Shown here piece after piece: positions 1 to 64,000 of a stretch of DNA of 64,000 bases; positions within the stretch are counted from its first letter, which is position 1, and every line of letters starts with the position of its first letter. Made by a program: the position numbers and the translations under genes. The notes beneath the pieces are model-generated. The model worked only from the letters and a program-made list of their open reading frames with translations, had not been told where the DNA came from and did no database searches. The DNA is from a virus (Duplodnaviria > Caudoviricetes): positions 4,390-68,389 of IMG/VR virus record IMGVR_UViG_3300033073_001753. One strand, 5' to 3'.

Positions 1-822
1 ACTTTTAATAAAAGAAAATGTTCATACAATGAATTAAATAATACTTCAACAATTAATGCAAATTTACAAAATCAAGAAGCTGTTTCAAATGTACCTGATG
101 GCGTTAATTTATATGGAAATTATGTAATTTTATGTCCACATCCTACTAAGTCAAGTGTTAATTTTACAATGAATATGACAGCTATTGGTTCATATTTAGT
201 TTTTTTAACATATGACACTAATTTCTGGGGATATTCAGGTTATGTTCCAGGTAAATATTCAGGTTATACAAATAATATAGATAGTTCTTCTCCTATTTCT
301 ACTGGATTAACATTTAATTTAACAAGGTCATCATCTACAATACAATTCATGATAATGAAATACATAAATGGATTTGACACAGGTAGTCCTGTTTTAATAA
401 ATTCTAGCACTAGCTTTAAAAGATATAATGGTGACATATTTTGTTCTTATAATGTTTGGTATGCATCAAAATATGAATATAATGTTAATACACAAGAAAT
501 TACAAAACTATCAACAGGAGTAGATTATTCACAAATTATGCCTCAAAATTATCGATATTTTATTTATGATAGACCTTCATATACATTAGTATCAAATGAA
601 TTTATTGCTAATCTTAGAGGAAATATTCCAGGAATAAGTTCTTACGTAAGAAGTGATAGTGTAGGAACAGGAGGGACATATGTATTTAGACAAATGATAG
701 ACGAATCAATGTATTCAACAATAGGTCCTGATATGACTTTAGCAAATGATTTACAGGTTAATGCAGGAACAAAACCTTCTTACACACAGAATAGTCAAAG
801 AACATATTGGAGAATAATTTAA
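1..822 (+). CDS. Tail fibre/adhesin-like protein, 5'-truncated by the window edge
   Basis: Frame 1 is open from base 1 (TFNKRKCSYNELNN...) through the track's ORF start at 169, so the gene begins upstream. S/T/Y/G/N-rich, ends YWRII; TAATG overlap with the next gene. Confidence 0.5.
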   Translation, partial: TFNKRKCSYNELNNTSTINANLQNQEAVSNVPDGVNLYGNYVILCPHPTKSSVNFTMNMTAIGSYLVFLTYDTNFWGYSGYVPGKYSGYTNNIDSSSPISTGLTFNLTRSSSTIQFMIMKYINGFDTGSPVLINSSTSFKRYNGDIFCSYNVWYASKYEYNVNTQEITKLSTGVDYSQIMPQNYRYFIYDRPSYTLVSNEFIANLRGNIPGISSYVRSDSVGTGGTYVFRQMIDESMYSTIGPDMTLANDLQVNAGTKPSYTQNSQRTYWRII

Positions 823-1682
823 TGTCAGCTTTTATGAATAAAAAGATAAAATTAGGTATATCATCTTCTGTATCATCAGGCACTCAAGCCGTAACAGGTG
901 CAGCAGATTTAACAATATTTAATACAAATGGAATTGATGTAGTAAGTGGACCTTCTCCTCATATATATTTTCCTACTTCTTCTACGATATATCTTCCAAA
1001 AGGATTTTATTATTTTGTTGAATGTTCTTTAAAAATGTATAGATCGACAAATGGAAATTATTTAGATTATGCCATAGTTGATAATTCAAATACAATATTG
1101 TCAAATACATCTAGAGTTACAATTGTAAGTGACGTAGGAGGTATTAACTTTTCATATCCTAGAAAAGCATATGCTTTTATTGATTGTATATCTTCTTCAA
1201 AAACAATTAAGATAAGAACACTTTCTACATATGATATAACATCAGCCATATCAGGAGTATCTTTGACAATAAATGGAAATCAAGATGCAACTTCTTCTAC
1301 GAATTTTGTGCATTCAGAACCTTTATCTCATATTATTATTAAATCATGGAATAGTAATAATTTTAATTCAAATATTAGATTGTCTTCAAGTCTTGTTGCT
1401 TTAACTTCAACATCACAATTGACGTCATCGGCTTTAAATAAATATCATACTTATTCATTGGTAAATACAGGATATGTATATTATATGCCTGTTAGTCCTA
1501 GTTTAAATGATGTAGTAGGATTTACACATCTTTCAGGCACAGGAAATTTTCAAGTAAGAAAAGATGCATCAAGTGTTTATTTAACTCCTGTATTGGATCT
1601 TTACTCTTTAAGAAAAACATATGTTTTTAAATGGGATGGTTCTGATTGGATTGATATAGGTGAATTTATTATTTCAAATTAA
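822..1682 (+). CDS. Tail fibre-associated structural protein
   Basis: The track's 807 start is TTG; ATG at 822 overlaps the upstream TAA and follows GGAG at 809-812. Ser/Thr-rich; C-terminal small beta module (YYMPVSPSLNDVV...FKWDGSDW) like those in the neighbouring genes. Confidence 0.5.
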   Translation: MSAFMNKKIKLGISSSVSSGTQAVTGAADLTIFNTNGIDVVSGPSPHIYFPTSSTIYLPKGFYYFVECSLKMYRSTNGNYLDYAIVDNSNTILSNTSRVTIVSDVGGINFSYPRKAYAFIDCISSSKTIKIRTLSTYDITSAISGVSLTINGNQDATSSTNFVHSEPLSHIIIKSWNSNNFNSNIRLSSSLVALTSTSQLTSSALNKYHTYSLVNTGYVYYMPVSPSLNDVVGFTHLSGTGNFQVRKDASSVYLTPVLDLYSLRKTYVFKWDGSDWIDIGEFIISN

Positions 1683-1718
1683 TTGAATATTTTTATATAT
1701 AAATCTAAAAGGATTAAA

Positions 1719-2483
1719 ATGACATTTCAGACATTAAAAACAGTAAAATCAAAAGCAATTGCTCCAGCATTTGTGAGTGGATCACATACAAATATATCTT
1801 TTACATATGACGCAAATAATCAAGTAGTAAATGCATCAGGATCTTTAGGTGGAGGTGGCGGAGGTTCTTCAACTGGATTAACTACAGTTTCTTCTTTTCC
1901 AGGTAATGCTTATACAATATCTTCACCTTCTAATTCTGAAGAAATATATTTAATATCAAATAGCTCAACTGCAGTTACAATTAATTTACCTACTTCTGTA
2001 GGATTAAATACCAAGAAAATAAGAATAAAAAGATTAGGAACTGCAAATGTAACAATTGACGCATATCAAACAGAAACAATTGATGGTCAATTAACAAAAA
2101 TATTAAATAATCAATATTCAACAATTACTCTAATAAGTGATAATTCAAATTGGTTTATTGTGAATGAAGCAGTTATTACAAATGAAGTACAAACTGTTTC
2201 AACTACGTCAACATTAAGTTTGACTAGCCCTAATACTTTAGTAAGATGTACAAATAGTTCAACAATCACATTAACTTTACCTACTGCTTCGACAGTACCT
2301 GGATATAGAATAGAAATAAAAAGATGTAGTACCGGTCAAATAAATATTGCAACATCTACTAATCAAATATTTTTAGATTCAACGACATTGATAGGTATAT
2401 CAAGTGGAACAATGTTAGTCTTAAATACTGTAGGTCAATCATGGACACTTATTGCACATGCTTCAGGTTGGGATGTAATATAA
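1719..2483 (+). CDS. Tail fibre/baseplate-linker protein with two T4 gp9/gp10-like small beta modules
   Basis: ATG 1719 follows AAGGA (the track's 1683 start is TTG). Gly linker GGGGGGSS, then two repeats: TINLPTS...RIKRLGTANVTID...TIDGQ...ITLISDNSNWFI and TLTLPTA...EIKRCSTGQINI...WTLIAHASGWDVI. Confidence 0.55.
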   Translation: MTFQTLKTVKSKAIAPAFVSGSHTNISFTYDANNQVVNASGSLGGGGGGSSTGLTTVSSFPGNAYTISSPSNSEEIYLISNSSTAVTINLPTSVGLNTKKIRIKRLGTANVTIDAYQTETIDGQLTKILNNQYSTITLISDNSNWFIVNEAVITNEVQTVSTTSTLSLTSPNTLVRCTNSSTITLTLPTASTVPGYRIEIKRCSTGQINIATSTNQIFLDSTTLIGISSGTMLVLNTVGQSWTLIAHASGWDVI

Positions 2484-2518
2484 ATATAAAATATATTTAA
2501 TTAAAAAGGAAATAAAAA

Positions 2519-3046
2519 ATGACATTTTACGCCTCATTAATGTATAAAGATGTAACATCAACTCCCGATGTATCGAATTCAAAGTCGCATTTATGGGAAC
2601 CTACATCTATTACAGTTGGCCCAACAGGTTTTACTATTAATAAAGTTTCATCAACACTATACAATCCTTTATTTTACAATTCTGACAATATCACACTTCC
2701 ATTTCAAGCTTCTTCTTGGACAGGAAATTATGCAAATTATGTAATTGTAAATAATGGTTCATCAAATTGGAATTTAACTTTACCTTTAGGTCCTGGAGGA
2801 GGAACAGGAACATATTCAAGTAAAACTATGCATATAACAATAAAGAAAACAGGATCTGGTACATTAACATTATCGACACCTGTAGATACTGTAGGAACTC
2901 GTATAAGAGGAATTAATACAACTTCAAATAAAAGTTATGTTATGTCTTCAAATACTGAACAAACTATAACTTTATTATACGTTTCTGGTTTAGATTCGAC
3001 AGGAGCAACATCAACGACATCAGAGATATGGTTTGTAATATCTTAA
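2519..3046 (+). CDS. Short tail-fibre-like protein, paralog of the N-terminal module of the next gene
   Basis: AAAGGA RBS; shares NNGSSNWNLTLPLGP and KTGSGTLTLSTP.DTVGTRIRGINTTSNKS with 3069..4286. Confidence 0.55.
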   Translation: MTFYASLMYKDVTSTPDVSNSKSHLWEPTSITVGPTGFTINKVSSTLYNPLFYNSDNITLPFQASSWTGNYANYVIVNNGSSNWNLTLPLGPGGGTGTYSSKTMHITIKKTGSGTLTLSTPVDTVGTRIRGINTTSNKSYVMSSNTEQTITLLYVSGLDSTGATSTTSEIWFVIS

Positions 3047-3519
3047 AAATAAAAAGGTAATAATAAAAATGACATTTTCAGGCGAATATTTTTTAAATAA
3101 TAAAGCAGGCAAAAGTACTAGCATCAATATTTCATCAGGCGTTTCTAGAAATTACGATAAACCTTCTTATGGTGTATCTGCATTAAATATAGCAGGATAT
3201 CCAAGTTTTTCACCTCATATTGTTAGTTCAGGGATTTCTACTACAACATTTATAAATAACAATAATACTATATTATCTAATTCTTCTACTAGTTATTTTT
3301 CATCATATGCAAATTATATTATTATAAATAATGGTTCATCAAATTGGAATTTAACTTTACCTTTAGGACCATCAACAGTAAGTACAACTTCTCCTTGGTC
3401 AAATAGTGGATTTGAGTTATATATAATTAAAACAGGATCTGGTACATTAACATTATCGACACCTGATGATACTGTAGGAACTCGTATAAGAGGAATTAAT
3501 ACAACTTCAAATAAAAGTT
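2748..3519 (+). repeat. Two-block direct repeat shared by adjacent genes: 43 bp identical (2748-2790 / 3325-3367) and 91 bp with 2 mismatches (2846-2936 / 3429-3519)
   Basis: Base-by-base comparison of the two copies. Confidence 0.9.
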
Positions 3520-4286
3520 TTATATTATCTTCTTCAAATAGACAAGTAATTAAATTATTATACTCATATAATATTGATAGTGATGGAAATACTGATACAA
3601 CATCTGAAATTTGGCATATTATACAAAATAGTATTTTAAATCCTAGTAATCAAAATGGTAGTTTATTATTTACTGGTACAACATCTTCATATTTAACAAT
3701 TGCAAATGATGAAGATTTGAGATTTGGAACAGGAGACTTTACAATTGAATGGTGGCAATATGAAACAGATAGTAATGCAAATCCTAGGATATTTTCAATG
3801 GGAACATATCCTTCTGCATCAATTGGTGTTTCTATAGAAGGGGGAACTTTTTATTTTTGGATAAATGGTTCACCAAATAGTTTAGGTTCGGCTGTTACTT
3901 ATAAAAATATATATACACATTTTGCAATAGCAAGATCGGGTAGTACAATTAAAGTATTCAAAAATGGAGTACAGTTAGGTTCTAATATTACATCTTCATA
4001 TAATTTTAATGATTCAACCAATGATTTAAGAATAGGTAATGAACAAACTATTTCTTCAAGTAGCTCTTTTGGTGGAAATATAAAAGGATTTCATTGGGTA
4101 AAAGGAACTGCACTTTATTCAACAACATTTAAACCTAATTATAATTCAATTACTCCACACGCTAATTCTAAATTATTATTAAATGTAGCAGATTCTTCGA
4201 ATTTAGTAACTGATTCTAGTGGATTAAATAAAACAGTAACAAATACTGGAGTTACATTTTCTACAATTACACATCCATTTTATTAA
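3069..4286 (+). CDS. Receptor-binding/tail-fibre protein with C-terminal LamG/ConA-like lectin domain
   Basis: FGTGDFTIEWWQY...RIFS...YTHFAIARSGSTIKVFKNG...LRIG...FGGNIKGFHWVKGTALYSTTF is the typical phage LamG-like pattern; AAAGGT RBS. Confidence 0.75.
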   Translation: MTFSGEYFLNNKAGKSTSINISSGVSRNYDKPSYGVSALNIAGYPSFSPHIVSSGISTTTFINNNNTILSNSSTSYFSSYANYIIINNGSSNWNLTLPLGPSTVSTTSPWSNSGFELYIIKTGSGTLTLSTPDDTVGTRIRGINTTSNKSFILSSSNRQVIKLLYSYNIDSDGNTDTTSEIWHIIQNSILNPSNQNGSLLFTGTTSSYLTIANDEDLRFGTGDFTIEWWQYETDSNANPRIFSMGTYPSASIGVSIEGGTFYFWINGSPNSLGSAVTYKNIYTHFAIARSGSTIKVFKNGVQLGSNITSSYNFNDSTNDLRIGNEQTISSSSSFGGNIKGFHWVKGTALYSTTFKPNYNSITPHANSKLLLNVADSSNLVTDSSGLNKTVTNTGVTFSTITHPFY

Positions 4287-4291
4287 AATAT

Positions 4292-4320
4292 TTGTATTTT
4301 TGAGTTATTTTTCTTATAAT
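4292..4320 (+). promoter_or_regulatory. Host sigma70-type promoter (TTGTAT-17 bp-TATAAT)
   Basis: TTGTAT at 4292-4297, 17 nt spacer, TATAAT at 4315-4320; intergenic, 23 nt upstream of the nuclease ATG with an AAGGT RBS. The AT-rich background lowers specificity. Confidence 0.55.
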
Positions 4321-4343
4321 TTTTTTATTTATAAAGGTAAATT

Positions 4344-5177
4344 ATGTCTCAATTATTAAAAGAACATGTTTCATATTCTGAAGTTCGAACATGGAAAGAT
4401 TGTTCATGGAAACATAAATTGTTGTATTTGGATAAAATTGAGACTTTTGAAGAAAGTCCACATTTGTATTATGGTAAAATTGTTCATGATGGTGTTGAAC
4501 ATTTTTTAAAGACAAAAGAATTAAAACTTTTAGAAGTAGAAGAAAATTTAAAAAGAGAATGGGTAAGGGTAGATTTTGATGGTAAGTGGAAAGAAGAGCA
4601 ACAACTTAAAAATAAAGACTATAAACATATCCAATTTAAAGATTGGTTATTATGGGCACAAAATAGTTTAAATGCATTACCAAAATGGATGGATGAAAAT
4701 TTTCCTAATTGGGAAACTGTTTCGGCTGAAGAAATGTTATATGAAGAATTGCAAGATTTACCTTTAAAGTTTAAAGGATTTATTGACTGTATTATTAAAG
4801 TACCTCAAAAAACTGAAGGTAAATGGAAATATTATATTCTGGACTGGAAAACAGCATCAGCTCGAGGTTGGGATTTAGAGAAAAAGCAAGATTTTTTAAC
4901 TCATATGCAATTATTGCTATATAAACATTTTTGGATGACAAAGAACAATTTAACATCTAGAGATGTACAATGTGCATTTGTTTTGTTAAAAAAAGTTTCA
5001 AATGTAGAAAAAGTATGTCAAATGATACCAATAAGTTCAGGACCCACTAGTATGGAAAATGCATTAAAAGTTGTTAGATCTATGATCAAAACAATTACAA
5101 AAGAAAATCCAATGTATTTAAAAAATAGAACTTCTTGTACTTATTGTCCATTTTACAATACTGATCATTGCAAATAA
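4344..5177 (+). CDS. Cas4/RecB-like PD-(D/E)XK exonuclease with probable 4Fe-4S cluster
   Basis: HVSYS...DC (N-terminal Cys), YYGKIVH, FKGFIDC, ILDWKT, QLLLY and C-terminal CTYCPF...C: the 1+3 Cys layout of Cas4/AddB-type nucleases. Confidence 0.85.
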   Translation: MSQLLKEHVSYSEVRTWKDCSWKHKLLYLDKIETFEESPHLYYGKIVHDGVEHFLKTKELKLLEVEENLKREWVRVDFDGKWKEEQQLKNKDYKHIQFKDWLLWAQNSLNALPKWMDENFPNWETVSAEEMLYEELQDLPLKFKGFIDCIIKVPQKTEGKWKYYILDWKTASARGWDLEKKQDFLTHMQLLLYKHFWMTKNNLTSRDVQCAFVLLKKVSNVEKVCQMIPISSGPTSMENALKVVRSMIKTITKENPMYLKNRTSCTYCPFYNTDHCK

Positions 5178-5206
5178 TATATTCTATAAATTTTAAGGAT
5201 TATATA

Positions 5207-6466
5207 ATGAAAAAGAAAAAAATATTAATGATTAGTGATCATGCATTAACAACGTCAGGTGTTGCAACACAAAGTAGACATTTGATTGAGGGTTTATTAA
5301 AAACTAATCAATATCAAGTAATTCAATTAGGTGCAGCAGTTAGACATGAAAATTATAATATTGTTAAATTATCAGATGATTTTTTAATTAAACCTATTGA
5401 TGGATTCGGAAATAAAGAAATGATAAGAGGTTTATTAATATCTGAAAAACCTGATGCAATTTTAATATTTACAGATCCTAGATTTTTTACATATTTATTT
5501 GAAATGGAAGATGAAATTCATCAAGTTTGTCCTATATTGTATTGGCATGTTTGGGACAATAGACCAACTCCTCATTTTAATAAGAAATATTATGATGCAG
5601 TTGATACTATCAATTGTTTATCATATTTGACATATGAGATGTGTAAAGAAATTGTACCTGATAAAACATATTATATTCCTCATGCTATTCCTCAAAATAT
5701 GTTTTATCCTTTGAATGAAGATGAAATTGCAAAAAATAGACAAAAGTTGTTAGGAGATGAGAAAAAAGATTGGTTTGTATCTTTATGGGCAAATAGAAAT
5801 TGTAGAAGAAAAAGACCAGGTGATTTAATTTATTCATGGAAAAATTTTATTGATAGATTAGAAAAAGAGGAAGGTCATAGAAAAGCATTATTGATATGTC
5901 ATACTGAACCTTTTGATCATGAAGGTCAAGATTTAATGTATATTGCTAGACAATTAGGAATTGAAGATAATATTATTTATTCTAGAAATAAAATTGGATT
6001 TAATGAAATGAATATTTTGCATAATATTGTTGATTGTTATATTAATATTAGTTATGCTGAAGGATTTGGTTTAGGAACATTAGAAGCAATGCAATGTGGA
6101 AAACCAATTATTGCATTAACTACTGGAGGTCAAACAAGACAAATTATCGATTGGCGTGATAATTCTTTAAATGGTATTATGTTACCTGTTGAGTTTGCAA
6201 CATATTCAGGAAATCAAAATGCAAAACAAATTTTAGAAGATTTTGTGTCAGTTGAAACAATTGGAAAATCTTTATTTGACATGTACTTATTAGGTGTTGA
6301 AGGAAGAAAAAAATTAGGTCAAAAAGCAAGAGCATATGCATTATTTGAATTCAATTATGATGATATGATTAGAAATTGGGCAAATAGTATTAATGAAACA
6401 ATTAGTAATTGGAAATCAAAAAGAGAAAATTTTGAAATAGTAAATTTATTAGGTGAAAGGATTTAA
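5207..6466 (+). CDS. Glycosyltransferase, GT-B fold (GT4-like)
   Basis: ILMISDH...SGVATQSRHL at the N-terminus; NRNCRRKRPGDL; EGFGLGTLEAMQCGKPII (E-x7-E motif). ATG 5207 follows AAGGA; the track's 5168 start is TTG. Confidence 0.9.
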   Translation: MKKKKILMISDHALTTSGVATQSRHLIEGLLKTNQYQVIQLGAAVRHENYNIVKLSDDFLIKPIDGFGNKEMIRGLLISEKPDAILIFTDPRFFTYLFEMEDEIHQVCPILYWHVWDNRPTPHFNKKYYDAVDTINCLSYLTYEMCKEIVPDKTYYIPHAIPQNMFYPLNEDEIAKNRQKLLGDEKKDWFVSLWANRNCRRKRPGDLIYSWKNFIDRLEKEEGHRKALLICHTEPFDHEGQDLMYIARQLGIEDNIIYSRNKIGFNEMNILHNIVDCYINISYAEGFGLGTLEAMQCGKPIIALTTGGQTRQIIDWRDNSLNGIMLPVEFATYSGNQNAKQILEDFVSVETIGKSLFDMYLLGVEGRKKLGQKARAYALFEFNYDDMIRNWANSINETISNWKSKRENFEIVNLLGERI

Positions 6467-6470
6467 TTGA

Positions 6471-7694
6471 ATGAGTAAAATTTTATTTGAAGCACCAATA
6501 TTAACATATTCAGGTTATGGTGTTCATTGTCGACAAATATTTAATTGGTTATATGACAATGTTGATTCATTTGATTGTGTGTTAAATGAATGGGGATCCA
6601 GTAATTGGATAGTATCAGAAGATATTGAAGATGGTATTTTAAAGAAATTAAAAAGTGAAAAGGTTAAAATTGTTAATGCAAATAATCATCAATTAGAATA
6701 TTATGATTATTATATAAAGGTTTCTACACCTGTTGAATTTTCAAAAAAAGCCAAATATAATATTGGTATTACAGCAGGTATTGAAGTAGATATATGTGGA
6801 TCAAAAATTATTGATTCTTGCAATTTAATGGATTTAATAATTGTACCATCATCATTTGCAAAACAAACTTTGATAAATACTTCAAAGAAACGTGATATTG
6901 AATTAAAACCTAATATAGAAATTATTCATGAATATTTTCCATCAAATTGGAAGAAGTATAATAATGAGTTTAAATTTAATATTGATGAAGAATTGAATAA
7001 AATTAAAACGGATTTTAATTTTTTATTGGTAGGACAAATTGCAATATTAACTCAATATGAAAGAAAAAATATGTTGAATTCAATATTGACATGGATTAAA
7101 GCTTTTAAAGACAATGAAAAAGTAGGATTAATTATTAAAACAAATTTGTCAAATTTTTCAAAGGATAATACATCCCGTTTATTAGGTGATTTAAATAACA
7201 TCTTTAAGGATATACCTTTATCTGTTAAAAAAAGAATTCACCTGATTAACGGGAGATTAGATGAATCAGAAATGTATAAATTATATACTCACACAAAGGT
7301 TTCATGTTTATATAATTTAGCGTATGCTGAAGGATTTTGTTTACCCGCTTTAGAAGCAGCCAGTGTAGGATTACCTGTTATAATTAGTTCATGGTCAGGT
7401 CAATGTGATTTTATGGATTTAACAGAAAAAAGAATTAGATTTAATCATAAGATAGACAATATTCAAAATGAATTTTTATCAGCGTGGGGTGGAATGTATT
7501 TAGATATGTTTGTTAAAGATTCAAAATGGGCATATCCTGAGTATGATGATGTGATTAAGAAAATGCAAAAGTTTTATGATCAACCTACTTTACCTAGACA
7601 ATGGGCAATGGATTTAAAAGAAAAAGTTAATGAAAAATTTTCAAAAGAAAAAATTGAAAAAGATTATAAAAGAATATTAGGATTTATAATATAA
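6471..7694 (+). CDS. Second glycosyltransferase, GT-B fold (GT4-like)
   Basis: APILTYSGYGVHCRQI; FNFLLVGQ...ERKNM; YAEGFCLPALEAASVGLPVI. Confidence 0.9.
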   Translation: MSKILFEAPILTYSGYGVHCRQIFNWLYDNVDSFDCVLNEWGSSNWIVSEDIEDGILKKLKSEKVKIVNANNHQLEYYDYYIKVSTPVEFSKKAKYNIGITAGIEVDICGSKIIDSCNLMDLIIVPSSFAKQTLINTSKKRDIELKPNIEIIHEYFPSNWKKYNNEFKFNIDEELNKIKTDFNFLLVGQIAILTQYERKNMLNSILTWIKAFKDNEKVGLIIKTNLSNFSKDNTSRLLGDLNNIFKDIPLSVKKRIHLINGRLDESEMYKLYTHTKVSCLYNLAYAEGFCLPALEAASVGLPVIISSWSGQCDFMDLTEKRIRFNHKIDNIQNEFLSAWGGMYLDMFVKDSKWAYPEYDDVIKKMQKFYDQPTLPRQWAMDLKEKVNEKFSKEKIEKDYKRILGFII

Positions 7695-7712
7695 AAAAAA
7701 GGTAATATCTCA

Positions 7713-8030
7713 ATGATATATATAATTATAATTTTATCGCTTCTTTTAATGATAGCTATTTACTTTGCAATTAAATTTGCATTAATAATAATAAATATTC
7801 AAGAAATAATTGAGGAAAGCTTGGATATTTTAGATGAAAAATATTCGATAATATCAAATATTTTATCGATACCAATCTTTTATGATTCAAAGGAGATAAA
7901 AGAAGTATTAAATGAAATAAAAGGTGTTAGAGATGCAATATTATACATCGCACAAAAATTATCATCAAATAGAGAAAAAATAGAAGAAGATGAAGACATA
8001 TATAAAACTGATTCGCAAAAAGAGAGTTGA
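7713..8030 (+). CDS. Small membrane-anchored coiled-coil protein
   Basis: Hydrophobic N-terminus (MIYIIIILSLLLMIAIYFAIKFALIII) followed by an acidic helical segment; AAGGT RBS. Confidence 0.6.
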   Translation: MIYIIIILSLLLMIAIYFAIKFALIIINIQEIIEESLDILDEKYSIISNILSIPIFYDSKEIKEVLNEIKGVRDAILYIAQKLSSNREKIEEDEDIYKTDSQKES

Positions 8031-8895
8031 TGAAGAAGGAAATTTGATTGTAGAACAGCCTAAAATTCCTGAAATAATCGAAGTTGTAAAAGTAAAATCA
8101 AAAAGAGGAAGAAAACCTAAAAATCAACAATTAACAACTCAAATATCTTCTCCTATAGATACTAAAGAAAATGTGAATATTGTCAAAAAAGAACCAGATA
8201 CGATGTATTTTTCAGATTTAACTCAAAAAAAAATTATGGAATATAAAAGTACAATTCGTGAAGATGAAAAAAGTAAAATCTACTTTGAATTTATTTATCC
8301 TGCATTTGAAACATTAGTTAATAAATTAATATCAGTTTATAATTTTAAATCTTTTGATGAAGAATTACAACATATGAAAAAAGATTGTATTTTCTTTTTA
8401 TTTGAAACAATACATAAATGGGATGAGTCAAAAGGTAAAAGAGCATTTTCTTATTTTAATGTTGTAGCAAAAAATTGGTTAATAATGAGATCAAAACAAA
8501 ATTACAATTATTCAAAAAGAAACGTCCAAGTTGAAGATTCTATTGATTTTTTGAATAAAAGTGAAATGTTAGGAATCAATGATAAATTAATTGATCCTAA
8601 AATGCCAGATGATGAAATTGTATATCATGAAAAATTTTTAGGTATTTTAGATATGATCGATTATATTGAAGATAAAGTTCATGATGAAAGAGATAAAAAA
8701 TGTATTGATACAATTAGAGTTGTATTTCAAAATATTGACAATTTAGAGTTCTTAAATAAGAAAGCTTTGTTTATTTATATGAGAGAAATTTCAGGATTAA
8801 ATAGTAATGAGTTAAGTGCATCTTTATCTAATATTCGTAAACATTATAAATATTATAAAGAATTAGAAGATGATGATAAAATTGATTGGTTGTGA
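7990..8895 (+). CDS. Phage late-transcription sigma factor, T4 gp55-like
   Basis: MYFSD...PAFETLVNKLI...KDCIFFL...KWDESKGKRAFSYFNVVAKNWLI resembles the gp55 sigma-2 region pattern (FD..K..(N/A)F(A/S)YF); lies directly before the structural block. Exact start uncertain. Confidence 0.65.
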   Translation: MKTYIKLIRKKRVDEEGNLIVEQPKIPEIIEVVKVKSKRGRKPKNQQLTTQISSPIDTKENVNIVKKEPDTMYFSDLTQKKIMEYKSTIREDEKSKIYFEFIYPAFETLVNKLISVYNFKSFDEELQHMKKDCIFFLFETIHKWDESKGKRAFSYFNVVAKNWLIMRSKQNYNYSKRNVQVEDSIDFLNKSEMLGINDKLIDPKMPDDEIVYHEKFLGILDMIDYIEDKVHDERDKKCIDTIRVVFQNIDNLEFLNKKALFIYMREISGLNSNELSASLSNIRKHYKYYKELEDDDKIDWL

Positions 8896-8904
8896 GATTA
8901 AATT

Positions 8905-9282
8905 ATGTCAAAAGAAATAAATATTGATGATATTTTTCAAAAAGATAAAAAAATAGAAAAAATAAAGAATTTTAGTAATATTTTAGACAGTATTGATTCC
9001 TTAGAAGACAAGAAAAAGCTTTTGTGGAAAGAAATATATGAAAATGCAATTGAGGATAGAGAAAAAGCTAAAATTCTATTTACGGATTGTTATCAGTCAA
9101 TGGCATTATCAACGTTGTCAGATCATATTGCTGCTGGTCAAATTATGGCAAAGTACATTGAAAGAATGTCTAAATCAAATGATCAAATTTTAAAACTTGC
9201 TGAACTTATTGCAAATGCACAAGCAAAAGATGAAGCTGTTAGTGATGATGATATATTTTTAAAAATATCACAAGGAAAATAA
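8905..9282 (+). CDS. Helical conserved phage protein, candidate small terminase subunit (gp16-like)
   Basis: 125 aa, two long helices (IYENAIEDREKA..LF; MAKYIERMSKSNDQILKLAELI) loosely resembling the gp16 oligomerisation hairpin. The function is inference only. Confidence 0.35.
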   Translation: MSKEINIDDIFQKDKKIEKIKNFSNILDSIDSLEDKKKLLWKEIYENAIEDREKAKILFTDCYQSMALSTLSDHIAAGQIMAKYIERMSKSNDQILKLAELIANAQAKDEAVSDDDIFLKISQGK

Positions 9283-11073
9283 ATGTTTATAAGAGCTAGA
9301 GTAATTGAAGTTATATCACATCCTTATATATTAAATGATTCAAATATTAATAAATTGATGCAAGACAAAGATCTTAAATTGACTAATAGTAAAAATATGA
9401 ATTTAATAAAAGATCTTCCTAGGAATTCTATTATTGCACAAATTATTAACGATAATTCTAGAGTAATTGCATTGCCTTTCTTTTCTTCGCATATAAGTTT
9501 ACCTTTAAAACCAGGTGAAAATGTCTGGTTATTTAAAGAAGAAATAGCTGATGGAGCAAATACCCAAGATGAAGTTGAATTTTTTTGGATGTCTAGAATT
9601 CATGGAATGAATTTTTATGAAGATTTAAATTTTACACATGATGATAGAAGATTTCTTAAGAAATATAGTGATAGAAGAGACGGAGAATTATCTCTAAAAA
9701 ATGAAATAAAAATGTTGGAAAATAATATTACTTTAAATAGTGATATTCCTGTTGCACAATTTAATGATGGGCCAATTTATAATACAACTACTGGAAAAAT
9801 TAAAGATCCTTCTAGCAGAACCGGTATTAATACAAAAAGTTTAAACATATCAGGAAAATATATATTAGAGGATGTTCCTCGTTATACAAAAAATCCAGGT
9901 GATTTTATAATTCAAGGCTCAAATAATACATTAATTAAATTAGGAAGTAATTTTGCAAATTCAGCAAATGAAATATTAAATACAGTAAATACACCATTTG
10001 CATATAATAATCCAAATAAATATTCAGGTACAATTGATATAGTTGCAGGAAGAGCAGCAATTTCAAAAGAATATTTAAATATTAGCGAGTTGAGAGGATA
10101 TAAATTAAATAATAGACAAATTTATGTCAATAAAGTTTCAACAAAAGCTTATAGAAATGGTTATTTGTCTGTTTTAAATGAAAAAAATGAATTTGAAAAT
10201 ATGAAAGATCCTAAATATTTTTTAGGAAATAATTCTGAAAATATTGGAGAAGGTGATCCAGACTTTTTTACAGATATTAGTAGAATTTATATATCTGAAA
10301 AATGTAATGGTGATCAATTATTAAATATAAAATCAATACAAAATGTAACCAATGCAACTATTCCTGTTAAAACTTCATTTCAATCTACTACTGATCGTGG
10401 TTATATAATTGCAAAATCAGATGAAATTAGAATTATTGCTCGAGGAAAAGTATTTAATGTAACAAATAATGGATCCTTTAATTTAAATGAAAATAGTATA
10501 TATCAAAATTCAGGTGGTTCAATTAGATTAATTAAAGAAGGAGACGATAATAGTACTTGTCATTTAATATTAGAACAACAAGGTAATGTATTATTAAATG
10601 GTCAAAAAATTGTTATTGGTGATGAAGCAAAAGTTAAAGAAAATGGAAAAGGTGAACAGGTATTTATAGGTCATGGTGCAAAAGAACCTTTAGTTTTAGG
10701 TTATTTTTTAAAAAATAAATTAGAAAATTTTATGAACGAAGTATGTAAGGCTTTGGTTTTAATTAGTAAAAATTTAGATGAAATAAATACTAATTTTAAT
10801 CAACATACTCATCCATATGCAGGTGTAGCAGGTAATACTGCGCCTACTCCTAATTTAATAACAAAATCATTAATTAGTCCAAATCCTTCATCTTCTATTG
10901 ATTATGAAAAAATAACAGAAATTGCATTAAATCAAGAAGAAGGTCAATATGGTCCTATAGAAGGAATAACAAATGATGTAGGAAGTGATACTATATCATC
11001 AAAAATTGATCAAATTATGAAAATAAAATCTGATTTGAATGAAATATTAAGCACATTAGGAAGAACTTTATGA
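9283..11073 (+). CDS. Baseplate central spike/hub protein (gp5/gpV-like, no lysozyme recognised)
   Basis: ALPFFSSHISLPLKPGENVWL (OB-fold LP..GE.V.L motif), GDFIIQGSNNTLIKLG beta-helix start, EPLVLG, HTH near the C-terminus; upstream of gp25/gp6. Confidence 0.7.
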   Translation: MFIRARVIEVISHPYILNDSNINKLMQDKDLKLTNSKNMNLIKDLPRNSIIAQIINDNSRVIALPFFSSHISLPLKPGENVWLFKEEIADGANTQDEVEFFWMSRIHGMNFYEDLNFTHDDRRFLKKYSDRRDGELSLKNEIKMLENNITLNSDIPVAQFNDGPIYNTTTGKIKDPSSRTGINTKSLNISGKYILEDVPRYTKNPGDFIIQGSNNTLIKLGSNFANSANEILNTVNTPFAYNNPNKYSGTIDIVAGRAAISKEYLNISELRGYKLNNRQIYVNKVSTKAYRNGYLSVLNEKNEFENMKDPKYFLGNNSENIGEGDPDFFTDISRIYISEKCNGDQLLNIKSIQNVTNATIPVKTSFQSTTDRGYIIAKSDEIRIIARGKVFNVTNNGSFNLNENSIYQNSGGSIRLIKEGDDNSTCHLILEQQGNVLLNGQKIVIGDEAKVKENGKGEQVFIGHGAKEPLVLGYFLKNKLENFMNEVCKALVLISKNLDEINTNFNQHTHPYAGVAGNTAPTPNLITKSLISPNPSSSIDYEKITEIALNQEEGQYGPIEGITNDVGSDTISSKIDQIMKIKSDLNEILSTLGRTL

Positions 11074-11738
11074 CATTATTTTTGGAAAAATATGATAAAA
11101 GTGAAGGAATTGTTCAAAAAGAAATATTACCTAGAATAATAAGTTTAAATTCTGACAATGTTATTAATGAAATAAAAGAAAATATATTTGAATCATATGC
11201 AAATTTAACAGGAGAATATTTAAAAAAAGTTATAATGAGTTTTGATATATTTAGTATGCCTCCTTCAAATGTAATAACTGATTTCCCAATTCAGTATCAA
11301 AAATCATTATTACAATTTAAATCAGATTTATTAAATTTAGATGAAATGTCATATTCAAATTTTTTAAGTAATTTATTTGATCTTTTTAACAATCCGAGTA
11401 GTGATTTTATATTAACTTTAATGTCAACTGCTATAAAAGTTGATGTAATTTCAAAATATTCATTTATTAATACAAATGAAGATATTAAAAAAATATTAAA
11501 GTATATAACTGAAAATACAAATATATTGTCTAGTGTAAATAATGATCAAATGAATTTAATAAATTCATATATTTCTTTTTTTATTATTAAATTTATTGCT
11601 TCACAATATATTTTAATGTTTACACCTCCTGCTCCTGCTCCTCCTATTGTATTACCTATTATAACTTCTGGAGTATTGACTACAGATTTAATTGCAAAAG
11701 AGTTAGAAGATAAAATTAAAAATATAATAAGTTCATAA
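11070..11738 (+). CDS. Hypothetical protein in the baseplate operon
   Basis: ATGA overlap with the spike gene; C-terminal PPAPAPP segment; no family recognised. Confidence 0.5.
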   Translation: MTLFLEKYDKSEGIVQKEILPRIISLNSDNVINEIKENIFESYANLTGEYLKKVIMSFDIFSMPPSNVITDFPIQYQKSLLQFKSDLLNLDEMSYSNFLSNLFDLFNNPSSDFILTLMSTAIKVDVISKYSFINTNEDIKKILKYITENTNILSSVNNDQMNLINSYISFFIIKFIASQYILMFTPPAPAPPIVLPIITSGVLTTDLIAKELEDKIKNIISS

Positions 11739-11793
11739 ATATTTTCTAATTAATAAATTTTAATAAATAATATATTATTAAAACGAGAAAAGC

Positions 11794-12288
11794 ATGTCAA
11801 TTACAAGTAAATATAGTTTTAAATCAGGTGGAAATAATATTGAAGAAAAAAGAAAGATATTTTCTCAGGAAAGATCTGTTACGACAGAATTTAAACCTAT
11901 TGGAATAAAAACTCCATTAACATTGTCAAATTCTGATGATATTTTTGTTATGAATTATTCATTATTTACACAATTAGAAGACAATTTTCGAAATTTAATA
12001 ATGACAAATGCAGGTGAAAGATTATGTTTTCCAACATTTGGAACAAATTTAAAATCTATTTTAACAAAAACAAATATTGATAATCCTCAAGATTTAGCAA
12101 TGGAAGAAATTCAAAGAGTAGTATCTAGATATATGCCTTATATTACTTTAAATACTTTTACTAGTTTTGTCGATGAAGAAGAAAGTAAAAAAGGAAATCC
12201 TGTAATAAAATTGAATATTGGATTTACAGTACCAACATTGTCAGAAGAACAAAGATTAATAACAATAAAATTAGGAATGACAAATTAA
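11794..12288 (+). CDS. Baseplate wedge subunit, gp25-like
   Basis: PIGIKTPL...NFRNLIMTNAGERLCFPTFGTNL...EIQRVVSRYMPYI is the gp25/GPW family signature. Confidence 0.9.
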   Translation: MSITSKYSFKSGGNNIEEKRKIFSQERSVTTEFKPIGIKTPLTLSNSDDIFVMNYSLFTQLEDNFRNLIMTNAGERLCFPTFGTNLKSILTKTNIDNPQDLAMEEIQRVVSRYMPYITLNTFTSFVDEEESKKGNPVIKLNIGFTVPTLSEEQRLITIKLGMTN

Positions 12289-12289
12289 A

Positions 12290-14146
12290 ATGGCGAATTA
12301 TAATATACAAAATGATGTTCAATCTAGAATTTCATATGAAAGATTAAAAAATAAGAATTATCTATTAAAAAGCTTTGAAGACTTTCGTACTGAACTTCTT
12401 CAATATGCTGTAACTTATTTTCCTGACAAAATGAATGATTTTAGTGAGACTTCTATCGGAGGTATGTTATTAGATTTTGCAGCTATTGTAGGTGATAGTT
12501 TATCATATTATATGGATCATCAATTTAATGAATTAGATCCTTCAAAAGCTACTGAAAATGAGAACATATTACGTCATATTAGAAGATCAGGTGTAAAATC
12601 TTCTCCTCCTTCTCCTTCTACTGTTGTAGGTGAATTTTCAATAAGAGTAAATGTCGATAATCAAACAGGAGAACCATTAATTAGACAATTGCCAAAATTT
12701 ACAAAAGGTTTACAATTAACTTCTAATTCTGGTATTAACTTTACATTATATGAAGATTTAGATTTTCTTGATGGAATTTATACACGTAAATTTTTAAATA
12801 GAAATGGTGGTTATTATATCTTAACTAAAGAAGGTTTATGTGTATCAGGAAATAAATCAGTTGAAACATTTTCTTTTGGATCAACTACTCAACAATTTCC
12901 AATTATATCATTATCAAATAATAATATTACACAGATAGAAAGAGTAGTCGATTCTGAAGGTAATGAATATTATGAAGTTGATTATTTATCACAGGATACA
13001 ATTTATAAATCTATAAAGAATAATAATGGTGAAAATTATTATGAAATTTTACCTGCACCTTATCGTTTTGTAAGAGAAGATAATTTATTGACAGGACAAA
13101 CAATATTAAGATTTGGTAGTGCATCAAAACAGGATTTACAAAATAATATATTAGTTGATCCAACATCTGCTGCAATATCTTTATATGGAAGAGAATATTT
13201 TTCAAAAATTTCATTTGATCCTGCATCACTATTAAAAACAAATAGTTTAGGAATATCTCCAAAAAATACTACAATTACAGTGACTTATAAATTCGGCGGC
13301 GGAATAAATCATAATATTTCTGCATATTCTTTAGAAAATGTAATATTGACATCAAATATTTTATTTGATCAAAATGCTTCAAATGCCGATATTGAAATTG
13401 TTTCGCGAAATATTTCAGTTCAAAATTCTAAGGCAGCTACAGGTGGTACTGATGGATTGACATTTGCACAGTTGCAAGAAAATATTCCTAATATGGTAAA
13501 AATGCAAAATAGAATTGTAAATTATCAAGATTTATTAGGAAGATTATACTCAATGCCGGCTCCTTTAGGAAGAATTGCAAAGGCTTCAATTGTTAATGAT
13601 GAATATGATATTTTTAATAAAAATTTATATGTTTTATGTTATGACAATGAAAAATATTTAACATATGCAACAGATTCTCTTAAAAAAAATATATCAACAT
13701 ATATTAATGAATATAGATTAATAGGTGATTCATTTAGAATTATGGATGCAATAATTTTAAACTTTGGTATTAATTTAAAAATTCGAATAAAAGAAGGAGA
13801 AGATCCTGATATTATTAAAAATAATGTGATACAACGAATTATAACTTTTTCAAAATTTAGATTATATCAAATTGGTCAACCTATAATTTTAGATGATTTA
13901 TATAATATTGTAATTAATACACCAGGTGTATATTCTATTGCTTCTAATAAAAAAGATTTTATATACTCAATATCTGGGAATAAAAATCCACCAATTGGTG
14001 CAACAAGAATTAATCAATTAATATATTCAAATAATACATTCAATTCAATTATATTAAATACAAAAGATATTTTATATCCTCCTACAGGTGCTATTTTTGA
14101 ACTAAAATATCCTGAGTACAATATTAATATTTATATCGTTAAATAA
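12290..14146 (+). CDS. Baseplate wedge subunit, gp6/baseplate J-like
   Basis: KSFEDFRTELLQYA...DFSETSIGGMLLDFAAIVGDSLSYYMDHQFNE; LRFG; YKFGGG..HN; ATGGTDG; QNRIVNYQD; directly after gp25. Confidence 0.9.
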   Translation: MANYNIQNDVQSRISYERLKNKNYLLKSFEDFRTELLQYAVTYFPDKMNDFSETSIGGMLLDFAAIVGDSLSYYMDHQFNELDPSKATENENILRHIRRSGVKSSPPSPSTVVGEFSIRVNVDNQTGEPLIRQLPKFTKGLQLTSNSGINFTLYEDLDFLDGIYTRKFLNRNGGYYILTKEGLCVSGNKSVETFSFGSTTQQFPIISLSNNNITQIERVVDSEGNEYYEVDYLSQDTIYKSIKNNNGENYYEILPAPYRFVREDNLLTGQTILRFGSASKQDLQNNILVDPTSAAISLYGREYFSKISFDPASLLKTNSLGISPKNTTITVTYKFGGGINHNISAYSLENVILTSNILFDQNASNADIEIVSRNISVQNSKAATGGTDGLTFAQLQENIPNMVKMQNRIVNYQDLLGRLYSMPAPLGRIAKASIVNDEYDIFNKNLYVLCYDNEKYLTYATDSLKKNISTYINEYRLIGDSFRIMDAIILNFGINLKIRIKEGEDPDIIKNNVIQRIITFSKFRLYQIGQPIILDDLYNIVINTPGVYSIASNKKDFIYSISGNKNPPIGATRINQLIYSNNTFNSIILNTKDILYPPTGAIFELKYPEYNINIYIVK

Positions 14147-14197
14147 CTTTAAAATAATTTATAATTAAATTCTAATAAAGATTTTGGATTTAGAACA

Positions 14198-16156
14198 ATG
14201 TATATCATTTATCCTTGCAAAAAAGACACATATATTACAAATAGATCATATTTAAATATTGATGGTAAATATGCAAATTTTGGAAGATCTTCTACTATAG
14301 ATTTATATAAAATTTATAATGAGAATTCTCAAACAAAACAACAAGCAATATTAAAACTCGTAGACTTGCCTGAAGATCAGTCAAAATTTAAAATCAAAAA
14401 TTATTTAGACGTTGAATATATTTTTAAATTTGATACTAATATATCACCTGAAGATAGTGGTCAAATTATTAATAATAATATTATAATAGGAATACAAGGA
14501 TTACAAGAGATAGTAGACATTGTTGATGTAATTAAAAATACAATTAATACTCCTTATAGAAATATTATAGTAGATGCGCATTCATCAGGTTTAATCGGCA
14601 TAACACAGGATAAATCAGGTTTTACGAAAGAAGTAAATATTGAAATTAATATAACAAATGAAATAACAAATCTAGAATTAATTCAGGATTTCGCTAGGGT
14701 AGAACAATCGATAGGTTTACTTTATTTTGATTTAGAAAAAGATAATGAATATTTTAGTTATGATGTTGTTAAAGATAATATTCAAATTGATTTATCATTA
14801 AAAGATGTCACATCAGGTGTATCAAAACCTCGTGAATATGAGTTGTTAGTTTTACCATTGAATAAAGAATTTAATGAAGGATTAGGTAGAGATGTATATA
14901 ATCTAAAAGATATTGATTCTGCAAATTATATTTTATCAAATTATAATGGTCAAATAAATCAAAAGTATTATTGGGAAACAAGTGGCAGTTTAGGTTTAAT
15001 ACAAAAAAGTGGATCGATCGAAAATACTGATCTTATAACTCATTGGAATAATTATAATTTTTTAAATTGTAAACAAACTTTTCTAGAATCCGAGAATTTG
15101 AATATTAATGTAACTAATATATATGATTCATATTGGGATGATATAAATTCTATTAATAATAATGGATTAGCAATATTATTTTCTAGCCAAAGTTTATATG
15201 ATGATGAAACATATTTTGCAAAAAGATTTGCTTCTAGTCATGCTAGAAATTTGACAATAAGACCTTCATTGAATATATTAATTGATGATTCTTCATATTA
15301 TATTAATCAAAATCTAGATTATTATTTCAATATTGAAAATTCATCTATTCTATACAACAAATTAGGTAATAAATTAACAAATATCAAAAAGTTAGGAAAT
15401 AATAACCAATTAGTTGATATCATTGATGAAGATTTAATATTAAAAATAACATCATTAAATACTTATATGTCAGATCCAGGTGTACCTGCAAATCCAAGTG
15501 CTAATCCTCCTGTCATTGCAGTTGACCCAACATATTCTCCGGTATATCAGGATGAATTTCCAGTGTATCAATTAAAAGATATTAAGAATAATTCTATACA
15601 AGGTAATTATTATTCGAAATGGACAATAAATTATTTTCTTTATGAAGAATTATTATCTTTACTTGAAACAAATTCTTCATTAGAATTTAAATTCGAGTGG
15701 AAATTAAATGATATATTAATATATACTGAAAATAAAAAGATATATAATTCTATAAAAGAATCATCTAACTCATTTAAAAGATTAAGATCTTCAATTAAAT
15801 TATATTCTCCTGATTTATCAATTACTGATACTGTACATAAAATGAATGTAACTTTTTATGATCTAGATGCACAACATGATTCAGTAAAAACTCCATTTTC
15901 TTTAGTAGGATTAGACGTAGGAGATATTTTTTATGAAGTAATTGATTATGATACTCGTGAAGTATTAATTCCTTTGACAAAAACAAAAAATGCAACAAAA
16001 TGTTTAAAAGAAAAAGATTTTTATTGGTTTCCTTATTTTAATTCAAGCATTTTTAAAGGAAGAAGAATACAATTTATTTTCAAATCAGATCAATTTGAAT
16101 TTAATAATTTATCAATAAATGCAAATGAGATATTTAAGGTAGGAAACAATGGTTAA
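14198..16156 (+). CDS. Baseplate-associated structural protein
   Basis: Long ORF starting MYIIYPCKKDTYI...NFG, followed by NNGLAILF and FASSHARNLTIRPSLNI; position after gp6; family not certain. Confidence 0.5.
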   Translation: MYIIYPCKKDTYITNRSYLNIDGKYANFGRSSTIDLYKIYNENSQTKQQAILKLVDLPEDQSKFKIKNYLDVEYIFKFDTNISPEDSGQIINNNIIIGIQGLQEIVDIVDVIKNTINTPYRNIIVDAHSSGLIGITQDKSGFTKEVNIEINITNEITNLELIQDFARVEQSIGLLYFDLEKDNEYFSYDVVKDNIQIDLSLKDVTSGVSKPREYELLVLPLNKEFNEGLGRDVYNLKDIDSANYILSNYNGQINQKYYWETSGSLGLIQKSGSIENTDLITHWNNYNFLNCKQTFLESENLNINVTNIYDSYWDDINSINNNGLAILFSSQSLYDDETYFAKRFASSHARNLTIRPSLNILIDDSSYYINQNLDYYFNIENSSILYNKLGNKLTNIKKLGNNNQLVDIIDEDLILKITSLNTYMSDPGVPANPSANPPVIAVDPTYSPVYQDEFPVYQLKDIKNNSIQGNYYSKWTINYFLYEELLSLLETNSSLEFKFEWKLNDILIYTENKKIYNSIKESSNSFKRLRSSIKLYSPDLSITDTVHKMNVTFYDLDAQHDSVKTPFSLVGLDVGDIFYEVIDYDTREVLIPLTKTKNATKCLKEKDFYWFPYFNSSIFKGRRIQFIFKSDQFEFNNLSINANEIFKVGNNG

Positions 16157-19100
16157 TTCTTATAATTCAAATAGTTTTTATTTCGATAAAAAGAAATATA
16201 TTAATAAAAATAACCGTAGTAATGGTAACAATGTTAATCTTTCAAATGAAGGAATCATTGCAAAAGAAGAAAGTGAATATTTTTTTCAAAATAATGATAG
16301 ATTTGACACATATAAAGGATTATTTAATACACAACAACTGATAGGTTCAATTGATTTTGATAGATTTGAAAATCATTGTTTTTTCGATTCTGCAGTTTCT
16401 AAAACTGAATATTCTTTTAATCAAATTTATGATAAATTTCCTATTGATGGATCAAAACAAGAAGTACAAGACTTTTTAAACAATATTGATGGTTTTACAA
16501 GAAATATTTATAATCAAATTGAAAAGAACATAGGTTATTTAAAATTTAATAATTCTTATATTTCTGTTAAAAATGAATCAGGTTATTTATTTTCTTTTCA
16601 AAGAAATGAAAAAATTAATTCAAAATTAACAAATTCATTTTTAAGTCCAAAAAATAATTCTTTTTCATTTGATTTTAGATGTTTTATTAATGATTCAGTT
16701 AATACAAATCAGGTTATATTTCAATATTTAAATACAAACTTACAAAATGGATTAACTTGTTGGATAAAAAATATTTTTTCAATAGGACAAAGAAAATATG
16801 CAAATATATGTTTTTCATTAACAAATAATGATCAATCAGTCAAAAATTTTATTTTATGTAAGTTTTTTGTTGAAATAAATAAATGGAATCATATTATAAT
16901 TTCTATAAAAAAAGACAATAAATCTTCAAAAGAAATTGATGTTATCTTAAATGAGAAAGTTATATCTTTTGAAGATTTATTACCTACAACTACTATAGAA
17001 AATTTAAAAAATTATAAAATAGAGTCATTTGAATATCAAAAAGATATTAATATCGAAGATTCAATATATTTTAATATAGGAAAAGGCCAAAATCATTTAA
17101 ATACAAGATATAGTTATTTTAATTTAAATTCAGTAAATAATTATAATGGTTACTTGGATGAATTTAGATATTTCCATTGTTCTTTAGATAAAAATTTTTC
17201 AATCAAATATAAAGACCAAAACATTTTTGAAATAGAAAATTTAAAATTATATTTTAAATTTAATGAGCCTGATGGATTATATCAAAATAATTCGATTGTA
17301 TTTGATCATTCAGGATATTCATTACACTCTAGGATTAATTTAAATAATTCTAATATCGTTGGAAATGATTTTCGAAATCAAATATCTTTATTAAGACAAA
17401 AATCAATAGGAAATTCTTCTTTAAAATATGAAAATATCGATTTAAATCCTGTATTAATTCCTTCATATCAAAGACACATAGATTTAAATAAAAGTATTTT
17501 AGAAGAAGCACAAAATTATGATAGAGCAAATCCAAATTTAATTTTTAAATTAATTCCTAAGCATTATTTATTACAAAGTGCTGACCAAGATGGTTATATT
17601 GAAGATTATAGAAATTATAATTCACAAACCTATAATAATGATTCATATACTAATGATTTAGAAAATTTCCCAGGTCAACAAAAGGCAGAAGCTTCACAAA
17701 CATTTGCAAATATTTTAATAGTTTGGGCTCGTTTCTTTGATCAATTAAAATTATATTTGCAAATACTTCCAAAAATGATAGAAATCGATTATAGTGATAT
17801 TAATAAAAATTCAATTGTAAATTTCTTTATTCCTTTAATGTCAAAATTAAATGGATTTGAATTTAAAGAAATATTAAATAGTCCTATAGGTAAATTATTA
17901 GATGGATATATATCTGGAAAAGATCCAGAAGAAAAAAGTAATTTAACATTAAGATATATACAAAATGAAATTTGGAAAAGGGTTTTAATTAATTCAAATG
18001 ACATTATTACATCAAAAGGTACAATTGCATCAATAAGATCAATATTCAATTCAGTAGGTATTATTCCAGAAGAATATTATCGTTTTAGAGAATATAGACG
18101 TATTAAAAATAAATTTATTGATGATTCATATATCAGTAAAAATAAAAATATAAACTACTTAAATTTTTATAATAGAGATTTTTCAAATTATATTAATAAT
18201 TCTACAAATTTATATCATGAATATTATTATAACAAAAACAAATTAATGATTAATCAACCTAATTTTAATTTTCAAAACTATATAGTTGATAATACAATAA
18301 ATTTCAATAATATTTGTATTGAATTTTTACTTTCATATTCAAATTTGGTAATAAATAATGATAATATATTGATAGAATCTATTTTAAAATTTGAAAATCC
18401 TACTGAAGAATTTAATCCTGTCAAATTTGAACTAATTTTTGTCAAAGAATCAACATATTCAACAAAAGGAAATTTATATTTATTTGTTAGATCAAACGAT
18501 GATTATTCTCAAATTAATTTTGATATTGACAACTTACAAAATTATCCATGTCTACGTAATGTTGAATTATTGGATGGTAGTCAATGGCACTTTAATATTC
18601 AATTTTTAAAAAATATTCCAACTGTAAATGAAAAAAATGAAATTATTTTAACAGTTCAAAGAGCAGGAAATGTTAATAAATTTGATTCGAAAAAACAAAT
18701 TAAATTTGTGATGGATATTAATAATATAATTCAATCTTCAACAGATATTTTTGATAATGAAAATTTACGAATAACATTCGGTTCTCGTAAATCAATAGAT
18801 GAGATTCAAAATTCAGGATTTAGAGCAGGTACATTATTTCCTGAGATATCTCCGTTTTCTGACAATGTATTAATTAATAATTTTTCAAATATTATTAATA
18901 ATGATGATCTTTTTGAAAATTATATAAACTTTAATGGTAATATTTCAAATATTAAAATATGGAAAAAATTATCTGAATTTTCTAATTCTGAATTAGATGC
19001 ACATGCATTAAATCCCTCATCCATTTATCTGGAAGAATTAATATATTCAACAAAAAATTTAAAAAAAATATCTGACTTTTTATTATTAAATGTTTCATGT

Positions 19101-19949
19101 CAACATTTATTACAAGATTATGAAACATTTAATAATAATTCAGATGACATAAAATCAACATTTATAAAATTAATTGATTATAGTCAAAATTTAAATCTAA
19201 ATTTATCAAACTCACAATATAAAGAATTTATTGATTATGGTTTATTAACAACTTCAAATGAAAATATTGTTTTTGAAGATTTAATTAATACAATATCTTC
19301 CGGCAAATCATTAAATATTCATGAATTTGACATTAAATTTGACGAGTTAAATGAATCAAATAAAGTTTCAATTGGAGGTTATTTTAATGAAGAATTGTCA
19401 AACAAAGAGAATGTTGAAATAGCACCAGTTCATTATGTTAATCAAAACTTTAGAGTTAAAAATAATAATAAATTTTCAATTGAAATGTCGAATGTAAAGC
19501 ATCTAAATGAAGATATATCAATATTGATATCTAATTTAGATTATTTTTCAAATTTATTAACAGATTTTGCAAATCTTAATGAAATTAAATACATTGATCT
19601 AGAAAATATTCAAAATTTATATTTTCAAAGAATAACATCAACAAAATTAAAAATGACACCATTGTATGAAATATATCAGATTTTTGATAATATATTAACT
19701 GAAATGCTGACAGAATTTATAGCCAGTCGTGTTAATTTTTATAATAATATTTATGTAATTGAATCACATGCTTTAGAAAGACATAAATTTAATTACAAAT
19801 ATTCTGAATCGCAAAATGTTATAAAAGGAAATTATTATTATGATTCTTCATTCTCGAATAGTAATTCTTTTATATACAGTAAGAATAATAGTATTAGATC
19901 AATTAATTACTTAAATAAGGAAGGCAGAATTTATCGGGAACATCATTAA
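16149..19949 (+). CDS. Large baseplate/tail protein with LamG-like domains and a gp7/gpI-like segment
   Basis: FSFDFRCFI...WNHIIISI...FNIG...GYLDEFRYF...LKLYFKFNE...DHSG (LamG-like); EIWKRVLIN...SKGTIASIRSIF (gp7/P2 gpI-like K-G-T motif). Confidence 0.6.
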   Translation: MVNSYNSNSFYFDKKKYINKNNRSNGNNVNLSNEGIIAKEESEYFFQNNDRFDTYKGLFNTQQLIGSIDFDRFENHCFFDSAVSKTEYSFNQIYDKFPIDGSKQEVQDFLNNIDGFTRNIYNQIEKNIGYLKFNNSYISVKNESGYLFSFQRNEKINSKLTNSFLSPKNNSFSFDFRCFINDSVNTNQVIFQYLNTNLQNGLTCWIKNIFSIGQRKYANICFSLTNNDQSVKNFILCKFFVEINKWNHIIISIKKDNKSSKEIDVILNEKVISFEDLLPTTTIENLKNYKIESFEYQKDINIEDSIYFNIGKGQNHLNTRYSYFNLNSVNNYNGYLDEFRYFHCSLDKNFSIKYKDQNIFEIENLKLYFKFNEPDGLYQNNSIVFDHSGYSLHSRINLNNSNIVGNDFRNQISLLRQKSIGNSSLKYENIDLNPVLIPSYQRHIDLNKSILEEAQNYDRANPNLIFKLIPKHYLLQSADQDGYIEDYRNYNSQTYNNDSYTNDLENFPGQQKAEASQTFANILIVWARFFDQLKLYLQILPKMIEIDYSDINKNSIVNFFIPLMSKLNGFEFKEILNSPIGKLLDGYISGKDPEEKSNLTLRYIQNEIWKRVLINSNDIITSKGTIASIRSIFNSVGIIPEEYYRFREYRRIKNKFIDDSYISKNKNINYLNFYNRDFSNYINNSTNLYHEYYYNKNKLMINQPNFNFQNYIVDNTINFNNICIEFLLSYSNLVINNDNILIESILKFENPTEEFNPVKFELIFVKESTYSTKGNLYLFVRSNDDYSQINFDIDNLQNYPCLRNVELLDGSQWHFNIQFLKNIPTVNEKNEIILTVQRAGNVNKFDSKKQIKFVMDINNIIQSSTDIFDNENLRITFGSRKSIDEIQNSGFRAGTLFPEISPFSDNVLINNFSNIINNDDLFENYINFNGNISNIKIWKKLSEFSNSELDAHALNPSSIYLEELIYSTKNLKKISDFLLLNVSCQHLLQDYETFNNNSDDIKSTFIKLIDYSQNLNLNLSNSQYKEFIDYGLLTTSNENIVFEDLINTISSGKSLNIHEFDIKFDELNESNKVSIGGYFNEELSNKENVEIAPVHYVNQNFRVKNNNKFSIEMSNVKHLNEDISILISNLDYFSNLLTDFANLNEIKYIDLENIQNLYFQRITSTKLKMTPLYEIYQIFDNILTEMLTEFIASRVNFYNNIYVIESHALERHKFNYKYSESQNVIKGNYYYDSSFSNSNSFIYSKNNSIRSINYLNKEGRIYREHH

Positions 19950-19982
19950 GATTATAATTAAAATTAATTATAAGGTATTTTA

Positions 19983-21254
19983 ATGACAATTCAAATAAAT
20001 AAATCTCAAAATTCATTTTCACCTTTTTATGATCTTGAAAAAAATGATTTAGTATGTTTAGAAATAATCGAAAAAAATGAAGAAGTAGCTGCAAGGACAA
20101 ATGTATTAGAAATAAAAGATGCAGGTATTATTATTAATTGTAAACCTTCAATTGGAGATAATACAAAAAGAAATTCGAATTTTTTTCAAAACAAAACAAC
20201 TCTTTTAAATAAAAATAAAAAACAATTAACAAATATTATTTTTCAAGAAGATATAGACTCAAATAGTTTAAAACAAATTAATGAACAAAAAAATTATGAA
20301 TCTTTTGTTAATGAAACAAATTATATTATTAATAATATTAGAAATGTATTAAATGTATTAAATTCAAATTTAGAAAAAACAACTAGATTTATTAATTTAG
20401 ATAGCACTTTTCATTTAAGTGATAATTTATTAGTTAATAATTTAGGAGTTAATCCTTATTTTAATGACAATTTAATTAGTTTTAATTATCCTAGTGCAAT
20501 AAAAATATTAAATAATGATGTCGAAAAAGATTTATTGCCTGTTGATGATCCTTTAAGACAACAGTTGATTTATTCAATTAGATATCCTATGAATCATATG
20601 TCTCATATTAATTTTAATGAAGGTATGCATATTGAACCATTTGCAATTACAAATCAAATTCAATTTAAAACAAAACAAGAATATGAATTTAATCGATTTT
20701 ATAGTAATATAAATAATTCACAAGACACTCGTGGAAACGTTATTGAATTTAAATTTAAATATAATAACAATGATACAAAAAATATTCAATTTTATGACAA
20801 TATTAATTCAAAAACAATTATGATTAATTCTAAAAAAAATGAAGAAATAGATTCTTATATTGAAGAATATTTTGAAGATGACATTACAGGAAAAGTAATT
20901 GATTCTCAAGGTAATTTATCAAAAAATAGAAAATTTAGAATTAAAAATTCAAATAATAAAAGAAAAGTTTTTAGTAATTTTTTTATATCACCTCAATCTT
21001 ATATTTTTTTAGATAATAGATTACCAATAGCACCTTTTAATGATAATAATCAAAATGTAATATATTCAGAATTAAATTATCATGATTTAACTTTTAAAGA
21101 AATTTTTAAAAATAATAAATTAATAGAAAATATAAGAAATCGACAATCAAATGTTTATTATGAAAAAAATGAAAAATTTTCCTCATGTGGTTTTGATTGG
21201 TCTTATACAAATAGTATAGGTAAAAATTCAATAGCTTTTAAAGGATTAGAATAA
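19983..21254 (+). CDS. Hypothetical structural protein
   Basis: 423 aa Asn-rich ORF with an AAGGT RBS; conserved-looking islands IEPFAI and GFDWSY...SIAFKGL. Confidence 0.5.
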   Translation: MTIQINKSQNSFSPFYDLEKNDLVCLEIIEKNEEVAARTNVLEIKDAGIIINCKPSIGDNTKRNSNFFQNKTTLLNKNKKQLTNIIFQEDIDSNSLKQINEQKNYESFVNETNYIINNIRNVLNVLNSNLEKTTRFINLDSTFHLSDNLLVNNLGVNPYFNDNLISFNYPSAIKILNNDVEKDLLPVDDPLRQQLIYSIRYPMNHMSHINFNEGMHIEPFAITNQIQFKTKQEYEFNRFYSNINNSQDTRGNVIEFKFKYNNNDTKNIQFYDNINSKTIMINSKKNEEIDSYIEEYFEDDITGKVIDSQGNLSKNRKFRIKNSNNKRKVFSNFFISPQSYIFLDNRLPIAPFNDNNQNVIYSELNYHDLTFKEIFKNNKLIENIRNRQSNVYYEKNEKFSSCGFDWSYTNSIGKNSIAFKGLE

Positions 21255-21258
21255 TAAA

Positions 21259-24200
21259 ATGGAAAAAAGAATAAAATCGATAGGTAGTTATCAAAAATCA
21301 GGAAAATTATTTCTTAATGAATTCAGTCGTATACAGAAAAAAGATTCTTTTGAAAAAAATGAATATTATTTAGATTTTTTTAGTAATGGAAATAAAGTAT
21401 TAAATACAACATGGTATAAAAATGAAAATATATTTTCAAACATTTTTAATGAATATACTAGCCTTGTTTTTGATAAAATTAAGCTTAATCAAATATCTCA
21501 AGGTGTTTCTTTTCCAGAAGGAAGTATTATTAATCATACATTAAAAGCACCTGAATCATTTAAAAATCGATTTATTTTAGGTAATAATTTAAATCAAAAA
21601 ATTAATACATCTGATATTGCAACACCTTCTTCTTTTCCAAATGATTATTATATCGATAAAGCTTTTAAATTGTCATATAATGCATCATATGCTAAAAATA
21701 TTTCTATAAATGAATTAAATAAATATAATCAAATTAATCTAGATACAAATATTAAAAAAGTTTTTTTAAATAAATGGAAAGAAAATAATATCGATGATGC
21801 TTTTAATGATTCAGATCAAAACTATTTAAATATCAATGTAAATACTTTTTTTACGTCAGGAGGAGAATTTGGTTTATTAAAAGATCCTATTATAAATCAA
21901 TTATCTTATAAAAATTTTGAAAATATTAAAAATAAATTAATTAATAATGAATTAGATAAAATAAATGCAAAAAATAAATATTCAAATCTAGATTCAAGTC
22001 AAAAAAAAGAAAAAGTTATTGAAATTGACTTGAATATTCCTAATGACTTGATATTGCAATATATGGCAAAAACAACAGTTGATGATATTATTCGTAATCC
22101 ATCAGCAAATAGAGTTAATATTGACACTGAAAGTACGATGTATTTTAGTAAAATCAATACAACAAACTCAAATCAGCCTAATTATTTAAATCAAATTAGA
22201 TTTCAAAATAATATAGAAGATAGAAAAATTAATCGTTTTAATACTCCTTTTGCAATATATAATTTTTCATATAAAAACTGGGAAAATAGAGGTTTATTTT
22301 TTCCATTATTACATATTAAACAAAGTTATTTAACTCTTCCTGAAAGATATCGTACAATTAATTGGAATAATAATACATTAAGCGGAATTGCATTACCTAA
22401 AATTAATTATTCGAATAATAATATAACTAGTTTTTTGGAATACTTTAAGAAATATTTCATATCACATGACACATTAACAATGACTTCTACTTTAAATGCT
22501 AAAAAAGAAGGAAAATCTAATGATACAAATAATAAATACCAACAAGGTACATTTAAAGATTATTCTCATACAATAATTAGTTTACCTACTGAACAGTTTG
22601 GATTTCCTAATCATTATAAATTTCATTGTTTTTCTGACAATTTATTAAATTTAAGTAATTTTATTGAAAAACCTTTTGTATTATCTAGAACTAATTTTAA
22701 AGCAAATGTTGAAGTAATAGGTGAATTTGTTAATGAAGATTCTCAATATTATGAAGAGCCATTTAATTTATGTCTAAATTATTTTTTAATAAAACAAACA
22801 GAGTTAGATAAAAATACAAATATTAATACAAAGATTAAACCTTTTGCAAATAAAACGAATATTGCAAATTATAATTTTAATTACACAGATGATGATAATA
22901 ATAACGTGCAGGAATTTAAATTAAATAATTTAACATTCGATTTCGATGATATTAATTCTGATAATTTATATGATGAAGAGTATATTATTCGAAAATTATC
23001 TGATGATACAGATCATTATAATTCTACTTACACAAATCCTTTATTTTATTTTTCTGGACCAAATTCATCTTTACTTTCTAATACTAGAATACCAGATAAG
23101 TTAAATAAAAAATATGTAAGAGAGATTATAAATTATGGAAATATATTATTTTTAACACCATCAGTTAATAACTTTTCTAGAATTATTAAAAATGATGGTG
23201 TATATAAATTATTAGAAAATAATAATTTTGATTCTTTTAAAATAATTGAATATCCTGATCATTTAAATTTATTAACAACAAATAACTTAACAGGATTAAT
23301 TGATTTTTCAGGAGAGATAAATATAAATTCTATTTGTAAAATACCTTCACAAATAAATATTAAACATCAAATAAATGCTCATTTATTGAATTTAAATTTT
23401 GATTTACCTTCAAATAATAATTTCGAAAAATTTTCAGGCACTCGAACATTAGATGAAATAATATCACCAAAACAATTCCAAACAAAGAAATTTTTAGAAA
23501 TTAATTTTAAAGATACATTTGATTATACGACTCAAAATTTACCTTTTGTCATATCAGACAATGATCAAAATGTTTCACAAAAAGTTGAAATTCCTAGTGG
23601 AATAATGAGTGATTATTATTTATCACAATATCAAAATATTTCAAGTGATACGCAATCAGAATATGTTTTATATCCAAATGATAAAATTGCAATTTGTGTT
23701 TCTATTTCACCTTCTATTCATCCTTTAAAAGCAAAACAATTAATAAAAATAAAAAAAGGAAAATGCAAAATATCATTATTTGGATATCATAAAAATGATT
23801 CTAGAAAGATATATGATGAAAATAGATTATTAAAAAATTATAAATCAAATAATTTCCCATCAGTAATTATAGGTGATATTTTAAATACAAATGAATATTC
23901 TGATCTTAAACAATTAAATTATTTAAATTATTTAGATAGACAATTTGATAAAACGTTAGATATTTATAATGATAGAGAATTGAGTACAAATCCTTCAATA
24001 TTAAAGCAAGGAAAAACATTTATTCCTTATTTAAGAATAGGAAATGATTATAATTTAAATACTAAAGAAAAATTTATATATGATGATGCATTTTTACAAT
24101 ATACAACAGAAAATGAAACAACCGGTTTAAATAAAAAATATTTTGTAAATAATATTTTTGACTCAATTTTAATGTATAAAAAATATAAATATTCAATTCC

Positions 24201-24669
24201 TGTCACATCAGTAATTACACAATCAGGAACAGAATATATTGAAAATATTGATGATTATTCACAAAATATTAATAATTTAAATCTTAAACAATTTAATATG
24301 TATTTTAGCTCAAAAAGATATGGCCATTTTAGAGATATTCTAGAACAAAGAAAAGATACAACAATGTACAATATGTCAGGATTAAAAAAAGAATCAGTCG
24401 TCTCAAAACAATATATTGATTCCAGCGATGGCTCGTTGATAACAGATTTATCTTTATTGTATGGGACAAATAAATCATTAACTTATGAATTAGTTGATTC
24501 CAAAGGTGTTCCTGTATCAGCTGAAGATAATATAACTTTTAATGGTGTTGAGAATCTTCCTTATCCTTTTTATGACAATATTGTAAGATGGAATAATAAT
24601 TGGACTTGGTCATATGATGATATTTTAAATTTAAAGCATGTTGCTTTTATGGAAAACGTAACACAATAA
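21259..24669 (+). CDS. Large hypothetical structural protein
   Basis: 1136 aa ORF, 4 nt after the previous stop; islands EQFGFP, YVLYPNDKI and YGHFRDILEQRKDT; Asn/Ile-rich. Confidence 0.55.
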   Translation: MEKRIKSIGSYQKSGKLFLNEFSRIQKKDSFEKNEYYLDFFSNGNKVLNTTWYKNENIFSNIFNEYTSLVFDKIKLNQISQGVSFPEGSIINHTLKAPESFKNRFILGNNLNQKINTSDIATPSSFPNDYYIDKAFKLSYNASYAKNISINELNKYNQINLDTNIKKVFLNKWKENNIDDAFNDSDQNYLNINVNTFFTSGGEFGLLKDPIINQLSYKNFENIKNKLINNELDKINAKNKYSNLDSSQKKEKVIEIDLNIPNDLILQYMAKTTVDDIIRNPSANRVNIDTESTMYFSKINTTNSNQPNYLNQIRFQNNIEDRKINRFNTPFAIYNFSYKNWENRGLFFPLLHIKQSYLTLPERYRTINWNNNTLSGIALPKINYSNNNITSFLEYFKKYFISHDTLTMTSTLNAKKEGKSNDTNNKYQQGTFKDYSHTIISLPTEQFGFPNHYKFHCFSDNLLNLSNFIEKPFVLSRTNFKANVEVIGEFVNEDSQYYEEPFNLCLNYFLIKQTELDKNTNINTKIKPFANKTNIANYNFNYTDDDNNNVQEFKLNNLTFDFDDINSDNLYDEEYIIRKLSDDTDHYNSTYTNPLFYFSGPNSSLLSNTRIPDKLNKKYVREIINYGNILFLTPSVNNFSRIIKNDGVYKLLENNNFDSFKIIEYPDHLNLLTTNNLTGLIDFSGEININSICKIPSQINIKHQINAHLLNLNFDLPSNNNFEKFSGTRTLDEIISPKQFQTKKFLEINFKDTFDYTTQNLPFVISDNDQNVSQKVEIPSGIMSDYYLSQYQNISSDTQSEYVLYPNDKIAICVSISPSIHPLKAKQLIKIKKGKCKISLFGYHKNDSRKIYDENRLLKNYKSNNFPSVIIGDILNTNEYSDLKQLNYLNYLDRQFDKTLDIYNDRELSTNPSILKQGKTFIPYLRIGNDYNLNTKEKFIYDDAFLQYTTENETTGLNKKYFVNNIFDSILMYKKYKYSIPVTSVITQSGTEYIENIDDYSQNINNLNLKQFNMYFSSKRYGHFRDILEQRKDTTMYNMSGLKKESVVSKQYIDSSDGSLITDLSLLYGTNKSLTYELVDSKGVPVSAEDNITFNGVENLPYPFYDNIVRWNNNWTWSYDDILNLKHVAFMENVTQ

Positions 24670-24712
24670 TTAATTATAATTAAAAAAAATAATAAAAGGT
24701 ATAAATTGTGTT

Positions 24713-25969
24713 ATGGCAGGTATTTTAGATAAAAAACAAAGAATAATGGATTTTTCTTTAACACGTGAAGGTTATAAACAAATTCAGAATGGTGATCTAA
24801 GAATTAAATATGCAAGTTTTAGTGATAAATTTGCTATATATGATACCAAAGAAGATAGTATTAATATCGCCGATGAAGAATCTATGCCTTTTTCTTTTGA
24901 AACGTTTGATAATAATTTTGATACTATTAATCAAGAAATTGATATTTTAAATACCAGCATTTTTAATAGTAATATTAATAATAATATGAAATTTATTACT
25001 GATTATCAATCTAATTTGATTAATATTAATAATGGATATATCACATTCGAAAATGAAAATACAATTTCGAATGATATCATTTTTCAAGAATTATCAAATA
25101 CAACATTAACTGCAATTAATAATTCTTCTATGCTATTATCTGACAATTTATTTAATTATAATTCAGAAACTGGTAAAAATGAAGACATATCAATAAAACT
25201 TAAATCTATTAATGACCTATTAATAAAAGACTCTTTTGATTTAAATAATTCTTTTTCATTAAATACTTTAAATAATAATTTAATAAACAATTTTAATAAT
25301 AATTCATATGTAACATGTTTAAATAATATTATTTTAGATGATAAATCTTTATTTGAAGATTCAAGATTTATTGAAAAATTACCTTTTATGTTTTTGCCTC
25401 CATCAAATATGAATACAAATGTTGCTTCAAAAAATAATAATATTTTAAACACATATAATTTTGCAATTGATAAAAGAATAAAATCTAAAATACTATATAA
25501 AGGATTTAAAAATACTGGTAATTTAGAAATAAATAAGGTAAAATTAAATGATTTATCAAGTGATGAATTAATTAATTCAATTAAAAATATAGAAATTTTA
25601 TCAAAAGAAAAAATTTTAAATTATATTGATAATATTGATTTAAATACTACTAAAGAATTTTTTAATAATCAAAGAATATTAAGTTTTGAATTAGAATTTG
25701 AAAAAATGGAAGTAGATTCTCAATTTTTATTTCAAATGTATGAATCAAACAATAGTCAATTAAAATTTAATAAACTATTAGTTATTGATCATGGAGAAAT
25801 ATTTGATCCTACTTCACAAAAGAATATTCAATTATATTCATTAGGGAAATTATATCATTCTAAAATTGATGTTGATATTTCTAAGGAAGATGAAACTGAT
25901 AAAATTAGAAATTATATTCAAAAAGATAATTATTTATTTGTAAATTTATTTACAATTTTGACTGAATAG
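24713..25969 (+). CDS. Baseplate/tail protein, N-terminal paralog of 36799..37599
   Basis: MAGILDKKQRIMDFSLTREGYKQI...YASFSD...YD...FSFE parallels MGFLD...IDAVLTERGRELL...SFSFGDDEVDY...PIFE; ends FVNLFTILTE-TAG. Confidence 0.6.
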   Translation: MAGILDKKQRIMDFSLTREGYKQIQNGDLRIKYASFSDKFAIYDTKEDSINIADEESMPFSFETFDNNFDTINQEIDILNTSIFNSNINNNMKFITDYQSNLININNGYITFENENTISNDIIFQELSNTTLTAINNSSMLLSDNLFNYNSETGKNEDISIKLKSINDLLIKDSFDLNNSFSLNTLNNNLINNFNNNSYVTCLNNIILDDKSLFEDSRFIEKLPFMFLPPSNMNTNVASKNNNILNTYNFAIDKRIKSKILYKGFKNTGNLEINKVKLNDLSSDELINSIKNIEILSKEKILNYIDNIDLNTTKEFFNNQRILSFELEFEKMEVDSQFLFQMYESNNSQLKFNKLLVIDHGEIFDPTSQKNIQLYSLGKLYHSKIDVDISKEDETDKIRNYIQKDNYLFVNLFTILTE

Positions 25970-25981
25970 TGAGACTACAAT

Positions 25982-28675
25982 ATGTTACAATTAAATACCC
26001 AGAAAATATTTAAAAATACTTTTCAAAATTTTACGAAATATTTTAAGATAGTAAATAATGAAAAAGTGTATATGAATAAAATATCTATTGATATAGAAAT
26101 TACTTCAGATACAATACTAGAAAATGATTTAAAATATTTAAAATTAATAAGTTCAAACTCATATATAAATTCAGAAGAAGCAAGAATAAATAATAATCTT
26201 TTTGACAATAATCAACAAATTAATTTAACAAATTTTAGTTCTCAAAAAAATCAAGTAAGTATAAAAAATTTATCATATCAATTAAATAATACAAAAAATT
26301 TACAAAAAAATATTAAAAGTTTATTAGGTTCTATAGATTCTACATCCAAACAAGTTAATTTATTAAATCAAAACAAAACAAATATTACACAACAAAATAT
26401 ATATGAAGTTATAACACAAAAAAATAATATTCATACACTTTTCTTTAATTTACAATATAATAGTAATGAAAAAGAAAATAATAAAAATATTTATGATTTC
26501 ATAATTTATGCTTTTAATAGTAAAGATCAAATTATTGACAAATATGAAATACAATCACAAAATATAATAAGTTTTAAAGAAAAAGATCTATTCAAATTAG
26601 AAAAGTCAGTTGAATATGCAGATTTATCTAATACTTTTGAAATAAAATTTAATAATGATTTAAGTGATAATACCAAAAGAATTATTAATTTATTATCAAA
26701 TCCTATTAATATTCAATTAATAAAAGAATATTCAATAAAAAATTCAGTACAATTAATAAAAAACATTGATATATTTGAAATATATGAAGGAAAAATTATT
26801 GAAAAAAAGCAAATTCAGTTTGATTTAAATTCTAATAATCATGAATTAATTTTTAATAATAAAATAGAACTATCTTTAAATCTTAATCAGATTGAAGTCG
26901 AATATAAAGTAGTAATTCATGATTGTTTTAAAAATATATTTATTTACAATAAAAAACAAAATAATATTCAAAAGGTTTATAATAATAGCAAAAAAGAATA
27001 TGAAAATAAAAGTTTAATTACAAATATTCAATATGATTTTGACGATTTATTTATCGATTTTATTTTCAAAAAGAATATTTTTGAAGTCAATATTAAATTA
27101 TATAATATTTTATCTAATAAAAATTTGCATATTAGTTCTTTAAAAATATCTAATATTGAATTAATTAATAATTGTTTTTTAGACATTGAAGGATTTAATA
27201 AAATCGATTTTAAAAGAAATCTATATGAAATATTTAACAAGAAAGAAGATTTAAATTTTTATATTTTAAATCGTGATTTTAAAGACAAAATAGAAAATAT
27301 TATTTTAAATAATGAAAAAATGAAAATTACATTTTATGATTCAATTACACAAAAAAATGTAATTATATATAAAAATGTATATGTTAATTATGTAAACTTT
27401 TACAATAAATTCAATCAGTCATTGACAATTACAAATCAAAATATTGATGATTATATTAAAATTACTAATGATTTAACATATTATAATTTAAATTATAAAC
27501 TTTCATTAAAAGATCTAGATTTATTTAAAAAATTTAGTTCAGAATCTACTGATTTATTATCATTAAACTATGATCGTTTTTTAAATGAATCAAATAAAGA
27601 AATATTTTTTAATGAAATAAATCAGATTTATAATTTCTATGTTATTTTGAAAAAGAATATTATAACAAACAATCAAAATATTGAAAAATACGAATTAAAA
27701 AGAATTCAATCAGAAAAAGACTTAATTGATATTAATTTAATAGATGATACTAATTCTTTACGAGATAATATTCTACTTCAAAATGTTTTATATAAAAAAA
27801 TATTTTTTGAATCAAAAATGTTTGTGATACCTAATAATTTATTTTCAATTTCGAATAAATATCAAATTCTTAGCAAGATAAAACAGATAATATCAATTAA
27901 TAACAAATATATTTTAAATAATGAAGAAGAAATTAATCAAATTTATAATATATTAAATCGATTAAATGACAAAGGAATAAGTAATTTAAATAACTTTGAG
28001 ATATCTTTTATCTATAATTTGTTTTCTATCAATGAGACATATGCTAGAAGTAATTTTAAAATAATTAATAATTTTGAATATGAAAATAGAAGAATTAATT
28101 CTCATAAAAAAATCTATAATAATAACAATAATTTAAAATTTAATATTACAAAAATAAATCTAGATAAATATTTAGAAGTTGATTTTTATCTAAACGTAGA
28201 AGAATTAAATAAATATAATATCAAAAATGATTCAATTATTATATTTTTTAACGATTTGATTAGAAGAAAAAAGATATTCTTTGAAAAAATATATAATGTT
28301 GCTGATAATTTATTAGATACTGACGTTTATGATTTATTTTTAAATAAAAATCAATTAATTACTCAAAATGATTATGATGATATTTTTTATGAAATGAATA
28401 CAAATTCTATTTTTTCATACTCTTTTGTCTCAAAAGATCAAATTAAATTAAATGTTAAAATTAATTTAAAAAATTGTGTTAAATTAATAAACTTCATTAA
28501 TATCATCAAATCAAATAACATAAGTTCTTTAAATATTAAGAATACATATGTTAAAATAAAATTTATTGATGACAATCTATTATATGTTGATGAAAAATAT
28601 AATAAATACAATATTTTGATCAGTATTGATATGCCAAAATCTTATATTGGATTTGAAAATTTAACTGATATTTAA
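25982..28675 (+). CDS. Large Asn/Ile/Lys-rich hypothetical protein
   Basis: 897 aa uninterrupted ORF in extremely AT-rich DNA, where chance ORFs would be short. Confidence 0.55.
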   Translation: MLQLNTQKIFKNTFQNFTKYFKIVNNEKVYMNKISIDIEITSDTILENDLKYLKLISSNSYINSEEARINNNLFDNNQQINLTNFSSQKNQVSIKNLSYQLNNTKNLQKNIKSLLGSIDSTSKQVNLLNQNKTNITQQNIYEVITQKNNIHTLFFNLQYNSNEKENNKNIYDFIIYAFNSKDQIIDKYEIQSQNIISFKEKDLFKLEKSVEYADLSNTFEIKFNNDLSDNTKRIINLLSNPINIQLIKEYSIKNSVQLIKNIDIFEIYEGKIIEKKQIQFDLNSNNHELIFNNKIELSLNLNQIEVEYKVVIHDCFKNIFIYNKKQNNIQKVYNNSKKEYENKSLITNIQYDFDDLFIDFIFKKNIFEVNIKLYNILSNKNLHISSLKISNIELINNCFLDIEGFNKIDFKRNLYEIFNKKEDLNFYILNRDFKDKIENIILNNEKMKITFYDSITQKNVIIYKNVYVNYVNFYNKFNQSLTITNQNIDDYIKITNDLTYYNLNYKLSLKDLDLFKKFSSESTDLLSLNYDRFLNESNKEIFFNEINQIYNFYVILKKNIITNNQNIEKYELKRIQSEKDLIDINLIDDTNSLRDNILLQNVLYKKIFFESKMFVIPNNLFSISNKYQILSKIKQIISINNKYILNNEEEINQIYNILNRLNDKGISNLNNFEISFIYNLFSINETYARSNFKIINNFEYENRRINSHKKIYNNNNNLKFNITKINLDKYLEVDFYLNVEELNKYNIKNDSIIIFFNDLIRRKKIFFEKIYNVADNLLDTDVYDLFLNKNQLITQNDYDDIFYEMNTNSIFSYSFVSKDQIKLNVKINLKNCVKLINFINIIKSNNISSLNIKNTYVKIKFIDDNLLYVDEKYNKYNILISIDMPKSYIGFENLTDI

Positions 28676-28741
28676 ACTTGAAAATTTATTTTTATAAAAT
28701 AGATATATTCATAATAATATTAAAGAATATATGGTTAGTTT

Positions 28742-31700
28742 ATGGCAATATTTCAAAAAGATTTAGAAAGAATAGACTTTTTAAATCAATTTTATAATAA
28801 AACTTTAAAAGCAGAATTATTACAATTTTTAGATTTAACTAAAGATTATAATTATACAGGATTAGATATTGATTTTGAAATAAAAAATAATTTAATAGGG
28901 CAATACAATAAAAGTATTTCTTATTTAAATCTAATAAACAATAATCATATATCTTTTTTTGAAAATAATATAAGAAATTTATCCGATAAATCAAAAAAAA
29001 TAGTTAATAGTAATGAAAAATTATTATTCGAAATAAATAATGAATTTAATTTATTAAAACAAAAAAAAGATACAGATTCTTCTTTAAAAAATATTGATAT
29101 TGCAAATATTTTTTTTAATGAAAATCAATTTAATGAAACATCTGATTTCATGAATGGATATTTTTTGTTTAATAAAAAATTATATTCATCAATTGAAAAT
29201 AATGATGAAGATATTAACAATGAAAAGTTTAAAAAATTTCCATTACTATTCGATTACTTCAATAATTTAAAAGACAAATTTATTAATGAAAGTATTTTCT
29301 TTTTTCCTGATTTTAATGCACCAAAAATATTTAAAAGAATATTAAATACACATCAATTAACAGAAGATTTAAGTACAAATAATATTTCTGGAAAAATAAA
29401 TCAAATATCTAAAAATTATTTATCACATACAATATCTTTAGATGATAATTTTAAAATAACAAATTTTAAAAAATATCCTATATCAACATCAGGTTTAAGT
29501 CAATCAATTTATAATATTATTTCAGGTCAAGATTATTACTCAAATAACACTTTATTTTATGGAATTATTCCTTTTGCTACAATTAATCACTTTCGAAAAT
29601 TATTTGATAAAACTTTACTTACTGAAATTACAGACGTTTCAATTTTTCAAAAAGATACGATGAATGAATATTTACCTTTTAAATTTATAAATAGAGAAGA
29701 CATATTAATTTGTGAAGAAAAAAATGCATTTGTAGAATTAGTAAAAGAAATTGAAAAAGAGTTATATCAAAATATAAATTCAGATAATGATATTTTATTG
29801 CATAATTTTGAAAAAAGTGATATCTTAAAATTAAATCCTTTAAATTATAAAAGTTTGTTTATTAATAATGATTTCTTTAATATAGATAGATTAATTAATC
29901 CAAGTAAAGAAGTAATTCATTCAATCGGAAATAACTCGTTAAATTTAATACTAATTGATAAAAATACAAAATTAGATCTAGATACAAATTTAAATCAAAA
30001 TAGACATAACAAATTTAAAGTATTTAAAAATAAAATAATAAATACAAATTTTTCACAGGTAAATTTTGATGATATTAATTCTTTAAATATGAATATTCAT
30101 ATTACAGATGATGATTCTTTAAAATATAAAGAAACACCAATAAAATATTTAGACGATATACACAAAGATTCTTCTAAAAAAGTAGGTTTAAATTTATTAA
30201 AATTAATTGCTTCAAAGATTCAAACTGATAATTTGACTGTATTAAGTACTTCTACTAATTATACAATAAATAATCTTTATAATCTTCCAGGACCTACTAT
30301 AAATGACATTACAAAAAATAATGAAAATGCCAATACTCCTCTAGACACTTCATCTAGCGTTTCTATAAGGGCAATATCTAACCAAAGAAGAGGTGCATTA
30401 CCAGCATCTTTAAATTTAAATAATAATATAAGAAATATAAATGAATTTGACAATAAAAATATTAATAATAACATAATAACACAAAATGCAAATTTCAGTG
30501 AAATTCTTCAATACACTAAAAAATCAAAATTAATTCAAAATACAAAAGGTTTATCAAATATTTCATTTTTTAATGAAGAAAATAATTTCGCATTATCTAT
30601 AATAAAAAATAGATATTTAATAAACGATGTATGTATAAAATCAAAAAAGATAATAAAAGGAAATATTTCACAATTTTTAAAAAATCAAAATTCTTTTCTA
30701 AAAGAAATATCTGACAATAATAATTTGATTCATTATCGATCATTGGATTTTTCAAAAGTTAAATCCAATTTATTTAATAAAATTAATAATAAAAATTTAA
30801 ATAATTTTTCTCTAAACACTTCACAAAATAGAAAAAATATATATAGAGATAATATAACAATCGAAGATTCATTAGGTTTTTTAAGTAATTCAGATTATCA
30901 ACTAAAAAAAGAGTTAATTGTTAAAAATAATAATTATATTGCTAATGATTCATTACTAAATATTACAAATACTAATTTAACAAATTTAAATCATGAATTA
31001 TTAAATATTGACAAAGTGATTACACAAACAGATATTACAAATATTTATGAAAATACAATTACTGATGATATAATTTACAAAATAAAAGATCAATATTCAA
31101 ATAATTTATTACATTTTTCTAATAACAATTCATTGTTTGAATATATAAAAAATTATTGCAAAAACTATATTAACAAAAATTTAAATGAAAATGATCATTT
31201 AAATAATTTTAAAAATAGAGCAAATATTGTAGAAACTGCATCATTATTATGGTCAATATCTTCTAGTTGTAAAAATATATCATCTGAAAATAAATTTAAT
31301 CTTAAAAAGAATTTAATTGATAGTTTATTATTCGAATTTATTCTTAAAAATGATAATAGAAAAAACACAAATGAAAATATAAAAAGTTCTAATGATATTA
31401 AAAAATTAATAATTAATGATATTACTCCTGACGTCATATCAGATATTTCAGGTTTTTACGTGTGGAGTAATAAACTTAAAAATATTGATATAAAAAATTT
31501 ATCACAATATAATCCTTATGATAATTCGGAACATTTAGAACAAGATGGATTATTTTACCATTTTCTTTTTTCAAATTTACATCAAAAAATGTATTTCAAG
31601 AACACTAAAAATGGAATACAAAAATATAATAATGACTTTGATCCTCATGAATATTTAAAATCAATTTTATGTTTTTATATGACATCAGATGAATTTAATA

Positions 31701-34700
31701 ATAATAATGTATTTTTTAAGAATATATTAAATTCAGGATTTTTTGATTATTTTGATGAATCAAATGAATATGAAAACGTATTTTTACCTTATATTGAGTA
31801 CTCAACTTATGAAGAAAAACCATGTTTTATTGTATCTTTAAAAACAAATGATATATCAAAATTGAATTCTTTGAAAGACAAGATTAAAATAAAATTAAGA
31901 AGTATAAAAATAGATGAAAGTCAACAAATAAAATTTAGTAGATTCTTTAAAAATATTGATTATATAATTGAAAATATTGATGATATTATTACTGACAAAA
32001 ATATATTGAATATTGCAATTATTGAAAATAGCTTTTTAAATAATAATGATTCAAATTCTTTCTTGCAAAATTTAATTATAGAAATGTTAAATTTCCCTGA
32101 ATTTAAAAATAAATTTAATAACATTAGTTCACTTTCACAATTACAAAGTACTGATATTGAAGATATTAAAATCATAAAAAATATTATTGATTCAACATTA
32201 TTAATATGTTCCGATATTTTTAATAAAATGTTTATTGAAATTCAATCTTACAATTCTTTGGTTATGAGAATTTTTGATTCAAATTTTTATTTTCAACATA
32301 ATAAAAATATTTTAAAAAATTTAGGTAGAATAAATTATAATGATTCTTTAAATACAAGAAATGTTTCAGAATATATTTTGAATGATGAATATAAAACGTT
32401 AATAGGTGAAAACAATTTAGAAAGAATAATGAATTATTATAATTATTTAGATAATTCATTTAATCAAAAATTTGAAAAATCTGAACTTGACTTACATAAA
32501 TTAAATAACACTTTAAAACCTTCTGAAAAGAAGTTTATTAATACATTATCATCTATATTAGGTATTTCAAAAGAGGATATTTTAAAAATATATACATATA
32601 TGAGTATTAAACCTGAATTAAATTCTAAGAACATTAATATTTTCGAATATTTTAATACTCATACTCTTCCTTTATCTAAAATTATAAAAAACAAAAAAGA
32701 ATCTGATGGTATATTTGATTTAAATCGTGATTGCTCTACTTTCATATATGATTATATGCATGAGGTTGATGGTATATACAATAATAATCTTTATGTAAAT
32801 ATACCTTATAAAGATAATGAATATCCTTCTCAAAGTGACATAGCATCGGTTGAAAAATTTAGTGGTGAGTACTATAGTTTAATTTCTAATATTATGGAAA
32901 GAATTGATGGGAATAGAAATATTTGTGATAGAGATAAATCAAATGAAATTGAAACTTTACAGTTTAATTCAATTATAAATTTAAAAGATATTTTCAATTA
33001 TATTATTGCACCTTCATATGAAACAAGAGAAAAATATCATAATATTGAAGTATATAATCAAAGTACTAAAGAAATAAATCAAAATTCAGGTTGTAAAAAC
33101 TTAAGTGAAGATGATTTAAATTATTTAATCGACATTGAAGATTTAAATGTCATAAAACCTATTAATTCAGGAGTAATGACATATAAAGATATTTTTATTA
33201 AAAATTATTCTTTAAATCTACGAAATATTGAATTTGAAAATATATTTGATATTAATAATAATTGGTATAATCATATATCTAGAGGTTTAATATTGAATGA
33301 CTTTACTAATATTCTAAATTCTGAATTTGTTATTTATTATAACAATTATAAAAATGGTATTGGTTTAGACACTTATGAAATTTATCAATATTTAAATGAA
33401 ATTCGTACAAATAATAAAAATTATTCAAATGACAATTCTCTTACGACATATAACTCAAAAGATTATTTAAAACAGAATACTACATTAAATAATTTTATTT
33501 TAACAAAAAACAATATTGATTTAAAAAGATCATATATAAAAAATACATTTGATGGTAAAAAAATTAAAAATTTAATTGACATATATGACAAAAAGAATAA
33601 AGACATTAATGAAACTTTAAAGTATTTAATTTCTAATAATGATATATTATTGACCAATTTTAAAGATTATTATTTAAATAATTTTGTTAATAATCAACAA
33701 TCTTTATATACTTCTAATGCTCCTCAAATCGATAATACTAATAAATATTTATTATTAAATCAAAATCTAAAGTTAAATGATTGTCATATATTGACAATAG
33801 GTGTAGAAGAAAAAGATTTTAAGAATAACAATATGATCATAGTAAATGTTGAAATGATTGATCATGATTTTCCATTAATTCAATGGGAATCAAAACAATT
33901 TGAATTTGACTTATCAATTGATGATGCATTTAATGAAGTATTTCAAAAAAATGAAATATTTAAAACAACAGGTGATGCAGTTAAAAATACTATTACTAAT
34001 AATGCAGATATATCATTACCTTTATTGTCATATGAAAAAATTAATTTAGAAAATAATAATATTGAAAAATTGATTAATCAAAATAATAGTCCTGCTGATT
34101 TATATTCAAATAATATCTCTTTAAAAAATACAATACTAAACGATCTTGATTTAAATATAAATTTAGATTTTCAAAAATTGTTACAAAATAGAGTTAATGT
34201 TTTTAAAAATCAATTTAACAAAATAAAAATGATGAATGAAATTGATGATAATATATTTTTAAATGTAATTACAGATATGACCAGACGTGCTATTTATAAT
34301 CAGAAAAAGAGTATGCATCTTAAACATATAATAAAATTATTAACTGGAAATGAATTCAATGTAGAGTTTAGTCTTAAAGAAAATAAAGATCTACAGGAAA
34401 TTTTAGTCTTAAATGAAGTATATGAATTATATACTAGCACTATTTTTTCTAATTTAAATTCATCAACTGAAAATGAATTAGGATTTACTTATGAAGAATT
34501 AGAACAAGCATTTTCTATCGCAGGAGATATAAATTTTGATAAAAATTATGAGTTAAATGGATTTTCTTTTAAGATAGGAAATATTACATCAAATCATAAT
34601 TTAAATATTTTTATTAAATTTATGGCAGATTTCTCTAGGTTGTTAATCCCTTCTTTTGATACAATGTCAAATAAAAATTTTAGAAAAATTATGAATATTG

Positions 34701-34966
34701 CAATTAGTCCTTCTGATTTTATTGCATCTTCTATCTCAAATCAATTAAATATTTATAATAATTTACCTGAAGATTATTCAAATATTACATTTAAATTAAT
34801 TGAAAATGGAATATTGGATGAATCATTAACGTATTATAAACAATTAAATCAATTGATTCTCGAGAAGAATAATATTGATATAAATTATTATGAAGTTTTA
34901 TTTAATAATCAAAAATATATTCCTAAGAACATTTCATATAGAATAAAAGTTGATTTATTAGATTAA
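28742..34966 (+). CDS. Giant (2074 aa) Asn/Ile/Lys-rich hypothetical virion protein
   Basis: 6.2 kb ORF in the tail block; more ordered C-terminal part (CHILTIGV...IIVNVEMIDHDFP...KQFEFDL; RKIMNIAISPSDF); no family recognised. Confidence 0.6.
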   Translation: MAIFQKDLERIDFLNQFYNKTLKAELLQFLDLTKDYNYTGLDIDFEIKNNLIGQYNKSISYLNLINNNHISFFENNIRNLSDKSKKIVNSNEKLLFEINNEFNLLKQKKDTDSSLKNIDIANIFFNENQFNETSDFMNGYFLFNKKLYSSIENNDEDINNEKFKKFPLLFDYFNNLKDKFINESIFFFPDFNAPKIFKRILNTHQLTEDLSTNNISGKINQISKNYLSHTISLDDNFKITNFKKYPISTSGLSQSIYNIISGQDYYSNNTLFYGIIPFATINHFRKLFDKTLLTEITDVSIFQKDTMNEYLPFKFINREDILICEEKNAFVELVKEIEKELYQNINSDNDILLHNFEKSDILKLNPLNYKSLFINNDFFNIDRLINPSKEVIHSIGNNSLNLILIDKNTKLDLDTNLNQNRHNKFKVFKNKIINTNFSQVNFDDINSLNMNIHITDDDSLKYKETPIKYLDDIHKDSSKKVGLNLLKLIASKIQTDNLTVLSTSTNYTINNLYNLPGPTINDITKNNENANTPLDTSSSVSIRAISNQRRGALPASLNLNNNIRNINEFDNKNINNNIITQNANFSEILQYTKKSKLIQNTKGLSNISFFNEENNFALSIIKNRYLINDVCIKSKKIIKGNISQFLKNQNSFLKEISDNNNLIHYRSLDFSKVKSNLFNKINNKNLNNFSLNTSQNRKNIYRDNITIEDSLGFLSNSDYQLKKELIVKNNNYIANDSLLNITNTNLTNLNHELLNIDKVITQTDITNIYENTITDDIIYKIKDQYSNNLLHFSNNNSLFEYIKNYCKNYINKNLNENDHLNNFKNRANIVETASLLWSISSSCKNISSENKFNLKKNLIDSLLFEFILKNDNRKNTNENIKSSNDIKKLIINDITPDVISDISGFYVWSNKLKNIDIKNLSQYNPYDNSEHLEQDGLFYHFLFSNLHQKMYFKNTKNGIQKYNNDFDPHEYLKSILCFYMTSDEFNNNNVFFKNILNSGFFDYFDESNEYENVFLPYIEYSTYEEKPCFIVSLKTNDISKLNSLKDKIKIKLRSIKIDESQQIKFSRFFKNIDYIIENIDDIITDKNILNIAIIENSFLNNNDSNSFLQNLIIEMLNFPEFKNKFNNISSLSQLQSTDIEDIKIIKNIIDSTLLICSDIFNKMFIEIQSYNSLVMRIFDSNFYFQHNKNILKNLGRINYNDSLNTRNVSEYILNDEYKTLIGENNLERIMNYYNYLDNSFNQKFEKSELDLHKLNNTLKPSEKKFINTLSSILGISKEDILKIYTYMSIKPELNSKNINIFEYFNTHTLPLSKIIKNKKESDGIFDLNRDCSTFIYDYMHEVDGIYNNNLYVNIPYKDNEYPSQSDIASVEKFSGEYYSLISNIMERIDGNRNICDRDKSNEIETLQFNSIINLKDIFNYIIAPSYETREKYHNIEVYNQSTKEINQNSGCKNLSEDDLNYLIDIEDLNVIKPINSGVMTYKDIFIKNYSLNLRNIEFENIFDINNNWYNHISRGLILNDFTNILNSEFVIYYNNYKNGIGLDTYEIYQYLNEIRTNNKNYSNDNSLTTYNSKDYLKQNTTLNNFILTKNNIDLKRSYIKNTFDGKKIKNLIDIYDKKNKDINETLKYLISNNDILLTNFKDYYLNNFVNNQQSLYTSNAPQIDNTNKYLLLNQNLKLNDCHILTIGVEEKDFKNNNMIIVNVEMIDHDFPLIQWESKQFEFDLSIDDAFNEVFQKNEIFKTTGDAVKNTITNNADISLPLLSYEKINLENNNIEKLINQNNSPADLYSNNISLKNTILNDLDLNINLDFQKLLQNRVNVFKNQFNKIKMMNEIDDNIFLNVITDMTRRAIYNQKKSMHLKHIIKLLTGNEFNVEFSLKENKDLQEILVLNEVYELYTSTIFSNLNSSTENELGFTYEELEQAFSIAGDINFDKNYELNGFSFKIGNITSNHNLNIFIKFMADFSRLLIPSFDTMSNKNFRKIMNIAISPSDFIASSISNQLNIYNNLPEDYSNITFKLIENGILDESLTYYKQLNQLILEKNNIDINYYEVLFNNQKYIPKNISYRIKVDLLD

Positions 34967-35016
34967 AATTGTTTTGATTTATATATAATTTTTAAAAGAT
35001 TAAGTTTTGATATAAT

Positions 35017-36750
35017 ATGAGTAATAATATATTTGATTTTTATAATTACAATTTTCCTAAGTTTAATGTTGATGTTAAATTTGAATATTATAAATACAAT
35101 CCTAAAGATGAAGAGTTAGATCTAATTGAAAGAGTACAAGATTTTGATAACGATATATCTCTTCTCGATAATAAAAGTAGTTTTTGTAATATGAAAATTA
35201 ATTTAAATCTATTACAAAACCCTTTATTGACTTCTTCAAAAAAAGCAATTGAAAATATTGCAAATAGAAAAATAGATAATACTTTTTATAGAATATTTGA
35301 AGATAAAAATTTAAATAACACAAAGTCAATTAATGATAATAATGTTGATATCAATTATTTTAATTTCAGAAATGAAACGGATGATCAATTGATATCAATT
35401 TCATCAAATATTGATGTAGATGTATATAAAAATATTATACTGGCAAATAATAACATACAATCTAATTTTAATGCTTATTTAAATGAGTCAAATATGGATT
35501 CATTTAAAACTTATCATTCTTCTAAAAAATATTTATTAGATATTATTAAGAGTAAAAGAAGAAATTTATTTAATTTTGATAAAAATTTATTTGAGAATAC
35601 TTCTTTGTCAAATGATGAGAGTAATTTAATTACATCAGGATTTCAAACAAAATTTTATGAAATTGATAATGAATTATCAAATTTTATTGAAAATAATAAT
35701 ATTACAAATATTGATGATGAAAAATTAATTTTTGAGAAATTAAAGGAATATGATGTTCAAACTTACTCTAAAAATAGTATTGATGATTCATATGCATATT
35801 TTGTAGGATTCTTAATTAAAAAAAATATAAAAGATAGAAATGGATTAATATTAAAAAATATTGCAAGTAGTTTCTTTTATTTTAATATTAATAATAACAA
35901 TAATAATATAAATATTGTAAAATATGATGACAGAGTTACCTATGGTAATTATTATTCATATGAAATATTTCCTGTATTTTTATTTTCATATTTTAAGAAT
36001 AATGAAATTTATAAATATTTGGTTTGTCAAACTTCATTTAGAACAAATTATGTAAGAGCTGTAGAATATTTTCAACCTGAACCACCTAATGCATTACGAG
36101 CAAAATATTTGTATAATATTAATAAGGTAAAATTAGAGTGGGATCAACCAAATAATCCTCAAAATGATGTTATAGGATATTTTATTTATAGACGTGAAAA
36201 ATTAGATCAACCATATGAATTAATAAAAGTATATGCAAAAAAAGATTTAAAAAATTATAAAAATTTTGAATTATTTTCAGATACAATTGATAATTCTATT
36301 GTCGAAGTAATGAATTCTGATTTTTTAAAACAACACTTTATAGATAACGTTAATAATGTTAATAATTTATATATCTACACAATTTGTTCTGTAGATGCTC
36401 ATGGATATGTTTCAAATTATTCAACCCAAATAGGTTTAAGATATTCTAAATTATATAATGAATTAATAATTGACACTATAAGTTTAGCAAATGCACCTAG
36501 AACATATCCAAATTTATATGTAAAAAGAAAAAGTCAATTATTTGAAAATGATAATTTATTATTTAATTTTACACCTTCATTTAAGAATAAAGAAAAAATA
36601 AAAGTATATTTTACGCCTGATAGTAATCTTATTAAGAATAGAAATGAAACGTATTCTGATTCAATTGACATTGAAAATTCAGAATATCATTTAAATATAA
36701 TAAGATTATCTGACTTAAATAGTAAAAATATAAAGTTTAATTTTAAGTAA
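35017..36750 (+). CDS. Structural protein with fibronectin type III-like domains
   Basis: YDDRVTYGNYYSYEIFPV, then QPEPPNALRA...VKLEWDQPN...IGYFIYRR...FIDN...YIYTICSVDAHGYVSNYS (FN3 pattern). Confidence 0.75.
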   Translation: MSNNIFDFYNYNFPKFNVDVKFEYYKYNPKDEELDLIERVQDFDNDISLLDNKSSFCNMKINLNLLQNPLLTSSKKAIENIANRKIDNTFYRIFEDKNLNNTKSINDNNVDINYFNFRNETDDQLISISSNIDVDVYKNIILANNNIQSNFNAYLNESNMDSFKTYHSSKKYLLDIIKSKRRNLFNFDKNLFENTSLSNDESNLITSGFQTKFYEIDNELSNFIENNNITNIDDEKLIFEKLKEYDVQTYSKNSIDDSYAYFVGFLIKKNIKDRNGLILKNIASSFFYFNINNNNNNINIVKYDDRVTYGNYYSYEIFPVFLFSYFKNNEIYKYLVCQTSFRTNYVRAVEYFQPEPPNALRAKYLYNINKVKLEWDQPNNPQNDVIGYFIYRREKLDQPYELIKVYAKKDLKNYKNFELFSDTIDNSIVEVMNSDFLKQHFIDNVNNVNNLYIYTICSVDAHGYVSNYSTQIGLRYSKLYNELIIDTISLANAPRTYPNLYVKRKSQLFENDNLLFNFTPSFKNKEKIKVYFTPDSNLIKNRNETYSDSIDIENSEYHLNIIRLSDLNSKNIKFNFK

Positions 36751-36798
36751 AAAAAATTAAATTAATATAAATAAAATATAAGAAAATAGGATTAAAAA

Positions 36799-37599
36799 AT
36801 GGGATTTTTAGATCATACAACAAATAATGTCGTTATAGATGCAGTTTTAACAGAAAGAGGTCGTGAATTATTATCACAAAATGGTGGAAATTTTTCAATT
36901 TCCTCTTTTTCTTTTGGTGATGATGAAGTTGACTATACAAATATTAAAAAGTATGGTTTACAGATGGGCAAAGAAAAGATTGAAAAAAATACACCTATTT
37001 TTGAAGCACAAACCAATGAAAATTTGGCTTTAAAATATAATAATATTACATTGAATAATAATAATCTTAGAATACTTTATATTCCTGTGCTTAAAAGATG
37101 GAGTGGAAGTGCTGGTTCTGTTTCAAACATTGTTGAACTCGATATTAATGATGTAAATAAAAAATATGCAACAGTTTATGTATTATCAACATTAAATCAA
37201 AGTTCAGGTCAAACAACAATTGATTCGAATCTAAGAGATGATTTCTTTACAATTAAAATGAATAATTTAATATTAAAACAATATCAAACTAGTGGTACTG
37301 AAATTGTACAAGGTTATGATGATCTAGATGAAAATAATATTGCAACATATTCACAGCTTACATCATCAAATGCTTCAGATACATCATATGAAAGTGGATA
37401 TGCATTAACAGGAAGAAAATTATTTACTTTTGCAATAGGTTTATCTATGACTTCACCTCAAATTAATTTATCAACATTCCAAAAATTTGGTACAATTGTT
37501 TCAGGAAGATATATTATCAAAACACAATTAGAAGTTTCCGGAACTAGTTCTGGTTCTAGAATTATAATTCCTGTTAATATTACAGGACCCACAGTTTAA
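36799..37599 (+). CDS. Tail/baseplate protein with P2 gpH (DUF3751)-like N-terminal motif
   Basis: DAVLTERGRELL...ISSFSFGD resembles the (I/L)LTxxG...ITxxAxGD start of tail-collar fibre domains; AGGA RBS. Confidence 0.5.
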   Translation: MGFLDHTTNNVVIDAVLTERGRELLSQNGGNFSISSFSFGDDEVDYTNIKKYGLQMGKEKIEKNTPIFEAQTNENLALKYNNITLNNNNLRILYIPVLKRWSGSAGSVSNIVELDINDVNKKYATVYVLSTLNQSSGQTTIDSNLRDDFFTIKMNNLILKQYQTSGTEIVQGYDDLDENNIATYSQLTSSNASDTSYESGYALTGRKLFTFAIGLSMTSPQINLSTFQKFGTIVSGRYIIKTQLEVSGTSSGSRIIIPVNITGPTV

Positions 37600-37624
37600 A
37601 CATAAAAAGGAATTTAATTAATAA

Positions 37625-38956
37625 ATGGCATCTAGATTTAAAAATATAACAAGCACAGATATAAAAGTAGAAAAGTCAAGATTAAATCAATTAATTGATA
37701 TTATATCTTCAGATATTTATTCATTGTCAAATCGTAAAAAATATCCTTCATTTGTGACAGGTCTAACTACTCCTGTTACTAGTTCATTATTTCAAACAAT
37801 ATATGACCAAGATTACACTTATCAATCTTCAAATGCAATGTTAGATATTTCATTTGGTGTATATGCAAATATAAGTGGTTCAACAGTTACTGGATCTACA
37901 TTGGTAACAGAACTTTCTCCTACAATTAGTGATGGAAATAAATTAATTTTTGATACAACAACATCAACAATGATGAGAGAAAAAATTAATGTTTATAAAC
38001 AATATGCACAAATTTTATTAGGAGATGCAAATAGTTCTTTCTTTACACCATTTGAAAGTACATTGGAAGAAGATAGAATTAATGAAGCAATTTTTATAAA
38101 TGTTAAAAGATTATTTAAAAGAGACAATATTTATAAAGGATCATTTGGTATTAAATTTTTTGATGAATTAACACCTTTAGATGCTGCATCTTGCCCCGAT
38201 ACTCAATATGGTTCATCAGGATGGACAAAAAATTTAACTGGTAATTTATTTAGTACTAGTAATAATAGCACAAATTCTTCAAATCAACCTGTAATGTTAA
38301 TTGATACAAATGGTTCAACAAATTATAGAATTGGATATGCAGGTGAAGTAGGAAGTTTAAAGAAAACTATTGATTCAGGTGCAAATTATGGTGATGAATG
38401 CGGTTTAATTTTTTATGATGCTGGTATTATTGTATTAGATGTTAAAAAAATATTTTCATCAACAGAACAAGTTACAGGTGTAATTGATTTTCCTGATTCA
38501 GTTGCTACAAATAATATTGTTTTTAAAACAAATGGAAATACACATAGTATCCCTGCAGGCAAAAAAGCAATAGGTTATAATAGTTCACGTCTAAGTTTTT
38601 ATGGATTTTTAAAATTAGCAACATTAGATGATATTATTGATCATTTTTGTATGTCTAGATTCTCGTCAGGTTTAACCACAGCAATTGCTTTCCAAAATGA
38701 AACAATTATTAATTCTACAATTTATTATTGTAATGCTGCTCCTGATGATTTTAATTATAGCACAAATCCTACATATTCAGATGAGGCAGGAAAGATTGTT
38801 GTTGTTGAAGATGAAAATGATATACCTTTTTCTTATGTAACTACTGTAGGTTTATATAATGCAGCTTCTGAATTAGTAGCTGTTGCAAAGCTTAGTAGAC
38901 CAGTTGAAAAAAATCCTTTACATAATTTATCAATAAGGGTTAGATTGGATTATTAA
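37625..38956 (+). CDS. Tail/baseplate protein with conserved C-terminal TTVGLYN...VAVAKLSRP motif
   Basis: YYCNAAPDDFNYSTNPTY...YVTTVGLYNAASELVAVAKLSRPVEK...IRVRLDY; AAAGGA RBS. Confidence 0.6.
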   Translation: MASRFKNITSTDIKVEKSRLNQLIDIISSDIYSLSNRKKYPSFVTGLTTPVTSSLFQTIYDQDYTYQSSNAMLDISFGVYANISGSTVTGSTLVTELSPTISDGNKLIFDTTTSTMMREKINVYKQYAQILLGDANSSFFTPFESTLEEDRINEAIFINVKRLFKRDNIYKGSFGIKFFDELTPLDAASCPDTQYGSSGWTKNLTGNLFSTSNNSTNSSNQPVMLIDTNGSTNYRIGYAGEVGSLKKTIDSGANYGDECGLIFYDAGIIVLDVKKIFSSTEQVTGVIDFPDSVATNNIVFKTNGNTHSIPAGKKAIGYNSSRLSFYGFLKLATLDDIIDHFCMSRFSSGLTTAIAFQNETIINSTIYYCNAAPDDFNYSTNPTYSDEAGKIVVVEDENDIPFSYVTTVGLYNAASELVAVAKLSRPVEKNPLHNLSIRVRLDY

Positions 38957-39019
38957 AATAAGTTTTTATTCGATTAATAATAAATATAAAATAATTTTAA
39001 AAAAAGAGTTTTATATTAA

Positions 39020-42000
39020 ATGTCAATAATTAATCTTAAAAATATAAATTTTAACAATGAGTCAATAAGAATATCACCTAATAGAATATTTGCATATAAA
39101 AATAGTTCATTTACTGATAATGGAAGTTTTTTTAAAAAAATCAATGAATATAATTTAAATCAAATTGAAAAAGTTAATATTGACACAAATAAATCTGAAT
39201 TTTTTTATGGTTTATTGTCGCATAATGCAATTCAACAAAGTAATACACAATCTGCAATTAGAGAAATTAATAATAACACTAATAATTTTATCAATAATGG
39301 AAATTTTAATGAAACTTCTGGCATATTTAAAATAATGTCCGGAAATATATGTGGTTGTGAACAAAATGATACTAATTGTTCACAAAAATTAGATTTATCA
39401 AAACCTACTTTAGGATCAATTTTAGATGAAAATCAAAAAAATATTGAAATTGAATCTAGATATTTTGGAATTAAAAGATTACAACAAGAATTTAAACCTT
39501 TTAGTCCTACATTACAAAAGAAGAAAATTATAAAAGAAAAACTACTAAAAAATATAAGCGCAATATCAGATTCAAAGCTGCAACAGGAATTAAATTATGG
39601 ATTTTATAATTACAACTGTTTAAATTTTTTTAATATTCAACCTTCAAAAGAAATATTAAATAGCGAAGAATTAACTTCTACTGATATTAAATTAATTCAA
39701 GAGAATACCCACTCATGTGGTTTAGTTTATTCAAATAGAAAAATAAATAATAAAAATATTTTTCCAAATTCAAAAGGGGAAATGACATTAAACTTCTGGA
39801 TTAATCCAAAAAGATCAAATTCAACAGGATATTATTATAATCCAGGATGTATTATTAATATTCCTAATGTAATGTCAGTTTATTTAATAGAAAAAGAAGA
39901 AACAAGAAATGAATTACAACAAGCACAAGAATTTTATTTATTATTTCAATTAGAAAGTAATTCAAATACAAATCAACCACGTAATATAGTTTTAAATAAA
40001 ACCTTTATTACAAATAATACATTGAAATTTAATAATTGGCATAATATATCAATAAATCTTTATATTAATAAATTGAAAGTTTATATTGATAATGTATATG
40101 ATATTTTTGAATTAAATAATAATTTAAATTTTACCAATAATTTTGATAGTATTATTACGATTGGAAACAAATTAAATTATCAGAACTCTTCATATCAATA
40201 CAATTGGAATAATACTTCAAATATTCGTAAATTCTTTTTTAATCAATCAACATTTAAAAAACAGTCTTTAAGTCAAGAAGACATATATATTTTGCAGAAT
40301 TCAGATATTGTAGAAGATTTAAATACATTGAATTTCTTAAATACAAAGTTATATGAAAATGATGTCGATTTAAGCACAATATCAGATGAATCATTTGCAT
40401 TGAATGCAGAGTTACAAGGTTTAATTATTTTTAATGAAAATATTAATAGAGATAAAATAAATGATATTGCAACTGGTAAAGATTATTCATTATTAAATTC
40501 TGAACAATTAACTTTTTATTTACCTTGTATGTATTTAGCTGTTAATACAGAAAGAGATGCATATATTACATTTGGTGATACTTCTAGAATTTTAACACAA
40601 TCATTTATTAATCCTTATTTTTCTGAACGTGTTAATGGATTAGAAGTAAATGTTGAAAATTTTTTAATTGATTTTGCTTTTAAAAGAAAACCTTTTATAT
40701 TAGGAATGAGTCCTATTAAATATAAAGATTCATTTATGAAAATGAATAATACATCAAATTTATATTTAAAAGAAAAAAAGAAAAATATAATAATTGATTT
40801 TTGGAAATATCATAAAAATCCAAATCAAGTATATAATAAAACATTTTCATCAGATATACCATTCATTGATACTGATTATTTTAATATTTCTAATTTTTTA
40901 AAAAATAATTTGATTTATAGAAATAATTTTATATTGCCTTGTGATAATGGATTAAACAAAATAAATCTACAAAATTATGTTAATATAAAATTTTCAAGTG
41001 AAATATATTCAGAGTTTTATCATTTCGAAAATTTAAATTTTGTTAATGCAAATTCTCTTTTTAATAAATCAAAATATGTGTTAAAAGATGATAAATTCTT
41101 TGAAATCCCTTTTATTGTTAATTCCTTGACCGATATTACAAATGAAAGTAATAATTCTTCTATTAATTCAGGAATTTTATATAAAAATAGTAATTATAGA
41201 GATGCAGATTTAACAAAATTCTTATTAGACAATACTAGTAATACATCTTTACAAAAAAATTGTTATTCAATTGATTTTGATAAAAATATGGTTAGAAATA
41301 ATTCGAATATTAAATTATATGAAATAATGTTTGACAAAATAAAAAATGTCAAAAATGAATATAGAAATAATTGGTCAGTTCCTCGTCTTACTATGAACTC
41401 TATTTTTAAAAATTTCGATGATGAAATAAAAGTTGTAGGTAATATTAGTGAAAAAACATTGAATAGAACAATAAAACAATATAATAATATAAATTCATTT
41501 ACTGATGTTTCTTCAATTCAAAGTTATGTTGATGATTTTATTTGTTCAAATTATTCTATAGAAGGTGAAGTATTTGAAACATATTCAGTATTGTTTGATA
41601 TATCAAATAAATTATATTCAAGTAGAATTCGTAATAATAATTTAACTTTAAAAGATTATGATATTGCAGGAACTGGTGGTGCTTGTGAAATAAGTTTGAA
41701 AGATAATGGAAATGGTTTAATCTATCGAGCCGATTGTTTGACTCCTCATGCAACGTGGAATTATGTAGGAAATATTTTTTATAGAGATGGATTATTAAAT
41801 GTATTACATCCTGGATTATCTTCTTTTGGTGAAAATAATTTTATATGTGAGTTAAAAGGTGATCATAAGTTATTTGTATATGAAGTAAATATTCCTGTAG
41901 AAAAAGGCGATTTAAATGTCTCTTTGAATAAAACATACCAAAAATTAAGACCTACTGATGGTTTATATGATGTTGATGAAGAAGATTTTGTTTATATTAC

Positions 42001-42115
42001 AAATGTAAATTTACATGATGAAAATTTAAATATTGTAGCTAAGGCTAATTTTGCTCAACCTATTGTAAAACGACAAAATGATAGATATAATTTTAGATTA
42101 AAGATGGATTTTTAA
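39020..42115 (+). CDS. Large tail/baseplate protein with a LamG-like domain, C-terminal paralog of 37625..38956
   Basis: TLNFWINP...WHNISINL...ITIGN (LamG-like); ends VYITNVNLHDENLNIVAKANFAQPIVKR...FRLKMDF. Confidence 0.6.
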   Translation: MSIINLKNINFNNESIRISPNRIFAYKNSSFTDNGSFFKKINEYNLNQIEKVNIDTNKSEFFYGLLSHNAIQQSNTQSAIREINNNTNNFINNGNFNETSGIFKIMSGNICGCEQNDTNCSQKLDLSKPTLGSILDENQKNIEIESRYFGIKRLQQEFKPFSPTLQKKKIIKEKLLKNISAISDSKLQQELNYGFYNYNCLNFFNIQPSKEILNSEELTSTDIKLIQENTHSCGLVYSNRKINNKNIFPNSKGEMTLNFWINPKRSNSTGYYYNPGCIINIPNVMSVYLIEKEETRNELQQAQEFYLLFQLESNSNTNQPRNIVLNKTFITNNTLKFNNWHNISINLYINKLKVYIDNVYDIFELNNNLNFTNNFDSIITIGNKLNYQNSSYQYNWNNTSNIRKFFFNQSTFKKQSLSQEDIYILQNSDIVEDLNTLNFLNTKLYENDVDLSTISDESFALNAELQGLIIFNENINRDKINDIATGKDYSLLNSEQLTFYLPCMYLAVNTERDAYITFGDTSRILTQSFINPYFSERVNGLEVNVENFLIDFAFKRKPFILGMSPIKYKDSFMKMNNTSNLYLKEKKKNIIIDFWKYHKNPNQVYNKTFSSDIPFIDTDYFNISNFLKNNLIYRNNFILPCDNGLNKINLQNYVNIKFSSEIYSEFYHFENLNFVNANSLFNKSKYVLKDDKFFEIPFIVNSLTDITNESNNSSINSGILYKNSNYRDADLTKFLLDNTSNTSLQKNCYSIDFDKNMVRNNSNIKLYEIMFDKIKNVKNEYRNNWSVPRLTMNSIFKNFDDEIKVVGNISEKTLNRTIKQYNNINSFTDVSSIQSYVDDFICSNYSIEGEVFETYSVLFDISNKLYSSRIRNNNLTLKDYDIAGTGGACEISLKDNGNGLIYRADCLTPHATWNYVGNIFYRDGLLNVLHPGLSSFGENNFICELKGDHKLFVYEVNIPVEKGDLNVSLNKTYQKLRPTDGLYDVDEEDFVYITNVNLHDENLNIVAKANFAQPIVKRQNDRYNFRLKMDF

Positions 42116-42118
42116 AAT

Positions 42119-42673
42119 ATGACAATTTGCATGGGACTTGATATATCAACGAATATTATAGGGGTATCATTATTTGATAATAATAAATTAGTTTATTTAA
42201 ATTACATTGATTTAAGAAAAATTGAATCATTATTTAAAAAAGCAGATTTTGTAAGAAATAGATTTGAAGAATTAAAAGAAAAATTCAATATATCAAAAAT
42301 ATCAATTGAAGAATCTGCACAATCTTTTCGAAAAGGTTTTTCTTCAGCACAGGTTTTATCTATTTTGTCAAGGTTTAACGGAGTTGTATCCCAGATATCA
42401 TATGAAGAATTTAACGTTGAGCCTATATATTATAATGTCTCAACAGCTCGCAAATCATTGGGGATAAAACTAGATAAATCTGGATCAATGGATACCAAGG
42501 AGCAAATATTAAATTGGGTAAAATCACAAGAAAGTGAAATAGATTGGCCTGTAAAAAATATTGTTAGAGGGAAAAATAAAGGTGATGTAAAATTTGAACC
42601 AGCTTGTTATGATATGGCAGACGCTTATGTCATTGGCAAGGCTGCAATTATAAATGAACGAAAAAACGATTAG
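42119..42673 (+). CDS. ruvC: RuvC-like Holliday junction resolvase
   Basis: MGLDIST..IG (catalytic D), ISIEES (catalytic E), DMADAYVIG (D-x-x-D): the RNase H/RuvC layout. Confidence 0.85.
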   Translation: MTICMGLDISTNIIGVSLFDNNKLVYLNYIDLRKIESLFKKADFVRNRFEELKEKFNISKISIEESAQSFRKGFSSAQVLSILSRFNGVVSQISYEEFNVEPIYYNVSTARKSLGIKLDKSGSMDTKEQILNWVKSQESEIDWPVKNIVRGKNKGDVKFEPACYDMADAYVIGKAAIINERKND

Positions 42674-43652
42674 TGAAAAATTAAATTTTATTAAAAGAGT
42701 CGTTACAAATTACAAAAATACAAAAGACTGCCCTGAAATTGCAATATGGTGTCCTTTTTGCAAAAATCCTAATAAAAATAAATTAAAAATGATTGTAAAT
42801 GTTGAAAAATATTTATTTCACTGTTTTGTTTGTAATAAAAAAGGAAAAAGTATATCTTTTTTAATTAAAAGTTTAAATGAAAAATATTATTCAGAATCTA
42901 AAAATTATTTTTCTGATAATCATATACAAATTAATGATGAATGGTCTGAATTTTTAAATTTAATTAATGAAGTTGAAGTAATAGAAGTCGAAGAAAAAGT
43001 AGAAATACCTGAAGGATTTTTATTATGTGCAACACAAACTAATTCAAAAGATCCGGATATTAGAGATGTTGTTAATTATGCAATTAATAGAGGATGTAAT
43101 CAACATAAAATGTGGTATTTAAGATTAGGTGTTAGTCAACATCCTAAATTTAGAAGATCATTAATTATACCTTCATTCGATGAAAATGGTGAAATTAATT
43201 ATTATACTTGCAGAAGAATTGATGCATTAACAACTGACATGTCAAAATATATTAATTGTCATGCAAGTAGAGTTAAAATAATATTTAATGAACTTAATAT
43301 TAATTGGAATAAACCTTTAACAATTGTAGAAGGTCCTTTAGATTTATTGAAAACAAATGATAATTCTACATGTTTATTAGGTAGTTCATTACCTAAAGAT
43401 AGTGCATTATTTAAAAAAATAGTAAAAAATAATACACCCGTGATATTAGCATTAGATCATGATGCATATAATAAATCATTGAAAATAGCTGAAGATTTAT
43501 TACAATATAATATTGACGTCAGTATAATTGATACTTCAAATTCAAAAGATGTTGGAGATATGTCGATTGAACAATTTAAAAATTTGTATAATAATTCTTG
43601 TAAACTAGATGAAAATATTTTATTATTAAATAAGATTTCTTTAATTAAATAA
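42654..43652 (+). CDS. dnaG: DNA primase (zinc finger plus TOPRIM; DnaG/gp61-like)
   Basis: WCPFC...HCFVC zinc ribbon; LIIPSFD.NG..NYY..R; IVEGPLD; LALDHDA; KDVGDM. Confidence 0.88.
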   Translation: MNEKTISEKLNFIKRVVTNYKNTKDCPEIAIWCPFCKNPNKNKLKMIVNVEKYLFHCFVCNKKGKSISFLIKSLNEKYYSESKNYFSDNHIQINDEWSEFLNLINEVEVIEVEEKVEIPEGFLLCATQTNSKDPDIRDVVNYAINRGCNQHKMWYLRLGVSQHPKFRRSLIIPSFDENGEINYYTCRRIDALTTDMSKYINCHASRVKIIFNELNINWNKPLTIVEGPLDLLKTNDNSTCLLGSSLPKDSALFKKIVKNNTPVILALDHDAYNKSLKIAEDLLQYNIDVSIIDTSNSKDVGDMSIEQFKNLYNNSCKLDENILLLNKISLIK

Positions 43653-43664
43653 GGTAAATAATAT

Positions 43665-46600
43665 ATGACTTTTAAGTGTATTCATATTTCGGATATTCAT
43701 TTTCGTGGCCTTAAAAGACATGATGAATATAGAACAATATTTGAAAATTTTTTCAATAAAGCTAAAGAATTAAATCCTAATATTATATTTGTAGGTGGTG
43801 ATATTGTTCATTCTAAGACACAAGGGATATCACCTGAGTTAATTGATATTCTAAGTTGGTGGTTTAAAGGATTAGCAGCAATTGCACCTACACATATTAT
43901 TTTAGGAAATCATGATGGTTTAATTCTAAATCAAAATCGTTTAGATGCAATTACACCAATTATTGAAGCTTTAAAAAATCCTAATTTATTTTTGTACAAA
44001 AAGAGTGGAGTTTATCCTACAGGTATAAAAGGATTTAATTGGTGTGTTTTTAGTTGTTTTGATCATGAAGGATGGAAGAATGTAACACCTGTTGAAAATG
44101 AAATAAATATTGCAACATTTCACGGTTCAGTATTAGGTAGTTTAACTGATTCTGATTGGGAATTAGAAGGTGAAGTTAATTTAAAGTTTTTTGAAAATTA
44201 TGAATTTGGCTTTTTAGGTGATATTCATAAGAAACAATATTTAGATTTAGAACAAAGAATTGCATATCCTGGATCAACAATTCAACAAAATTATGGTGAA
44301 GAGTTAGATAAAGGATTTCTATTTTGGGAAATAAATAGCAAATTTGATTATAAATCAACTTTCTATAAATTAGAAAATCCACATCCTTATATTACAATTC
44401 AGTGTGAAAATGTCGATCAAGTTATTGAAGATATTAAAAATTTTCCTAATTTTGGAAGATTTAGAATTAAATCCGAAGTTGCATTAAATCAAAATGAAAT
44501 TAAATTAATTACTTCTTTTTTAAAAGAAAAAAAGAAAGCAAAAGAAATAATTTTCAAAAATGATGGTATTGATCAAAGTATAAAACATATAGAAGAAACA
44601 AGAAAAAGTTTTAATATTTGGGATGAAGAATCTAGAATTTCAATGCTTAAGAACTATTTTAAAGAATCTTTGAATGAAGAACAATTTAATAAAATTTTAA
44701 AATTATTTAAAGAAGCATTAGATCATTTACCTGAAGATCAAAATAGAAAACCTACAAATTGGACATTAAAGTCATTAGAATTCAGTAATACTTTTAGTTA
44801 CGGAGAAGACAATTATATAAATTTTGATAATTTAAATGGAATTATTGGTATTTTTGGAAAGAATGCGGCAGGTAAGTCTTCAATTCCTGGAACTATTATG
44901 TATAATTTATATAATGGAACTGATCGTGGAAGTGTTAAAAATATTCATATCATTAATACACGTAAAGAAAAATGTGAAACAAAGTCAATTATTGAAGTAG
45001 ATAATCAAAAATATCAAATCGAGAGAAATACGAAGAAAATACCTATCAAAAAGAAAGTAAATGATTTTTATTCACCTACTGAACTTATTTTGCATAGATT
45101 ATCACCTTCTGGTGAATTAGTTAATGAAACAGATGAACAAAGACGTGAAACAGAAAAAGTTTTAAGAGAATTAATTGGAACATCGGATGAATTTTTAATG
45201 ACATCTTTTGCTTCTCAAGGTAATATTAATTCATTTATTAATGAAAAAAGTGGATCTAGAAAACATTATTTATCAAAATTCATGAACCTAGATATTTTTG
45301 AAGAATTAGGTAAAGTTGGTAAAGAAAATGTTTCACAATTAAAAGGTAAATTAAAAGCATATCAAGAAAAAGATTGGAAATCTTTAAAACAAAAGTCATT
45401 AAATGAAATAGATTTGAATCAAAATAAGATGAATAATCTTGAAATTGAATTAAATGATTTAAACAAAAAAGAAATTGAAACATTATTAATTTTAGAAAAT
45501 TTCAAAAATAAAAATTCAAATTTCGAAATTTTAAAAGAAATTGAAAATGATATTAATTCATTAAATAGATCATTAGAATCAATAAATTTAAATAAAACAA
45601 CAAATTTGAATGCATTATTAGAAATCGAAACAAAAATTGAAAAGTTTATTAAATTTTCTGAACAAGTGAATATTAATGAATTAAAAGCAGAAAAAGAAAG
45701 ATTAGGCAATTTAAAATCACAATTAATGATTATTATGTCACAAATTGAAGAAAATAAGAAAGACATTAAAAAGAAGAAAGATGCTCATAATTTGCTTAAT
45801 AGTGTACCTTGTGGAACTAATTTTCCAACATGTAGATTCATTAAGAATGCATATGAAGATTATCAGAATATAGGTGATTCAGAACAAATTCAACAACAAC
45901 TTTTAAATACATTTAATGAATTATCTTCAATTATTAAGGATATTGAACAAGCACAAATTCAGACAAAAATTGATAAATATGAAGAACATTTTCGAAAAAA
46001 TCATCAAAATATGTTGCAAAGAGATATGATTAAACAAAAAATTGAAAACTTTGAACAACAACTAATCAATGATGAAAAAAGAAAAAATGTTTCAATTGAA
46101 AAACTTAATACTTTAAAATCTAGTATTAATTCAAATGACATTGAAAATATGAATATCTATCAAAAAGAGTTAGAAATTACACAAAAGAATAAAAATCAAA
46201 TAACAACGAGTATTATTTCATTAAAAGGTCAAAATTCTTATTTGTTAAAATTAATTGAAAATTATGACAATGAAGAAAAAGTATATTTTGAAATATTAGA
46301 AGAATGGAAATTACATGAGAATTTTATTAATTGTGTATCAAAAAAAGGATTACCTGCAAAATTATTAAAAGAAATGTTACCTTCTTTGAACAAGGAAGTA
46401 AAGGATATTTTAGCAGGTGTAGTTGATTTTACAGTAGATATTGAAATAGACGATGACGACTTGGAAGTTTATTTAAATTACGGAGGAGATCAAAGACGTA
46501 TTATTGAATGTGCATCAGGAATGGAAAAAATGATTAGTTCATTGGCAATCAGAGTAGGATTAATCAATGTAAGTAATCTTCCTAAATCAAATATTTTCAT

Positions 46601-46787
46601 TATTGATGAAGGTTTTGGAGCTTTAGATGATACAAATATTGAATCTTGTGTAAGATTATTAGAAGGATTTAAAAAATATTTTAAAACAATATTGATTATA
46701 TCACACGTTGATGCAATTAAAGATATTGTTGAAGATACATTAAATATTGAAACAAACGGGAAAGATGCTTATGTTAGAGTTGAATAA
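43665..46787 (+). CDS. Single-chain Mre11/SbcD phosphoesterase-Rad50/SbcC ATPase (T4 gp47-gp46-like fusion)
   Basis: N-terminal HISDIH, GGDIVH, GNHD, FHG, GDIH, YPGS; then Walker A GKNAAGKSS, SFASQG (Q-loop), coiled coil, CGTNFPTC, signature ASGMEK, Walker B FIIDEGFGALD, H-loop ISH. No stop codon between the halves. Confidence 0.93.
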   Translation: MTFKCIHISDIHFRGLKRHDEYRTIFENFFNKAKELNPNIIFVGGDIVHSKTQGISPELIDILSWWFKGLAAIAPTHIILGNHDGLILNQNRLDAITPIIEALKNPNLFLYKKSGVYPTGIKGFNWCVFSCFDHEGWKNVTPVENEINIATFHGSVLGSLTDSDWELEGEVNLKFFENYEFGFLGDIHKKQYLDLEQRIAYPGSTIQQNYGEELDKGFLFWEINSKFDYKSTFYKLENPHPYITIQCENVDQVIEDIKNFPNFGRFRIKSEVALNQNEIKLITSFLKEKKKAKEIIFKNDGIDQSIKHIEETRKSFNIWDEESRISMLKNYFKESLNEEQFNKILKLFKEALDHLPEDQNRKPTNWTLKSLEFSNTFSYGEDNYINFDNLNGIIGIFGKNAAGKSSIPGTIMYNLYNGTDRGSVKNIHIINTRKEKCETKSIIEVDNQKYQIERNTKKIPIKKKVNDFYSPTELILHRLSPSGELVNETDEQRRETEKVLRELIGTSDEFLMTSFASQGNINSFINEKSGSRKHYLSKFMNLDIFEELGKVGKENVSQLKGKLKAYQEKDWKSLKQKSLNEIDLNQNKMNNLEIELNDLNKKEIETLLILENFKNKNSNFEILKEIENDINSLNRSLESINLNKTTNLNALLEIETKIEKFIKFSEQVNINELKAEKERLGNLKSQLMIIMSQIEENKKDIKKKKDAHNLLNSVPCGTNFPTCRFIKNAYEDYQNIGDSEQIQQQLLNTFNELSSIIKDIEQAQIQTKIDKYEEHFRKNHQNMLQRDMIKQKIENFEQQLINDEKRKNVSIEKLNTLKSSINSNDIENMNIYQKELEITQKNKNQITTSIISLKGQNSYLLKLIENYDNEEKVYFEILEEWKLHENFINCVSKKGLPAKLLKEMLPSLNKEVKDILAGVVDFTVDIEIDDDDLEVYLNYGGDQRRIIECASGMEKMISSLAIRVGLINVSNLPKSNIFIIDEGFGALDDTNIESCVRLLEGFKKYFKTILIISHVDAIKDIVEDTLNIETNGKDAYVRVE

Positions 46788-47010
46788 AAAATGGAATAGA
46801 GTTGATAATAATACTGAAGATTATGAGACTAGTGAATTTAGATTTATTAGACCTGTCAATGACAATATAACACCTATTGAATGTCCAGAATGCTCAGGTT
46901 TATTCCGGAATATAGAAGATATAGAATCATATAAATTAAATAAAATGTGCTCAGATTGTTATCAGGATAATTATCATAAAATAAATAAAAACAAAATTGA
47001 TAATAATTAA
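46771..47010 (+). CDS. Small zinc-ribbon protein
   Basis: CPEC...CSDC; overlaps the end of the SbcDC gene; start uncertain (ATG 46765 or 46771; the track's 46747 is TTG). Confidence 0.55.
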   Translation: MLELNKKWNRVDNNTEDYETSEFRFIRPVNDNITPIECPECSGLFRNIEDIESYKLNKMCSDCYQDNYHKINKNKIDNN

Positions 47011-47033
47011 ATAATAATTAGAAGAGGTTTTAT

Positions 47034-47405
47034 ATGAATATATTACAGGCAAATGCATTAGGTCCATTAATTGACAATGTTTTTCATAATACTAGTAATG
47101 GTACAAAAAAAGTTACAGCAAAATTGATGGGAAATAATTTGGTATTAAGTTATCAAACAATTATTAATTTTTCTAGGGAAGAAGGATTACATTTACAATC
47201 ATCACAATGCAGAGTAGAAGGTAGTTCATTAATTAATGATAGAATGAAATTAATTAAACAAGGTTTTAAAGAAGCAACAGGTAAAGCTTTAAAATTGACA
47301 AAATCATCTGAAAATGATTTATTTGAAACAATTACTACAAATCCTTATTCACATAGAAGAATTATTAAATATATTTTAAATGTACAATTTGAAATAATGG
47401 AATAA
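47034..47405 (+). CDS. Hypothetical protein immediately upstream of TerL
   Basis: AGAGG RBS; 123 aa; 3 nt before the TerL ATG. Confidence 0.6.
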   Translation: MNILQANALGPLIDNVFHNTSNGTKKVTAKLMGNNLVLSYQTIINFSREEGLHLQSSQCRVEGSSLINDRMKLIKQGFKEATGKALKLTKSSENDLFETITTNPYSHRRIIKYILNVQFEIME

Positions 47406-47408
47406 AAA

Positions 47409-49040
47409 ATGACCGCTGTCTCAACAAGGCAACAACAAATAGCTGAGATCGTTAAGTGTGGTAAAGATCCAGTTTATTTTATTAATAAATATTTAAAAAT
47501 AGAACACCCTACTAAAGGTTTATTGCCTTTTGATACATATCCATTTCAAGATAGATGTATTAATGATTTTAATGAACATCGTTTCAATATTATTTTGAAA
47601 AGTAGACAATTAGGTATATCAACAATTACTGCAGCATATTCAATTTGGTTGGCTTTATTTTATAAACAAAAAAATATATTAGTAATTGCTACAAAAATGG
47701 CTGTTGCACAAAACTTTGTGAAGAAGGTTAAAGTTGCAATTCAAAATTTACCTCCTTGGTTAATATTATCAAAAATGGTTGCTAATAATAAACAACAGGT
47801 TGTATTTGAAAATGGTTCATCTATTAAAGCAATTCCTACTTCAGAAGATGCAGGTCGTTCTGAAGCTTTGTCACTTTTAATTATTGATGAAGCTGCATTT
47901 ATTAGAAACTTTGATGAAATCTGGACAGGTCTATATCCTACACTATCTACTGGTGGTCGTGCTGTTATCTTATCAACACCTAATGGTGTGGGTGGTCAAT
48001 ATTACGATTTATGGATGGGTGCAGAACAGAAGACAAATGAGTTTAATGCTATTAAATTAAGTTGGGATGTGCATCCTGAAAGAGATATGACATGGTTTGA
48101 AAATGAAACTAAGAACATGTCAGAAAAGCAAATTGCACAAGAATTATTATGTGACTTTGCTGCATCAGGTGAAACATTTTTGCAAAACGAAGAGATAAAT
48201 TTTGTTAGAAATATGACAAAATCACCTTTGGAAATGACTGGACCTGAAGGTGATGTATGGGTTTGGAGATATCCACGAGAAGGACATAGCTATGTTTTAT
48301 CTGCTGATGTTTCACGTGGAGATGGTGGAGATTATAGTGTATTTCATATCTTTAATACTACAACAAAATCAGTTGAAGTTGAATATAGAGGAAAACTTGC
48401 ACCTGATAGATTCGCTCAATTAATATATGAATGGGCTAGAAAGTACAATAAAGCTTTAGTTTGTCCTGAAAATAATACCTATGGTTATGTTGTATTAATT
48501 AAATTAAATGACTTAGGATATCAGAACATATATTTTGAAAATGATCGTTTAAAGTATGAATATTTATATGCTTTAGATAAATCTGAATTAGTTGCAAAAG
48601 GTGGTTTTTCTACACAGACAAATAGCAGAAATAAAATATTAACAAATTTTGAAGAAGCAATGAGAAATAAAAGAGTAGAAATTAATTCTATTAGATTTTT
48701 TGATGAGCTTAAAACATTTGTATGGTTAGGAAATAAACCGTCAGCAATGAAAGGAAGTAATGATGATACGATTATGTCATTTGCGATTGGATTATGGATT
48801 ACTGACAAGTATAGTGCAAATTTAAATTCAGGAGAATCAACAATCTCAAATGAAATAATTAAAGCAATGAAAGTTAATACAACAAATGCAGCAGATTCAG
48901 TAATTAGTCCATGGTATAATAATAAGTTTATGAACAACTTTAATCCTTTTCTTCCTGTAGTTACTACTGATAGTATTATTGATTCACCTAATGCAAATAA
49001 AAACAAAGCAATTGGTGATTTTTCCTGGGTGATTAAATAA
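47409..49040 (+). CDS. terL: Terminase large subunit (T4 gp17-like)
   Basis: YPFQ (Q motif), ILKSRQLGIST (Walker A), LIIDEAAF (Walker B), ILSTPNG, ADVSRGDG.D (nuclease), NDDTIMSFAI. Confidence 0.96.
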   Translation: MTAVSTRQQQIAEIVKCGKDPVYFINKYLKIEHPTKGLLPFDTYPFQDRCINDFNEHRFNIILKSRQLGISTITAAYSIWLALFYKQKNILVIATKMAVAQNFVKKVKVAIQNLPPWLILSKMVANNKQQVVFENGSSIKAIPTSEDAGRSEALSLLIIDEAAFIRNFDEIWTGLYPTLSTGGRAVILSTPNGVGGQYYDLWMGAEQKTNEFNAIKLSWDVHPERDMTWFENETKNMSEKQIAQELLCDFAASGETFLQNEEINFVRNMTKSPLEMTGPEGDVWVWRYPREGHSYVLSADVSRGDGGDYSVFHIFNTTTKSVEVEYRGKLAPDRFAQLIYEWARKYNKALVCPENNTYGYVVLIKLNDLGYQNIYFENDRLKYEYLYALDKSELVAKGGFSTQTNSRNKILTNFEEAMRNKRVEINSIRFFDELKTFVWLGNKPSAMKGSNDDTIMSFAIGLWITDKYSANLNSGESTISNEIIKAMKVNTTNAADSVISPWYNNKFMNNFNPFLPVVTTDSIIDSPNANKNKAIGDFSWVIK

Positions 49041-49106
49041 ATTAATTTAAAAGAGATAAATAAAAAATATAATTTATTTAATAAAAATTAATAGAGATAA
49101 CGAATA

Positions 49107-51122
49107 ATGTCTGAGAATGAAAGTTTATTTAAAAAACTGACCGATTTATTTCGATCAGGCCCTAGAATTAGAAGAAAAGTAAAATCATATCAAAATAAAG
49201 CACCTGGTAGTCCTTCAAGTTTAGATATATTTAGAAAAGCACATAGTGATGTTTATAATTCAACAATTTCTGCTTATGGTTCATATGATCGTATGGCCAG
49301 ATATTCAGACTTTAGTGAAATGGATTCAACTCCTGAAATTTGTAGTGCTTTAGACATTTATGCAGAAGAAACTGTTTCACCTGATGCTGATGGAGGTGTT
49401 ATTCATATACATTCTGAAAATAGAAAGATTAAACAAATTTTAGATAATCTTTTCTATGATACATTAAATATTGAATTTAATTTAGTAATGTGGGTTAGGA
49501 ATTTATGTAAATATGGAGATTTCTTTCTATTCAATGACGTTTCACCTGATTATGGTGTAATTAATGTTTTTCCTATCCCTATTGCAGAAATTGAACGTGA
49601 AGAAGGATTTGATCCAGAAGATCCAGGCTCAGTTAGATTTAGATGGATTACACAAGGAAATAGAATTCTAGAAAACTGGCAGATTTCACATTTTAGATTA
49701 TTAGGTAATGATGCATTTCTTCCATATGGATCATCAGTATTAGAAGGTGCTCGTAGAATTTGGCGTCAATTAATTTTAATTGAAGATGCAATGCTTGTTT
49801 ATCGTGTAATTCGTGCACCTGAAAGACGTGTTTTTTATATTGATGTTGGTAATATTCCTCCGGAAAATGTTGGTGACTATTTACAACAAGCACAAACAGC
49901 TCTTAAAAGAAATGCAGTTGTAGATAAAACAACAGGTAAAGTAGATTTAAGATATAATCCATTGTCAGTTGATGAAGATTATTTCTTGCCTGTTCGTGGA
50001 GGTGATACTGGTACAAAAATTGATACATTAGCAGGTGGTCAAAATACATCAGCAATTGAAGATGTTGAATATATTCAAAAGAAACTATTTTCTGCACTTA
50101 AAGTACCAAAAGCTTATTTAGGTTATGATGAAGAAATTGGTGCAAAAGCTACATTGGCACAAGAAGATATTCGTTTTAGTAGAACAATTCAACGCATTCA
50201 AAAGACAGTTATTTCTGAATTAAATAAAATTGCAATGATTCATCTTTATTCACATGGTTATACCAGTGATGATTTATTAGATTTTGAACTTAAATTATCT
50301 AATCCAAGCAGTATTGCTCAGCAACAAAAATTAGAATTAATTCGTACAAAATTTGAAATTGCAGGTGCTGTTCCTGAAGGTTTAGTTGACAAAGAGTGGA
50401 TTCGTAAAAATATTATGGAATTTGACGATAATGAAATTGCTAGAATAGAAAAAGGTAAGATTAGAGATAAAATTGCAGATATGAAGTTAGAAGCAATTCA
50501 GTTAGACAAGGAAGAAGGTGGTGAACAAGGTGGTCCTGGTGGTGAAGGAGATCTATTTGGTGGTGGTCCTGGTGGAGGTGGTGGAATGGACTTGTTTGGT
50601 GGAGGAGGAGCTCCAGGAGGCGGAGGTGAAGCAGGTCCTCCAGGAGGTGGTGAAGGAGGTGGAGGAGGAATGGAAGATCTATTTGCAGGTGATATGAAAT
50701 TAGGTGATATTTTAGGTGAAGATGATGAATATGAAGATGATGATTTATTATTCGATGAAGATTTATTGGATGAAAAAAGCAAAAAGAAAAAATATAGTAA
50801 AATTAAACCTAATTCAAGACCAAAAAAAAAGAATTCAATGACTCCAAGAGATGATTATAATCCAGCAAGCAAATCATGGTCAGGATTAGGTGATCTTAAA
50901 TCTGCAAATCTTTTAGGTGGTGAAAGAGGAATTATGGGTGGAGCAATACCTTCTGCAAAAGATTTACAATTGCAAGCAGATGGAAAAGGTTATAATGAAT
51001 TTCAAATGAATAAAATTTTTAATACAATGAATAAATCATTTGGAAGAACACCTGTAATGAAAAAAGATTTATTAAAAGAAGATACTGAAATTATAATTAT
51101 TGATCAAGATGATGAGGTTTAA
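49107..51122 (+). CDS. Portal protein (T4 gp20-like) with a long low-complexity C-terminal tail
   Basis: RYSDFSEMD..PEICSALDIYAEE; RNLCKYGDFF; LIEDAMLVYRVIRAPERRVFYIDVGN; EDYFLPVRG; LKVPKAYL; EDIRFSRTIQRIQ. Confidence 0.96.
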   Translation: MSENESLFKKLTDLFRSGPRIRRKVKSYQNKAPGSPSSLDIFRKAHSDVYNSTISAYGSYDRMARYSDFSEMDSTPEICSALDIYAEETVSPDADGGVIHIHSENRKIKQILDNLFYDTLNIEFNLVMWVRNLCKYGDFFLFNDVSPDYGVINVFPIPIAEIEREEGFDPEDPGSVRFRWITQGNRILENWQISHFRLLGNDAFLPYGSSVLEGARRIWRQLILIEDAMLVYRVIRAPERRVFYIDVGNIPPENVGDYLQQAQTALKRNAVVDKTTGKVDLRYNPLSVDEDYFLPVRGGDTGTKIDTLAGGQNTSAIEDVEYIQKKLFSALKVPKAYLGYDEEIGAKATLAQEDIRFSRTIQRIQKTVISELNKIAMIHLYSHGYTSDDLLDFELKLSNPSSIAQQQKLELIRTKFEIAGAVPEGLVDKEWIRKNIMEFDDNEIARIEKGKIRDKIADMKLEAIQLDKEEGGEQGGPGGEGDLFGGGPGGGGGMDLFGGGGAPGGGGEAGPPGGGEGGGGGMEDLFAGDMKLGDILGEDDEYEDDDLLFDEDLLDEKSKKKKYSKIKPNSRPKKKNSMTPRDDYNPASKSWSGLGDLKSANLLGGERGIMGGAIPSAKDLQLQADGKGYNEFQMNKIFNTMNKSFGRTPVMKKDLLKEDTEIIIIDQDDEV

Positions 51123-51124
51123 TA

Positions 51125-51979
51125 ATGAAAAATAGAAGCCACAATAAAAAAAGAAATGTCGGCATCATATATGAACAATTAATCAATCACATGTGTAGTT
51201 GTGTGGTCGAAAATAATGAAGATAATGTTAAACAAATCAATAGAGTGATTAAAGAACATTTTAAAAAAAATACTCAATTATTTAGAGAGTTAAAATTTTT
51301 TAATGCACTTATCAAAACTCGTGATATTGATTCCAATTTAGCAACAAATATTATAAATGAAGCAAAAAAAGCTTGTCAATATCATTTTTCAAGTGAAGAT
51401 TTAGAAATGGAAAAATCAAATTTAATTAAAGATCTAAATTATTCATTTGGAAAAGGTAATATCTTTGAATCTAAAATTAATAATTACAAAATTTTAGCAA
51501 CTGTTCAAACATTATTAAACGAGTGGAGAAAAGGTAGAAATTCAGATTTTGAAATTTGTACTGAATATGAAAAACAATTACATGAATGGATGACAACAAA
51601 AGAACCTGTAGTTATAACTGAAAAATTAATTACAGGTCAAGTTGATGAACTAACATTCAGATTAATGAATGAAAGATTTAATAAAAAATATGAAAACGTT
51701 TTATCTGAACAACAAAAGAAAATTATAAAATTGTTCATAGAAATTAATTCTTCAAATAAATTAGAATTGCAACAGGAATTTGAAAATATTAAAGAATCAT
51801 CAAAGAAGATGTTAAAAGAATATAAATCAAAATGTAATAATTCTATTTTACTAGAAAATTATTCTATTGTAGAAAATAGAATAAATAGTGTTGATTGTGC
51901 AGATACTTCCGAAGAAAGTATGAAAAAGTTTTTAACTTTGTGTAAATTAAATGAAGAATTAAAGGATGAAATGAAATGA
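51125..51979 (+). CDS. Conserved head-module protein between portal and protease (possible prohead core)
   Basis: MKNRSHNKKRNVGIIYEQL...ELKFFNAL...NYKILATV...LSEQQK; helical; position matches T4 core genes 67/68. Confidence 0.6.
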   Translation: MKNRSHNKKRNVGIIYEQLINHMCSCVVENNEDNVKQINRVIKEHFKKNTQLFRELKFFNALIKTRDIDSNLATNIINEAKKACQYHFSSEDLEMEKSNLIKDLNYSFGKGNIFESKINNYKILATVQTLLNEWRKGRNSDFEICTEYEKQLHEWMTTKEPVVITEKLITGQVDELTFRLMNERFNKKYENVLSEQQKKIIKLFIEINSSNKLELQQEFENIKESSKKMLKEYKSKCNNSILLENYSIVENRINSVDCADTSEESMKKFLTLCKLNEELKDEMK

Positions 51980-52581
51980 GTAAAATATTAAATGAATGGT
52001 TATCATTTGATTATGATAAAAAATTAATCCAAGAAGCAAAAGCATCTGGAGGTCCTTTAGTTATGAAAGGTATTCTTCAAAAAGCAGATACACTTAATCA
52101 AAATGGTAGAGTTTATCCAAAAGTTATATTGGAAAGGGAAGTTAGAAATTACCAGAAATTCATTAAAGAAAATCGTGCACTAGGTGAATTAGATCATCCA
52201 GATAGTTCAGTTGTTGAATTAAAGAATGCATCCCATATTATACGTGAAGCACATATGGAAGGTAATATTTGTTATGGAACAGTTGAAATTCTAAATACAC
52301 CATCAGGCAAGATCTTACAATCTTTAGTTGAAAGTGGTGTAACTTTAGGTATTTCTTCTAGAGGTGTAGGTTCAACAAAACCAGAAGGTAATCTTCAAAT
52401 TGTACAAGATGATTTTCAATTAATTTGTTGGGATTTTGTATCTGAACCTTCTACACCTGGTGCATTTATGATGAAAGAAGGAAAAGAAATCTCAGCAAAA
52501 CAGCTTCATGAAATTAATTCTTTCTTTAATAAATCTGACAGAATTTATAGAATTTTTAATGAAATAGGAGATTGGAAATAA
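51976..52581 (+). CDS. Prohead core maturation protease (T4 gp21-like)
   Basis: GILQKADTLNQNGRVYP; RALGELDHP; ASHII; LGISSRGVGS; WDFVSEPSTPGA. Confidence 0.95.
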   Translation: MSKILNEWLSFDYDKKLIQEAKASGGPLVMKGILQKADTLNQNGRVYPKVILEREVRNYQKFIKENRALGELDHPDSSVVELKNASHIIREAHMEGNICYGTVEILNTPSGKILQSLVESGVTLGISSRGVGSTKPEGNLQIVQDDFQLICWDFVSEPSTPGAFMMKEGKEISAKQLHEINSFFNKSDRIYRIFNEIGDWK

Positions 52582-53007
52582 ATGAGTAATTGGTTATCAA
52601 ATACAATAGCAGATAGAGATTTAGGAATATCAGATAATACAAGGATAGGTACACCTCATCACAATTATGTACCTGAATATCAAATGAGTGGCTATCCTTG
52701 GTCAATGACAGACACGGATTTGGATTCAACAGAAACATTGGATATTGATTTTCCTGCTGTAACTAGATGGATTACAATTTATTGTAGTGTAGCTATTAAA
52801 TTAAGTTTTAAACAAACAAATTCTTCTAGTGAAGATAAAACATTTTATTTACCTGCTGGAATGTCTCCTAGATTTGAATTAAAATGTAAACATATTCGAA
52901 TTATTCCAACTGACAATAATACAAAAGTTTCAGTATTAGCAGGTTTAACAAATATTCATCCTTCAAAATTCCCAGATCAGACATCGGATAATGGATTTAA
53001 TGTTTAA
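52582..53007 (+). CDS. Putative capsid accessory/decoration protein A
   Basis: Paralog of the next gene (HNYVPEYQMSG.P, VTRWI, SPRFELKCK, LAGLTNI, FPDQT..NGF); AGGAG RBS inside the end of the protease gene. Confidence 0.55.
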   Translation: MSNWLSNTIADRDLGISDNTRIGTPHHNYVPEYQMSGYPWSMTDTDLDSTETLDIDFPAVTRWITIYCSVAIKLSFKQTNSSSEDKTFYLPAGMSPRFELKCKHIRIIPTDNNTKVSVLAGLTNIHPSKFPDQTSDNGFNV

Positions 53008-53065
53008 AAAAATTTAATATTTAATTTTTTATTTTATTATTTAACTAACAAAAATAGAGTTTTAA

Positions 53066-53563
53066 ATGACAGTAGAAAATAATCATCGTTGGCCGGCCCC
53101 AAATCATAATTATGTACCTGAATTTCAAATGAGTGGTATTCCTTTTGTTGAAACATTCACTTTTCCTACAAATGGTGGATCAAACAATGGAGAATTAACT
53201 TCAAAAAAAGTATCATTTGATCAAGTAACAAGATGGATTCAATTTTTAAATCATAATAATGCAAATAATAGTCATATTTATGTTTTTTTTAATGAAACAG
53301 AATTAAATAGTTTTATTGCTGGAAAAAATGGAAGTAATATAGTTCCAAATGGTTATAAAGGTTCAAAACATATAAGGATTGATATTGCTACTTATTCTCC
53401 TAGGTTAGAATTAAAGTGTAAAGAATTATGGATTTTAGGAGAAGAAGGAACAATATGTTCAATTATGGCAGGTTTGACTAATGTTCCAGCAAGTGGATTT
53501 CCAAATCAAACTTATAGTAATGGATTTACAGGTGTACAAACAAATCCTGCGAATACAAATTAA
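53066..53563 (+). CDS. Putative capsid accessory/decoration protein B
   Basis: HNYVPEFQMSG.P, VTRWI, SPRLELKCK, MAGLTNV, FPNQT..NGF. Confidence 0.55.
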   Translation: MTVENNHRWPAPNHNYVPEFQMSGIPFVETFTFPTNGGSNNGELTSKKVSFDQVTRWIQFLNHNNANNSHIYVFFNETELNSFIAGKNGSNIVPNGYKGSKHIRIDIATYSPRLELKCKELWILGEEGTICSIMAGLTNVPASGFPNQTYSNGFTGVQTNPANTN

Positions 53564-53574
53564 AAGGAGAAAAA

Positions 53575-54141
53575 ATGAAGTTAGCATATGAAGATTTAAA
53601 AGAATTAGTAAAAGAAGCATTAATTGAAATATTACAAGAAGGTTTAGGAAATGTGTTGAATATGTCATCTCCACAAATAAAACCTGCACAAACAGTACAT
53701 ATGCCAAAAAATGACATGTTACCAGTTTCATCAGGTTTAATTGAAAATAAAACGACAAATAAACCTTTAATGCAAAAACAAAATTTAAACCAGAGTAAAC
53801 AGATGTCACAACCTGTTAAAAAGTCAATCACAACACCTGGTATTAGTGAAACAAAAGATTTAGCAAAGATGAAAAATATGATTTCTCAAAATAAAAGTGG
53901 TGGATCTTCACTTAGAGAATCAATTAAAACTGTAACAGATGATCCTGTTTTGGCATCAATATTTGCCGATACAGCTTCTACGACATTGATGGAACAAGCT
54001 AGAGCTGAAAAATCAAATATTTTACCTGTAGATGCTGCTTCACAGGTAGTTGCTGATAATGATTTAATGGATTTATTTGGAGATGGAGCAAATAATTGGG
54101 CGAAATTAGCATTTTCTTCAAAAGATTTAACAAAAAAATAG
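53575..54141 (+). CDS. Putative prohead core/internal head protein
   Basis: AAGGAG RBS; MKLAYEDLKELVKEALIEILQE N-terminal helix; LRE/LME sites; C-terminal DPVLASIFADTA...WAKLAF. Confidence 0.55.
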   Translation: MKLAYEDLKELVKEALIEILQEGLGNVLNMSSPQIKPAQTVHMPKNDMLPVSSGLIENKTTNKPLMQKQNLNQSKQMSQPVKKSITTPGISETKDLAKMKNMISQNKSGGSSLRESIKTVTDDPVLASIFADTASTTLMEQARAEKSNILPVDAASQVVADNDLMDLFGDGANNWAKLAFSSKDLTKK

Positions 54142-54192
54142 ATCTAATTGATTATATATAATAAAATATAAATAAAAAAACGGAGAAAACAA

Positions 54193-54462
54193 ATGGCAAT
54201 TAAATTGACCGAATCTATTTTAAAGAAATTAATCATGGAAGAAAAACAAAAACTTCATGAAACATTAGAAATGAAACAAACACATCCATCAAAAGTAAAA
54301 GCTCGTGAAGTTAAGGTTGATGGATTTGCAGACACTCTTGAAGCAAAAATTGACCACTATAAGGCAATGAAACTTCATGAATCTGAATTGATGCAACAAT
54401 ATATCAAATTACGTGAAGCACGTATTCAATTAAAAAAGAGATTGCTAAATGAATTAAATTAA
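54193..54462 (+). CDS. Small coiled-coil putative prohead core protein
   Basis: GGAG RBS; MAIKLTESILKKLIMEE...; several L-x-E sites. Confidence 0.55.
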   Translation: MAIKLTESILKKLIMEEKQKLHETLEMKQTHPSKVKAREVKVDGFADTLEAKIDHYKAMKLHESELMQQYIKLREARIQLKKRLLNELN

Positions 54463-54564
54463 TTTATTTTTAAAATATTAACTGACTCTTCAAAAAACTT
54501 TCTTAAAATATATAATAATTAAAATTTAAAATTCAATTTAAATATTGAGAAAGTGATTTTCTTT

Positions 54565-55224
54565 ATGGCTATGGCTAGAAGATACACAATGACTGATGTT
54601 ACAACTCCTGGTAGTTCAGTACAAACATTTAGAAATGAAATATCTGGTAATCTAAGTGGAAAAGGGTATTCAGATGATAGTAGAATGAGAAGTTTGTTTC
54701 CTACTTCTCCTTTGCATACAAATTATAATGATATGTCAATTATCAGTCTACATAAAGTATTTGTTGATACTCCTGCACTTAATAATTATGATTTTATAAG
54801 TACAGATATAAATGGTAAAGCATATCTTAAGTTTGATCATCCAGATGCACCTTCAATTACAATGCAAGAAATGAATAAACCTATAGAAGGAGTTAGTGTT
54901 GATAATCCTTATCAAGGTCATCCTAATTTGCAAGTACCTAGTTTAAATCCTAACGAAACTAGAAGTACTTCATCAGGATCAGAAGGTGGTCTCTTAAGAG
55001 AAAGAAAACTTGAAGATGGCGGTTTTGGTACTAAAAATAGTAATAAAAATTACGCATCATCAGAAGTTAGAAAATCAATTGGATCATATTTCACAAATTT
55101 ATATCATACTGATCTTCCTACAAAGAGTAATGCACTTGGAAATTCTACAATGAAAGATGGTCAAAAAAATGATCAATTATCAACAGGTGTAAATAATTTT
55201 GTACCACAAGGTTCACAAAGTTAA
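54565..55224 (+). CDS. Hypothetical head-module protein
   Basis: In-frame ATGs at 54565 and 54571 (the track's 54553 is GTG); Pro/Ser/Gly-rich (LFPTSPL, PYQGHPNL.VP). Confidence 0.5.
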   Translation: MAMARRYTMTDVTTPGSSVQTFRNEISGNLSGKGYSDDSRMRSLFPTSPLHTNYNDMSIISLHKVFVDTPALNNYDFISTDINGKAYLKFDHPDAPSITMQEMNKPIEGVSVDNPYQGHPNLQVPSLNPNETRSTSSGSEGGLLRERKLEDGGFGTKNSNKNYASSEVRKSIGSYFTNLYHTDLPTKSNALGNSTMKDGQKNDQLSTGVNNFVPQGSQS

Positions 55225-55272
55225 CTATATTAAAGTATTAATAATTAATATTAATTAAAAAAGTAAAATAAA

Positions 55273-56124
55273 ATGAAGTATTTAAAAGAAGATGGTGGAG
55301 GATTTGGTAATAGTGCAGGAATGGGGTCATTAAGGCCTGATTCTAGAGTTGGGTATTATCCTATTGGAGGTGTAAAAACTTCCGGAGGTATAAATGGTTG
55401 GGATATGGGTGATGCATTATCTGAACCTAAAAGTGAATTTGATTATGAATTAGAAGATGACAATGAAGAATGTGAAGATGATGAATTAGAAATCAATATA
55501 AATATTAAATCACCATCTTCTGGTTTTGTTGATGCTAATGACTCATTATCTAGGCATAATTCTACACATACAAATAGTTATTCATTTCCAAATGCAGGTG
55601 GTTTAGGTAGTACTAATTTAACAGCAGGACATCAGATTAATGGAGAAGCATTGTTAGAGATGTATATTAGAGAATTAATAAACGAGAATTCAGTTGCTAG
55701 GGGAATGAATCCGGGAATAGGTGTGTATAGTAGTTTTGGATTAGATGGGTATCAGGCAGGAATGCAATTAGGAAAGAGAAAAGGAAAGTTAGGTGGATTA
55801 GGAAAAAATGTGATGGCGCCTATGGGATCTCAAGGTGGAATGCAGCATTATCATGGACAAGGATATCCTAGAAAAGGTGATGATTGGTCTAGAGCAAGAA
55901 AAAGGTTGAGTGATAAAAGAGCGATGCCCGACAATGCTCAAGAGGTATCTGATCAATGGAAAAAGGAGCATGGGTTAGGTTTGACTTCATATCAATTATC
56001 TCAGATTGAAAATAAGGATTTGGATGCAGAATGGGTAAAAGATGTGCAAAGCAGAGAAGATGAGATAAAAATGAAGAATAAAGATCAAAAAGTATATAAA
56101 AAAAGTAAAAATAGAATTAAATAA
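55273..56124 (+). CDS. Gly-rich, partly acidic putative internal head protein
   Basis: MKYLKE start; acidic ELEDDNEECEDDELE; EALLEMYIRELINE helix; likely disordered. Confidence 0.5.
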   Translation: MKYLKEDGGGFGNSAGMGSLRPDSRVGYYPIGGVKTSGGINGWDMGDALSEPKSEFDYELEDDNEECEDDELEININIKSPSSGFVDANDSLSRHNSTHTNSYSFPNAGGLGSTNLTAGHQINGEALLEMYIRELINENSVARGMNPGIGVYSSFGLDGYQAGMQLGKRKGKLGGLGKNVMAPMGSQGGMQHYHGQGYPRKGDDWSRARKRLSDKRAMPDNAQEVSDQWKKEHGLGLTSYQLSQIENKDLDAEWVKDVQSREDEIKMKNKDQKVYKKSKNRIK

Positions 56125-56190
56125 ATTTATAAATTAATAAAAATAAAAAGATATATAATAAATAACATTTTAATATAAGAAAGTTTTAGT

Positions 56191-57891
56191 ATGTCTAGTA
56201 GTTTATATAGTGATGCAATTAATGATGCAAAAGCTTTAAAAGAGGCTGCGGAAGAGCGTGCTAAGCAACAGTTATTAGAATCTATGTCTCCTAAATTGAA
56301 GAAGATTGTTGAGTCGACAATTAATCAAGAAATGGGTTTATATGAATCAGATTTAGATGAAGATGATGTTGAAGAATGTGGAACATATGAAGCTGACGTG
56401 CAAGACGAAGCAGATGAGACGTGTGAAGCAGATGAATCAGATTCAGTTGAAGTGATTGATTTAGAAGACAATGATTCTAAAGGATTGAAAAATGAAAGTT
56501 ATAATGTTTTAAATAAAGTTCTGAATAGTAATGTGCTATCAAGAAATGCATCAAATGTTATAAGTGACTTTGATGTTAAGTTAAAACATCTTAAGGAATC
56601 ATTTGCTTTGGCATCAAAAAATAGAGTGACTGATAGATTAATTGAGAAAATTGATACTCAAATTAAAGAATTAGTCGAGGAATCAAAAAATATCGCTAGC
56701 AGTGATATAATTAAAAACAATAATCAAATTAAAACAAAATTTAAAAATTCTTTACAGGAGTTAAACAATATGACAAGACGTAGAAATAGTATTTTAGCAG
56801 AAAATTATGCTAGTTTAGTGAGAGGTCGTCGACTTTTCGAAGAAGATGAAGTAGAAGATATGGATGATATGCCCGAAGATGAAGGCATGGATATGCCCGA
56901 AGATTTAGATCTAGATAGCGAAGAAGGTTTTGATGAAATGGGTGGTGATGAGTTGTCATCAGAAGACGCTGATCAACTTATGGCTATTGCAAAGAAAATT
57001 CAAGCTAATTCTGGTGGTGAAGAAATGGATATGGGTGATATGGGTAGTGAAGAAGGTGAAGACGAAGAAATGCAAGAAGAAGCTTGGGGAGAAGGAGAAG
57101 ATTTGGAAGAAATGTATGAAGTAGACGAAGCCGAAGAAGAAGAAGTAGATAATATGCATACTGAATCTCGTCGTCGTAGATTTATGGAAGCTCGTAAGAA
57201 GACTGCTGCTCAAAATAAAAAAGAAGCAGAAAAAAAGAAGAAAGAAAAAGAAGAAAAAGAAGAAAAGATGAAGAAAGAAGCACAACGTCGTGGTGGTGAT
57301 GTGTTCCTTGAAATTGACGAAAATATGCTTCGTAGAGAAATTGCTCGTATGAAGCGTCTTCGTGAAGGTGATGCTCAATCTATGGCTTCTCATTTTGGTG
57401 GTGGCAAACTTGAGGATGAAATGTTTGTCGATATGGATGATTCAGATTTAAATGTTAATGCAAACAACTTAGGACGCAATCTAAAAGAAGGTTATAATAG
57501 TGGACGTCAAAATCGTCTATTGGAATCTAAGGTTCGTCAACAAACCCAAGCATTGGCCGGTATGAAGAAACAACTTAGCGAGGTTAACCTCTTCAATGCT
57601 AAATTGCTTTATGCCAACAAACTTATGCAAAATCGTGATCTAACTGCTGCTCAACAACGTCATATTGTTGAAAGCTTGGATCAAGCTTCAAATCTTCGTG
57701 AAGCAAAGTTACTTTTCGAAGGTTTAAGCAAGAGTTTAAGTCGTGGTACTTCTAGATCTAGTACTTTGACTGAAGGTGCCGCAAGAAGAATGACTGGTGG
57801 TTCATCTAGATCTACCCTCAGTGCTCAAAGTGTTGAGACAAATAGAGTAGAAGTTGATCGTTGGGCATTATTAGCAGGTATCAAGAAGTAA
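56191..57891 (+). CDS. Prohead scaffolding protein (gp22-like)
   Basis: Directly upstream of the MCP; acidic and coiled-coil; LYSDAINDAKALKE; EVNLFNAKLLYANKL; RWALLAGIKK; many L-x-E sites. Confidence 0.85.
   Translation: MSSSLYSDAINDAKALKEAAEERAKQQLLESMSPKLKKIVESTINQEMGLYESDLDEDDVEECGTYEADVQDEADETCEADESDSVEVIDLEDNDSKGLKNESYNVLNKVLNSNVLSRNASNVISDFDVKLKHLKESFALASKNRVTDRLIEKIDTQIKELVEESKNIASSDIIKNNNQIKTKFKNSLQELNNMTRRRNSILAENYASLVRGRRLFEEDEVEDMDDMPEDEGMDMPEDLDLDSEEGFDEMGGDELSSEDADQLMAIAKKIQANSGGEEMDMGDMGSEEGEDEEMQEEAWGEGEDLEEMYEVDEAEEEEVDNMHTESRRRRFMEARKKTAAQNKKEAEKKKKEKEEKEEKMKKEAQRRGGDVFLEIDENMLRREIARMKRLREGDAQSMASHFGGGKLEDEMFVDMDDSDLNVNANNLGRNLKEGYNSGRQNRLLESKVRQQTQALAGMKKQLSEVNLFNAKLLYANKLMQNRDLTAAQQRHIVESLDQASNLREAKLLFEGLSKSLSRGTSRSSTLTEGAARRMTGGSSRSTLSAQSVETNRVEVDRWALLAGIKK
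56756..56772 (+). promoter_or_regulatory. Internal ribosome-binding site plus in-frame ATG inside the scaffold gene
   Basis: AGGAG (56756-56760), 9 nt spacer, ATG (56770-56772) in frame with 56191 (Met194). Confidence 0.5.
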
Positions 57892-57976
57892 AGATCTAAA
57901 AATAGTTTAAAAAGTTGATTATACAGTATATAATTAGCTAATTAAAAAATAAAGCAATTAGGAGAAAATTAAAAAT

Positions 57977-59944
57977 ATGTCAAATTTTACATTACAACAA
58001 TTAACAGAAGGTATCCGTCAAAGACACGTTGGTACCAGCAATAAAAGATTAGTAGAAAAGTGGACCCGTACAGGTCTTCTTCGTGGTTTGGAAGATGTTA
58101 ACAGAGAAAATATGGCAACCTTGCTCGAAAACCAAGCAAGCCAACTTCTTCGTGAAGCAAATACAATTAGTTCTGGTGATATCAAAGGTTTTACCTCTAT
58201 CGCATTTCCTATCGTTCGTCGTGTATTCGGTGGTCTTGTAGCAAATGAATTAGTTTCTATTCAACCAATGAGTCTTCCATCTGGTCTCTTGTTTTATCTA
58301 GATTACACCTATGGTTCAAATGTTGGTGGTGAGGCAGGTGCTTCAACTTATGCATCTGGTTCTTCTATTTATAATAATCCAGTAGGTAAAGGTATTCAAT
58401 CTGGTTCTTTAGCAACTGGTGGTCAATATGATTTAGTTGGTTCTGGTTTCTCTAAACTTCATACAAAAGCTTTAGGTACAACATTAGTAGCTATGGAATT
58501 AGGTACAGCTGCTGATGCTACTGCTGCAGATACATTTACAGTTGCAAATGCAGATTTTGGTGCAGTTGGTGCAGACACTGGCACAGCATTAACATCTTCA
58601 AAATTATTAGATCCTACTAAAGCTGCAGATGCTAAAATTATGCAATTTGATAGTCAAATTGCAGATCAAATTACAGCCGGTACACATAAATATATTGCAT
58701 TTATTCTTAAATTAGCAAGTGGTAGAAATCATGCTAATGATGCAGCTTATAATCCTTTTGCGACTTTAGGTGCAGATTTGACAATGGTTAAAGATATTAG
58801 TTTACTTCTAACAGCTGTTAATTCGGATACAGGATTATCAAATAGTTTAAAGCCTGTTGATGCAGCAACACAATCAGGCAAAAATGTTTGGAATGTTAGA
58901 CGTTTAAATCAACTTGGTACTTGGGATGGTACTAATTGGGTTGCAAATCCTTTTGTAGAAGCTTCTACTACAAATGCTGCGGTGCTTTTTGTATGTAGAG
59001 TAAATGCTGCATTAACTAATGCATATGCATTTGCTGATGATAATATTCATGTAAGTTTTGTTAAGTCAGACGCTTTGAGTATTACATCTGGTATTCCTGA
59101 AACTGTTGTAACTCCTGGTTTTGAATCAGATATGGCAGCAGGTACACCTAGTCCAGTAATTCCTGAAATTGACATTAAGATTGAATCAATTCCAGTGACC
59201 ACATCAACTCGTAAGTTAAGAGCTAGATGGTCTCCTGAATTGGCTCAAGACCTTAATGCATACCATTCATTGGATGCTGAGGTTGAATTGACCCAAATTC
59301 TTTCCGAACAAATTGCTCTTGAAATTGATCGTGAAATCTTGAATGATCTTCTTACCGGTGCTCAAGGTGCAAACTTCTTCTGGTCTCGTGCTCCTGGTAA
59401 GTTTGTAAACAAGAGAACTGGTGCTGAAATCGCTCGTACTTCTACCCTTACACCTGGTCCTGCATTTACTGGTACCGTACGTGAATGGTATGAAACCTTG
59501 ACCGAAACCATTATCGATGTTGCTAATGAAATTCATAGAAAGACACTTCGTGGTTCTGCAAACTTTATCGTTGTATCCCCAGATGTTGCAACCGTACTTG
59601 AAGCTTCCGTACTTTATAGACCACTATATAGTATTGATGGTGATGGTCAAGTTTCTGGTCCATTTACCATGGGTGCAGAAAAGATTGGTACCTTAAGTAA
59701 TAGATTTACTGTTTACAAGGATCCATACTTCCCAAGAAATAAGATTCTTGTAGGTTACAAAGGTGGTTCTTACTTGGAGACTGGTTTTGTCTATGCTCCT
59801 TATGTACCTCTAATCGTAACTCCTACCATTTTTGCACCAGAAGATTTCACTCCTCGTAAGGGTGTAATGACTCGTTATGGTAAGAAGATGGTACGTGCTG
59901 ACTTCTATGGTACTGTAACTTGTTTGGATATGAACATCATCTAA
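57977..59944 (+). CDS. Major capsid protein (T4 gp23-like)
   Basis: AFPIVRRVFGGLVANELVSIQPMSLPSGLLFYLD; IPEIDIKIES; RKLRARWSPELAQDL.A.H.LDAEVEL..ILS..I..EIDREI; GTL..RF.VY.DPY; YAPYVPL; GVMTRYG; AGGAG RBS. Confidence 0.97.
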   Translation: MSNFTLQQLTEGIRQRHVGTSNKRLVEKWTRTGLLRGLEDVNRENMATLLENQASQLLREANTISSGDIKGFTSIAFPIVRRVFGGLVANELVSIQPMSLPSGLLFYLDYTYGSNVGGEAGASTYASGSSIYNNPVGKGIQSGSLATGGQYDLVGSGFSKLHTKALGTTLVAMELGTAADATAADTFTVANADFGAVGADTGTALTSSKLLDPTKAADAKIMQFDSQIADQITAGTHKYIAFILKLASGRNHANDAAYNPFATLGADLTMVKDISLLLTAVNSDTGLSNSLKPVDAATQSGKNVWNVRRLNQLGTWDGTNWVANPFVEASTTNAAVLFVCRVNAALTNAYAFADDNIHVSFVKSDALSITSGIPETVVTPGFESDMAAGTPSPVIPEIDIKIESIPVTTSTRKLRARWSPELAQDLNAYHSLDAEVELTQILSEQIALEIDREILNDLLTGAQGANFFWSRAPGKFVNKRTGAEIARTSTLTPGPAFTGTVREWYETLTETIIDVANEIHRKTLRGSANFIVVSPDVATVLEASVLYRPLYSIDGDGQVSGPFTMGAEKIGTLSNRFTVYKDPYFPRNKILVGYKGGSYLETGFVYAPYVPLIVTPTIFAPEDFTPRKGVMTRYGKKMVRADFYGTVTCLDMNII

Positions 59945-59977
59945 TATTTAATACTAGATAATAGTTTAATAACTTTA

Positions 59978-60001
59978 GGGAGTAGCAATACTCCCTTTTT
60001 T
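59978..60001 (+). terminator. Rho-independent terminator after the MCP
   Basis: GGGAGTA-GCAA-TACTCCC (7 bp stem, GNRA loop) followed by T6. Confidence 0.9.
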
Positions 60002-60072
60002 ATTTTATAAGACCATGTAAAGGTTAAATGACATACTTAAAATTAAAATAAAATTTAAGATAAGGTAAAAAT

Positions 60073-61494
60073 ATGTCATGTTTAATTTGTAATATTGATC
60101 TAGAAGGTAAAAAGTTAAGTAATCATATTAAAACTAATCATGGTTTAAATTCAGAAGAATATAGTATTAAATACATTTATAATAATAAAAAACCTATATG
60201 TCTTAATTGTGGTAATCAAACTAGATATGTCGCGTTTTCATACAAAGAATATTGTAAAGATTGTAGTCATATAGCTATGAAAATGGGTGGTAAAAAAGGT
60301 GGAAAAGCAGAAGCGTGGAATAAAGGAAAAACTAAAGAAAATGATAAAAGATTATTACAATATTCAGAAAAAATGTCAGGTGAAAATAATCCTTTCTATA
60401 ATAAACATCATAATGAAGAAACAAAGAATAGAATTAGTTTATCGAAAAGATTAGGTAATCATGAATTAATTCAGAGAATAATTGAAAGAAATGTAGATTT
60501 TGAATTATTAACTCCTTTAAATGAATATTTCAGTAGACAACAACAATACTTGGATTTTAAATGTAAAAAATGTAATAATATATCTAAAAAAACATTACAA
60601 AGTTTTGAAAGAGGTTCTAGGTGTTATATCTGTAATCCAATTGGAACTTCTAATGATGAAATAGAAATATTAAACTATGTTAAAAAAATAACACAGAATA
60701 AAAAAGAAATAAAGCATAAAGATAGAAAAGAAATATCACCTAAAGAAATTGATATATTAATTGAAAATGTAGGTATTGAGTACAATGGTTTATATTGGCA
60801 TTCAGATAATATAAAAGAAAATGACATTGAAGAATATAATAAAGGACATATGTTATTAAAAACAAAATTGTGTTTAGAAAAAGATATATCATTAATTCAT
60901 ATATTTTCAGATGAATGGAAATATAAAAAAGAAATTTGCAAATCGATTATATTAAATAAACTGAAATTAAATTCAAATAAAATATTTGCTAGAAAATGTA
61001 ATATTGTCGAATTAAGTAATGATCAATTTAATAAATTTTTAGATGAAAATCATATATCTGGAAGTGTTAAATCTTCTATTAGATTAGGATTAATATATGA
61101 AAATAAAGTTGTGAGTGTATTAGGTTTAAGAAAACCATTGCAAAAGAAGTGGAACGAATATTATGAAATAAGTAGATTTGCTAGTCAATTAAGTACAAAT
61201 GTAGTAGGTGGATTAAGTAAATTTATAAAATATATTGAAAAAGAATTAAAAATAACAAATATTATGACTTATGCTGATCGTAGATTTGGTGAAGGTAAAA
61301 GTTATGAAAAATGTGGATTTAAATTAATTGGTGATACTGGAATTGATTATTGGTATACTGATTGTGATACAAGAATTGATAGATCAAAAATAAAAGCTAA
61401 AGATGGTAAATCCGAGTTAGAAATTGCAAATGAATCTGGATTTTTAAAAATACATGGGTGTGGAAGTAATATATATATAAAAACTAATATTTGA
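60073..61494 (+). mobile_element. Free-standing putative homing endonuclease (Hef-like): zinc fingers, NUMOD3-like DNA-binding motifs, PD-(D/E)XK/Vsr-like nuclease, possible GNAT/Mom-like C-terminus
   Basis: C2H2 finger CLIC...HIKTNH; CLNC...CKDC; AWNKGKTKE, SGENNPFYNKHH; CKKC...CYIC; EIDI...IEYNGLYWHS; IHIFSDEW; KIFARKC...ENHISG...EISRF...YADRRF...GF. Confidence 0.7.
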
Positions 61495-61497
61495 AAT

Positions 61498-63282
61498 ATG
61501 AAAAAGATTATAACTTTAAATGAATTAAGAAAAATAATTAATACTAATTTATTAACAGAGGCTTTAAATTTTGAAGCAATTGTTACACAAAATCCACCTT
61601 ATTATCAAAAATTTTTTGAAAGATTTTATCCGTATTTTGAAAATTTTAGAAATTATTTAAAAGAATCTTTTATTAATAATGTTAATAATGGATATGAAGA
61701 AGATAGAGAAAAAATACGGATAATTGATTCAGTTGAATATATTAAACTTTTTCATGAAGCTTGTCATAAGTATTTATCGATTTGTGTTATTGAAAATGAT
61801 ATGAATTTATTTTCTTTAATTGTTGATATTGATGATAATTTAAATAATTTTGTAACTAATCCTACAAAAGGTTTAAAAGGTAAATATACAGAATTTATTA
61901 TAAAAATTTTGTCGAGCCATTTTTATCATATTGATTTAAGTCAATATAATAACTTGGCAGATGAGGCAAAGTTTTTAGATTCTTTTAAATTAATTAAAAG
62001 CTTTATTGATGTTTGTGAAAAATCATCTAGTAATGTGTATAAATCAAAAATGCAATTCTTTGATAATCAAATTATTCCTTATATCAATCAATTACAAGCT
62101 ACTGGTAAAATTAGAAATGTACCTAAAATTTCTTCTCAATCTCCCTTACAAGACAAAGTAGCTAAGGTTTTTAATGAATTTGGTTTAGTAAATGGAATTA
62201 ATTTATTAAAAGCTGTTATGGATGAATATTTTGAAAAAGAATCAATTAATGTGAATTCATTTGCAGGATATGATGTTAAATTAATTAATTTTTGTTTACA
62301 GAATAGTTATTGGCAAGAAATAAATTTACCTGGCCAGTCAGGAAATTATAGAATTTTTTTTATTAGTAATAATAGAGAAGGTACAATAGAAATGCCTATG
62401 ACTAAAGATGAATTTTATACCGAATGGGAAAAGTCTGTAGATTGGGTTAAAGTATATGATAAAGTTGAATCTAGAAATTTAGATTATGATGACTATGTTA
62501 AAGGTTTATTTGAAGAAGCATGGGAAAATAAACTAGATGAAATAAAAGGAGCAAATTCAGATCGAGCTGACATTGAATTTGCTTATCGTGCAATGATTTA
62601 TGCTAATAATATATATCCTTTTAAAACTCCTTACAATTCATCTAAAAAGGCAATTAAAGGAGTTGATGTAGCTTATTTTAAATCGATTAAAGATGATGAT
62701 TATTTAGTGTCTGAAGATAATGACAATTTTAAAATTAGAAAAACTGCTGATTGGTGTACAAAAGATAAAACAATATTTTATAGATATTGGGCCGGTACAG
62801 AAGGAACGGATTTAATAAGTGGATTTTTATTGATATTAAATAATTCATTACCTTATAATGACCCAAATGGAGCTGCTTTAATAGGATTAGTAAAAAATAA
62901 AATAAAAATACCAGGATCTATAAATAGATATGAATTTTATGAAACAATACATGAATTAAATGCAAAAGATGAAGATTATCAATTACCTGATTTTATAAAT
63001 GAATTTTGTGGTGAAAAGAAATTAAAAGAAGTTCAAAAAAATGTATTAAATGCTGAAGAATTAGATCTAACTTTAAATAATTTTGAGGATTTTAAAGAAA
63101 TAATAACACAAAATCAAAATCAATATGAATTTTTATCAAAAATAAAAGCATCAGATTATTTAAGAGACGTTGAATCAGGACAAGATATACATCAAATATT
63201 ACAAAATCTGGTAAATCAGAAAAAAATAAATGAAAATCAAATAAGATTATTACGTAGATATATTAAACAACTTTTAATGTAA
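61498..63282 (+). CDS. Hypothetical protein, possible internal head (ejected) protein
   Basis: Starts MKKIITLNELRKIINTNLLTEA, ends INENQIRLLRRYIKQLLM; internal DWCT...FYRY motif. Confidence 0.5.
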   Translation: MKKIITLNELRKIINTNLLTEALNFEAIVTQNPPYYQKFFERFYPYFENFRNYLKESFINNVNNGYEEDREKIRIIDSVEYIKLFHEACHKYLSICVIENDMNLFSLIVDIDDNLNNFVTNPTKGLKGKYTEFIIKILSSHFYHIDLSQYNNLADEAKFLDSFKLIKSFIDVCEKSSSNVYKSKMQFFDNQIIPYINQLQATGKIRNVPKISSQSPLQDKVAKVFNEFGLVNGINLLKAVMDEYFEKESINVNSFAGYDVKLINFCLQNSYWQEINLPGQSGNYRIFFISNNREGTIEMPMTKDEFYTEWEKSVDWVKVYDKVESRNLDYDDYVKGLFEEAWENKLDEIKGANSDRADIEFAYRAMIYANNIYPFKTPYNSSKKAIKGVDVAYFKSIKDDDYLVSEDNDNFKIRKTADWCTKDKTIFYRYWAGTEGTDLISGFLLILNNSLPYNDPNGAALIGLVKNKIKIPGSINRYEFYETIHELNAKDEDYQLPDFINEFCGEKKLKEVQKNVLNAEELDLTLNNFEDFKEIITQNQNQYEFLSKIKASDYLRDVESGQDIHQILQNLVNQKKINENQIRLLRRYIKQLLM

Positions 63283-63335
63283 ACTAACTATAAAATCAAA
63301 ATAATATAATTGATTATATTTAAAAGGATATCGTA

Positions 63336-63698
63336 ATGATAGAAAATCAATTAAACAAATTAGCTAAAATACCTGACGATTTATATTTTATTCAAATGGA
63401 AGAATATCCTTATCTTTTAAAAATTGGAAGAACTAAAAATGCTGAAAAAAGAATAAAACAATTACAGACAGGATCAGGTATTAAATTAAAATTGATACAT
63501 GTGTTTAAAGGATTAGGAAATAAAGAAAAATATCTACATGATGAATTACGTACATGGAGACAATCAGGTGAATGGTTTCTGTGTAATAGCTATTCAGTAG
63601 GTGCAATTCCTAATGAATTTTATGAGAAAATAGATCCGGATCTATTAATCAGAGATAATACTAATTTAAGCATGAGTGGAATAAAGGCTCAAAAATAA
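63336..63698 (+). CDS. T5orf172/MUG113-like GIY-YIG-superfamily protein
   Basis: LYFIQ...LLKIGRT...KRIKQLQTGS...EKYLH.EL...RQSGEWF. Confidence 0.85.
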   Translation: MIENQLNKLAKIPDDLYFIQMEEYPYLLKIGRTKNAEKRIKQLQTGSGIKLKLIHVFKGLGNKEKYLHDELRTWRQSGEWFLCNSYSVGAIPNEFYEKIDPDLLIRDNTNLSMSGIKAQK

Positions 63699-63731
63699 TA
63701 TAATATCTATTACGTGGACAGTTTTAATAAA

Positions 63732-63986
63732 ATGTATTATGTTTATATAATTAAGTGTAATGATGATTCATTATATTGCGGAATAACAGTCGATTTAGAT
63801 AGAAGAATAAAAGAGCATAACGTGTCATCTAAAGGTGCAAAATATACAAGATCTAGAAGGCCTGTGAAATTAGTTTGGTCAAAGTTGGTAGGAAATAGAA
63901 GTGAAGCTTCTAAAGAAGAATGCAGAATAAAGAAATTAAGTAGATTAGAAAAGTTAAAATTGATTAATTCAGAAGCATCAGGTTAA
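63732..63986 (+). CDS. Stand-alone GIY-YIG nuclease (UPF0213/SLX1-like)
   Basis: YYVYIIKCNDDSLYCGITVDLDRRIKEHN...GAKYTRSRRP...EECRIKKLSR..K; ATG 63732 (the track's 63714 is GTG). Confidence 0.9.
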   Translation: MYYVYIIKCNDDSLYCGITVDLDRRIKEHNVSSKGAKYTRSRRPVKLVWSKLVGNRSEASKEECRIKKLSRLEKLKLINSEASG

Positions 63987-64000
63987 TTTGAAATATGTTT

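Follow-up and report, generated by a model that had tools for sequence, protein, structure and literature searches.

A probable Hef-like homing endonuclease with a Mom-related GNAT domain, encoded next to the major capsid gene in an uncultured T4-like phage

The stretch of DNA analysed here (the window; 64,000 nucleotides, positions 4,390 to 68,389 of IMG/VR record IMGVR_UViG_3300033073_001753) derives from an uncultured T4-like phage. The record is a 68-kb fragment that contains a single copy of the endonuclease gene described below; related contigs with close homologues are ∼270 kb long. The original prediction, made from the letters of the sequence, placed the ORF at 60073–61494 after the terminator of the major capsid protein (MCP) gene; we confirm exactly these coordinates, on the plus strand. 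The features of the locus, including the domains of the putative homing endonuclease gene (HEG), are as follows.

57977–59944, plus strand: gp23-type MCP gene (Pfam Gp23, E = 9e-76)
59977–60006, plus strand: MCP intrinsic terminator with an 8-bp stem, a GCAA loop and a T-run
60018–60040, plus strand: apparent relic of the cassette 5′ motif ACC-N-AAGGT-(A)TAATGA (seen when the 80 nt 5′ of the HEG were compared among 13 loci)
60073–61494, plus strand: complete ORF of 473 amino acids (PHROG 3339), assigned to the free-standing Hef-like (EDxHD) homing endonucleases and carrying a Mom-like GNAT domain
60073–60177, plus strand: N-terminal C2H2-type zinc finger, Ros/MucR-like (C3, C6, H18, H23)
60199–60270, plus strand: second zinc-binding module (C43, C46, C61, C64), from conservation and a pLDDT of >90
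60370–60438, plus strand: NUMOD3 nuclease-associated DNA-binding motif, residues 100–122 (Pfam PF07460)
60550–60642, plus strand: zinc ribbon directly N-terminal of the nuclease (C164, C167, C184, C187)
60649–60963, plus strand: Vsr-like PD-(D/E)xK nuclease of the EDxHD type, residues ∼193–297
60964–61491, plus strand: Mom-like GNAT domain, residues 298–473

The MCP gene is a plausible source of the endonuclease target, and its last ∼90 nt are near-invariant among relatives in a 3′-end alignment of 61 loci. Its terminator consists of a hairpin at 59977–59996 with the T-run next to it (one site observed compared with 0.0 expected in shuffled sequence). The HEG cassette starts directly past this terminator and spans ∼1.45 kb up to the next gene, with the ORF beginning 128 nt past the MCP stop codon. 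In most of the related cassettes (13 loci compared), the 5′ motif is found immediately upstream of the ATG. The gene on the 3′ side of the HEG (orf594) and the genes downstream in a close relative that lacks the HEG (L004) gave no family match.

The ORF matches PHROG 3339 (‘homing endonuclease’) along its full length with an E value of 3e-78. Used alone as a query, the window protein returned nothing meaningful from the PDB with phmmer and a weak match only from NCBIfam (XF1762-family, E = 0.002). Mean identity is 48–60% in each of four protein regions, i.e. conservation is roughly even. The N-terminal finger has a weak match to ROS_MUCR in Pfam that lies under the cut-off (E = 0.0016), and its ligands are conserved in 95–97% of 88 homologues. 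Three ligands of the second zinc-binding module are 97–99% conserved, and position 64 is cysteine in 54 and histidine in 30 of the 88 sequences. The NUMOD3 motif was recognized with 30 bits against a cut-off of 20.4 (E = 5.1e-7), and the four cysteines of the zinc ribbon that precedes the nuclease are retained in 87–88 of the 88 homologues.

The nuclease domain carries the residues of the EDxHD set: E225, D227, E236, H243, D245, K263, D280 and E281. In the 88 homologues, conservation is at least 98% for E225, D227, E236, H243, K263 and D280 (99–100% for E225, D227 and H243) and 95% for E281, and position 245 is aspartate or glutamate in 86%. A search of the PDB with the family profile matched the catalytic domain of I-Bth0305I (3R3P, E = 2.7e-4), and homologues match the Pfam families Vsr, MTES_1575 and DUF559, all below threshold. 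Hef-type enzymes have been assigned to the EDxHD family (Taylor et al., 2011; PMC3239194).

The C-terminal third of the protein is confirmed as a relative of phage Mu Mom with the GNAT fold. The domain begins at about residue 298–303 (60964–60979), and its AF2 model has a pLDDT of 94.7. All of the best PDB matches of this domain are GNATs, with Mu Mom (8BV8) ranked first by Foldseek at an E value of 3.2e-7. Alignment to 8BV8 using VIA-align gave a Z score of 13.8 for 155 aligned residues, including the C-terminal insertion; this score is statistically tied with those of other GNATs (13.3 for N-terminal acetyltransferases), and the alignment to Mom is the longest. At the sequence level, the window protein itself has no match to Pfam Mom (PF25680) at E ≤ 1, a 74% identical homologue (P0005) reaches 31.8 bits, above the cut-off of 27.1, and another (P0053) falls just under it. 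Comparison of the family profile with the Mom-family profile by hhalign gave a probability of 93.3% and an E value of 2.7e-7, and the profile search of the PDB by sequence retrieved GCN5 (E = 3e-5) and not Mom. Our searches for the Mom-like domain yielded more than 15,000 cluster representatives. The domains proposed in the original prediction (zinc fingers, NUMOD3, Vsr-type nuclease and Mom-like GNAT) are therefore right as judged by Pfam, profile, Foldseek, hhalign and VIA-align comparisons, and the C-terminal motifs that it listed (NH.SG, E..R, GG.SK, YADRR and G..Y...GF) are conserved columns of the family.

The active site of Mom comprises H58, Y59, R111, S124, D149, R151 and Y159 (PMC13219725). 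Six of these seven residues are kept in the window protein, and Y59 is replaced by isoleucine. The equivalent pairs (Mom numbering second) are H327=H58, E365=E108, R368=R111, S382=S124, D402=D149, R404=R151 and Y411=Y159. Among the 88 homologues, H327, E365, R368 and Y411 are 99–100% conserved and D402 and R404 are 95–98% conserved; S382 is conserved in 72%, with the serine varying in about 25%. Two paralogues and the T-even Hef have asparagine in place of the D149 equivalent; this substitution, together with the variation at the S124 equivalent, indicates that GNAT catalysis is not universal in the family. The dimer residue W48 of Mom and W181 have no equivalents in the window protein. Its insertion (approximately residues 430–457) is shorter and forms one helix with conserved R434, R437 and E448, through which the structural alignment passes.

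These comparisons bear on a reading in which the domain modifies no DNA and is either a catalytically inert scaffold that serves to bind DNA, flip bases or dimerize, or an acetylase of proteins or small molecules. The tied structural scores, the retrieval of GCN5 rather than Mom, the variability of S382 and D402 in parts of the family, the loss of both tryptophans and the shortening of the HTH-like insertion that Mom needs would all suit such a role. It is less easily reconciled with the near-complete conservation of H327, E365, R368 and Y411 (and, to a slightly lesser extent, of D402 and R404) in the clade, with the retention of R111, which is specific to Mom and not shared by GNATs generally (PMC7261163), or with the fact that the longest structural alignment is that to Mom. 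We regard this reading as a sizeable possibility, somewhat short of an even chance. A TacT-like toxin, i.e. a GNAT acting on aminoacyl-tRNA, was set aside, as DNA is the substrate suggested by the fusion partner, by the DNA-binding modules and by the Mom-specific residues.

Among 61 distinct related MCP loci, the HEG is present in 13 and missing from 48, and the gene is therefore not fixed. Two observations named in the original prediction as speaking against it, a fold other than GNAT and a fixed gene, are thus not what we find. In 12 of the 13 loci it is located ∼100–150 nt past the MCP stop codon, and in the remaining one (L047) it is ∼1 kb past. When mapped on the MCP tree, its presence and absence require at least 8–9 gains or losses. 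Comparison of L061, which carries the HEG, with L059 and L051, which do not, reveals a clean insertion or deletion of the cassette, and broken copies are found in L088 (internal deletion) and L089 (in-frame stop). HEG copies at 82% and 74% identity occupy the same post-MCP site. A search for stand-alone Hef-type GNAT proteins, whose existence would have favoured an enzymatic role independent of the nuclease, yielded short matches (P0133 and P0236) that are pieces of broken full-length genes. The patchy distribution at one site fits a selfish homing gene and not a fixed gene. Homing into MCP-flanking sites, one of the roles suggested in the original prediction, accords with the 13 occupied loci, the repeated changes, the clean indel and the degenerate copies. 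The HEG and MCP trees are largely congruent; therefore, the patchiness could also stem from a single old insertion that was subsequently lost many times, and not from ongoing mobility. Over the final 90 nt of the MCP coding sequence, no nucleotide differences between HEG-containing and HEG-lacking genomes that might serve as immunity polymorphisms are evident.

We consider it likely that the gene is a free-standing HEG belonging to the Hef-like branch within the Vsr-type EDxHD family, carried as a ∼1.45-kb post-MCP cassette that homes. The comparisons above establish the domain identities, residue conservation, family membership and patchy same-site distribution; cleavage, a target site, homing and any DNA modification are inferred, along the following lines. 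The N-terminal zinc fingers and NUMOD3 would bind a long conserved target in HEG-less genomes, most plausibly within the invariant capsid-gene 3′ end or just past it. The Vsr-like nuclease would cut this target, probably as a dimer like I-Bth0305I, and recombinational repair during co-infection would copy the cassette into the HEG-less genome. The Mom-like GNAT domain may engage an adenine flipped out of the same DNA and so act in cis. On balance, we lean towards the domain merely recognizing or holding DNA or aiding dimerization; the domain might in addition attach an acyl or aminoacyl group to DNA, which we are slightly inclined to doubt.

If the domain does modify DNA, it might, in line with the self-protecting element suggested in the original prediction, mark an adenine in the endonuclease's own target, such that the carrier genome is spared and unmarked genomes without the HEG are cut. 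Under this self-immunizing arrangement the target would stay intact in HEG-containing genomes, because the cassette lies beside and not inside it. The MCP 3′ end upstream of the cassette is nearly identical in genomes with and without the HEG; a target located there would therefore persist in the carrier genome. The retention of the Mom-specific R111, D149 and R151 in the window clade and the presence of a GNAT domain in every paralogue are further points in its favour. However, free-standing HEGs of the T4 type manage with target polymorphisms, the T-even Hef has asparagine at the D149 position, and a marker and a cutter fused in one chain and acting on one site would need a kinetic rule. Self-immunization by the GNAT domain appears rather unlikely.

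The family to which the window protein belongs is large, with more than 1000 full-length homologues, and about 370–417 matching records from cultured phages are annotated as Hef, Hef-like or homing endonuclease. The annotation ‘Hef-like’ is found in RaK2, CP81/CP220, LIMEstone and Acj9-type phages. There are five copies in the genome of PA5oct and 10–12 in those of Campylobacter phages, and in such multi-copy genomes each paralogue adjoins a conserved gene. A GNAT domain is present in every one of 14 complete paralogues from PA5oct and CP81, and almost all keep the pocket residues, which points to an enzyme-specific role and not to one genome-wide function. Selection has kept the GNAT domain as an integral component throughout the family, together with the substrate-pocket residues of Mom. 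In the T-even phages LH2 and FL12, a homologue with 34% identity over the nuclease and GNAT domains (E = 2e-31) is located between nrdA and nrdB; it is linked to the experimentally defined Hef by position and annotation and not by the sequence of the U5 Hef. The Hef of T-even phage U5 is reportedly that of Sandegren et al. from 2005. The position of Hef is nrdA–nrdB and the enzyme cleaves nrdB (PMC2988022). The window protein is thus a Hef-like family member, and its domain fusion is widespread and already described.

The Mom–nuclease fusion, together with a restriction-modification (R-M) reading of it, was published by Iyer, Anantharaman, Krishnan, Burroughs and Aravind (2021; PMC7824862) for the same family in jumbo phages; therefore, the Mom assignment made by eye in the original prediction is right and not new, and its suggestion of a one-gene R-M system had likewise been proposed before. 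The ‘five momylating enzymes’ of PA5oct in that study correspond to the five places found by our searches. According to this model, the Mom domain hypermodifies phage adenines while the nuclease degrades unmodified host or competitor DNA, and no homing takes place. The single-chain architecture of a nuclease and a DNA-modifying-type domain, with the catalytic residues of both conserved, is formally that of a single-chain R-M enzyme (type IIC/IIG-like), and Mu Mom shields DNA against many restriction enzymes (PMC13219725). The gene does not, however, behave as a defence or offence locus, for which one system per specificity and no tie to the junctions of conserved genes would be expected. NUMOD3 and the variable N-terminal DNA-binding modules are hallmarks of homing; the intergenic cassettes adjoin conserved essential genes and are present or absent at one site; the gene is missing from most relatives (48 of the 61 loci); and the family includes positional orthologues of the experimentally defined Hef, in which the D149 equivalent is asparagine. 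Up to ten intact paralogues in one genome would be redundant for genome-wide modification, and the multi-copy, HEG-like distribution of the family argues against a classical R-M role. We consider an R-M weapon to be quite improbable.

Few selfish genes of large phages are as abundant as those of Hef-like endonucleases, and the same proteins have entered two incompatible literatures, one on homing endonucleases and the other on ‘momylase’ restriction-modification fusions. The chemistry of Mom was solved in 2026: charged Gly-tRNA(Gly) donates glycine to N6 of adenine in double-stranded DNA. The function of the Hef-type GNAT domain has thus become directly testable. An active domain would add a second DNA-hypermodifying branch to the GNATs and give homing elements a new means of avoiding self-cleavage, whereas an inert one would clearly exemplify the reuse of an enzyme fold for DNA recognition. 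Were the domain an immunity module, a hybrid logic of homing and restriction-modification would be repeated in each Hef-like paralogue, and the element could adjoin an essential, invariant target and yet escape its own nuclease, while rivals without the mark were cut and converted. In practical terms, the ORF at 60073–61494 of the window can now be firmly annotated.

Compared with known systems, the nuclease recalls I-Bth0305I (3R3P), the prototype of the EDxHD homing endonucleases, which has a Vsr-like nuclease with the E, D, H and D residues and N-terminal DNA-binding modules of the NUMOD type; it differs in being intron-encoded, in having its nuclease at the C-terminus and in lacking a GNAT domain. 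Among solved structures, that of Mu Mom (8BV8) is closest to the GNAT domain, with seven residue equivalents, at just ∼19–21% identity. The HTH-like insertion of Mom (residues 175–209), which is essential for momylation, is longer than that of the window protein, and the glycine-rich GG.SK loop of the window domain seems closer to the CoA loop of ordinary GNATs. Furthermore, Mom is a stand-alone protein under Com control, whereas the window domain is fused to a nuclease.

Hef and the Hef-like proteins share with the window protein the nuclease-plus-GNAT core and the habit of a free-standing gene adjoining a conserved gene, and the copies in PA5oct, RaK2 and CP81 are 33–35% identical to it. The N-terminal part of the window protein is distinct, with a C2H2 finger, two zinc ribbons and NUMOD3. 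The T-even Hef additionally differs in its site (nrdA–nrdB compared with post-capsid) and in the D149 equivalent, which is asparagine there and aspartate in the window protein. The genomic niche, the intergenic space 3′ of the major capsid gene, is the same as that of T4 segD, a free-standing GIY-YIG HEG immediately downstream of gene 23; its nuclease family is unrelated and it has no GNAT domain. Finally, the ‘Momylase-REase’ fusions of jumbo phages (Iyer et al., 2021) belong to the same protein family as the window protein and were read as R-M-like weapons, whereas our results, like the literature on Hef, favour homing endonucleases.

The predicted gene was recovered at exactly its original coordinates, as an open reading frame of 473 residues that starts 128 nt past the stop codon of the gene for the gp23-type major capsid protein (MCP; Pfam Gp23, E = 9e-76). 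An intrinsic terminator followed by a T-run separates the two (one found versus 0.0 in shuffled sequence), and the G+C content falls from 36–40% in the capsid gene to 20–24% in the reading frame. It is the single copy of a Hef-like gene (after Hef, the T-even homing endonuclease defined between nrdA and nrdB) in the 68-kb fragment of the IMG/VR viral contig, the window included. The nearest cultured relatives of the capsid protein are those of Flavobacterium phages of the 'immuto' type (45% identity); closer ones are found in metagenomic contigs of ~270 kb.

Features of the window at and beyond the capsid gene
59150–59944: sequence for the C-terminal ~267 capsid residues
59977–59996: intrinsic terminator
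60018–60040: apparent relic of a conserved ~25-nt motif
60073–61494, plus strand: Hef-like gene, 473 residues
61498–63282: reading frame of 594 residues
63336–63698: small gene, T5orf172/MUG113 domain, 120 residues
63714–63986: adjoining small gene, GIY-YIG domain, 90 residues

The 594-residue reading frame starts 3 nt past the Hef-like gene and matched no Pfam or PHROG family; within the fetched loci, similarity is confined to a sequence of 32% identity (L083–L085), so that the reading frame evolves fast. Both small genes belong to nuclease-associated families, and the GIY-YIG gene is conserved irrespective of whether a relative carries the Hef-like gene.

An AlphaFold2 model of the protein, built with an 88-sequence alignment, is confident (mean pLDDT 90.4) and comprises the following parts.

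Parts of the 473-residue protein
C3, C6, H18, H23: N-terminal C2H2-type finger, weak Ros/MucR match
C43, C46, C61, C64: second zinc module
Residues 100–122: NUMOD3 motif (E = 5e-7, above the Pfam cut-off)
C164, C167, C184, C187: zinc ribbon
Residues 193–297 (approximate): nuclease
Residues 298–473: C-terminal domain

The family profile matches the catalytic domain of I-Bth0305I (PDB 3R3P, E = 2.7e-4), the prototype of the Vsr-like EDxHD homing endonucleases (PMC3239194), and homologues match Pfam Vsr, MTES_1575 and DUF559 below threshold. Nuclease residues E225, D227, E236, H243, K263 and D280 are 98–100% conserved among the 88 homologues, and E281 is 95% conserved.

The C-terminal domain had been assigned by eye to a GNAT fold resembling Mom, the DNA-modifying enzyme of phage Mu, and four lines of evidence uphold this assignment. 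Pfam Mom (PF25680) passes its gathering score in a 74%-identical homologue (31.8 versus 27.1 bits), another homologue being matched by a generic GNAT model. Foldseek with the whole model ranked the Mom crystal structure (PDB 8BV8) first (E = 3.2e-7). The domain folded alone (pLDDT 94.7) aligned with 8BV8 in VIA-align with a Z score of 13.8 over 155 residues, a score statistically tied with those of N-terminal acetyltransferases (Z ~13, ~130 aligned); Mom gave the longest alignment, which spans the C-terminal insertion, and the highest identity. Finally, hhalign of the Hef-type domain profile against one built from 37 true Mom proteins gave a probability of 93.3% (E = 2.7e-7) over Mom residues 35–181, and equates H327, E365, R368, S382, D402, R404 and Y411 with Mom H58, E108, R111, S124, D149, R151 and Y159. 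All of these except E108 are listed as lining the active site in a 2026 structural and mutational study, in which R111, S124 and R151 are essential (PMC13219725); R111 is Mom-specific rather than general to GNATs (PMC7261163). Among the 88 homologues H327, R368 and Y411 are invariant, E365, R404 and D402 are 99, 98 and 95% conserved, and S382 is conserved in just 72%.

The domain nevertheless departs from Mom in several respects. The Y59 position is Ile, the dimer residue W48 and also W181 have no equivalent, and the counterpart of the HTH-like insertion required by Mom is shorter, with R434, R437 and E448 conserved in it. The glycine-rich loop GG.SK looks closer to the CoA-pyrophosphate loop of ordinary GNATs, and the family profile matched GCN5 and not Mom in a sequence search of the PDB, so that the donor substrate is not predictable.

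Eighty loci with related capsid genes were fetched, and the 61 that were distinct and had sufficient downstream sequence were scored. The gene is present in 13 of them, about 100–150 nt past the capsid stop in 12 and about 1 kb past it in the other (L047). On the capsid-protein tree its distribution requires nine changes, at least eight of them being forced by well-supported branches, compared with 12 for random labels. A carrier (L061) differs from loci lacking the gene (L059 and L051) by a clean cassette of ~1.45 kb, bounded by the terminator and a conserved element preceding the next gene, and copies 82 and 74% identical to that of the window occupy the same place. Two degenerate copies were found, one with an internal deletion of about residues 100–220 (L088:2356–3546) and one interrupted by a single in-frame stop immediately ahead of the nuclease motif (L089:884–2191). 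This pattern fits the invasion, decay and loss cycle of homing endonucleases; it argues against a fixed, vertically inherited gene and makes homing by the window protein likely, as judged from the same-site patchy distribution, the cassette indel and the broken copies. Ten full-length copies give a tree that largely agrees with that of the capsid protein, and the data are thus equally compatible with an old insertion followed by many losses and with homing between close relatives only. In every locus the final 90 nt of the capsid gene hardly vary, and no carrier-specific differences occur there across the loci compared.

Gene callers split off the C-terminal pieces of the two degenerate copies as short 'Mom-only' proteins in their own right. 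A conserved ~25-nt motif, ACC-N5-7-AAGGT-ATAATGA-ATG, which includes the ribosome-binding site, marks the 5' edge of the cassettes and lies directly upstream of the start in L003, L005, L007, L024, L027, L061 and L074; in the window and L083 it is an apparent relic, ~45 nt ahead of the start codon now in use. The gene following the capsid locus is preceded, with or without the cassette, by a conserved ~60-nt G+C-rich element, TAGGCCCG.CACAT.GCATA.GGTGA...GCCACCG..CGGAATCATGC, which may be a 5'-UTR structure.

Copies of the ~60-nt element
L059:8020–8080
L051:7030–7095
L061:9487–9545

The C-terminal part of the capsid protein is 96–97% identical among the window, L004 (without the gene) and L083 (with it), compared with 74–85% for the N-terminal part, which could reflect purifying selection or co-conversion beside the cassette. 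Three loci (L066, L068 and L069; about 974–4840 and 6001–9867) hold two tandem MCP paralogues, each 61–62% identical to the window MCP.

Iyer et al. (PMC7824862) proposed for these same proteins that momylation, the adenine modification made by Mom, shields the phage and that the nuclease is directed at host or rival DNA, so the restriction–modification idea of the original prediction is a published one; the five such enzymes that they counted in phage PA5oct are the five places matched here. Campylobacter Fletcherviruses carry 10–12 copies per genome and RaK2-like phages 3–4. Protective marking of the whole genome by the domain would take just one copy, and paralogues would be expected to decay, yet nearly every one of the 14 complete paralogues in PA5oct and CP81 has kept the residue pattern H...E..R...GG.SK...(D/N)(R)(R)...Y; PA5oct L093 (Q for E365, GA.GK) and L101 (SQNE for ADRR) deviate from it. 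Together with the about equal conservation of the protein's four regions, this suggests a role tied to each enzyme's own action. The equivalent of Mom D149 is Asn in T-even Hef and two paralogues, and Mom-type catalysis is thus probably not universal in the family. We propose that the GNAT domain probably engages DNA in cis, with a flipped adenine as the probable contact. That it also transfers a group to DNA in this clade is a tentative suggestion, and an attractive case, transfer with a mark that would shield the element's own intact target, seems half as likely.

The protein matches PHROG 3339 ('homing endonuclease') end to end (E = 3e-78) and has more than 1000 full-length homologues in metagenomes. 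The C-terminal domain alone retrieved 15,232 cluster representatives, in which it is nearly always C-terminal in proteins of 300–900 residues. The 417 cultured-phage records matched are annotated as Hef, Hef-like homing endonuclease, homing endonuclease or 'nuclease/acetyltransferase'. The family is very common, and both the nuclease–GNAT architecture and the restriction–modification hypothesis are already published. The T-even phages LH2 and FL12 have a homologue between nrdA and nrdB, with 34% identity to the window protein over the nuclease and GNAT (E = 2e-31). The downstream nrdB is annotated in two pieces in both phages (LH2, L086:3022–4791; FL12, L087), separated by a small homing endonuclease ORF, as fits the known nrdB intron; several mobile elements thus share this locus. 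In phage U5, Hef replaces mobE at the nrdA–nrdB locus and cuts nrdB from there (PMC2988022), and Taylor et al. had earlier assigned enzymes of the Hef type to the EDxHD family (PMC3239194). The nuclease–GNAT core therefore corresponds to the core of Hef, and the window protein is, on its sequence, a new member of the Hef family with its own N-terminal DNA-binding set.
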